DNA of 60,835 nucleotides, filler included, from Sluysia triapertura (taxonomy: Eukaryota), in the NCBI GenBank assembly GCA_046118255.1. It is 5 parts of 5 records of this genome, joined end to end, with 100 filler letters (N's around TTAATTAATTAA, not from the genome) between each part and the next. Parts side by side here need not be neighbours in the genome. Positions count along the whole stretch, not along the records: positions 23,966 to 37,543 come from JBJNIA010031714.1; 4 more parts are not named here. One strand, written 5' to 3'. The translations under genes and the position numbers were made by a program. Positions 1 through 60,835 of the stretch are shown piece after piece; position 1 is the first letter of the stretch, and each line of letters begins with the position of its first letter. The notes under the pieces are model-generated. The model saw only the letters and a list, made by a program, of their open reading frames with translations, did no database searches and was not told the DNA's origin.

Positions 1-286
1 GTGGTGACCCAACTCATTATTCAAAATTTTATTACAAAATATACCGAACATAAACTACACAACCACATAACTAAATAACTAAAAGTATTAAATCTTTATA
101 ACTTAAAATCCTTACAGTTAAAAAAATTCTGATTGAATCAAAAATGAAATTTATATAACAATTTCAACTTCTCTTCTTCTTACTCTTACTTCTCCATAAC
201 CCGCTACCGTTTTTCATAGAAAATAAATACAAGCAATACACGAAAACACCGAAATATAAAAAATATTGAATCATCTGAACAATCAC
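1..286 (+). mobile_element. LTR-like repeat (Gypsy-type LTR family, first base truncated by window edge)
   Basis: Begins GTGGTGACCCAACTCATT, identical to the reverse complement of the end of 29575-29847. Also shares ACACAACCAC and AAAATGAAATTT.TATAA blocks with it. Candidate end ...AACAATCACA. Confidence 0.55.
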
Positions 287-1421
287 AGAGACTCGATCAC
301 GAATTTTGATGATAAATTAAATGTCTTTTGTGTAATAAAGTTACAGTAAAAGTGTTTATTGGAAATTGTACGTGTACTTTCTGCTATAACTGTGTACTCA
401 AATATTTGTATGAAAATCGATATTGTCCTGGACGAAATAGAAATTAAAAAAGTCATGAAAAGATTCCTGAAGAAACCGTTACAAAATAGAAACAATCGAT
501 CTCGATATTTGGAATTTAATAATAAAATGTTCTAATACGAATTGTGATTATCGTTGTAAAGTTGAAGACATTGTCATTCTGATGACGAATTTGGTGCAAC
601 AAAAAGGCACATATTGAAAGTCAATTTGAACATGGAGTATTAATGGAGCAAAAACATAAAATGTTGATTTGTCAACAAAATAAATAAGATTCTTTTACAT
701 AAACATGGTTATTATTCGTTTTAATAACTTTAGCGTTTTTATTTAATGGGTTTTCATTGATCATTTTAACAAGACGTCATTCGAACTTACGATTTGGACA
801 AATAGAATTACATTTATTAATGTTGCCGATTATGGAAACATGTTTAAATGATTCTGTCTGGATTGATACGATTCTATTCTTTAATATCGCGTCATGAACA
901 TGTACTAGAAATCGGACAGCGCAATACTAGCTTGTTCGAGATGTGAAATCATATCAAAGTAACAGAATGAAGTAAGAAATGTTAACTATCGAATCTTATG
1001 ATGATAACATTTTGTGCATGCCAACGCATTCCACTAATTTTAAGTTTTGATTTGAGTATTCTTAAAAAATTATTCTAGTTTTACTTTATGATTTTTAGAT
1101 ATAAACTATGTTATAAAAATGTTGTTCAAATTTTAGTTAATGTTTTGGCTAATCATAATTCAATAGTTAAGTTTTCGAAAAATTGTATCATTAAAATCAA
1201 TACCACATATCTTAAATGCTTATCGATGTTTCACGAATACTTAAAGGTTAATGAAGTCTCAGATGATCTCAAGGTTCACAAGTTTAAAAATACCGTAATG
1301 CCTTTAAATGTTTTCCAAGTCCATCTGAAGCTTCCGTAAGGTCTCAAACCCTTATGGTATTCTTCAGCTGTAGACATTATTATAGATGCCTTCATTTTCA
1401 TGATTCTCACTCTAATAGTCT

Positions 1422-4400
1422 TTATAATATTTTGTCTATCAGCCTGGTAAATAATTATCAATATTGAAAATATAAAATAAAAGTATTTAAAAATTATAAA
1501 TATGTTATATTGCTGGTTCTTTTATACGTTGTGGATTTGTTAATAAACACAAACTAACCCAATTAATTGCGCTAAATTGTTTGAATCGATATTGAAATTG
1601 TCAAATAACGCAAAATCTATATCTCGTTTCAGATCTCTCAGAGTGTGTGCTAGACAGAGACTCATGCGATGAATAGATGCAAGTTGCGACTCGATGAACT
1701 GGAGGTAGATGTCATCCATGGTAGATGTGACAGACAATGATGAGATGGGTGATGATGGTGAGGATGACGTGGATGAATTCGATACAGGAGTAGACTGATT
1801 GTGTCCGGAATGCAGAGATAACAGAGATTGCAGTTGATCTAACATGTTCACTACCATATGACTTGGACTCTCCAGCTCGTGAATGGTGGCATCTTGGCGT
1901 GTGTCAGTTGTTACAGTATACATCTAGCAATATACAAATGTTTCAAAGATAATTTAAAATAACAAACGTATTTTGATAAGAGGAATAAATTTAAAAGGAT
2001 ATAAATTCGCAATGCTAAAGTGAGTAATGATTAGACATATGCATAGGCTACCAGACCACCTAGTATACATGTGCTTATATTCTCATCCTAAATATTAAAC
2101 ATTATAAAAAGTAATAAAAACATAATAAACCATTGTTGAAAGAATGATGAATCTGGAACATCTGGAATCATTTTAATGATATGTTAAACACTCACATTTA
2201 AGACTTTTATAAGGCTTTAAAATCTTATCTTAAAACCTTTGAAATTTGGAGTCATTCATGGCAAAATTGAAAACATTAAAACCCCTTGAATAACTTTACG
2301 AGTACGAAATAACTTTGATATCTTTATCGAATCTTTAAACATAAAATAAGAAAAAATCTAAAAACGGATTAATTAATTAAAATCTTAAGTAACTTAATTA
2401 AAGAAAATAAGTTTTATAAAATAAAGATTGAATTATGAATGCCATTAAAATTATGTGTGAATTTGTTTCAATCAGACATTTAAATAGAGATATAACTAGA
2501 CTGAGTTCGTGCATGTAAACTTTAATATTGAGCATACTCAAACTTTAATTAATTCTCAACACTAATACATATGAGGATGAACCAAATATAAGTTAAAATC
2601 ACTATTTGTAAAAATGCTATTTTAAGTTGAGAAATAATTTCAATAAAAGTAGATCAAGCGAAGAAAAATAATAGTCGATCGTCAAGTTATCGTCAAGTTC
2701 GGACCACTATACTACCACTGCACTATATGCGAAGTTTGCAGATTGGTTTTATTGGAGTTTTGCAAGTGTAATATCGAAAACAAATAGGAATATTCGTGTT
2801 ATTATATTGGAAAGTTAGAATTTAGAATTTTTTAATTTTGAAAATAATTCGTAGAAAAATTATGGCATCTATTTCACGAAAACGCGTTCTAATCGAAAGT
2901 TCAATCGATTCTGAAATTAGCGAATACACTGATACAAGTGAGTTTAAGGTAGACCTTTAAATAGAAAATTGTGAACATTTTGTTTTTTCGCTGGAATTAA
3001 ATAGGACCTGTAGAGGTTTCAATGAAAATAAAGTAGGACCGCAAAGGGTTAACGAAGTCGCTCGATTTTCATAAGATATTCAAATGTTCGACTACCTAAC
3101 TCAAGAATGACTGGAAGATGACGATGTAGAGGCGAGAGAGGAAACAAAGGGAAAGAGAGAGTTATAAGGATTTTAAGTTAAAGTTATACATTTTAACTTA
3201 TTAAAATTATGTAGCCGTGCAAGTTTACTGAATCATTCATTATATTCATATTTTTCTAAATTTTTCAAATAATTGTTACGAAATAACGACAATAATAATG
3301 TTTTAATTATCTTAATCATATCACAACTAGTAAAGTTTCCAAATAAAGTTACGTACCGAAATAGAGGCTTTATCGATGTTGAGAATGATCGCTGTCGCCG
3401 ATTGCGGCCTGTCACACAGTGGTTGACAATAATAAACCGCATCAGGGACGTGACTTGTAAGTCCAATGACGGATTCGTTATCGAGTCCGTATTCAGAACC
3501 TGTTCCGTATGTTCCCCCACCACCACTGCCTCCTCCACTTCCACCGCACACACGTTTGACTAGAGACCCTCCAAACAGCCAAAATGAATGTCGCAGCCAA
3601 TGTCGAAGTTCCTCATTTAACACATGTACATCCAGAATTCCCTTGTAGTAGCCGACAGGGCAGTTTGAAGTTGGTATCACACCAACTGCATCGAGATTTG
3701 CTGAAGTAGTTACACAGTTAGTAGCACATTCTGCATTCGATACGCTAGCATTATTCGAAGTGTTAGCATTTGCATTTGAGATTAAATTGCTACAACTACT
3801 TGATATATTAATTCCAGAAAACTGCCCTATAGACACTCCACTATTCGAATTTCCCGAAGAAAGAATCATGCCTTGCAAGGCCAGTCCCGTTATTATACTA
3901 TCTTGAATGTGGCCTGTACACATGTTACTAGGACTGCGATGTAGGATGTCTTCATACGAGTGCAGTTTGCCTCTAAAATAAAATGTAGCACGAAAAATAT
4001 TCAGCCTATTATTTACTCTATTTACTTTATCCATGTTTCTGAGACGTCGTGCCTAATAAACTCAGTACTTCGAAAAAGAAAGATTTTCATCAAATCAAAA
4101 GTATATTTTTTAATTTGAACAATTTGAAAGATTTAGATTAACATTCTCGAATCCTAAAATATTTTAATTATTGGTGGTTGAAGCTTTTTGATCAGGTAAG
4201 CATTTCCAACTTAATTTATCTGAGTTGTTTTAATGGACAATATCGTAAATAATGCTAACAGAGAGAGAAAGAGAGACTTTGTGTTAGTATGATTTAGATG
4301 GATTGTAATGAGATCCTATTAAAATAAGAGCAAATTAGAAGAGTTACCAAACAAACAACACAATAATCCGCATCATATGGTTACTGCGAAATCGTTAAAC

Positions 4401-5381
4401 TATAATTTTAAATAATGTAGATTAACAAAGATGTTATATATGTAATACAAATTAAATTTAAATGTATGTAATAATAATAATACTGTAAAACTTCTTTTAT
4501 TTCTCCTGGGTAAATACGCATTTCCTCATAAATTTTTGATAGTGGTGAAATGTTAGAAGTTTTTTTAAGAAGTTATTTTCCTTCAATAAAGGTATAAACC
4601 CCAAGTATCAATTATTTTTTTTCATCGAAAATGTCAGATTACATTACATCATTCTGAATCAGAGTTAAAAACACGGGTTCTTTCCAACATTTAGCTAAAA
4701 TTTTTCATAAGTAGGGTTGGGGAAATAAGAAATTGAGAATGTTGGTTTCTAAAAGAGGAGGTGGTGAATTAAAAGAAGTTTTACAGTAATAAAGCAACTG
4801 AAGTAGAATATTAATATTATGCAGTTAAATAGTTACATAGTTAAAAATAATAGTACGTAATTAAAATAAATAGTTATTGTCAAATTTACATATCATTAAA
4901 TACTATAAATAGGAATTATCAGTTTAAGATTTTCCATAAATTGGTGATCGAACATTATAATCGAATATTAATTCCTACAATCGAATAGTGATCTACCAGA
5001 TCAAGTTACGTGATTTTGGTATTCGAGAGAAGCAGATATTATTAGACACTTAAATTTTTATAAATTTATAAATTTAAATAAATTATATTTTTAAGAAAGG
5101 TTTTTTGTAAAAATTTGGATTCTCAAAAGATTATATATGGATAGTTATCCGTCCATTTCGTTATTAGTTTGTGCTTTGAATAAAGTTTTCTTTTAGTTTA
5201 TTTTTGAATTTTGTAAGTTGAGGATTGAAAAGTAGGGTACTTCCATCTTTAACAGAGACGAGTATTAACTCAACCTCTAATATAAATTGATACCAAGTCA
5301 TTAAGAGATAATGGAAGAAAAAGTTTTCCAACAGACATAAAGAATGCAAACAAAATTTAAAATCGCATACAATAACCAAAC

Positions 5382-5444
<63 letters not shown>

Positions 5445-8156
5445 ATCAATCAAGTTAGGAATACTAACCCACGAAATAAAGCCACATCGTGAACGTAAAT
5501 GACACTGTTCAGAATATTGCTTGATCTAAATAAGTAAAATATTACAGAAATGAGATTATTTTTATAAATATCATTTATTACTACTCAAACAGAACTACAT
5601 AATAAGCTCCGTAAGAATTATTCTTCAGTATTTGAGAAAGTCTTATTATAAACTATGCTGCCAATTTCTTTGGTCAATACACATTACTTGTCATTTTGAA
5701 ACTCAGAAATTTTCAACACTTTCTGATAAAGTTCTTTGGATTTAAAATTCTTATTTTACCTTTTTTCTAAACCATTCACTTAGAGTGTTCGGTCAATTTT
5801 GAAGTTTTTTCGTGTAATTTTAATCTTAATTATTCGAGAATATATAAAATAAAAACCTAAGCGTCCCGGAAAAGGTACTCATTAAAAATATAATTACTAT
5901 AATTAAAATAATATCTGAAACAGTAATATATTGTAAAAATCTCAATAAACTTTTGAATCTTTTGTGTCACTCATATATATTGTATTTTCATCGTATTCAT
6001 CGTTTTTCTCCGTTCTTGATAGTTCAGGCAAGAAACCAAACTCGATTCATATTAAGTAAAAATTTCTGTGGTGAGTCAAAAACCAAAACTGTCCAATTTA
6101 CAAACAGCATACTTTTAAAATTCCTCACACACCAACAATTTATATTTAACCATTTATTATTACATTTTCATATCTTATACACTTTTACACTTCTGTGATC
6201 TGAATTTGATAAGATCAATAAAACAATTTCAAGAATTAAATTTGTATCAGAAGTAGAATTTGAATTCACCCTCAAACATAGATGGCTGTACGCAGTCCGC
6301 CACTTTAGGGCTCCGGCAAAAACTAATTATGCTATTGGTTATTGCGGCAGAACTGAATAAATGGACATCATAGCCTATGTTCACTTATCAATTTCTAGTT
6401 GTTCAAGTGCAACGTACGAACTACAATATTCCTGACAGCAGCTAATGGGCCTTCTGTTCGATACGCAACACTTTAAATTTCAAATCTCGCAATTTAAAAC
6501 ATACAATACAATTTTCTTATTGCCGCAGTTCATCAGCCAATCTTGAAAGCGGACTTCTTTCTAGTAGACTGCAAGAATAAGACCTTAGTACGAAACTGGT
6601 ACAAAAACATCCCTATATGCTAAAGTAAGAATTTAATACAGATCATATATCTGCCTCTGTATTACGTACCCACTGCATTTTGCAAATTAAGGGCACAAAC
6701 GAAGAAATGTGGGGTGTTCTTCCTGGACAAGTCTTTTCTTTTTCTTACAGGCCTTTTGCACATCTTCACTAGTTATACTATTTTTTCGTCAATAAATCTA
6801 GCCCAAGCGAGTTACCAGATCGAAATTTGGCCGCCATTTTAATGATGTGGCTGGAAGACCATAAACATTTCAAATAAAGGAGGTTGTATCAAGCACATCG
6901 AATATCCGAATATACATGCAAGAGGTTTGTACATTTTAAATTGTTTTAAAATTCAAATTTTCGTTTTATTTCTATATTTGCGTTAGATCCTTCGATAGAT
7001 CCTATAAGTGCACCATTGTCAATTTTTTACAAGGCCTTATGCGTACTTGAAATTGTGTAATGAAATTAATCTTAAAGGACTTGAAGCATCTTCTAAAACT
7101 TCAAACTAAGATGAAAGGTTGTTATTATTTATTTAATTATTGTTGTTGTTTATGGTAGTTTATGTGATTAATTAGTTGCATTTCCGCATGTAAATAGTAA
7201 TACGATACACAATAATTATGCATAGACATTATTTTCGTATGCGAATTTGATAACACCAATATTTGATTGCTTTGTTAATTTATTAATTAATTAAAATATT
7301 GCTGACTAATCTGTATTTTAGAGACATTAATAACTAACCCGGAGGATTGATCTGGCGTAACCTGCTGAACGCTAATTCCATTGTTTACGTAACTAGGACC
7401 TATATATGCGTTAGAGCCGTTAGTATTTTTAACATATTCCTGCGCAATTTGATTGACATGGAATATCTGCTCGGCTGTCAATGTTCCACCGTTGAAGAGA
7501 CACGTGTCTGTGAAATCCTTAACAGGACTAGAACCCTGGCTAGCGGACGATCTGGTACTTCCGGGGCCTCTGATGTTATGATGACCTTGCAAATGAATAC
7601 CACTGCTGATAGATCCACGATCCATGGTGACGTTTGAATTCTGGAATTTCCGATGTCGCAGGTCTTCTTGACTGCTGCCGCGCGATGGAATAAGATTGTG
7701 ATCGTTTTGGTCATTGCAAGAAACCGATTTGCGACGAGTTGTGATCTGTATGAAGTAAATGTCCAATTTCAAACCTCGAGTATCGAGTGTTTAAGTAGTG
7801 TTTACTTCAATGAAACACAAATAAGGGCTTATAAAAGTATAATTCTATAAAATAGCTCATAAATAATACTGTCGAATAACCTTTTTATCAGCGTCAATGA
7901 TTTCGATATGACTAGTACTAGTTTTCTTCAGCTGGTTGCTGTTGCATTCTGGAAAATCCTCGTGTCTCATCAGCACGGGACAACTTCGTATCCAGTATGT
8001 GAGAAAGTAGAGACAAATTATAATCAAATACTGATTTGAACCGAGTACGATAGTCCGAGCCAAGGACAAGCCTCCAAGTCCAATGAAACCGCTACCCAAT
8101 TGAGAACATAGTGGATTATGTGGTGGTTCATACTGCTGACATATTCCGGGTTTGCA
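1422..8156 (-). CDS. FNIP: Folliculin-interacting protein (FNIP1/2, Lst4 homolog); exons 8156-7881, 7745-7339, 4052-4026, 3972-3357, 1923-1559, 1443-1422
   Basis: HNPLCSQLGSGFIGLGGLSLARTIVLGSNQYLIIICLYFLTYWIRSC matches the FNIP middle domain (YNPLWAQLGDLYG..RLARTVVVG..LLYFLTYFIRCS). GLALQG, QPLCDRPQSATAIILNIDKASI, SHMVVNMLDQLQSL and YLQFIESQLASIHRMSLCLAHTLR..NIDSNNLAQLIG match the FNIP C-terminal domain. All introns are GT-AG and intron phases are consistent (0,2,2,0,2). The last small exon is less certain. Confidence 0.85.
2670..3052 (+). mobile_element. piggyBac-like relic in an FNIP intron
   Basis: Ends GGACCGCAAAGGG-TTAA (3036-3052), a piggyBac-type terminus next to a TTAA target site. 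Short MASISRKRVLIESSIDSE frame at ~2862. Left end not identifiable. Confidence 0.4.
4483..4786. mobile_element. MITE of Tc1/mariner-pogo type
   Basis: Terminal inverted repeats CTGTAAAACTTCTTTTA ... TAAAAGAAGTTTTACAG, flanked by TA on both sides. Confidence 0.7.
5383..5443. repeat. (ATT)n microsatellite
   Basis: Direct reading. Confidence 0.95.
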
Positions 8157-8233
8157 CTAAAATAAGAAACAAATGTTAATTCAATAAATCAGTTGTCCTC
8201 ATTAGTATTTATAATTAGTAATAGTAATAATTA

Positions 8234-8600
8234 TACTGGGTTGGTGGATAAATTAGTGCGGCTTTATTTGTTGCAAAAAAACATACCAACTTTTTGTTTT
8301 AACTGATTTGAGTTATATTCATTCAGCTGAATTATCTATTTAAATCATTTTAGACTAACGTTCACTTTCATTACCCTCATTAAAATGGAGTGTCAGGTAG
8401 ATAAAAATGAACATTTCTGGCATATACTCCTTTTCTTTCTACACCATCTTTCTGGTCTCACATTTGAAAACGTGGATTTAAGAATTTTGCGACTAAAAAT
8501 GACCAAGCTTCTTCAAACGTTGGATTGACAAACTGCCATAACGGTGGGAGGAAGTGATCGATTGTGGCGGAGAATATTCCACCGATTGAAACTGAGATAA
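8234..8600 (+). mobile_element. Internally deleted mariner element
   Basis: Mariner-type left end TACTGGGTTGGTGGATAAATTAGTGCGG. Transposase N-terminus MECQVDKNEHFWHILLF is fused to a C-terminal remnant FKRWIDKLP*RWEEVIDCGGEY. Confidence 0.7.
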
Positions 8601-9891
8601 AATAAATAAAATACTTTAATAAACAATCTTCCCGAATGCGACAAGTGCTTTTCCAAGTCATCATTAATAAACATGCAAATTGAACAGTAAAGAAACATCA
8701 CATATGACGTATTAAGAACAAGATAGAAAATGTGTCTCACACAATTCATTGAAAGACATTCAAAGATCATCCTGAAATATGCTGCTATTCTTGTAATGCA
8801 TGTCGGTCATTGAAGACATTTGACTTTGAAATATTGGATAACAAGATGGAGAAGAATCTGTCTGATGCAATACGGAACACTTTCAAGTCGTATTGGAAGA
8901 TTGTTACTCTATCGTTACTTAGTGATGTGACAATTCGTTATTGTTGTTAATGTACTATTCTAATTAAAGTACAAAATAACAGATCTATCATCTAGACCCG
9001 GATAATAGATGCTAGGTTTACACTGAGAAGGTGGAGACACATATAAATACTATTGGCAGAATCAGTAACAGAAAAAACAAAAATTATAAATCATGAAATC
9101 AAGCAGCATTAATTCGAAAATGATGAGCATTTTAGTATTTTTATAATTCAAGCATACATTGAAAGTAGAATTAGAGTAACACGAAATAGCATAATCATAA
9201 CGATGAAATGAAAATATCAGGACGGTAGAAAGGATGCTTTTTAGAAGTAATGGAAAGGGTCACACAGGTTCAAAGAATTGTAACTTCTTAAAAGATTTAT
9301 TACTGCTATGTCTGAATTGTGAACGAAAGAACACTTACAATAGTGAAGGGAAATCTAGATGTCGCTGTCAGTTCTATTCATGAATTGTAGTTCCAACAAT
9401 GTGAAGTATTCATTCAATAAATTAAAAGCAAAATACAAAAATTGACAATGTTAAATTTATTTCAAAAATTGAAAGTGTCTTGTGCAAGTTGTGCAATTGA
9501 TATCATGTGAAAAATTGATATTATAAATAGAAACAAGATAACATTAATAACAAAAGTACAATTGCAAATGTATGAATAGAAGCTTGATGAACCGATGATG
9601 TTGCAATAAGATGACACACGCATACATTTTAATAATCGCAATAGATGATTGACTAATATTCTATTTTTATATTGGCAAGTCAACTGAGTATGAGAAGCAT
9701 GTTTCTATCTTAATACTACAAATATTTTTAAAATTGTAACGAATCTAAATTATATCTTCAAATAAAACAATTTATGCAGAATACACATTTTAGAATTCAA
9801 ATTATATTTCAGATAATCTGAAGGGTCATTTTAATATTCAAATAACTCAAATAACGCTTCAATTCAACTACACTCAAACGATTTCTGAGTC

Positions 9892-10420
9892 TACACTGGT
9901 GGCCAAATTATTAACAAAAAATATGTTTCTATTTGGTTTTCTTAATATTTACTACCCTGGCCTGGAAACTCTCCAGATATGAATCACATAGAAAGTCTGC
10001 GAGAGATTGTCAAAAGGAGAGTTTCTAACCAGGACAGAACTTATTGAAACCCCGATAAAAGTTTGGCATCACGATGTCGAGATCAAAGACTTGTGCCCCA
10101 AGCTCATCCGTTGCATGCGCCTTTAAGGATAAGGAAATTATTGGATAACCAAAGAGAGCAAACAAAGTTTGTACATATTTGATTTGTAGTAAATTATGTT
10201 ATCATTCTACATGAATAAAATTTCTATATGTTTTGGATCTCAGTATTTTTATCTATTATTTTACACTCACCAGAATTTTTGTGGAGAAAGTAGTTATTTT
10301 CCAACATTTTACATTATCCGTTACAATGTTTTATGCATTTTTGATTAATAGTTTCATAGTATCCTTGAAAAATTTTGAATTTTATCATAAAAATGGTCTT
10401 TAGTCTAATAATTTAGCCTA
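9892..10420 (+). mobile_element. Tc1-family transposon relic
   Basis: LPWPGNSPDMNHIESLREIVKRRV resembles the WPxxSPDLNPIE motif. Left end TACACTGGTGGCCAAATTATTAA; degenerate inverted copy CTAATAATTTAGCC near 10405-10418. Confidence 0.75.
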
Positions 10421-10436
10421 ATAATAATTTACTTAC

Positions 10437-10945
10437 CGAGAGATCATTATCATGTTATTCATTAAATACTTTAATATCGATTTTGTTTGTGCATGCTAAT
10501 ACTCGTTCTATTTTCTTGCATATCCTTCCCGATATTCTACTTTTATCTTTTAATTTAACAAATGATCACCGGAACAATGAGCAGCATTCATTACACCAGC
10601 CAGCATTGTGACTACATCGTTTCTTATTTTAATCTTTATCTCATAATTAACCCCACCAACTGATATCATTATCTTATCATGGAACAATTAAAAAGATCAT
10701 TAAAAATGTAATTCCAAAGTCAGATTGAAAACTAGCTGAATGTGTACTGTGAAAACACTATATACTATAGATCTATAAGTATTTGGGTGAAGCTTAATGT
10801 ATGACGATAATAAATTAGGTGTTTCATTTCTGATCCTCATCGAGTAATAATCGCAACAAAATTTTATCAAACAGAACTGAGTGTTTCTCTAAGATAATTA
10901 CCGCCGAGGACCTCCATTCTTGTACAGTAGTGACATTAGTCTTTC
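10437..10945 (-). CDS. Probable upstream exons of the FNIP gene (boundaries unresolved)
   Basis: GC-richer coding-like segments (IILEKHSVLFDKILLRLL; VVTMLAGVMNAAH) loosely resemble FNIP (FFSHFPLFESHMNKL; LPALITAVLTNH). A canonical donor G|GTAAGT lies at 10437/10436. Confidence 0.4.
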
Positions 10946-10991
10946 ATTTTAAAAATTATAATTAAATTAAGATTATTAATTATTATTATTA

Positions 10992-11091
10992 NNNNNNNNN
11001 NNNNNNNNNNNNNNNNNNNNNNNNNNNNNNNNNNNTTAATTAATTAANNNNNNNNNNNNNNNNNNNNNNNNNNNNNNNNNNNNNNNNNNNN
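10992..11091. other. Artificial scaffold spacer (N-TTAATTAATTAA-N)
   Basis: 100-bp spacer with stop codons in all six frames; the same structure occurs four times. Confidence 0.95.
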
Positions 11092-11202
11092 CAATTGATA
11101 AAATTTGCAAAATTTCCATCATATGTTTGAAAAAGCTTGCATGTTTAAAAAATACATATCTTGCTGTTGCATCTAATAACAATACTAATTATTATTACCA
11201 AC

Positions 11203-11253
<51 letters not shown>
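11203..11253. repeat. (AAT)n microsatellite
   Basis: Direct reading. Confidence 0.95.
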
Positions 11254-11254
<1 letters not shown>

Positions 11255-12639
11255 AATGCATAATCCAAAATTATGGACTACCCTATATTTCTACATTAAA
11301 CATTTACGAAAAAAGTTACTTTTGTTTCAGAGATATGATTTACTTAAGTGATTTTGTGTACTTATATTACAGTAGATATTTACAATTATATCGAAATTCC
11401 ACATGAAATTTTCGTGTTAGGCAGACTGACTTCTAGATATTTTGCACGTGCAAGTTATATTATTTTCGTAAAAAACACCTGCAATATTTTTAATGAGTTT
11501 AAAATTTCCAAGTACTTATTTTGTACTTTTTCACTAAAAAATCACTCTTAAGATTAACATTCTCTCAAACAAATCATTACAACATTCTTTGAGAATCAAA
11601 CAGATAGTTACAAACTTTATTAGATACAGAACGTAAAAATGGATTTATAATCATCTATTATTTTTGTTGAGTTTGATTTAGATTTACAAAATTTTTTCAT
11701 TTACAGTAAAAATATTTATGTGTCTCTTAAATCCTTATATATAATATATTAAAAAAACATTAAGCAATTTTTTAAAAATGAATTAAATTTTAAATAAAAA
11801 AAATATTAAATTTATAAATTAAAATTAAAATGTTAATTATTAAATTTTTATACATTAAACATATTATACTTTTTAAAATTTTTAAACAAATTAAATAAAG
11901 AAAATAATTTTTTAATTTCTAAAAGAATTAAATAAAAAAGTTTGTTTTAAATTATTAGATAACGAAAATGACAAGTTTTGTTTATTTAAAGTAATTAATA
12001 TACAGTTGTAAATAGTTAATATGGCGGCGGCAAAAACCATATAAATAGAAGGGGATTTTTTAGTCATACTGATAATTTATAAGATTATTTGAAATAAGTT
12101 TTTAATTCATTTTCTATCACTTTGTGTAAATTATTTCCGTATCAAATTTATCTTAATTATTAGTAATAATGATTTTTCTTCTCAAATATTTTAAGGATTT
12201 CAACTACTCAATAAGGTTACTAAAAAAATCTTAAATGTTTATCAAGGTTTCATGATTACTTAATGTTCCTTATGTTCTATTTATTACTTCGTATCAATTT
12301 TTCCTTCATTTTACATTTCTCTACGTTCTCATTCATCTGATCTAATCTCAACATGTTAAGTATCAATGGTTCTTTACTGACTATATCAAACTGATATCTG
12401 GTTGAAATTTTTACAAAGAAAAAATTATACAAATAATAATTACTAAATCTTTTTTATTTAATAAATTTAAAATTTCTATTTTTTGTGGTTTAATAATAAT
12501 TATTATTATTGTTATTGTTATAATTATAAATTGTTTTAATTGCTAAAATAAACGAAATCTTAATTATTTTGATTTATTAAAATACAAAAACAACAATTAA
12601 TTTTGATCAATATTATCTGTTTAATAAAGTAAGTAAATA

Positions 12640-12850
12640 AAATTTAAATGTCGCAGAATAGATATAAATAGTCACTAAATTTGTTGAGCCACAACTACGA
12701 GTGATGTAGAGTCAAAAGCTATATTGTAATTGCTATATTAAAAGAAATTAATTGGTATCCACTCGTGGTGTATTTCGATACTCAATATTTTTATTAATGA
12801 AATATCGTCATTAATAAAAAATATCTATTTATTATTAAATTTGTATTTGA
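12640..12850 (+). repeat. Dispersed repeat, copy 1 (copy 2 at ~15918-16100)
   Basis: GAGCCACAACTACGAG...CTCGTGGTGTATTTCGATACTC here versus GAGCCACAGCTGCGAG...CTCGTAGTGTTTTCGATACTC, with shared flanks. Confidence 0.65.
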
Positions 12851-12972
12851 TTGTATAAATCAAATGAAATATAATCAAGTAATTGATTATCGTCATTAAT
12901 AAAAAATATCTATTTATTATTAAATTTGTATTTGATTGTACAAATCAAGTGAAATATAATCAAGTAATTGAT
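12803..12972 (+). repeat. Tandem duplication, 2 x 85 bp
   Basis: TATCGTCATTAATAAAAAATATCTATTTATT...TCAAGTAATTGAT starts at 12803 and again at 12888, with about 2 mismatches. Confidence 0.9.
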
Positions 12973-13099
12973 TGAGCACAGTGTGTTAAAGTTATTGTTT
13001 TCAACCAAGTTAATAAATCGTGGTGATTTTATTTGTTAATCTTTAGAATATATTGAGTATAGTCTTGATACTCATGTCTTAATTCTTCATTATTCGTTT

Positions 13100-13870
13100 T
13101 CCCTTTAATGTAATCAAACATCAATATCTAAATCATTACCGAAAATAGTGATTGTGGATTCCACATACAGGTTTTATAGAAAATCCCGACGGATATATTA
13201 AAACTCATGGACCTGCTAATTTTCTTGAAGCTCGTAAATTTATACTTCAAAAAACAGAATGAAAAGTAATTTTTATTCTAAGAAGTTGAGATTATTTTAA
13301 CAAATTCCTGTATTTTTAAAACTCTTGGTATAGTGAATAATTATGAATTGTGAATATGATTTCGGACTCTTCACTCTGCCTAAAATATGATTAATTTAAT
13401 GTTGGATTCATTTACAGTAAATGTCGGAAAATGAATCATATTTACTTTCTGTATTCAACCCGCTCAAATTTATTATTATCAACGTAGAGTATTATGATGA
13501 AAAAAGAAGTAAAGGTGATACAATGAAAATCAATATGATATGAATCTGATACATCTGGTAAAGAAAATAATTATTTCGATAATTCTGATAATAATAAACA
13601 CGAAATAAAAGATATATTAAGGAAGTATACTATTATACTGAATTAATTTTTGTGTCTTAGAATGTTCAGTGTCTCATTATGTGTACAAGAAATTAAAAAA
13701 GGTCTGAAATGAAATAAATAAAATAACGAAGTCTCCAAATTTAGTTAGAAATCACGAAAATTAACTCGAAAAGATGATCGTAGAAATTTACTTGAAAAGT
13801 CTCAGTTTCGTTGAGATGATCATTGCAACAATTGCTGTCGAAGTTTCTTCAAAAATATTTTATTGGTCAT
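13100..13870 (+). mobile_element. Degenerate DNA-transposon fragments (MULE-like and Tc1-like)
   Basis: SLPKIVIVDSTY near 13135 resembles the MULE xDxTY motif. RKLTRKDDRR near 13755 resembles the Tc1 GRPRKL..DER linker. Confidence 0.3.
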
Positions 13871-15917
13871 CTCATAACAATCCAACTATAACCACATTCG
13901 AAATTAACTACCAGACACCAAATTAATTCAAACATTCTAAATTCACGATCTGTTATCATTTAAATCCTAAAAGCCAAATATTACTTTCTTTCAAGACACC
14001 AATGTACATTTATCATCCATTTTTAATATTTATACTATTCCAAAATACCTTCTACATTCTAACATCTTCAGTAATAAACATTAAATAGTATTTAAAAATT
14101 CACGTAAAACTAGTAAACAGCATTTAAAATTATACTAAAACGTTTTACGTATTACCATATAATATTAGCTTCACAAGATAATAACAGTGTTTAGGTACTA
14201 TTAATCAAATATGTTAAGAAATTAAAGATATAAGAGTAAGATCATGTATAATTTTTAAAAAATCTAAGGACTTTATGTATTTATAATAATAATAATAATA
14301 ATTACGATAACATTATTGTTATTATGATTATTACTTTAATTTAAATATTTTTAGAAATTTAAAAGATCGAAAAGCAACCTCATGTAAATTTTCAAAAAGA
14401 ATTCATGTATTATTATTATCATTTTATTCTTTAATTATTTAAAATTTTTATTTATGACGTTCAAATAGTAATTACCACTATAAATGGTGACACCAGTAGT
14501 TACCATGTACAAAATCTCATCATCATTGATAATGGTTTACCTGTCAATATTTTACATTTAGTAACATTATTTATTGTCTAATCCGAGTGTTTCTGCTTAT
14601 TATTTTTATATATCTCGTTTTATTGAATTCTGTTCTCTTGAGACAACAGCCAATCAAAAAATTGCTTTTTTGTTGTCCAGATTTTTCTGTAAAAATACTA
14701 CACAAAAAAAATTTAACAATTTCATAGCTCAAAATATAAGTTTGTGACGTTGATACAAAGTGCCAGTTATTATAACAGAATCATAAGAATTAATTAATAA
14801 AAGATAATAGTTCCCACAAGCTTTTGAAGTTATAATGCGAAATGAGTAAAAAAAATTAATGAAAATACAATATTTTTAAATGATGATAAAGAAGTTTTAA
14901 CAAGAATATTAGATTGAGTTAACGAATGTGATAAAATTATTTATATTGTAGAATCAAAAGGTAAAAATAGTAGTCATAAAGAAAATAAAATTAAATCTTC
15001 TTTAAAATTAAATTTATCTAGTGGATTTTGTAATTATGATAAAACAAGTGCAATTGAAGTAAAATATTTAAATTCAATATCTAAATATTATCATATCATT
15101 ATTTCTGATCAGTTTTGTGGAAAGGTATTAAAATTTAGCAATATTAAAGGAATTAATAGTAGTTTAGTAAAATTAGATCAACCCCTTCCTAGGAAAGAAC
15201 ATGTTGATAAAAAGAATATGAAATATGTATTCCCTTTAAAAGAAATTAAAAAAGACGTTATATCAGTACTCAACATAACAATATTCTTACTTAAAACGAC
15301 AGACCAACGTAATTGCTAAAAATGAGACAGAATGCAAAATAATAACGTACCAGTTTAAAAATAAAGATTTCAGATATATTGTTGAGACACAGCACAATAT
15401 GATCGAAACTTATGGAGCCGTTGAAGTTAAATGTAAAATCGAAGAATTGATTAACGGCTTTAAAACAGCATTGAGACTTCATGAGAACATAGAATAGAAA
15501 CCAATTATAAGAAATAATTTATATAATATCTAATGTTAAAGTGTTATTTTTATTTTATGATATTTTAGTTCTATTGGATATTACAGTTTTAATTATTAAT
15601 ACATCGTAGCAGTGATGAACTAAGTTACAGTTATTTATGTGTCTCTTAATAATTGAAAAGTGAATATAATTGTAGTAAGATAAGTGTTTAATTTTGGATT
15701 AACGTTTCACTGAAGTATATGTGATTACAATTTATGTGGGTATATGAAATATTATTTTATAAATAAAAAATAATAAAAGTGAATGTAAAATGTGTTCGTG
15801 ATTATTGACAAAATGTAAATGAAAACAGAATGATAATTAGAATGATTAAAATGTCACAATAGTACGTTAATAAAAATGATATTTAACAAAAAACTATCTA
15901 TTTAATGTAGTAAGTAG

Positions 15918-16100
15918 ATAAAATTTAACTGCTGTAGAATAAATATATACAATTAACAATTACAACGAGCCACAGCTGCGAGAAATTTAGAGACAAATGC
16001 TAATTGCGTACAATAAAATTGATCTGTACAACCTCGTAGTGTTTTCGATACTCGTTATTTTTTGCAACGCATTATACATTATTAAATTTGTATTACGATT
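15918..16100 (+). repeat. Dispersed repeat, copy 2
   Basis: Homologous to 12640-12850. Confidence 0.65.
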
Positions 16101-19100
16101 TTATTAATAAATTGAACTACAAAAACAGAATTTTTTATTTATAATAATAAAGATTTCATTTTTGTAATATATTTTATTGTCAAATATACAAATCAAGCGT
16201 GATGAACAGTTGATATGATAGACTATTACTTTGTAAAATTTAATTAGTTAAAATGTACTTATTCTCTACAGAAGTTTAAACTTTGGTGAATATAAGTTGC
16301 TTTGCTAGTAAAATTAAATTCGACAGGATTAAATCTTCCATTTAATACATAATTAAATAGATCATTGCATTAAAATACATCATTGAAAGTCGAAAATAAA
16401 AATTAGTACTATAAGTATAAATTCGTCTTATTTAATGGTGCACAAGTTAGTCAGAGTCAATGATATGCTAATTATGTTGAAGTATAAGTAAATATATGTA
16501 TTTCGAAAAATAAATATTTTTATTAAAACATTACTTCTACCAACTTTATAATTTAATTACTTATTACTCATCTGAATTTATTAAAACTTATTTATTTATA
16601 ACTACAACTAGATATATTCTTATAACAATTTATTTACACAGGAAATTGGGTTGCTTAAAGTAACACTGAATATATGTGTGATTTAAAATTATGATTGTCT
16701 TATTTCAATTTCTTCATAAATTCGAATTGTACCTAATGACTATAATAATGTTTCGATTTAATAAGTCATATTTGTGATCATTATAACACCATTTTAAGGG
16801 GCTATTATTATACAAATTGAGAGAGTGATCAGGACGCCGAATAACTTAAATTTACAAATACAAATAATAATCATTATTTTGGAAACCCTCGTTGGCTTAT
16901 AAAATGAACAACTGAAATCAATATAAGCTTTTTAAAAAGTAAGTCGGCAACAGTCATATATTACTTCTAATAACTTAGTACTATAATATCAACCCATTGC
17001 GAAAGATAACATCCACAAGGAGTTTGGTTAGTAACTGGTTTTAAATTCGTCACTAATTTCTCGATACTACTAAACAAATAGCACGTTGGATTGATTAAGT
17101 ACTGAATAATTTTTTAATTTCAAACCTAAACTTTATGCTACAATAACAGTAATGAAAATGAAGATAAAAAAGTTTTAAGGTTGAAGTTACAAATAAAAAA
17201 ACAAAAGATATTGCATGTTAAATTATCAATAAAGACATGAAAATTTTAAAGATATTTAATTAAAGATATTTCTGTATTATCAAGGAACTTAAAGGAATAC
17301 TTTATACATATATGAAAGTTCTCTGCAAATAATAACTGAATTGCTGTTTCAAAAGACAACCAAATTTTATCTTGTAAAGCTTTTAACATTCGTAATAACC
17401 GTTAAAGTAAGTACCGACATACTATCTTGAAGATAAGTTAATTGCCACTTTGATGTCTTTTATAAATCTAGAAGTATAATATCAAATTTATGAAGAATTT
17501 TAAATAAATATAAAATGAATGAAAAATATAACTTGTACTTGAATGTAGTGTGTATAACGTCACTTTTTGAAATACAAGACTATTCGCTTCACTTATCTTC
17601 TTCATTGTTGTCGAAGGTGTAATCGATCTTTCATTTCAGAACAAAAACTTTATTTTTTAATATATAGACATAGTTATTGACTAGCTTTGTAATTTTGAAA
17701 ATAACAAAAATATCAGCAATTAATGACCTTCGGGATAACAAAAATAATAAAAACTAAATAAGAAATATATAATAATAATAATAATGTTATAATGTTATAA
17801 TGTTATAAAGTATTGTGACTCATAGTAATTACATGCATATTTAACCTTAAATATTGTTAAATATAAAATGTATGAAACATAATTGAAAACGAATATTGAT
17901 TCTTAAAACAAAATTGGCTGGATGTTATTAACTATGAAAATAAATTAAACATAGAGTAATCCGTGTAGAAATTAGCTAAATAAATTTTAGTCCAAGATAT
18001 GACATTCATGATATGGTGACTTTCACTGCAAAGACACAATCTTTTGAGATATTTAAATTCATTAATTATTTGATATATTTTACATTTTATTTGAATAGTT
18101 CTCAATTTTCCACAAGATTGACGTGATTACTTGCAACACATTTCAAAATTTGCAATGTCAGGCTTAACATGGCTGTTAAAATTCCTTATGTAATAATGTA
18201 ATTATTTATTCTTATATCTCTTATCTAATACAATAATTTTATTATGGAGTTTTTTGAAATATGTTGACTTAAGGTAAGATTATGCTAATCCTCTCACTGT
18301 CTGTTAACCAATTTGAAATTCATTGACCTACGTACAAATCCGAAATAAAAATGATAATGTCGATGATGAAGACAGTTCTAATAATAATAATGATGATGAT
18401 GATTAATATGAACTTAATATTTATAATGTTAAGTAGTTTAACTATTATTTTTTAAAATTAAAAATTAATAGCAATAATATTAATATTAATATTAATAATA
18501 CAGCAGCAATAAAAATAAGATGATGAATAAGATGATGAGTAATTACATGTGAATTTATTAATTGTTTACTCTTTGTCTTTTTGCAATTGAAATTATGTTT
18601 TGAATCACCACAAGTCTTACGAGTTGAGGTATCTGTTTAAAAATTAAATGTTTTTTATAATCTCACTTTGTAATTTTTAATATTTGATCAATTTTTTTAA
18701 TTGTTTAACTTTTTCTAGGCTGAAAGTAACAGTGTTGGCATAGTTACCACACACACGAAAGGTGCCCAAAAATAGAATATTGTTGTTTATATATTTAAGT
18801 TACCGATATTATCTAGAATCTGCATTTAAATTTGTAATATAATAAAAATTCATTGTAATCCTTGTGTGACCATTCGTAAATATATCGAAATAACATCGAA
18901 AGAATGTTACATCTTTCTCTTTACTTTTTCATTAATTTTTGTCTAATTAAATTTGTTAAATCTTGAAAACAAATAACAACAAACTATTGTTAAGTTAATA
19001 TTTACATATAAATAATTAAAAATTAATAATTTTATATAACTTTTTAAGTAGTGCACATTATTGGATCTAATACTTATTTAATGTAATTTGATTATATGTT

Positions 19101-19106
19101 ATATAG

Positions 19107-19370
19107 GTACCAACTCAAGCATTAACGGTCGGAGTAGGTACAGTAATGGATGCAGAAGAAGTAATGATATTGATAACGGGTTCTCACAAATCTTTCGCAT
19201 TACATAGAGCTATTGAAGGTGGTGTTAATCACATGTGGACTGTTTCAGCATTCCAAATGCATCCAAAAACGGTATTTGTAGTTGATGAAGATGCTACTTT
19301 GGAATTAAAAGTGAAAACTGTCAAATATTTTAAAGGCCTTATTAAATTGCATACTGAAGAACTATCATAA
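19107..19370 (+). CDS. GNPDA: Glucosamine-6-phosphate deaminase, terminal exon
   Basis: AG acceptor at 19105-19106. [78 protein letters not shown] is nearly identical to the animal GNPDA C-terminus. Confidence 0.95.
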
Positions 19371-20184
19371 TAGTTTGTTTAATTATTTTCATTTATGAAC
19401 TATTTTAATTCCATAGATAGTGCAGAACAAAAGTACTCCTAGTTTATAAATCCATCTCCGAACTATCGATTTATTTACCAAATAATTGATCCAACTTGTA
19501 CATTTTGTAAAATACAAAAAATAAAAATATTATTAAATTTTGTAATTTTTCGTTGATTTTTCCTTAAATATTTTAAAATTACTTTTAAGAATATATTATT
19601 TAAAATGTAGACTGATAAATTATAGATGAATAATGTATTATCTGATTTCGGATCGTTTGTTTGTGTGCTGCTAACATTAACAATGTAGACGAATTCTCTT
19701 CGTGAGGAATTTATAATTGCGATGAAATTTACAACGATAACGATAATTGAATTATTAAATAAAGAATTTTTAAAAATTGTTCACGGATCTGTTTTGGATG
19801 CATTAAGTAAGAGTCTTGTTGTGTTCGATCTACTATATCGTAGAAGTTATAGATGTTGTGAGTTAAAATGTTTTACTTTTAAGATAATTAATTTAATTAA
19901 AGTTTTGAAATTGTATAACAAAATATTTATGAAACATTTTTAATTTAAGTTTAAAAGTTTCTGCTTTAAATACTAATTTTATGTGTTAGAAAAATAAATT
20001 TTATTAAGAAATTCACAACAAAAGAGAAAAGATTTATAAACATAAATTTTATTACATATAAAAAATCTAAAATTTTTATCAAATTTGTAAATGATCTCCA
20101 TATTTCCCTACCTAGACATAAAACAATAATTAAATTATCATAAAAATAAATTAAATTAAATTTACATCTTTGTCATAAGGATAG

Positions 20185-21400
20185 TTAATAATCGCTGAAG
20201 TGGTGATCCGGATCGATTCTGCTTATGTGGTTCACGTTAGGAGGACTTATATCTATAGTCGTTAGCTGATCACACGTATGAGCAGATGGGCAATTGGTAG
20301 TGAATCTCATGCATATGCCATTGTAGTCACTGGCGTATGGGCATAATGCTAGCATACCAAGTTGATTAGAAATTGACGTGCTTGTGACCTTGTATATTTC
20401 GTCTTATGATGATTGTGTAAACGTGTGAGAATCACTTTCTAGCTTCACATTGCCTAGGAAAGTATCTAGGTATATACTGCTAACAATGTTTTCTTTATCT
20501 TGATTACTTTCTGTTATATCATAATTTCATGTAATTATTAGAAAAACGCTTAGATCAGTTAACGATTTATAATCAATTACATTCAATATAGCGTTCAGAA
20601 AAGTTGGAGATGTTATCGGAATATTTTGAGATGGAATGCCATTTTTGTTACTAATTATAATAGATTCAGCATTCATGGAATTTTTGTCGATATGAAGGTC
20701 TTCAGGTGATTTCACATAGGAATTGTAGAAATCTGTACTGAGAGCGATCACATTATTCGTTATCATAGCTAAGTAAGATAATCTTAACACATAAACATTA
20801 AACACTGCATTCAGCAAAGATAATCTTGTATGGCGTTTCAAATGTGAATTTTCGATCGATTTTATTAATCTATGACAAGCTTCGACCGATTGGGTATCAC
20901 TTAAAAACGACTTCTTATGTTTGTCTGTAGAATAGATGGGACCACAAGATAAAACTTCGTTTGATAAATATCCCAGCTTATGGGTTACAATTTGATCTAC
21001 TTTTTTGTATTCTAATTCAACTAATGTGCCTTCGATATAAAATGTTTTATCGTATATTTGATGTAAACGTAATAGTCTGTACGGTTTCAAATTATTATAG
21101 AGTAAATGGACACAAACACAAAAATCTTGTCCCTCCATTCTTGAACTTAAACTAGAAACAACCTCCGAAACAATACTCGTGTCATTCTTTTCTGAAATAC
21201 TTGCCACTTGATACTTAGATAAATCGATTTCTAAAATTAGTTGTTGATTTTCAAAAATTATTTGAAAATTATCAAAATTTTGTTCTTTAACCAATTTATT
21301 TATTTTCTTGACACAGGATTCATACCATGTAGAAGGAAGAAAGTCGATTTTTATAAATACCACTGGTATAATACAATCTTTGGAATTACTATACGGATTT
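20185..21400 (-). pseudogene. Orphan 278-aa ORF with a disrupted downstream extension containing a CCCH-like finger
   Basis: Long ORF 21363-20527 in AT-rich DNA. A downstream frame gives CPYASDYNGICMRFTTNCPSAH (20343-20278). Stops and frameshifts lie between the two parts. Confidence 0.4.
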
Positions 21401-22866
21401 TTAAAATTCTTTAGTGTTACTAATTTGTTTTTTGATAATTTTTATTTTTAAACTATTATTAAAATCTTTAATAATTGCGTATCTTTTTGTTTTTGTGTTA
21501 CCTTTTTTGTTACTATTTTTAAAAGGTATTTTTGTTAATAAATTGATGTTCAACTGTGCGCTCGTCATTGGTTGTCCAACCAGAGAAGGAGACAAAATTA
21601 GCAATGCTAGCTCTCTTTGGACAACCAATGGAAACACCACAAAGTAATTGCAAAATCAAATAGATTGTACTATGATGACAACCATCATCAACAGTGACAT
21701 TGAACTAGATATGCGAATTAAAATTGACACTGGTGATGATGGCAGTTACCAAAAATAAAAACATAAATCTTTGAACACTGAAAACATGATCTTACTTTCA
21801 ATTCTTTTATATCTCTTACATATTGTAGTTGTAGAAGCATATGAACCTTATAGTTATGAATTTGTGGTATTAAGGCTTTTTAATATACATCTTAAACGCT
21901 CTTTTGTAGTTCCACATAAATTTTGGATAATTAAGCTTAACGTTTTAACTGAAATCATGTTTCTGGCTGAAAGTATTAATAGATCCTAAGTTATTAATAT
22001 GTTAAAAAGGTGTAGTTTGGAAAATGTGAATAAAATAACTTTTAATATGTTGAAGAAGTGATTGTGTGATGTTGAAAAGTAGATTGTTTATGTAATGATA
22101 TGGTTATGTGTTGTAGGGGATTAAATGATGCAAAGCATGAATTTCGAATATTTGGATTGTTTTGAAAGTGTATGTTGATTAATTTCGAATGTGATTGTGC
22201 TTGAATTATTAAAAAACGAAAAATAAAATGTTTAAAATTTTATCTAAAACAACAACAATTAATAATGCAAATGAGAAGATCCATGCTTTAAGTAATTTGT
22301 GAATTTATTTTATAATTAAAAATAATATTATTTTTGGGGGATTTTATTAAAATATTTTTTCTTTTTTTTATTGTTTTTTGGAAATTTATATTTCATTATT
22401 ATTAAGAAATAATCGCGAATAATAAATATTTTTCCTAGTGTTTGTTGTGTCACTCCTGATTTCTTTAGATAGATTGTTATATTCTTGATACTATTATAAA
22501 CATTACTGTTAATCTCGTCGTTACTCATTTTTAGTATTGTTTAGTGGAGATTTATAATAACAATTTGTATTTGATTTTTGTTTATTGTGTTATTATTAAT
22601 TTGATTTTTAAAAATTTAATTTTTGGGTGAATAATTATTATTATCAAAGTAAGGAAATTACTGGAAATTTATATTTGATATAGTGATTACTTAAATTATT
22701 GAGATTTTATTAAAGTTAATTAAAATGATATTGATTTAGCGTAATTAATAATTTTCAAAGACGTAACTATACCTCATCCTAATTTTTTAATAATATTGAA
22801 CTTATTCTATTATCCTGAGTCTTGACCCGTACATTTACCTTTATCCTTCACTAATCCCAACATATC

Positions 22867-23181
22867 TCAGGGACTATAAACAATTATATAACCATACACA
22901 AACAAACAAGAAAAAGAAATTAAAGATGATAAAACAATGAATTTAAATCGGTCTATAATAAATTTTTGCAATACAAAAGAAGTAAATGAATGTAATTTTT
23001 GCTTATTAGAATAATTTATCATCACATTTTGCCACAATGTTTGATAATAATAAAAGAAACGCGGGAAGGCTTCGTTTAAGTTGAATCTTGGCACGTCCTG
23101 CAGCATGATTCTATGCACGTCCTGGGACCTATATTTCATTAGAAAAAGAAGAAATATACAACAACATAAAGTTGTTACCAT
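22867..23181 (-). CDS. Possible membrane-protein exon or fragment, unknown
   Basis: 104-aa ORF with two hydrophobic segments; no family recognised. Confidence 0.25.
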   Translation of the reverse strand: MVTTLCCCIFLLFLMKYRSQDVHRIMLQDVPRFNLNEAFPRFFYYYQTLWQNVMINYSNKQKLHSFTSFVLQKFIIDRFKFIVLSSLISFSCLFVYGYIIVYSP

Positions 23182-23794
23182 TTTATTAATTTTATGGAGT
23201 CTATGCTTATGTAAAACGTAAAATTATAAAATTTTTAAATAACAAATGTACTTCTTAATTAAAAGTTTGTCAAGGTTTTCCACTAATGACTTCATTTATG
23301 TAATGATCATAATTGTTTCTAGATTTTATGTACAATGATTTTAATCGATTTTCCAGGAGTTGGCGTGCTCTATATCTTTTACTAACACATAAACGACGAT
23401 GCGTTATCTTTTTCAATTAAATTTTATCAATTTTAAATTTTAGATTTGGTATTAATTTAACCCAAAACTTATCAAATTACTTCCATTCAATTATGTTAAT
23501 AGGTTTAATTTACTATATAAAGCTGTCGTTTTTTTGACTATATTCATTCATTAAGCAACTTTCCACGTAGGTAAGTTATCTTGTGCATAACATTTAACTT
23601 ACCCTAACATACCTTTTGTTGTCTAACTTTTTATTAACTTAAAACTTATTTCTTTTATCTTATTCTTTTTTTGCTGTGTTCTTTTAGATTCTTATCATAA
23701 AGGATTCTTCATTCACATGCTCATTTTTTACACCTTATTTTATATTTCCTTTGCTTTAAATTTATTCAAGAAAAATTTATGGCACTCATTAACT

Positions 23795-23796
<2 letters not shown>

Positions 23797-23865
<69 letters not shown>
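23797..23865. repeat. (AAT)n microsatellite at contig end
   Basis: Direct reading. Confidence 0.95.
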
Positions 23866-23965
23866 NNNNNNNNNNNNNNNNNNNNNNNNNNNNNNNNNNN
23901 NNNNNNNNNTTAATTAATTAANNNNNNNNNNNNNNNNNNNNNNNNNNNNNNNNNNNNNNNNNNNN
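23866..23965. other. Artificial scaffold spacer
   Basis: N-TTAATTAATTAA-N. Confidence 0.95.
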
Positions 23966-24997
23966 AGTTTGGTATAAAGCGTATATACTAAGCGAACTGA
24001 CCCTACAGATAATTTGTTAGGAATAAGGAAAAATCTAACAACAATATCATTACATTATTCTAAATTATATAATAATTACGTTGTTGTTATCATTATTATT
24101 TCTTTTATCCTTATTATAAATCTTTCTTCTTATTCTTTTATTTTTTCCAGCTTATGTATATATATACTTATGTATATATTTGTTTATGTGTTGTTCAAAC
24201 ATATTCCCAGAAACGATTGAGAAATTAATGATATTCAACGTATGAAACGCAAAGTATTTATGAGCGACTATCAGTTAGTTTGCTGTGACCTATCTCTCGA
24301 AAAATTTGTAGAATGTTCGTTGGTTTATCGAGACTGTGTCAACCAAGTACAAGTATACTAGTAATGTTATGTTGCTGCCAAGCAGTTTAACTATAGTAGA
24401 AGTAGAAACAAATGCCGATGACAATGATTCTACTAATACTTTATGGAAATCGTCTGAATTTAAATCAAATTCAAATGTGAAATATGTTCAACCGTGTTCC
24501 AATACACCTTCATCAATATCGTGTTGGTACAACTGTTCAAAGTCAAACAAATATTACATAAATGAAATGAAATTAAACGAATTAACTGTCAATGAAAATT
24601 CACAAAGTGACGAACTACCCGTGGAACCTGTATATTTTGAATATCCACTTATTAATCATTTCTATGATTCTAGTGACAGTTCCGACAGAGACTAGCTTAT
24701 TAGATAACTTGCGACACAACAGATCTATTCACAAGACAGTCACTGTCTATGACTGATGTAATACTGAATGATGCCCTAAAGAAACGTATTGCAGATTGAA
24801 AGAAAGAACAGTTAAAAATAAGCATAATTTAATATACAATTTAATATATATGTAACACATTTCAATTGTCTAAATCTATTATTATTTTTACCTTATTCAA
24901 TGAAACTAATAAGATTTTATTTTCAATAATAATAATAATAGAAATAAAAAAATCAATATTTATTATATTAATGACAGTAAGAACTTATACTACCAAA

Positions 24998-25375
24998 ATG
25001 TTAAATAATGTAATTTTAATATCGTTGTTATTTATTGCTTTATGTATACAATGTAATATGCCGGCCGAAAGTTTCATATGTAAAAATTGCAATGAACCAT
25101 CTAAACCTGAAAATGTCACTACCGTCTCTAATTGCACCAAAAGATTGGAAGTGGCGATTGAATCTCACTTTGACAGAATTTTTTCTGATATAAAATGTTC
25201 TCACATCTCATCACTTGGAGAGTATTCTACTGTCCGATTCTCAAAAAATTAGAAAATATGAAACTCTTGAATACAGCTACGTTTCTAACAGAAGATTACT
25301 TTCTTAATTGGTACAATACTGATGTGAGTACTTTATTATTTTTTTTGGTTGTATTTTATTATATTAATAAGAAAT
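24998..25375 (+). pseudogene. Small secreted Cys-rich protein (Ly6/three-finger-like?), possibly frameshifted
   Basis: Signal peptide MLNNVILISLLFIALCIQC, then FICKNC..C..C. A hydrophobic GPI-signal-like tail (STLLFFLVVFYYI) is in a shifted frame. Confidence 0.35.
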
Positions 25376-25624
25376 TAAATTTTGTTCCTTTTTTAAATCG
25401 TTATTTTTTACAGACCTTAAGTCTAGTTTGAAAATTAAAAGATTTATTATTATTTTGTTCGCTTTAATGTTAAATTTTAATAGTTTAGTAATTGATAAAT
25501 TAATTAGTTGGTTAATAGTTTCTAAATTAAAGTTAATTTGTTGTTATTTAGTTAATTTTTTAAATTTTCGTAAAACAAAATTAAAGATAAATAAAAAACC
25601 TTAAATTATTAACTCTGAAACATA

Positions 25625-26290
25625 ATACGCCCTCCACATAATAATATTTAAAATAAAAACATTTCCAAAGAATGAAGATTCTCAGAAAGGAATAATTGCC
25701 ACAGTAAATCGATTGTAAAATAATGATTGAACGAATAGATGAAGTTTGCAAAAGAAGACCCGATTAATTGTTTAGTCCATTATCAATGTTGATAGTTGAT
25801 TCAGCAAAGTCCCACTTAACTGATGATGTCAAAAAATAAAATTAAATATTGTTCCAGATTTTACAACCATTGAATATCTCAATTAATAGATCATTCAAAA
25901 GTATGTTGCGGGAATAATGAACTGATGAACAGCTAAAGGACCACATAGTTTTACTTAGGGTGGAGCTATGAAAAGAGTCTCTTTTGGTTTGATTGGATAA
26001 AAGGATCATGGATGATGTAACGATGAACGGCATCAAGGATGAATTTTATAGATCACCTATTTTATGTCGAGAAGACCTAAATAATAATGAAGTTGAAGAA
26101 AGTTTGGAATAGTTATCCAAACATTCAGATTGCTTGAGTTTGGATGAAGATTTTGAATAATTTTGAATAAATTATTTAAATTTTCTTTTAAATTTTAAAG
26201 TTTAGTTCAAATTCTGTTGTATAACTCCCAGTAAAGATTTAAAAAAACGTTATCCTTAGATAAACCGCTGCTTATTAACTGGATTTTAAT
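25625..26290 (+). mobile_element. pogo/Tigger-family DDE transposase relic
   Basis: SMLIVDSAKSHLTDDVKK and ILQPLNISINRSFKSMLRE match the DDE_1 motifs DS..H and LQPLD..N..FK. Contains stops and deletions. Confidence 0.8.
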
Positions 26291-28469
26291 TCCTGAGTTA
26301 TATTTAAATATTTTCGAAGAAAGACACATAATTCTGTAGGAATTGGTTGAAGATGTGGCAATAAATTCGTAAGATCAATTCAGTGATTATTATTTCACTT
26401 TGTCTTATATGGGACTCTGAATATCGAATATATTAGAAATTAAGCCAATTATGGGCAATTAGAGACTCATATAATCGACTGTCCGGCCAGCAGTTGGGCG
26501 CGTACAAAGCAATTTCTGTATTTTCAGTGATTCGAAACATCTATCAATATGTATCAATATGTGCATGATCTGGGTTTCCATTAATTCTTATTGAGGTTTC
26601 CTAAGGTCATTAAGGACATCGAATAGTTTATAGTTGTTAAGTATCTTTTGTGTCCTATATAAATTTTACTGGCTTTATATACAATTCAAAAGCCAGCTGA
26701 ATTGTACGCTTATAGCTATAATTAAAATTTTTATCTGATTAATAGAATAGGCACATGTTTTCTCTTTTAGATGAGTTAATATCGAAGTATTATTTTTTGA
26801 TGTTAAATTTTATTTCATTGTAACGTTAATGTATCTCAATACGGAGTTTATTTTAAATGTTTGTCGTCCAAACTTGATTCCTTATTATTTGGATATGTGA
26901 GAATCCCATATAATAAACCACAGTCACCGTTTTCGTAGGGATAATTGAAGTTTTTAAATCCTCTAAAATCTTTCGACCCAAATCCTAAAATTACATTGTT
27001 CCATTAAAATAGGAATCCTTATTTATCCGGTGACAGTTATTTTCGCGGACTATTTTTATTTTATTTAACAATGATTATACATTGTATTATTTTTATAGAA
27101 TCGAATGTAGTTTGAGTTTGCAGATAATTCGTTATTCTTCGAATTTGTGGGCATTGAGTTATTGATGTCTTCTGTTAATTGGTTTGAGATTAGTAATAGA
27201 TATATTATATTCGTGAAGTTGAAGTGATCTCTGAAGATTCTAGTTTGTAGGTATAAGTTCTTGTATCGGTTTACATAAATTGTTATTTCATGTCTTTATT
27301 GAAAAGGTCAAGTCTAATACAAAATTTTGTGAATAAGCACACGTTATAATGGCAAACAGAAGTAAAGTTTGTAAATTCCACTTTGTAATTGATGGGTAGC
27401 ATAAATCTAATGTTATTTGTTGCTTCTTCATAAGATGGAGTTCTGTAAATTGCAAACTTTCAACTATTCGTATTAATAGCAAAAGAATTAACATAGGTCT
27501 GTGTAGAAAAATAAATGGAATTATCGTCATAGGGTAAATAATGACCCATCTAATACTTCCTTATTAATAGTTGTGTTCGTGTCTTGATTTGGGTATTGTA
27601 ATATCAATGTGGGGATATATTTCGATATCATATTCAGCTAGTGCTAAATGCATCAGTTACATTTCGAATATCTCTTAAGTACATTAATGGTTTATGTATG
27701 GTGATTCAAATCTATTATTTAAATTTTCATCAAACACAAATAAACAAAGCGTCACATTTAACTCTCAAAATATTCGACAAATACTCAATCGCACACAAAC
27801 ATAAAAACCTCAAAAATCTTAAAATGAAGCATAGGTTTAATAGCAATGAAATTTCTATAATAAAAATTTCAATTATTCCTAACCTTCTTTCATGTTTATT
27901 TCTCTCAACTAAAAACATGTGATGCTTAAATTAGCAGAATCAAAAGCAATATTACTTATATTACAAAATGAAATCGGAAACTGAATTAAAAAATGAGCAA
28001 TTATGGCTATATCTATATCTAAATCTGGTATTCGATTAGTTGAACAGAATCTACAGAAAATTCTTTAAAAATTCTCATAGCAAAACATCACAAACATAAA
28101 GTTACATCTTTTTGTGTAGCTTCATAAACACAAAAAATATAAAGTTTCATCTTGTTTCAAAATACAGTAGATCTTATCATTGATGTTAGAGAACAAGAAG
28201 AAGGAGATGCGTTATGGTGTAACACTTCAAGATTCTGCAAACCCTAGCAATGATTTTAGTTTAAATGTTGTTGTAGAATTATTTTTATTTAAAATTTCTT
28301 TGTTAAAATTAACATAAATAATTATATTCTTTGAAAAACAAAGTATCATCAAGATAAGACTTGAAAACAAATCTATTAAACATATGACACATTGAGAAAA
28401 GAAATTGAAAAGGTGTATCATCATTAAAGACAGAATAAGATATAGGATTAACAAATCTTACTTCATGAA

Positions 28470-29055
28470 CTCTACAGCCAAATAATGTTATAAAAGGTAA
28501 GACCATAAATCATCTTCTATCATTTAGCCGAAGTTTACCACAAAATTAGAGATGTTAGATGTAAGCCACTGCATGAAACTAATAGAACTGTCACGTGATC
28601 ATATGTTGCCAGTACCGACTTCATTAACTGTATTATTCATGGTTTAGCATTATTCTTGACATCTGCCCATTCCAATATTTCGGAATTACTAACATGTATA
28701 ATGGTAGAATTAATAAAAAATCATTTGGTGTACATGTTAAAATAACTTTAAAACCTGATTTAATATCATCAAATTCAATGACATAAGGCTAACTAAAGAT
28801 TGTATTAAATACTCGTTATGTTGGGTAGTTATAGTTATTAACTGCGGATGATTATTAAGAGCATTGAGCCATAAATTTGGAATAGATTTTACTGAGTTAG
28901 CACGTCGCTGAAATAATGGTTGTCTTTTTAAATCACATTTATTCCCTACTTCTAGTATTTCTTCAACAGCTTGAGCGTTCAATTTATCAACATCGCTTTG
29001 TAATTCATCACATATTTCGATTAAAGATCTCAACATTTCATCCTGAATAACTTTG
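28470..29055 (-). pseudogene. SET: Intronless SET/TAF-I (NAP-family histone chaperone) copy with frameshifts and stops
   Basis: IEICDELQSDVDKLNAQAVEEILEVGNKCDLKRQPLFQRRANSVKSIPNLWLNALNNHPQL, then after a frameshift VIEFDDIKSGFKVILTCTPNDF, then SFMQWLT..FG*MIEDDLWSYLL*HYL. These are colinear with SET (DEVQNEIDRLNEQASEEIL..RQPFFQKR..IPNFW..NHPQ; VTEFEDIKSGY; SFFTWF..IKDDIWPNPLQYYL). Confidence 0.85.
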
Positions 29056-29574
29056 CTGTAAGTTAGTTATAAAAATTGTGGTCGACAATAAATTGATAGT
29101 ATGAAATTGTATTGTCGTAAGAAAATGATTTTAGTTGTGGTTATATATCGGAGGATTTTGCAACTGTTTATCACTAAAAGATGTATCTGCAATTTCCTTA
29201 CTATGATAATAGAATCCTGATTTTGATCTTTACGTTTAAAATTAACAACAGCAGATATCCTGCCATTTATTGGTAGTTCTTTAAATAAACTTCAAAATAA
29301 AAACATTTTCCTACATTTATGTTCAAATCATTTGGGCCGGTAAAATTGCAGTAAATGAATGTGAAACAGCAGTAGCCTTTTGTGCAGTTACAAGATAATA
29401 ATAAGACATTCTTCTGTCTTGCCTTCTACATTTTTTCGTAGTTCGGTGCTTGTGTCATGAGCTGATTCTATTGTTGAACATAATTATTCGGTATCCCCAT
29501 CTCCACTATTTGGTTTGACAATTCTTCGAACAGAGAACAAAGATTCTGCATCGTGTAAAATAGGAAAGCCCCAC

Positions 29575-29847
29575 TGTGGTTCTGTTTCATGAGTAGTTCC
29601 AGTGTGTTTAATATCTTAGCCACAATTAAGAGGATAGTACTAAGAATAACAGGCAGTTGTGAGAAAGCGAGGATAATGAAGGAAATTATGGCAGATAATT
29701 GAGAGAAATTGCTGTTAAATTATAGAAATTTCATTTTCTTCTTTTTGATTAATTTTAAACTTGAAATTATTGAAATTTAATATATTAAGTGGTTTAGGTG
29801 TTGCGTGGTTGTGTTATAGAGTATTTAAAATGAGTTGGGTCACCACA
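29575..29847 (-). repeat. 5' LTR (273 bp) with adjacent primer-binding-site-like sequence
   Basis: TGTGGT...ACCACA terminal inverted hexamers, followed after 1 nt by TGGGGCTTTCC (29573-29563). Confidence 0.65.
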
Positions 29848-30935
29848 ATTATCAAGAGATCGTATCTTCAAAACCAATTAATTATGAAATTATCAACAAT
29901 CAATTCCATTCTTTAATTCTTTAATGTCTGAATTAGATGTTAATCCAGGAAAAATAACTACCGACTTCTTTTCGTCAACAAGAAGTTAATTATGTTGGTA
30001 GTTCTTTACAGTTATCGAATATAATGTTTGAAAATCGAAGTTTAAACGAAGAAATGATTATCTAAATATTTAAGCATTTAAATGGAAATAATAATAACAC
30101 CATGAGTTCGGTAGCTTTGTGGGATTTGTTGAAATTGGCCATTCTATTTGTCGGACCCAGTGATTGTATGCTACCTTCCATTAAAAGACAATCCATACGC
30201 AAGTGAACACCGTAGAGCAATTTGGACATAGAAAAATGAAGCCGAAATTATTTTGGTAATTGAAACCATAATCGAAAAGTATTCGTAATTTTAAATGCAC
30301 AATTTCTGTCGAAAAGAAATGCGTGGAAAGTTTAGTTTATTTCGATTCTACAACACAGAGTGTACTCGCAGATGCATGTTCAACATTCGATGTTACTACA
30401 GATACAGAAATTAAAAAAAGAGGTCAGAATATAAAAGATGAAAATTCTAAATTAGCGGAAAAGGAATTTATAAATAAAAAAGTATAGAAACTCCACGCGA
30501 GAGAGATAAAAGGACCTAGATCAAGTTTTAGGATATGAAGAAAAACTGATAAAGTGAAACTAATTCTTGAGAAACGACTACAAAAATATGTATATTAAAA
30601 GTATGAAAATGTAATCTTGTCCGATAGAAAATAACATTTGTTTAACCAATAAAGAAAACATGTAAATTGAGAAATGTAAACAAAACATCATCTTTAATCA
30701 ATGGTCTTTCTGCATAATCAACGACGAAATTATGAACAATGAATTTTGCAATTATTCGCTGTCAGTTTCTAGTTGACACAGCAACGGTGCCATGCACGGA
30801 TTTAATATTCTCAATTGATGGTGCATTTATTCCATCCTTCGACAAAACCACGTCAGCTTTTTCAAGTCGCTTAAAGAAAATTAAGAAAGATAAGCATTAG
30901 ATCCAGAAAATATTCTTATTTATTTGTGATATTAC

Positions 30936-31206
30936 NNNNNNNNNNNNNNNNNNNNNNNNNNNNNNNNNNNNNNNNNNNNNNNNNNNNNNNNNNNNNNNNN
31001 NNNNNNNNNNNNNNNNNNNNNNNNNNNNNNNNNNNNNNNNNNNNNNNNNNNNNNNNNNNNNNNNNNNNNNNNNNNNNNNNNNNNNNNNNNNNNNNNNNNN
31101 NNNNNNNNNNNNNNNNNNNNNNNNNNNNNNNNNNNNNNNNNNNNNNNNNNNNNNNNNNNNNNNNNNNNNNNNNNNNNNNNNNNNNNNNNNNNNNNNNNNN
31201 NNNNNN
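30936..31206. other. Assembly gap
   Basis: Run of N. Confidence 0.95.
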
Positions 31207-31889
31207 ATTATAATAATATTAGTAATAATAATATTGATAATATAATAATAATAATTATTATTCATCCTCGGGAATTGGTAATGCGGATTTCCAAAGTAGC
31301 GATTGGCTCTGCCAGGAATTTAACATTGGAATCAGTTACTAGTGGTCCAAATCGAGTAGAACAAAAAGAATGCTTGAAGAATGTTGTTGATATTATTGTT
31401 GCAACATCGAATTTTGATGAGGCAGAAAGGAAAATGGAAACCAAATTTCTAGCTCAAGCTAAGGAAGTATTTTTTGCTTTTAGATGAAATTTCAGTGTTT
31501 AATGATGTTAATTGGCAAAGTTATTTTTAAATCACATAATGATGACAACTATTCAATTTTCTCCATATATAAAGTATTTGATTTTGACTATTTTTATAAA
31601 AATTTTTTGTATAGTAGATTTTTGTTGTAAAGTAAATTCAAATTATTTTCAGAAATTTTTGTTTAATAATTTTAATAGTATAAAGAACCTTAAGTCCATT
31701 TTCGTTAATTGGGAATATAATATTCATACTTTTAAAAATGGAATGGGCCTTAAGCCCAACTTTTATAGTCTCATTTACAATTATTTTATTATAATTCATA
31801 ACATAATTTCATTCATTATAACCCGGCCATTTAATGGTTTCGCGTAAACAAAAATAACAATTATGGAGGTTATATAAAACGTTAAATAA

Positions 31890-32197
31890 AGCTGCAATGT
31901 TTCAAAAATAGCAATCTGTTTCACACATCACGAACATGGTTCGAATAACGCCAGCTGCTTTGAGCACATCGCGGTAAAATTGACTATCTCCGTCTGTAAT
32001 TCTATCAAAACTTTTATAAAGATTTTGCATCAGAATTTTGCATCATCTTCAAAAATTTTTTGAAAATAAACACTTTGATAACTCAATATTAATTTGTGGG
32101 CTTGAACCAATGAATCAGGTGTTTTAATTACAGTATCGGTCAAATTTTTTTATTCAGATATATCTTCTCTTTGTTACCTTTCAAAAATGTTACCCAT
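31890..32197 (-). pseudogene. BTB/POZ-domain pseudogene
   Basis: LTDTVIKTPDSLVQAHKLILSYQSVYFQKIF matches the BTB consensus D....F.AHK.IL...S.YF..MF. Frameshifts and stops are present. Confidence 0.7.
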
Positions 32198-32699
32198 CTT
32201 TTAAAAATTAATCGCAAAAAGTAATATTAAAACAAAAATTTAAATTATACATTTCTTAACGTTAATTATACAAAATAAAGAGAACAGCACGCAATAGATT
32301 AATCATTTTGCAGTGTAAACTGCAAATAAATGTGTTCTAACGTTGGTTGAGATTTAGATTGTGGTTTACCATTTAGTACATTCGGTTGTGATTTAAGTTG
32401 TATTTTATTATTTAAAAATCTTAATTTTAAATTACAATCACGATTATCAATTAAGTTCTTTATATCATTTAAAATTGGATAACTTGTCAACTTCTTAAAA
32501 ATTTTAATTAAATTTAAATTTACTTCAGTAACACATGAAGAACGAAAAAAATTTTATTTAAGTTAAAAGTTTGTTTGATATTCGTCATTTCTTGCACGTG
32601 TCTCGATCTTAGACTTTTAACACTCCTAAAAAATAATAACATATATGAATAAATGTTTGTAGAAATAATAACACAATCAAAATTAAAAGTTAAAATTAC

Positions 32700-33879
32700 T
32701 TTTGAATCGTTTTCGTTCATGCAGTGAGCATAGACCATAGTCAAAGATAATATCGAAGAAGAGTTTTTGAAAAGACGATATTTAGAAGACTTCCGCCGAT
32801 AACTTCGAATGTTTGTCTTTGAGATTTTTGTTGAGGTGTAAAATCGATTAATATATGACATTTGTTTAAATCTGTTTGACTTAACATTGATTCATCATTT
32901 AACTTCTCTATGCATACTAATGAATTAAGACCGATGATGCTAAATGGAACTGTTGTCAATTTTACCAATATAACGAATGATTCCTCAAATTGTTTGTTTT
33001 TGCATAATATTCTTGAATATTGACAATTAATTTCGGAACTTACTATTGAGTCTTCCTTCACTAAGTGTGCTGATTTAACTAACATTAGAGCTAACTTGAA
33101 ACCCTCATTATGCGAACAAGCTTGAACTACTTGTAATCCCGATTTAATAACTAAATCGCATATTTGGTTAATGACCTCATCTCTCTTAGGACTTCCGTAG
33201 TCATTATCGTGATTGTAAATTGTCAGTGATGGCTTGAGAAGCATAAAATTCGATGCATCGTTATCTATATATAAATACGAATAGAAATTGTTCATTTCAG
33301 TACTGACGCTATTTGCTACTTCGTGAGAATTTATAGAATGACTATCGTCATTGAATCTTCGGAATTTTATATGAATGCTAGATAACCAAAAATCTGGATT
33401 TCCATTATTATTTTGAAAATGGTTCTCACTTGTCGAAAGTGGAGTCTTTCATTTAATAGACATCTTGTCTGCATTCTGGTACACCCTGATGATATTACGT
33501 ATAAGTTTAGTAAGAATTGTTCCAGATTATCAAAATACATTGGATTAGCTTTTGTGAGATATTCTAAAATAAATCGTTGTAACTCATAAGTTAATTTGAA
33601 TGAATTCTGTAACTTCATTTTATCAGTTTTATGGTTTTGTTCGTACAAACTACGCAATCTATAAACATCAGTAATAGTAAACAGTAACACTTTTAATACA
33701 CTAAAAGAAACATCTTGTATTAAAAACACTCCGGTTGACTTTCCTTTTACTACTTTAATCTTTGTAGACAAAGTTTTAGCATAATTAATAACATTTAATA
33801 AGGAAAATTCTAAATCGCTTATTTCATTCAGTATAATTTGCAGACAATTTAATTCGTTTTTCAAAATACTTTTGTTCAT
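32700..33879 (-). pseudogene. Orphan gene or pseudogene split into 170-aa and 184-aa ORFs
   Basis: Adjacent co-oriented long ORFs with protein-like composition; no recognised domain. Confidence 0.45.
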
Positions 33880-34292
33880 TTTTAATTTTTTAACTCAGAA
33901 ATCGGTAAGGTAACTTTTGTTATTTTTACAATCGTTATTTTATGACAATAAGTAAAATAGTTGACAAAAAATTTTTTAGCTGTTGAGAATGGCTGCCCAA
34001 TTAAAAGAAGAGAAGCTAACGTTGTGTGTAATTTTTATGGGGCAGTCAGTAAAATATTTAGTACAAGGAAAATAAGGCATGTAATGAGCTGTAAACGCAA
34101 CCACTATCAATTGTGACAATAAGCTGTACATATGAATTAATAATAAAATTAAAAACAGTGATAATGATAATAATAACAATAATGTTATTATTATTAAATG
34201 CATAAATCTTTTGCAAATTTCATGATCTTTCTGAATTTCTTTTATTTCTAAACATTTAAAGTTCTTAACATAATTTAAATATCTTTATTTAC

Positions 34293-34682
34293 TGTGATGC
34301 TAGTTCTTTTTTGATTACTATGTTTTAAATTGATTTTATAATGTGACTTTGATATTTTTCGATGATCTACAAGATTGACTGTTGAAAAATTATGAACTTG
34401 AAATGTTTTAGATTAGTTTTAAATGTATATTTGATAGTTTAAGGTGTAAATTGTTGTTTTAATGTTGTGAGATTATAAGTTAAAATGTCCTAAATGAAAT
34501 TTAAATGTGCATTAATGATTTTGGATATAAGTATGGTTTTGGTGTAAGATTGTGAATTTAAAATGTTTTGAAATGTAAAAAGGTTTTAATATGTCTAGGA
34601 AAGTGAAATGTAAGATGTAAGAATATATGATATTCTGTATGAATTAATAGTTTGAATTCCAAGTGAAAGGTTGGCCATCACA
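34293..34682 (-). mobile_element. Solo LTR-like element
   Basis: TGTGATG...CATCACA terminal inverted repeats and strong strand-composition skew, as in the other LTR-like repeats. Flanks TTTAC/CTAAC match only partly. Confidence 0.5.
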
Positions 34683-35176
34683 CTAACAGTTCAAGGACTT
34701 AATTACCATTTTTACATTTTGACTGTTAACAAATTATATAAACAGGAAAATAAAATTATTCTGAAATGCTTCTATATATCTCGTCACATTTTTAATTGAT
34801 TCTAATTTATTAAAGTAGCTCGACGATGATACATTTTTTAGAGACATCATGTTCAGTATTACACTAAGATGTTCATTAAATTTGTATAATAAACAGTAAT
34901 TTATCACCCATTTTACCAGGTTCTGTTATTGTCAAATACAACCTCAAAACTTTTCCTAAACTGTGAATCTTTAATAGGAATTGTTTGTAATGATGCTATT
35001 CTTTCATAATAACCAGAATTTCTCATAAAGACCACGACAGGAATTTGAGAAACAATTTCATCTACATTTTGTGTTTTAAAATCTTCGAGTTCATCCATTA
35101 TTAATTATCAATTTTGATTAATTGAATTGTATTTTTATTCCACATAATAAATTGTGTAGGGAATTAAAATTTCAGG

Positions 35177-35428
35177 TGTGCTGCTAAAGTGGACGAAAGA
35201 GATATCAACAAGAACATCTATTATTAATTTATAAATAATAAAACTTGTAGATTAGTATGGTTTTATATATCGTATGATGATGAAGATAGAAATTGTTTCT
35301 TTAGACCAGCGACAGATTTTAATTGCTATTGTGGGAGAATTGAATTTTCATTGCAAGAATTATACGATAATGTCGATATTTTATTAACGAACGACACTCT
35401 TCATATTCGAGTTGACGCTGGTGTTTAA
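35177..35428 (+). pseudogene. TRAF-type MATH domain C-terminal fragment
   Basis: CFFRPATDFNCYCGRIEFSLQELYDNVDILLTNDTLHIRVDAGV* resembles TRAF FQRP...N...G...F......DDTIFIRV. The upstream VLLKW frame is interrupted by stops. Confidence 0.55.
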
Positions 35429-35773
35429 CTGTGACAATTTATATTTTTACATTAATTAAATGTGCGATCAACAATGACGATAAATATGACGCACTTCTTA
35501 AGGGGTTGGAATTAATAGAAGTACACTTTGTCAATTAACTTAATTAAAATCTTTGAAATTAATTAAATAGAAGCAGTAAATACAAAATTAATTTTTAATA
35601 ATGATACATTTTAATTAGTTCTAAATGTTATTATTTGTTGAATCATACAATTTCTGCTGATATTTATACTAAATTCTTTGACCTTAAATGATCCTTCATT
35701 ATTAATATTATTATTGTGTCAGTATTATTATTATTAATATGTTATTATTGTCATGTTAGCTTTAATTCTTTTC

Positions 35774-35945
35774 TATACGAATTCTTCTGACAATTGTTTA
35801 TAAAGATCCTGCTCCACTCCGTTAAATTTTCTCATTTCTGGTAGTGACATCGTAGCACGAATATCTCTGGCTAATTGAGCCATATATTCTCTAAAGTTGT
35901 AAAGCCATGCCATTGTTACTGTACGATATCTAAGTTGAGTTTGAT
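35774..35945 (-). CDS. Possible exon of an unknown gene (may link to 34913-35098)
   Basis: Open coding-like frame YRTVTMAWLYNFREYMAQLARDIRATMSLPEMRKFNGVEQDLYKQLSEEF. Confidence 0.3.
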
Positions 35946-36340
35946 AATCGTCTTAATAGCAACTTATGTAACTTAAAATCTTATAAATCATTCTTATAAT
36001 TGTTGTTGGGGTTAATAAAATAAATATAAACTTATAAAATTTATCACTTGTAATAAACCTATAGAATTTATGTCTTATGTCAGTTATTCTTATATGATGC
36101 TCCTCACTCTGGCACCAGTTTTATTGAGGAGGAAAAGAGTTATGAAAATATAAATTGTAAAGTGAGTCCATCTGCGATCCTTAAGGGCTACTTGGTATGA
36201 TTTTTATTTGTAAGATATTTTCTTAATGGAGATCAATCTTATATATTTGCAGCTAATGTTTAAGGCCATTCTAACTGTCTTTTAATGCCAATCGATTTGT
36301 TGTCCGCTCATAAGCGAGATTAAATGGTAAATATTTTATG

Positions 36341-36578
36341 TGTTGTGTCTTTTATACTTTTATTTTAAATTATCAAACTATAACCCAATAATTAAAGAAA
36401 TTCAGAATCTCAATATGTCACAATTATATAGTAAAAATTCTTATACATTAATACACTTTTATATAAATATAACTAATAAAGTTCTTTAAACAAAACACCT
36501 TCAATATATAGTTTTACTGTCAACTTTAAAATTATGAATCTCTAATATTAATAAATCACAACATGGGACGACACAACT
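36341..36578 (+). repeat. LTR-like repeat (second partial copy at ~37443-37543)
   Basis: TGTTGTGTC...GACACAAC termini. The first ~90 bp are homologous to the sequence just before the 37544 spacer. Confidence 0.45.
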
Positions 36579-37543
36579 TAAATGAAATCAATAAAAAAAG
36601 AAATAAAATATACAAACTACGAACTCCTTTTTCTTATTAAAATCCCCCATATGTATTTTAGTTTTCTGCTGAAGAATAAACCTCCATTTCAATGTTTTCC
36701 ACAAATGAATTGAGACAATGTCTCTAAAACTACAAGAGTCTTCGAGTTTTTCTTTATCTGTCTTATTTTTCTGTTTATCTGCATAAAATATGACTGTTTT
36801 TACGATAATTTAGGAAATTGGAAATTGGACAAGACAGATATTAAAACTGTTCATTCTTATTAGTCGGTGATGATTCGACCAATTTTTCTGATTAAATTTC
36901 ACCAGTAATTTCCTTCTTTGTTCAATTGCATTCTCTTTATAATTATCTTAAGATAATGTTATTTTCACAACATCATTAAATTAAATTTTAATATTACTAT
37001 GATGTAGCTATTCTATCAATAATGCAATTTGTTAACTTAAATTAAGGATAAAATTAATGAAATAATAAATTTATTTTTCTATAATAATCTTTTGTATAAT
37101 ATGTCGTGCGTCAAATGTACATTGTACATCAAGTTCAATAATATATTTGAATTGATTCGTTCATGAATTACTATTTATTCGATAATTGTTACTTCATTTT
37201 TTACTTTTATTTCGTCGAGGGAAATGTTTTCAATTTGGTATGATTCCTTACTTTACTGATTGGTCAATTAAATAATTCACAAATTTAAACTTTTAAACTT
37301 TTAATTCGATGCAAATTCGTTAAGGTCTATTAAAAAACAATTAATATTACTGTAAATACAAAATGAATACAAAATAGATACAAAGAATATATAAAAGATA
37401 TAAAGGTTTAAGGCTCAGGATAACTTAATAAGATGAACGTTATGTTGTGTCTTTTATCACTTTTAATTTCCCAGATTATTAGATTAGAACTCAATAACTA
37501 AATAAACTCAAAATCTCGATATATTCGTTATATTATCACAAAA

Positions 37544-37643
37544 NNNNNNNNNNNNNNNNNNNNNNNNNNNNNNNNNNNNNNNNNNNNTTAATTAATTAAN
37601 NNNNNNNNNNNNNNNNNNNNNNNNNNNNNNNNNNNNNNNNNNN
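37544..37643. other. Artificial scaffold spacer followed by (ATT)n
   Basis: N-TTAATTAATTAA-N; microsatellite at 37644-37720. Confidence 0.95.
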
Positions 37644-37696
<53 letters not shown>

Positions 37697-37989
37697 ATTA
37701 ATATTAATATTATTATTATTCCTATTATTAAAATCGTTAATTTCCATAAAATAGAAAATATTTCTAAAAAAACTTATTTTCGAACAAAGTAACATTTTCT
37801 AAATAAGAAAAAGAAAATTCTAGAATTTTCAAGAAATTCTATTAATTTTGATTGGCTGATGACTGGTATATACATACTAGAATAAGCTCAATTTAATAAC
37901 AATTTAACAATACTAGTATAATTAGTTATTCATCTTTTCAAAGATAACAAACAAATCCAAAATTAATTTTATTATTTTCAAAAAATTTT

Positions 37990-40370
37990 GCACAAGGACA
38001 CTTGGACAGTTTGCTCCCTGATTTTGAATTACCTTTTATTCGCTGATTTTAGTAAGTTACTTTGACTCTCATAGTCAAAATATTGAAATCTAACTTCAAA
38101 TTTTTTTGGATTCATTTTTCTCACCACGGTTTAATGAGAAAAATTCATTACTAAAATTAAAAGAGAAAAATTTTTAATTATAAATTATAATCTATTATTG
38201 TTATGAATATCTGGTATAATTTTTTAATGCATTTAGTAATAAATTTTCAAGACTTTATTATTAAATTTGTAATTTAACTAATTTTAAATTTTGATAGCGA
38301 GGTATTAATAAAACTGAAATTACAAGTTGAGTTAGATTCCAAGAATTATCGATTTAAGATCTTAAGCATAAGACCCTTTAACCATTACAGAATAAGGATA
38401 ATTACCAGTGTAGAAAATGTTAAACTAAATTTTTAAGTTAAAAACGATTATTTTAGTTACAGAAACGCCCACTCTAAATCATACGTCGTTTACTGCAACC
38501 GGACCCTGTTCAATTTTATTTTGCGATAGGTTAAGAGTTGAGAAAACAGCATAGAAAGTGAATATCCTAAAATATGCGTATTAAAATAAAATTATGGAAT
38601 TCTAAACTATGGTAATCAATTTAAAGCATTTAAAAAATGATTTTAATCATTGGAAATCTGTATTACTATTTATAGAAATGATGAAAATAGTAATTATCAC
38701 ACTTATGCTGCATCTGATCTTTTCTCAGTAAATCGATTATTTAACGTTTAAAATTATCATAAGTAAGAGCACATCTAGAAGAAATTTCATGCAAACAACA
38801 AATTTTTTGAGTTATATTCAGGGCATCTGTCCTATTTGCCATACCATAGGTATGTCAGTGCATATATATTTATACAAATTAAAATTTTTCTCTAAGATTT
38901 TCAAAATTGTTATTTAATGAAATATGTAAAAAAATAACTTGTCAGCTAAGACTTGTTGTTCATTAATTCCAACGTTAAATAAATATGGATGAAGATGAAG
39001 TCTGACTCTTTTTTTCATTTTAACTTCAATAGGAACATACTTCCAATTAAGTTCCGAGCAAAAAACCTGAAATATTTACAACATAATAATAATTACTATT
39101 ATATAATTTAGACTTTTAGAGCAATTTTTATTTTTTGTTAAATAATTCAAACATTCTATTTATTCAGTTAAAGTGCATGCAATCCCCACTCAGTAATTAT
39201 AGTAATCCCGACAGTTAAAATTAAATTAATTACATTATTCTTATGCTTTTTAATTTTATTTTATAATTATAAATCCATTTCAAGTTTCAATTATATAAAT
39301 TTAAATTACTTTCGGCATAATTTTCAATTTAATTCTTCATTATCACTTTTACTTTATAATCCTTCTAAGAGTTTAAGACGTTAAATTAAATGTGTGACAA
39401 TTAATTTAAAATAATTTCAAATGACACAATCGACATAACTATTTTATAATTATGCAATGTACTTTATAAATCTGAAGAGTCTATGAGTTTATTTTAATAT
39501 TTCAGGTGATTGTAATTACTAAGTAAGAATGTAATGATTGATTTACTTGAATAAATCTCAACTTTTTCTTGTTTGAAAATTATGCAAATTTATAAAAATC
39601 CTCAAGAAAATCAAGCACTAATTTTCCCAACAGGAGTCAGGACTAACTTAAGACGAACTGAATGTCTACATATAATTCCAGAAGCATAAAATAATTCAAA
39701 TGAAGTATAAAAGGCAATTCAGACTTCAATAATGCCACATTATTATAAATCAATATTTTAGCTGTTATTTAAATCATTAATATACACATAATATTCAAAC
39801 AGCAATAAGGTCATTTGTTGTTACTTAATAATATCAAATCGATCTTGTAATTTTAATTTTTTTCAACGTATATATTAACACTAAATTTAAAAATAAAATA
39901 AAAATTTCAAATTAATTAAAGCATTTAACCTCCACAGTATTAATATTGATAAATAGAAAACCAGGAGACTTTGATTCGTTACATAATACAAATAAATTAA
40001 AATTCGATAATTTGTCAATAACCCATTTCCAGTCATCCATAATACCAAGTTCGTAACTATAACTGGATAGAAGTCCTTCAAAATATAATGGAATACCGCA
40101 TTTTATCATTTGTATCCATGTTTCAGTGCTTACCCAACTTCCGATAGCTAACATTATACCGGATAAAACAGTTGATAGTAACTAAATAAAAAAAAACATT
40201 TAAAAAAAATGATTACTTGACTAAATACAACATGTTCTCTAAAACAAAATTCATTCCATAATGTTAACATCTCATTTGAATGTAGTGTATTAAAAATTTT
40301 TGACCATAACATATTCATTGATTGAAAATCAACTTTTTCCATTGATCTTACCAATCTTTCACAAAAAGTT
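37990..40370 (-). CDS. Multi-exon gene of unknown product (partly degenerate?)
   Basis: Series of AG/GT-bounded coding-like exons (~40370-40217, 40154-39930, 39067-38940), e.g. LWNEFCFREHVVFSQ and VFCSELNWKYVPIEVKMKKRVRLHLHPYLF. Some segments contain stops. Confidence 0.4.
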
Positions 40371-54668: not shown

Positions 54669-54943
54669 GTAAGTATTTCAGAAAATTATATTTCAAATAT
54701 ATAAACATTTAAGAAAATTCATTATTTATTAAAACTGAATGGTTCATTTAATAAAATATATGATATATCTCTCATAAAATCTCATAGTTGAACTCAATCT
54801 TGAACGGAACGGGATAGAAAACCTGTCAAGTATAAAAGTTGAGTTTTTCTAGTACATGAATCTTAATCATCCGGTTTCGATGTATAATGGATGTTTAGAA
54901 GAAACGAGATCCACGGTTAAATTAACTGATGTCAGAATATATA

Positions 54944-57900
54944 TGTGGTGGCCCAGCCAACACTTACCTACATATAATCATAAATCATGTACATAAACCT
55001 CATCAAAAAAATTACATCATAACAAACCTTGTCCATATCATTCACAACATCACACCACTCATCCTTACAAAATTTCAAACGTCTATGAGGCACTTCCCTC
55101 TTGCTTCTATCTAGCAATTTTTTATTTTTTTATTTGTATATTTTTATATCTTTAGTATAAAAGTAACTTCTCACATCGGGTTACAAGATCTTTCATACTT
55201 CTAAAATAGAAGTCTCTGAGTTTTTATTCGAAATATTTCTTGACAATAAATTAAACCAGAAGCTGCGACATCACTGATAACACAAACACCATCGCAACAG
55301 CTGCGCGCAACAATAACTAATACAACCACCAACACAATTGCTGCATCCGTTACTTCTTCCAGTGAAAGTACTACAGACTCACAAAATAATGTATGATATT
55401 ATTTCATTTCACGTTTTATTTCAAGTTAAACAATGAGTAGTGTCTTATCTCATCAAATCTAAGTGACTTCTTACTGCAACTACTGTATTATAAGTCATTT
55501 AACAATTCAATTATTAATCTGTACTATTCAGTTAATCACGTTTCACTTTGAATTTTAAGTTTTGCTTACTTTTTGTATAAAAAAAGAAAAGTAACATAAC
55601 TACATGTATATCATAACTACAATTTCACCTTATTTATCAATATCACTAAAATCAATAACAATGATTTCTATTGTTATACAGTAAATGAAGAAATACATGT
55701 TAATGTTAATTGTTTCTATACATATTGAGCAAAAAATCAAAATCATAGAGTCCTTTCGATATTATTTTCATATTTATATGGTGATTTCATTTTTAATAAT
55801 AATAATTATTATTATTTGAGAAATTCTATGAAATTTTTACAAGATAGTTAAAATCATAAAAAGTTTGTTGAAATGTTCCAAGTTTTTGAAAACTAGATTA
55901 GTATGATAAAGAAGAATTCAAAATTAATTCTTATTCTTATTTTGATTTTGAACATAATATTATTACAAAAATTTTATACTTTATTAGCAAAATTTTTTGA
56001 AATTATTTGAAATTATTGTCTCTTAGATAAAATGTTATTAGTTATGAAATGTACGACGACAAATTAGAAATTTTGAAATAATTTGAAATATTAAGCAGCT
56101 ACTGATGATGACGAACAAGACAAATTTAAGAATATGTCTTGGCTTGATCATTCTATAATATAGTTGTCTGTCAGTATATCAGAAAGTCATGAAACTAAAA
56201 CCTTGTCAAAATTGATCGATTTTATGCTTCATTTAGGAACATTAGTAGAGGATGATGAAAGAACAACAACAATAGAGACCATTTTAAAATTGAACCATGA
56301 AGATTTCAATTTAATTGAACCTAATTTTTGTAATGATTGTTGTGAATTAGTTAGGTTGAGATTTAGTATAGTATCTCAAGCTATTCCTTTAAATGTGTCT
56401 GTCTAATGCTATTTTAAAGAAGTGTACATTCTTCTGATTATTTTAAGATTTAATTGTTTTTATTTTAATTTATATGTTGAAAATTTTTGCTTAAAACATG
56501 CATTAAAAGCTTTTAAATTAATTTAAATTAAAAGCTTTTATATTAATTTTAATTTAAAATATAATTACAAGTTAAATAATATAACTTATTTATAAAATCA
56601 GTGTATTTTTTATTTGTGTATGTGAAGTTACTAACATCGAATTTGTATTGAGTTTAACATTTATGCTGCTACATTACAATGTTTAACGATAATAATGATA
56701 TATTTGTAAAGTACTTTGAGATATGCTTTGTGTCTACGTTGTAAGTTCAATATAATTCCAGATATTTTTGATTTTTAATTTGCAAAATTAGTTGGCATTC
56801 AAATTCACAATGTTTAGAAATTATGGGTTTTGTCTGTATCTGCTGTTTGCGAAATTTATGATGAATTTTTGTGTAAATAAATCGAACTTAACAATGTCTT
56901 ACAATTATACTTGTGATATATTATCGTAAATAGCCTTTAATTTGGTATAATGTAATAAAATATTTAATAAAAAATCAATTTTTTTTGTATTTCTATGACA
57001 TGTTAAAAACAGCAAATGCTGTATGTCTCATGTTTATTGTTATATTTCGAAATTTGTATTATTCAATATATGGAGATGCAGACCTTATTTGTGCTAATAA
57101 AAAATGCCTTTTTGAAACTAATTAGGTTAAATGGATTGAATTATGTCAAAATTATATGTATTCAAATAAATCAGTAATTGTAAAGTACTGCGTAATTCCA
57201 AATTCATGTCTTACCATATTTGATTCTGTTCTGTATGACTCACATTTACATTTTTATGAATCAACGTGTGCAAACGACGCACATTACTTTGTACGATTAT
57301 GAATCATGGAGATTTAGTATTTGAAGCAGATGATGACCTGGCTTTAACTATGAGAATAACATTTTATTTTTTATTTACGATTATATGATGTTTTAACTTT
57401 TATCTGCTGTTTTAATAAATTTGTAAATTTAGTCGTTTTTTGTTACAATTGTCACGTTTAAAAGACCTTAAGCCTAGTTTAGTAATTAATAAATTTATTA
57501 TTATTTTAACAGTTTTTAATTTATTGAATTTTAATAGTTTTTTATTAAAGAAAATGTTAATCTTTTTTAATATAAAAATAAATAAAAATAATTTGTTAAT
57601 TTTAAAATATAAAAAGCCCTCCCCACAACAATTCGTTTGTAATTAAAAAAAAACATAATTTTAAAATAAATACAACAATAAAATATTTTAGAAGTATGAA
57701 AGATCTTGTAACCCAGTGTGAGAAGTTACTTTTATACTAAAGATATACAAATATACAAATAAAAAAATAAAAAATTACGAGATAGAAGCAAAAGGAAAGT
57801 GCGTCATAATAATGGCGAAATGACAGTGAGCGTTGTGTTTAATAAAATAATTTTTATTAGACGTTTGAAATTTTGTAAAGATGAGTGGTGTGATGTTGTG

Positions 57901-57999
57901 AATAATATGGACAAGGTTTGTTATGATATAATTTTTTGTGATGAGATTGATGTACATGATTTTTGTGATATGTAGGTAAGTGTGGGCTGGGTCACCACA
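54944..57999. mobile_element. Inverted-repeat-bounded unit (left arm 54944-55208, right arm ~57685-57999)
   Basis: The arms are highly similar reverse complements; the right arm carries an extra ~50 bp. Ends TGTGGTG...CACCACA. ATATA at 54939-54943 and 58000-58004. Confidence 0.6.
57000..57302 (+). pseudogene. Secreted Cys-rich protein pseudogene
   Basis: MLKTANAVCLMFIVIFRNLYYSIYGDADLICANKKCLFETN*VKWIELCQ..KYCVIPNSCLT..STC: signal-like leader, about 6 further Cys, one in-frame TAG. Confidence 0.35.
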
Positions 58000-60835
58000 A
58001 TATACTAATCCGTTTATTATATTTTTAAGAGTAATTTTATTATATTGTTCATTTCTTCAAAATAAATTTAAATTAAATTTCGTTGTATGTTTTCTACAAT
58101 TCCTTTTTCTGTTAAAGTCCTTAAGGTTATGTTGTTAATTAATTTATTAATAGTTAAAATTTATAATATATTCGTTAATTTGTTGATAAAGTTACTGAAA
58201 GCGATTAGTAACTTTAAAACTAAAGAGGACATTACGAGAAAGTTTGTCCGGAATATGCTCCAAACTTTCTGCTAGGTAAAATGAATCAAATTTGCATGAT
58301 GGAAAAATTGAACCAAATCTAAATTTTGCTAGAATGTATTGTGAAACGCTGTAGCTCACAAATGTCGTCATGATTATTGTTATCACCATTGACAATAACT
58401 AGCTTAAAGATTGAGGCTCAGTGTTAATTATCTGCAAGTATTTTATGCTAAAAATGCTTAAACTCTTATGCTTGCAAAAAACTGAGAGTCATTTCGCTTA
58501 ATATCCATGCTTTACACCAATTTTGGAGACGTGTTATATAGTCACTATATTATAGTGAGTTAGAAAGAATCAAACTACGTTAATCTTAATGTGGCTTTTA
58601 ACTTTGTCTCTCTATTTAGAATTTAATTATGTTCCATTAGCCTTTTTAATGTCTAGTATAAAAACAATATATTTTATTAATAACACTATCCTTCTTAAGG
58701 TCTAGTTTCAAAATAAAAATTAATTTATAATTAGTAAAATTAACGCTAAGTCATCTTATATTACTCCAGAAAACACTAAAATTAAAAGTACAGAATTACA
58801 AAGTATAATAACAATATAATTTTATATTTACGTTCAAATTATTGACGTATTTTAAATTGATTTTCGATTATGCTAGTCTTATTAAGATCCAGCTCAAAAA
58901 CAAAGATTTTTATTATGATTTTAGCTTTTCCTTATTAATGTGAAAAAATAAACTTATCAATAAAAAATTTATCTAAAATTTATTTTCAAATTTTGTTCTA
59001 CTTCTTACTAAAAAATTACTTGTTTTATAGTAGATTTGGTGAAGCCATATTAAATTCTTATTTATTTTTCTAAATTGATTAGTTTAAACAAAAATAAAGA
59101 AAATTACCTAAATTAATTGATTTAAACAAAATATAATAAAAATTAAGTAAAATTTATTTTATTTTATTAAAAATTAGTTAATTTAATTTATATTAAAATT
59201 TTATTTTTCTTTTTTCTAAAATTTTTATTTTAATTTTTTTATCTTCTTAAATTATTTTAATTTTCTTACTTTAAAATAATAAAATACATTTAATAGAATA
59301 CATTTAAAATACAACAAAATTTACAAATTTACAAATTGCACCTTGACATTATTTCTTGTTGTATCTACATCGTACTTTATTAATTATATTATTGAATAAG
59401 TTTACAAGATTTATAACATGAAAGAAGTTAATATTATACCTGTGTTTAATATGGAATATGATCTGGGGCTATTCAAAGTGGCAGCTAACATGTTCACAAA
59501 AAATTTCATTTCTTTTAATAGTGACTATAAATTATAAAATTATATTATTGAAAAATTAATTAGAGATAAAATTCGTGTTGACATGGATTGTTATGGTATA
59601 CAAATTACGATACTAATTAATTCTCTCATATGACGAAGGGACAAATAATATTGCGATTCGAGAAATCTATCGATTACACATTGTAATAATTTCATTGCAC
59701 AAAGATTATTATAAAGATAATTCACAATTGTAATATAAATCAAATAAATAATTAAAAATGAAGAAAACTATCAATTTTCTTTATTTGAATTTAATTTAAA
59801 TTATTTGAACCAGGTATAATAATTGATTTTCAATGTTTTAAGTGATAATTTAATGCTATATTTGTTAAAGCAAGAAATCTATCAATTATTAACTTACGTG
59901 TACAATAATCCAAAAAAAAATAATTACATTTGTATAAAGAATTTTCTCGAATGAGATATGATTAAACGAATCTTGCTAATCAAAATCTGTAAAAGAATCG
60001 ACGATTTGATGGAAAAATTTGTATTTTAAACTGAATCGCAGTAAAGTTCAATTTGTCCTTCAATTTACTCCAAAAAGCTTTAAAGACTTGAGTGTGATTT
60101 TTCGCATATATATGTTTTATTTTTAGAGAATAAAAATATCGTTAAATAACAATTAATTAGAAATAAAATACTAAATCTTTGAAACTTTTATTGAAATTTA
60201 GATTAGTAATAAAATAGAAAATATTTAAAGTAAAATTTTTATTGAAAATAATAATTTAAAATCTTTTTAAAATAAATACATTATATATATTCATTAAAAT
60301 TTTTATTAAAATAAACCATTATATACATTTATTATTAATACCACTAATATATTACAAATTATTTACAAAAATTAAAAATTATACTTATTTATGAAATTAA
60401 TTACAATTCTAGTCTTTGTATTTTAATCTTTGTATGACGACGATGCAATAGCTCAAACATGTACTGCAATAGGTGGTTCAACTTTTACCTAAAATTGTAC
60501 CAAAATTGCAACATTAAAACTTCGCATTTTACGCAACACAAACCCAAACTAAACATATAACATTTGAACAGCTCAATTTATAAAATTTATTAACTCTAAA
60601 AAAACAATAAAATAATATACTAACAATATAAATAATACGATAATAAAATTTTCAAATTTGCATTACCATAAACTAGAGTCCAACATCCTTATAACTGGAC
60701 CCATTATTACAAATAGTCATAAAAATGCACTTTATGAATTTATCTTCACATGTAACAAGAGAAATTCTTCTAATTTAGAAGAAATAGAGAAAAAATCACG
60801 AAATTTTGAGCAGAAAACTCGTACGAAACATAAAA

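What the first reader, a model, noticed from the sequence alone, without database searches (positions are those of the whole stretch)
26900..29847. Gypsy retrotransposon carrying a SET/NAP histone-chaperone gene between LTR and pol
Seen: on one strand, a TGTGGT..ACCACA LTR, a TGG-initiated PBS-like site, ~500 bp of leader or gag-like sequence, a near-complete intronless SET/TAF-I coding copy lacking the acidic tail, then immediately RT (YLDD), RNase H (HKPL, LAEYDIEI) and integrase remnants. The N-terminal half of RT is missing where SET sits. Known: SET is a histone chaperone and PP2A inhibitor, and LTR elements can capture mRNAs by template switching. Inference: this is either a one-off LTR-mediated retrocopy or a relic of a family that propagated a chromatin-chaperone cargo (possible anti-silencing or integration aid). 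The SET copy looks strongly diverged for a normally conserved protein, which would fit a long history as cargo.
Basis: partly seen in the sequence, partly recalled or inferred. Interest (0 to 1): 0.8.

Follow-up and report, generated by a model that had tools for sequence, protein, structure and literature searches.

The report
Dead SET retrocopy fused to gypsy fragment
A broken, intron-free copy of the host histone-chaperone gene SET sits head-to-tail against the rear part of a decayed gypsy-type retrotransposon polymerase gene, which is the known scar of a retrotransposon copying a host mRNA by mistake, not evidence of a working gene cargo.

Summary
The SET part is real. Minus strand 29054-28470 aligns without introns to residues 15-219 of a 244-aa SET protein (frameshift-aware score 511, null 30±4). 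It is dead: three 1-nt deletions and three in-frame stops. It has no acidic tail, no poly(A) and no target-site duplication.

Gypsy pol is only weakly recoverable. Pfam, PDB, BLAST and a first small 5-sequence HMM found nothing on the stop-free pieces. A 29-element profile puts its best hit of the whole piece on HKPL..LAEYDIEI (27696-27618). The YLDD block lies 231 aa upstream, where 233 is expected (p about 0.001).

Integrase, gag, PBS and an LTR pair are not supported. There is no second LTR, and the 500-bp "leader" is single-copy in the source run.

The best reading is LTR-mediated retroposition. Reverse transcriptase switched template from gypsy RNA to SET mRNA, which replaced the front of pol.

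Contigs of the source run show that the SET core occurs in about 25 diverged contigs. Most of them seem to share this copy's first frameshift, so dead copies multiplied. Whether those copies share the SET|RT junction could not be tested.

This is a known kind of event and of modest interest. A functional chaperone cargo is unlikely, about 10%.

The parts
28470..29054 (-). Intronless SET/TAF-I (NAP family) pseudo-copy, equivalent to residues 15-219 of the 244-aa SET protein P0001. It lacks the acidic tail.
   Evidence: Pfam NAP E=2e-7. Human SET in the PDB E=1.4e-15. tblastn E=5e-46. Frameshift-aware DP score 511 against null 30.5±3.8. Traceback gives 118 of 193 codons identical.
28783..28785 (-). 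First 1-nt deletion (frameshift) in the SET copy. Further frameshifts lie at about 28722 and about 28642. In-frame stops lie at 28599-28601, 28524-28526 and 28488-28490.
   Evidence: Traceback. In the source run 8 other contigs carry an extra base behind 28784 that keeps the frame, but they make up only 125 of 580 depth units there (table 4).
28360..28469 (-). Junction zone between the last SET codon and the RT motif-C block. It has no significant similarity to either partner.
   Evidence: The SET alignment ends at 28470. Per-column profile scores upstream of YLDD are neutral. The 3' UTR and tail of the P0001 transcript do not align.
28312..28359 (-). Remnant of reverse-transcriptase motif C (SYLDDTLFF...).
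   Evidence: The best position of the profile's YxDD block over both strands of the piece is 28359. It was predicted at 28364 from the RNase H-end anchor. p<=0.001 against about 950 null windows. hhalign also places the piece on YLDDILI, though without significance (E=0.26).
27618..27696 (-). End of the RNase H domain and the linker motif of a Ty3/gypsy pol (HKPLMYLRDIRNVT / MHLA..LAEYDIEI), with one frameshift.
   Evidence: Best profile alignment of the whole piece, score 54.5, profile columns 369-399. Four independent references end their best alignment at 27618. The best single BLAST hit is L036, HQPLCYLNSIKNVT. The loose-end consensus of 3 other contigs at 27656 translates to TGRLARWSLT (table 7).
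27608..29079 (-). Block that is multicopy in the source run (SET + RT-C + RNase H). It is bounded on both sides by near single-copy DNA.
   Evidence: table 2. Summed contig depth inside the block is 56-904. Depth is 16-36 at 29080-29631 and about 20-58 at 26320-27607. The locus's own contigs have depth 14-21 (table 8).
29080..29575 (-). It is single-copy and has no protein-family hit.
   Evidence: table 2. No RT-N blocks were found here.
29576..29847 (-). It is an unverified repeat. Its core, 29632-29815, is multicopy (about 33 contigs).
   Evidence: tables 2 and 3. No second copy exists in the piece.

Best explanation
This is a relic of LTR-mediated retroposition. Inside a virus-like particle of a Ty3/gypsy-type element, reverse transcriptase was copying the element's RNA from its 3' end. 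In the middle of the RT gene it jumped onto a co-packaged host SET mRNA, landing just upstream of that mRNA's acidic-tail coding repeat. It then ran on towards the mRNA's 5' end. The resulting DNA carries SET residues about 15-219 in place of gag, protease and the front half of RT, joined in the same orientation to the rear of RT and to RNase H. SET was a passive passenger.

The copy here is dead, with three frameshifts and three stops. It is also truncated: no integrase and no LTRs are detectable. It does nothing today.

Shown: the SET copy and its defects, the lack of tail, poly(A) and target-site duplication, the colinear and correctly spaced RT motif C and RNase H-end remnants, and the absence of RT-N.

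Inferred: the template switch itself, and the idea that the ~25 other SET-like contigs in the genome (most apparently sharing this copy's first frameshift) are later copies of a dead progenitor. I put the chance that they carry the same SET|RT junction at about 35-40%.
For: The copy is truncated at the 3' end but nearly complete at the 5' end. It has no D/E tail, and no target-site duplication beyond chance at the ends of the SET+pol block. No A-rich tract is seen by eye on the minus strand downstream of that block. This is the opposite of LINE-type retrocopies. It matches the features listed for LTR-mediated retrocopies: part of the internal ORF is replaced, the 3' end is truncated, and there is no poly(A) or duplication (PMC5131818).

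The pol remnants lie on the same strand directly downstream. YLDD and HKPL..LAEYDIEI are each the best match in the piece for their profile block, and they are spaced 231 aa apart where 233 is expected. RT-N is absent both under SET and upstream of it.

Other copies of the pol family read GRLARW at the expected place (table 7).

At six non-synonymous sites, the majority letters in other contigs restore the residue of functional SET. This copy's differences are therefore private decay (residue index corrected by one).
Against: No LTR, PBS, gag or integrase can be verified, so SET is not shown to be flanked by element sequence on its 5' side, which the published cases are.

The pol evidence is thin. 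It consists of two short blocks. The anchor score of 54.5 is only just above the best unrelated real-sequence windows (52 and 50). Pfam, PDB, BLAST and hhalign all fail.

Microsimilarity at the junction cannot be examined, because neither the parent SET gene nor the family's pol is in hand.

The sequence just upstream of the first aligned SET codon looks like a splice acceptor (CTAAC..TTACAG). The homology starts near the conserved position of SET intron 1. This could mean a DNA-level or pre-mRNA origin.
Confidence: 0.5

Rival explanations
1. Chance neighbours. This would be one member of a dispersed family of dead SET pseudogene copies, amplified by some other route such as retrocopying of a transcribed pseudogene or DNA-level duplication. 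It would have landed beside or inside an old gypsy fragment. Later deletions would then have removed SET's 3' end and the front of pol, giving a tight junction by accident.
For: The SET core is multicopy, and most contigs seem to share the frameshift at 28784, so amplification did not need the gypsy part (table 4). The flanks on both sides are single-copy (table 2). Contig numbers differ between SET (about 26), RNase H (about 49) and the junction bin (low) (tables 2 and 3). There is an acceptor-like sequence at the start of SET homology.
Against: This reading needs the same orientation, a 3' truncation of SET and a 5' truncation of pol, all meeting within about 110 nt. No trace remains of a SET tail, UTR or poly(A), or of RT-N on the other side.
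Confidence: 0.2
2. Functional cargo family. A gypsy lineage would have carried an expressed SET/NAP chaperone ORF, kept by selection as an aid to integration or against silencing. It would have multiplied, and this is one decayed member.
For: About 25 SET-like contigs are at least 80% similar in the conserved NAP core, and fewer in the variable loop. That unevenness could reflect past protein-level selection. 8 contigs keep the reading frame where this copy is broken (tables 3-5). Copy numbers of SET, pol and the LTR-like repeat are of the same order.
Against: About three quarters of the depth at 28784 lacks the frame-restoring base, so most copies descend from an already broken SET (table 4). 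The stretch between the candidate LTR and SET is single-copy, so no LTR-leader-SET unit was propagated. The ten longest of the 150 listed NAP-hit proteins have no RT, RNase H or integrase domain. Two full-text searches found no paper on a NAP or SET domain in a retroelement.
Confidence: 0.1
3. The pol motifs are chance matches in AT-rich DNA. The locus would then be only a SET pseudogene, either a retrocopy or a decayed paralogue exon, next to unrelated repeats.
For: Every standard search on the pieces fails. Whole-piece shuffles reach the anchor score in 2 of 20 trials. Real-sequence windows reach 50-52.
Against: Two independent blocks both have their best match of the whole piece here, on one strand, at the right spacing (chance about 1e-3). 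Four references converge on 27618. The consensus of other contigs reads GRLARW just where that motif belongs.
Confidence: 0.1

Closest known systems
LTR-mediated retrocopies of animals (Tan et al. 2016, Genome Res 26:1663, PMC5131818)
   Same: An intronless partial copy of a host mRNA replaces part of the internal ORFs of an LTR retrotransposon. The 3' end is truncated and there is no poly(A) or target-site duplication. Some such chimeras are copied again as non-autonomous elements.
   Different: Those cases are young and have element sequence and LTRs on both sides, with microsimilarity measured at both junctions. Here only the 3' partner (RT-C and RNase H) is detectable, no LTR is verified, the locus is old and decayed, and microsimilarity cannot be tested.
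Bs1 of maize (Elrouby and Bureau, as cited in PMC5131818)
   Same: An LTR element whose interior holds pieces of host genes, present in a few copies that share the same switch points.
   Different: Bs1 keeps both LTRs and an ORF and is transcribed. Here shared junctions are untested and the SET frame is broken.
Acutely transforming retroviruses (v-onc capture). This comparison rests on my own knowledge, not a tool result.
   Same: A host cDNA replaces gag/pol sequence. The result is replication-defective and can spread only with a helper.
   Different: Those retroviruses carry an expressed, selected cargo between intact LTRs. Nothing here shows expression or selection.
LINE-type processed pseudogenes
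   Same: An intronless dead copy of a highly expressed host gene that occurs many times in the genome.
   Different: LINE copies keep the 3' end with poly(A) and target-site duplications and are truncated at the 5' end. This copy is the reverse.

Membership tests
SET/TAF-I (NAP family, PF00956) coding sequence | Homology to the NAP domain, including the N-terminal dimerisation helix and the IPNFW / EFDDIKSG core | tested here: met
SET/TAF-I (NAP family, PF00956) coding sequence | C-terminal acidic tail | tested here: not met
   The alignment stops at residue 219 of 244. No 15-aa window with 8 or more D/E residues exists in any frame of the piece.
SET/TAF-I (NAP family, PF00956) coding sequence | Open reading frame (a functional gene) | tested here: not met
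   3 frameshifts and 3 in-frame stops.
LTR-mediated retrocopy | Intronless copy of a host mRNA | tested here: inconclusive
   The copy is colinear with the P0001 protein and has no intron-sized gaps. The parent gene's intron positions are unknown, and an acceptor-like CTAAC..TTACAG precedes the first aligned codon.
LTR-mediated retrocopy | The copy replaces part of the element's internal ORF rather than interrupting it | tested here: met
   The RT-N blocks are absent under SET and upstream of it. RT motif C and the RNase H end follow at the right spacing.
LTR-mediated retrocopy | Element sequence and LTRs on both sides | tested here: not met
   The 5' flank 29080-29631 is single-copy with no family hit. 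There is no LTR pair. The 3' side ends at about 27618 without integrase.
LTR-mediated retrocopy | Microsimilarity at the switch points | not testable with these tools
   This needs the parent SET mRNA and an intact family member from this genome.
LTR-mediated retrocopy | 3' truncation with no poly(A) and no target-site duplication | tested here: met
Ty3/gypsy (Metaviridae) LTR retrotransposon | Pair of long terminal repeats | tested here: not met
Ty3/gypsy (Metaviridae) LTR retrotransposon | RT followed by RNase H in the order typical of gypsy pol | tested here: inconclusive
   Only motif C and the RNase H-end/linker block are recovered, colinear and correctly spaced. Pfam fails.
Ty3/gypsy (Metaviridae) LTR retrotransposon | Integrase downstream of RNase H | tested here: not met
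   Profile columns 400-745 against 27617-25600 score 31, against a null of 35±5. The anchored integrase blocks give p=0.2-0.6.
Ty3/gypsy (Metaviridae) LTR retrotransposon | gag, protease and a PBS complementary to a tRNA | tested here: inconclusive
   There is no Pfam hit upstream. No tRNA gene in the piece is available for comparison. gag is too variable for a negative result to count.
LINE-type processed pseudogene | Complete 3' end with poly(A) and flanking target-site duplication | tested here: not met

The most novel reading that the evidence does not exclude
A Ty3/gypsy lineage of this poorly sampled, AT-rich invertebrate carried a SET/NAP histone-chaperone ORF in place of gag-PR-RT(N) and multiplied to 20 or more copies with helper elements. 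The 8 contigs that keep the reading frame where this copy is broken would be surviving open cargo copies.
Probability: 0.1. Interest if true: 0.7.

Novelty: new member of a known kind. Interest (0 to 1): 0.3.

Why it matters
As it stands, this is one more old example of retrotransposon-mediated copying of a host mRNA, in a lineage where such events have not been described. It is useful for annotation, because it is a pseudogene and not a second SET gene. It also hints that LTR elements, rather than LINEs, make retrocopies in this genome. It would matter more only if the roughly 25 other SET-like copies share the SET|RT junction, or if some are open and expressed. In that case a chromatin chaperone would have been a retroelement passenger on a scale not reported before.

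Tried and rejected
- Pfam on 20 stop-free pieces: only NAP was found.
- PDB phmmer on the RT piece and on the second SET piece: nothing.
- Word search with the 109-aa SET piece: no candidate, because of its length window.
- ESM Atlas on the RT piece: no usable hit.
- tblastn, a 5-sequence HMM, hhalign and frameshift-aware DP with plant/fungal-type gypsy pols from IMG/VR: no signal above shuffles. This is why closer references were fished from metagenomes with a motif pattern.
- Two further motif scans of viral contigs: empty.
- My own first reading of an integrase H2C2 finger at 27291-27560 and of LLGFAES, LDIDIA and ERNKHERRLGII as RT/RNase H motifs: rejected. Their spacing is wrong by 28-48 aa, and the anchored blocks there are not significant.
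- The GTAAGA 'donor' after the last SET codon: more likely a decayed start of the acidic tail, so nothing rests on it.
- 5' UTR/exon-1 and tail/3' UTR of the P0001 transcript against the flanks: no similarity. This is uninformative, because the coding sequence itself is only about 70% identical at DNA level.
- Target-site duplication search at the block ends: only a chance-level 7-mer.
- tRNA and Rfam scans: empty.
- The ten longest of the 150 listed NAP hits: no NAP-RT fusion.
- Disclosure: one search printed the consensus line of the search profile, which was built from 29 very diverse environmental LTR-element pols. The saved copy was deleted and the line is not used or reproduced. No consensus of this genome's copies was made.
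Full report
**Setting.** The piece (23966-37543) has 22-31% G+C and comes from a eukaryote. Its SET-like sequence is closest to SET of spiralian animals. Everything discussed lies on the minus strand.

**The SET copy.**
- The 109-aa stop-free piece 28740-29066 matches Pfam NAP (E=2e-7) and human SET in the PDB (E=1.4e-15, about 50% identity over 78 aa).
- A full HMMER search of 1.84 billion representatives gave one outstanding relative, P0001. It is a 244-aa SET with an acidic tail, found in two soil metatranscriptome contigs (66% identity, E=8e-30).
- P0001 is itself only about 51% identical to any other SET, so this lineage is poorly sampled and divergent.
- Local tblastn and my frameshift-aware alignment map P0001 residues 15-219 onto window 29054-28470 with no intron-sized gap. 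The score is 511 against 30.5±3.8 for dinucleotide shuffles, and 118 of 193 codons are identical.
- The copy has three 1-nt deletions (about 28784, 28722 and 28642), three in-frame stops and two short in-frame deletions.
- It ends exactly where the acidic tail should begin. No D/E-rich stretch exists in any frame of the piece.
- DNA identity to the P0001 transcript is about 70-73%, so P0001 is an orthologue from another species, not the parent gene.

**The pol remnants.**
- Standard tools fail on the stop-free pieces: Pfam, PDB, ESM Atlas, BLAST with a 1113-aa gypsy pol fetched from IMG/VR, a 5-sequence HMM, hhalign, and frameshift-aware alignment to those references.
- I then fished 58 loci from metagenome contigs with a degenerate RLARW..E[FY]D.E pattern. 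About 40 of them carry gypsy-type pol.
- With these references, the best BLAST hit of 19 queries against the whole piece is L036 HQPLCYLNSIKNVT against window HKPLMYLRDIRNVT. Four references end their best frameshift-aware alignment at the same base, 27618.
- A 29-sequence profile gives its best alignment of the piece, on either strand, at 27696-27618 (HKPLMYLRDIRNVT / MHLA..LAEYDIEI; score 54.5).
- On its own this is weak. 2 of 20 whole-piece shuffles reach the score, and unrelated real windows reach 50-52.
- The independent test is the anchored one. Taking that hit as anchor, the profile's YxDD block is predicted at 28364 and found at 28359. Its score is at least as high as every one of about 950 null windows. 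It is also that block's best position in the whole piece on both strands. The observed spacing is 231 aa and the profile spacing is 233.
- Blocks of the N-terminal half of RT are absent under SET and anywhere in 29060-30900.
- The integrase part of the profile finds nothing downstream (31.3 against 35.2±4.7).
- I conclude that the rear of RT and the end of RNase H of a gypsy-type pol are probably there (about 85%). Integrase is not.

**LTR, PBS and leader.**
- No direct repeat of 25 nt or more and no sensitive BLAST match gives a second LTR.
- The 6-nt TGTGGT/ACCACA ends are not evidence on their own.
- The 500 bp between the candidate LTR and SET has no family hit.

**What the reads add.** These are contigs of the source-like run X1, laid at 80% likeness.
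- The locus's own contigs have depth 14-21, so this exact locus is single-copy.
- Summed depth is 56-904 across 27608-29079, which is precisely SET plus the pol remnants. It falls to 16-36 at 29080-29631 and to about 20-58 at 26320-27607. The 'leader' is therefore not part of any repeat family, which argues against a propagated LTR-leader-SET unit.
- The SET core (28712-28895) is covered by about 18-26 other contigs. At six non-synonymous sites their majority letter restores the residue of P0001 (residue index corrected by one). This copy's differences are therefore private decay.
- At the first frameshift, 8 contigs carry an extra base that keeps the SET frame, but they hold only 125 of 580 depth units (table 4). 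No better-supported insertion nearby is listed. I infer that most other copies share this frameshift and so descend from an already dead SET. This inference rests on one table row and should be checked on the assembly.
- Three contigs that match the window down to 27656 continue with a sequence that translates to TGRLARWSLT. That is the motif which precedes ..EYD.EI in gypsy pols (compare RIVRW in L006). The repeat family covering 27608-27975 is therefore a gypsy-type pol.
- Whether any other contig bridges SET to RT cannot be read from the tables shown, and the reads tools are capped at one call.

**Mechanism.** A LINE-made pseudogene keeps its 3' end with poly(A) and target-site duplications and loses its 5' end. 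This copy does the reverse, and no duplication beyond chance flanks the block. The structure matches LTR-mediated retroposition as described for flies, mosquito, fish, chicken and mammals. [quoted passage not shown] In that model, minus-strand synthesis proceeds from the 3' end of the element RNA and switches to a co-packaged mRNA. That predicts exactly a 3'-truncated SET joined to the rear of pol. What is missing here is the second junction back into the element, and the LTRs. Either they were lost or the cDNA was inserted by another route.

**Alternatives.**
- Chance juxtaposition of a member of a dead-SET repeat family with a gypsy fragment, followed by deletions: 0.2.
- A functional cargo family: 0.1. 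It is disfavoured by the shared frameshift and the single-copy leader.
- The pol motifs being chance: 0.1.
- An ambiguity remains at the 5' end. The first aligned codon is preceded by CTAAC..TTACAG, and the homology starts within a few residues of the conserved first intron of SET (that position is from my own knowledge of human SET isoforms). The same bases can also be read as decayed exon-1 codons, so I draw no conclusion.

**Verdict.** This is a new example of a known kind of event, and interest is about 0.3.

Noticed in passing
window 30552-30900 (runs into the N gap at 30926): An extremely high-copy repeat in the source run. Summed contig depth is about 9200 against about 17 for single-copy DNA, with up to 64 contigs carrying variant letters. 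A 53-aa ORF on the + strand has no Pfam hit.
   Followed up: partly
window 25400-26319: Another multicopy stretch (summed depth 190-1320, up to 40 variant contigs), unrelated to the SET/pol block.
   Followed up: no
window 27724-27960: A run labelled as a different organism (X2) holds a 237-nt contig identical to this stretch at depth 2.3, and nothing else of the locus. This suggests low-level cross-contamination or a very close relative.
   Followed up: no
window 32741-33295 and 33367-33879, minus strand: Two long open frames (184 and 170 aa) with no Pfam hit. They may be exons of a lineage-specific gene. The pol profile gives a near-background hit at the start of the first (..YIDNDAS..), which is probably chance.
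   Followed up: partly
L001/L002 (protein P0001): The nearest SET protein comes from soil metatranscriptomes and stands alone. The next best of 1023 hits is 51% identical. The window's organism and this relative therefore belong to a clade that is barely represented in protein databases.
   Followed up: partly
window 29059-29078, minus strand: A branch-point-like CTAAC followed by TTACAG lies immediately before the first SET-homologous codon. It is either a retained intron end or a coincidence.
   Followed up: partly
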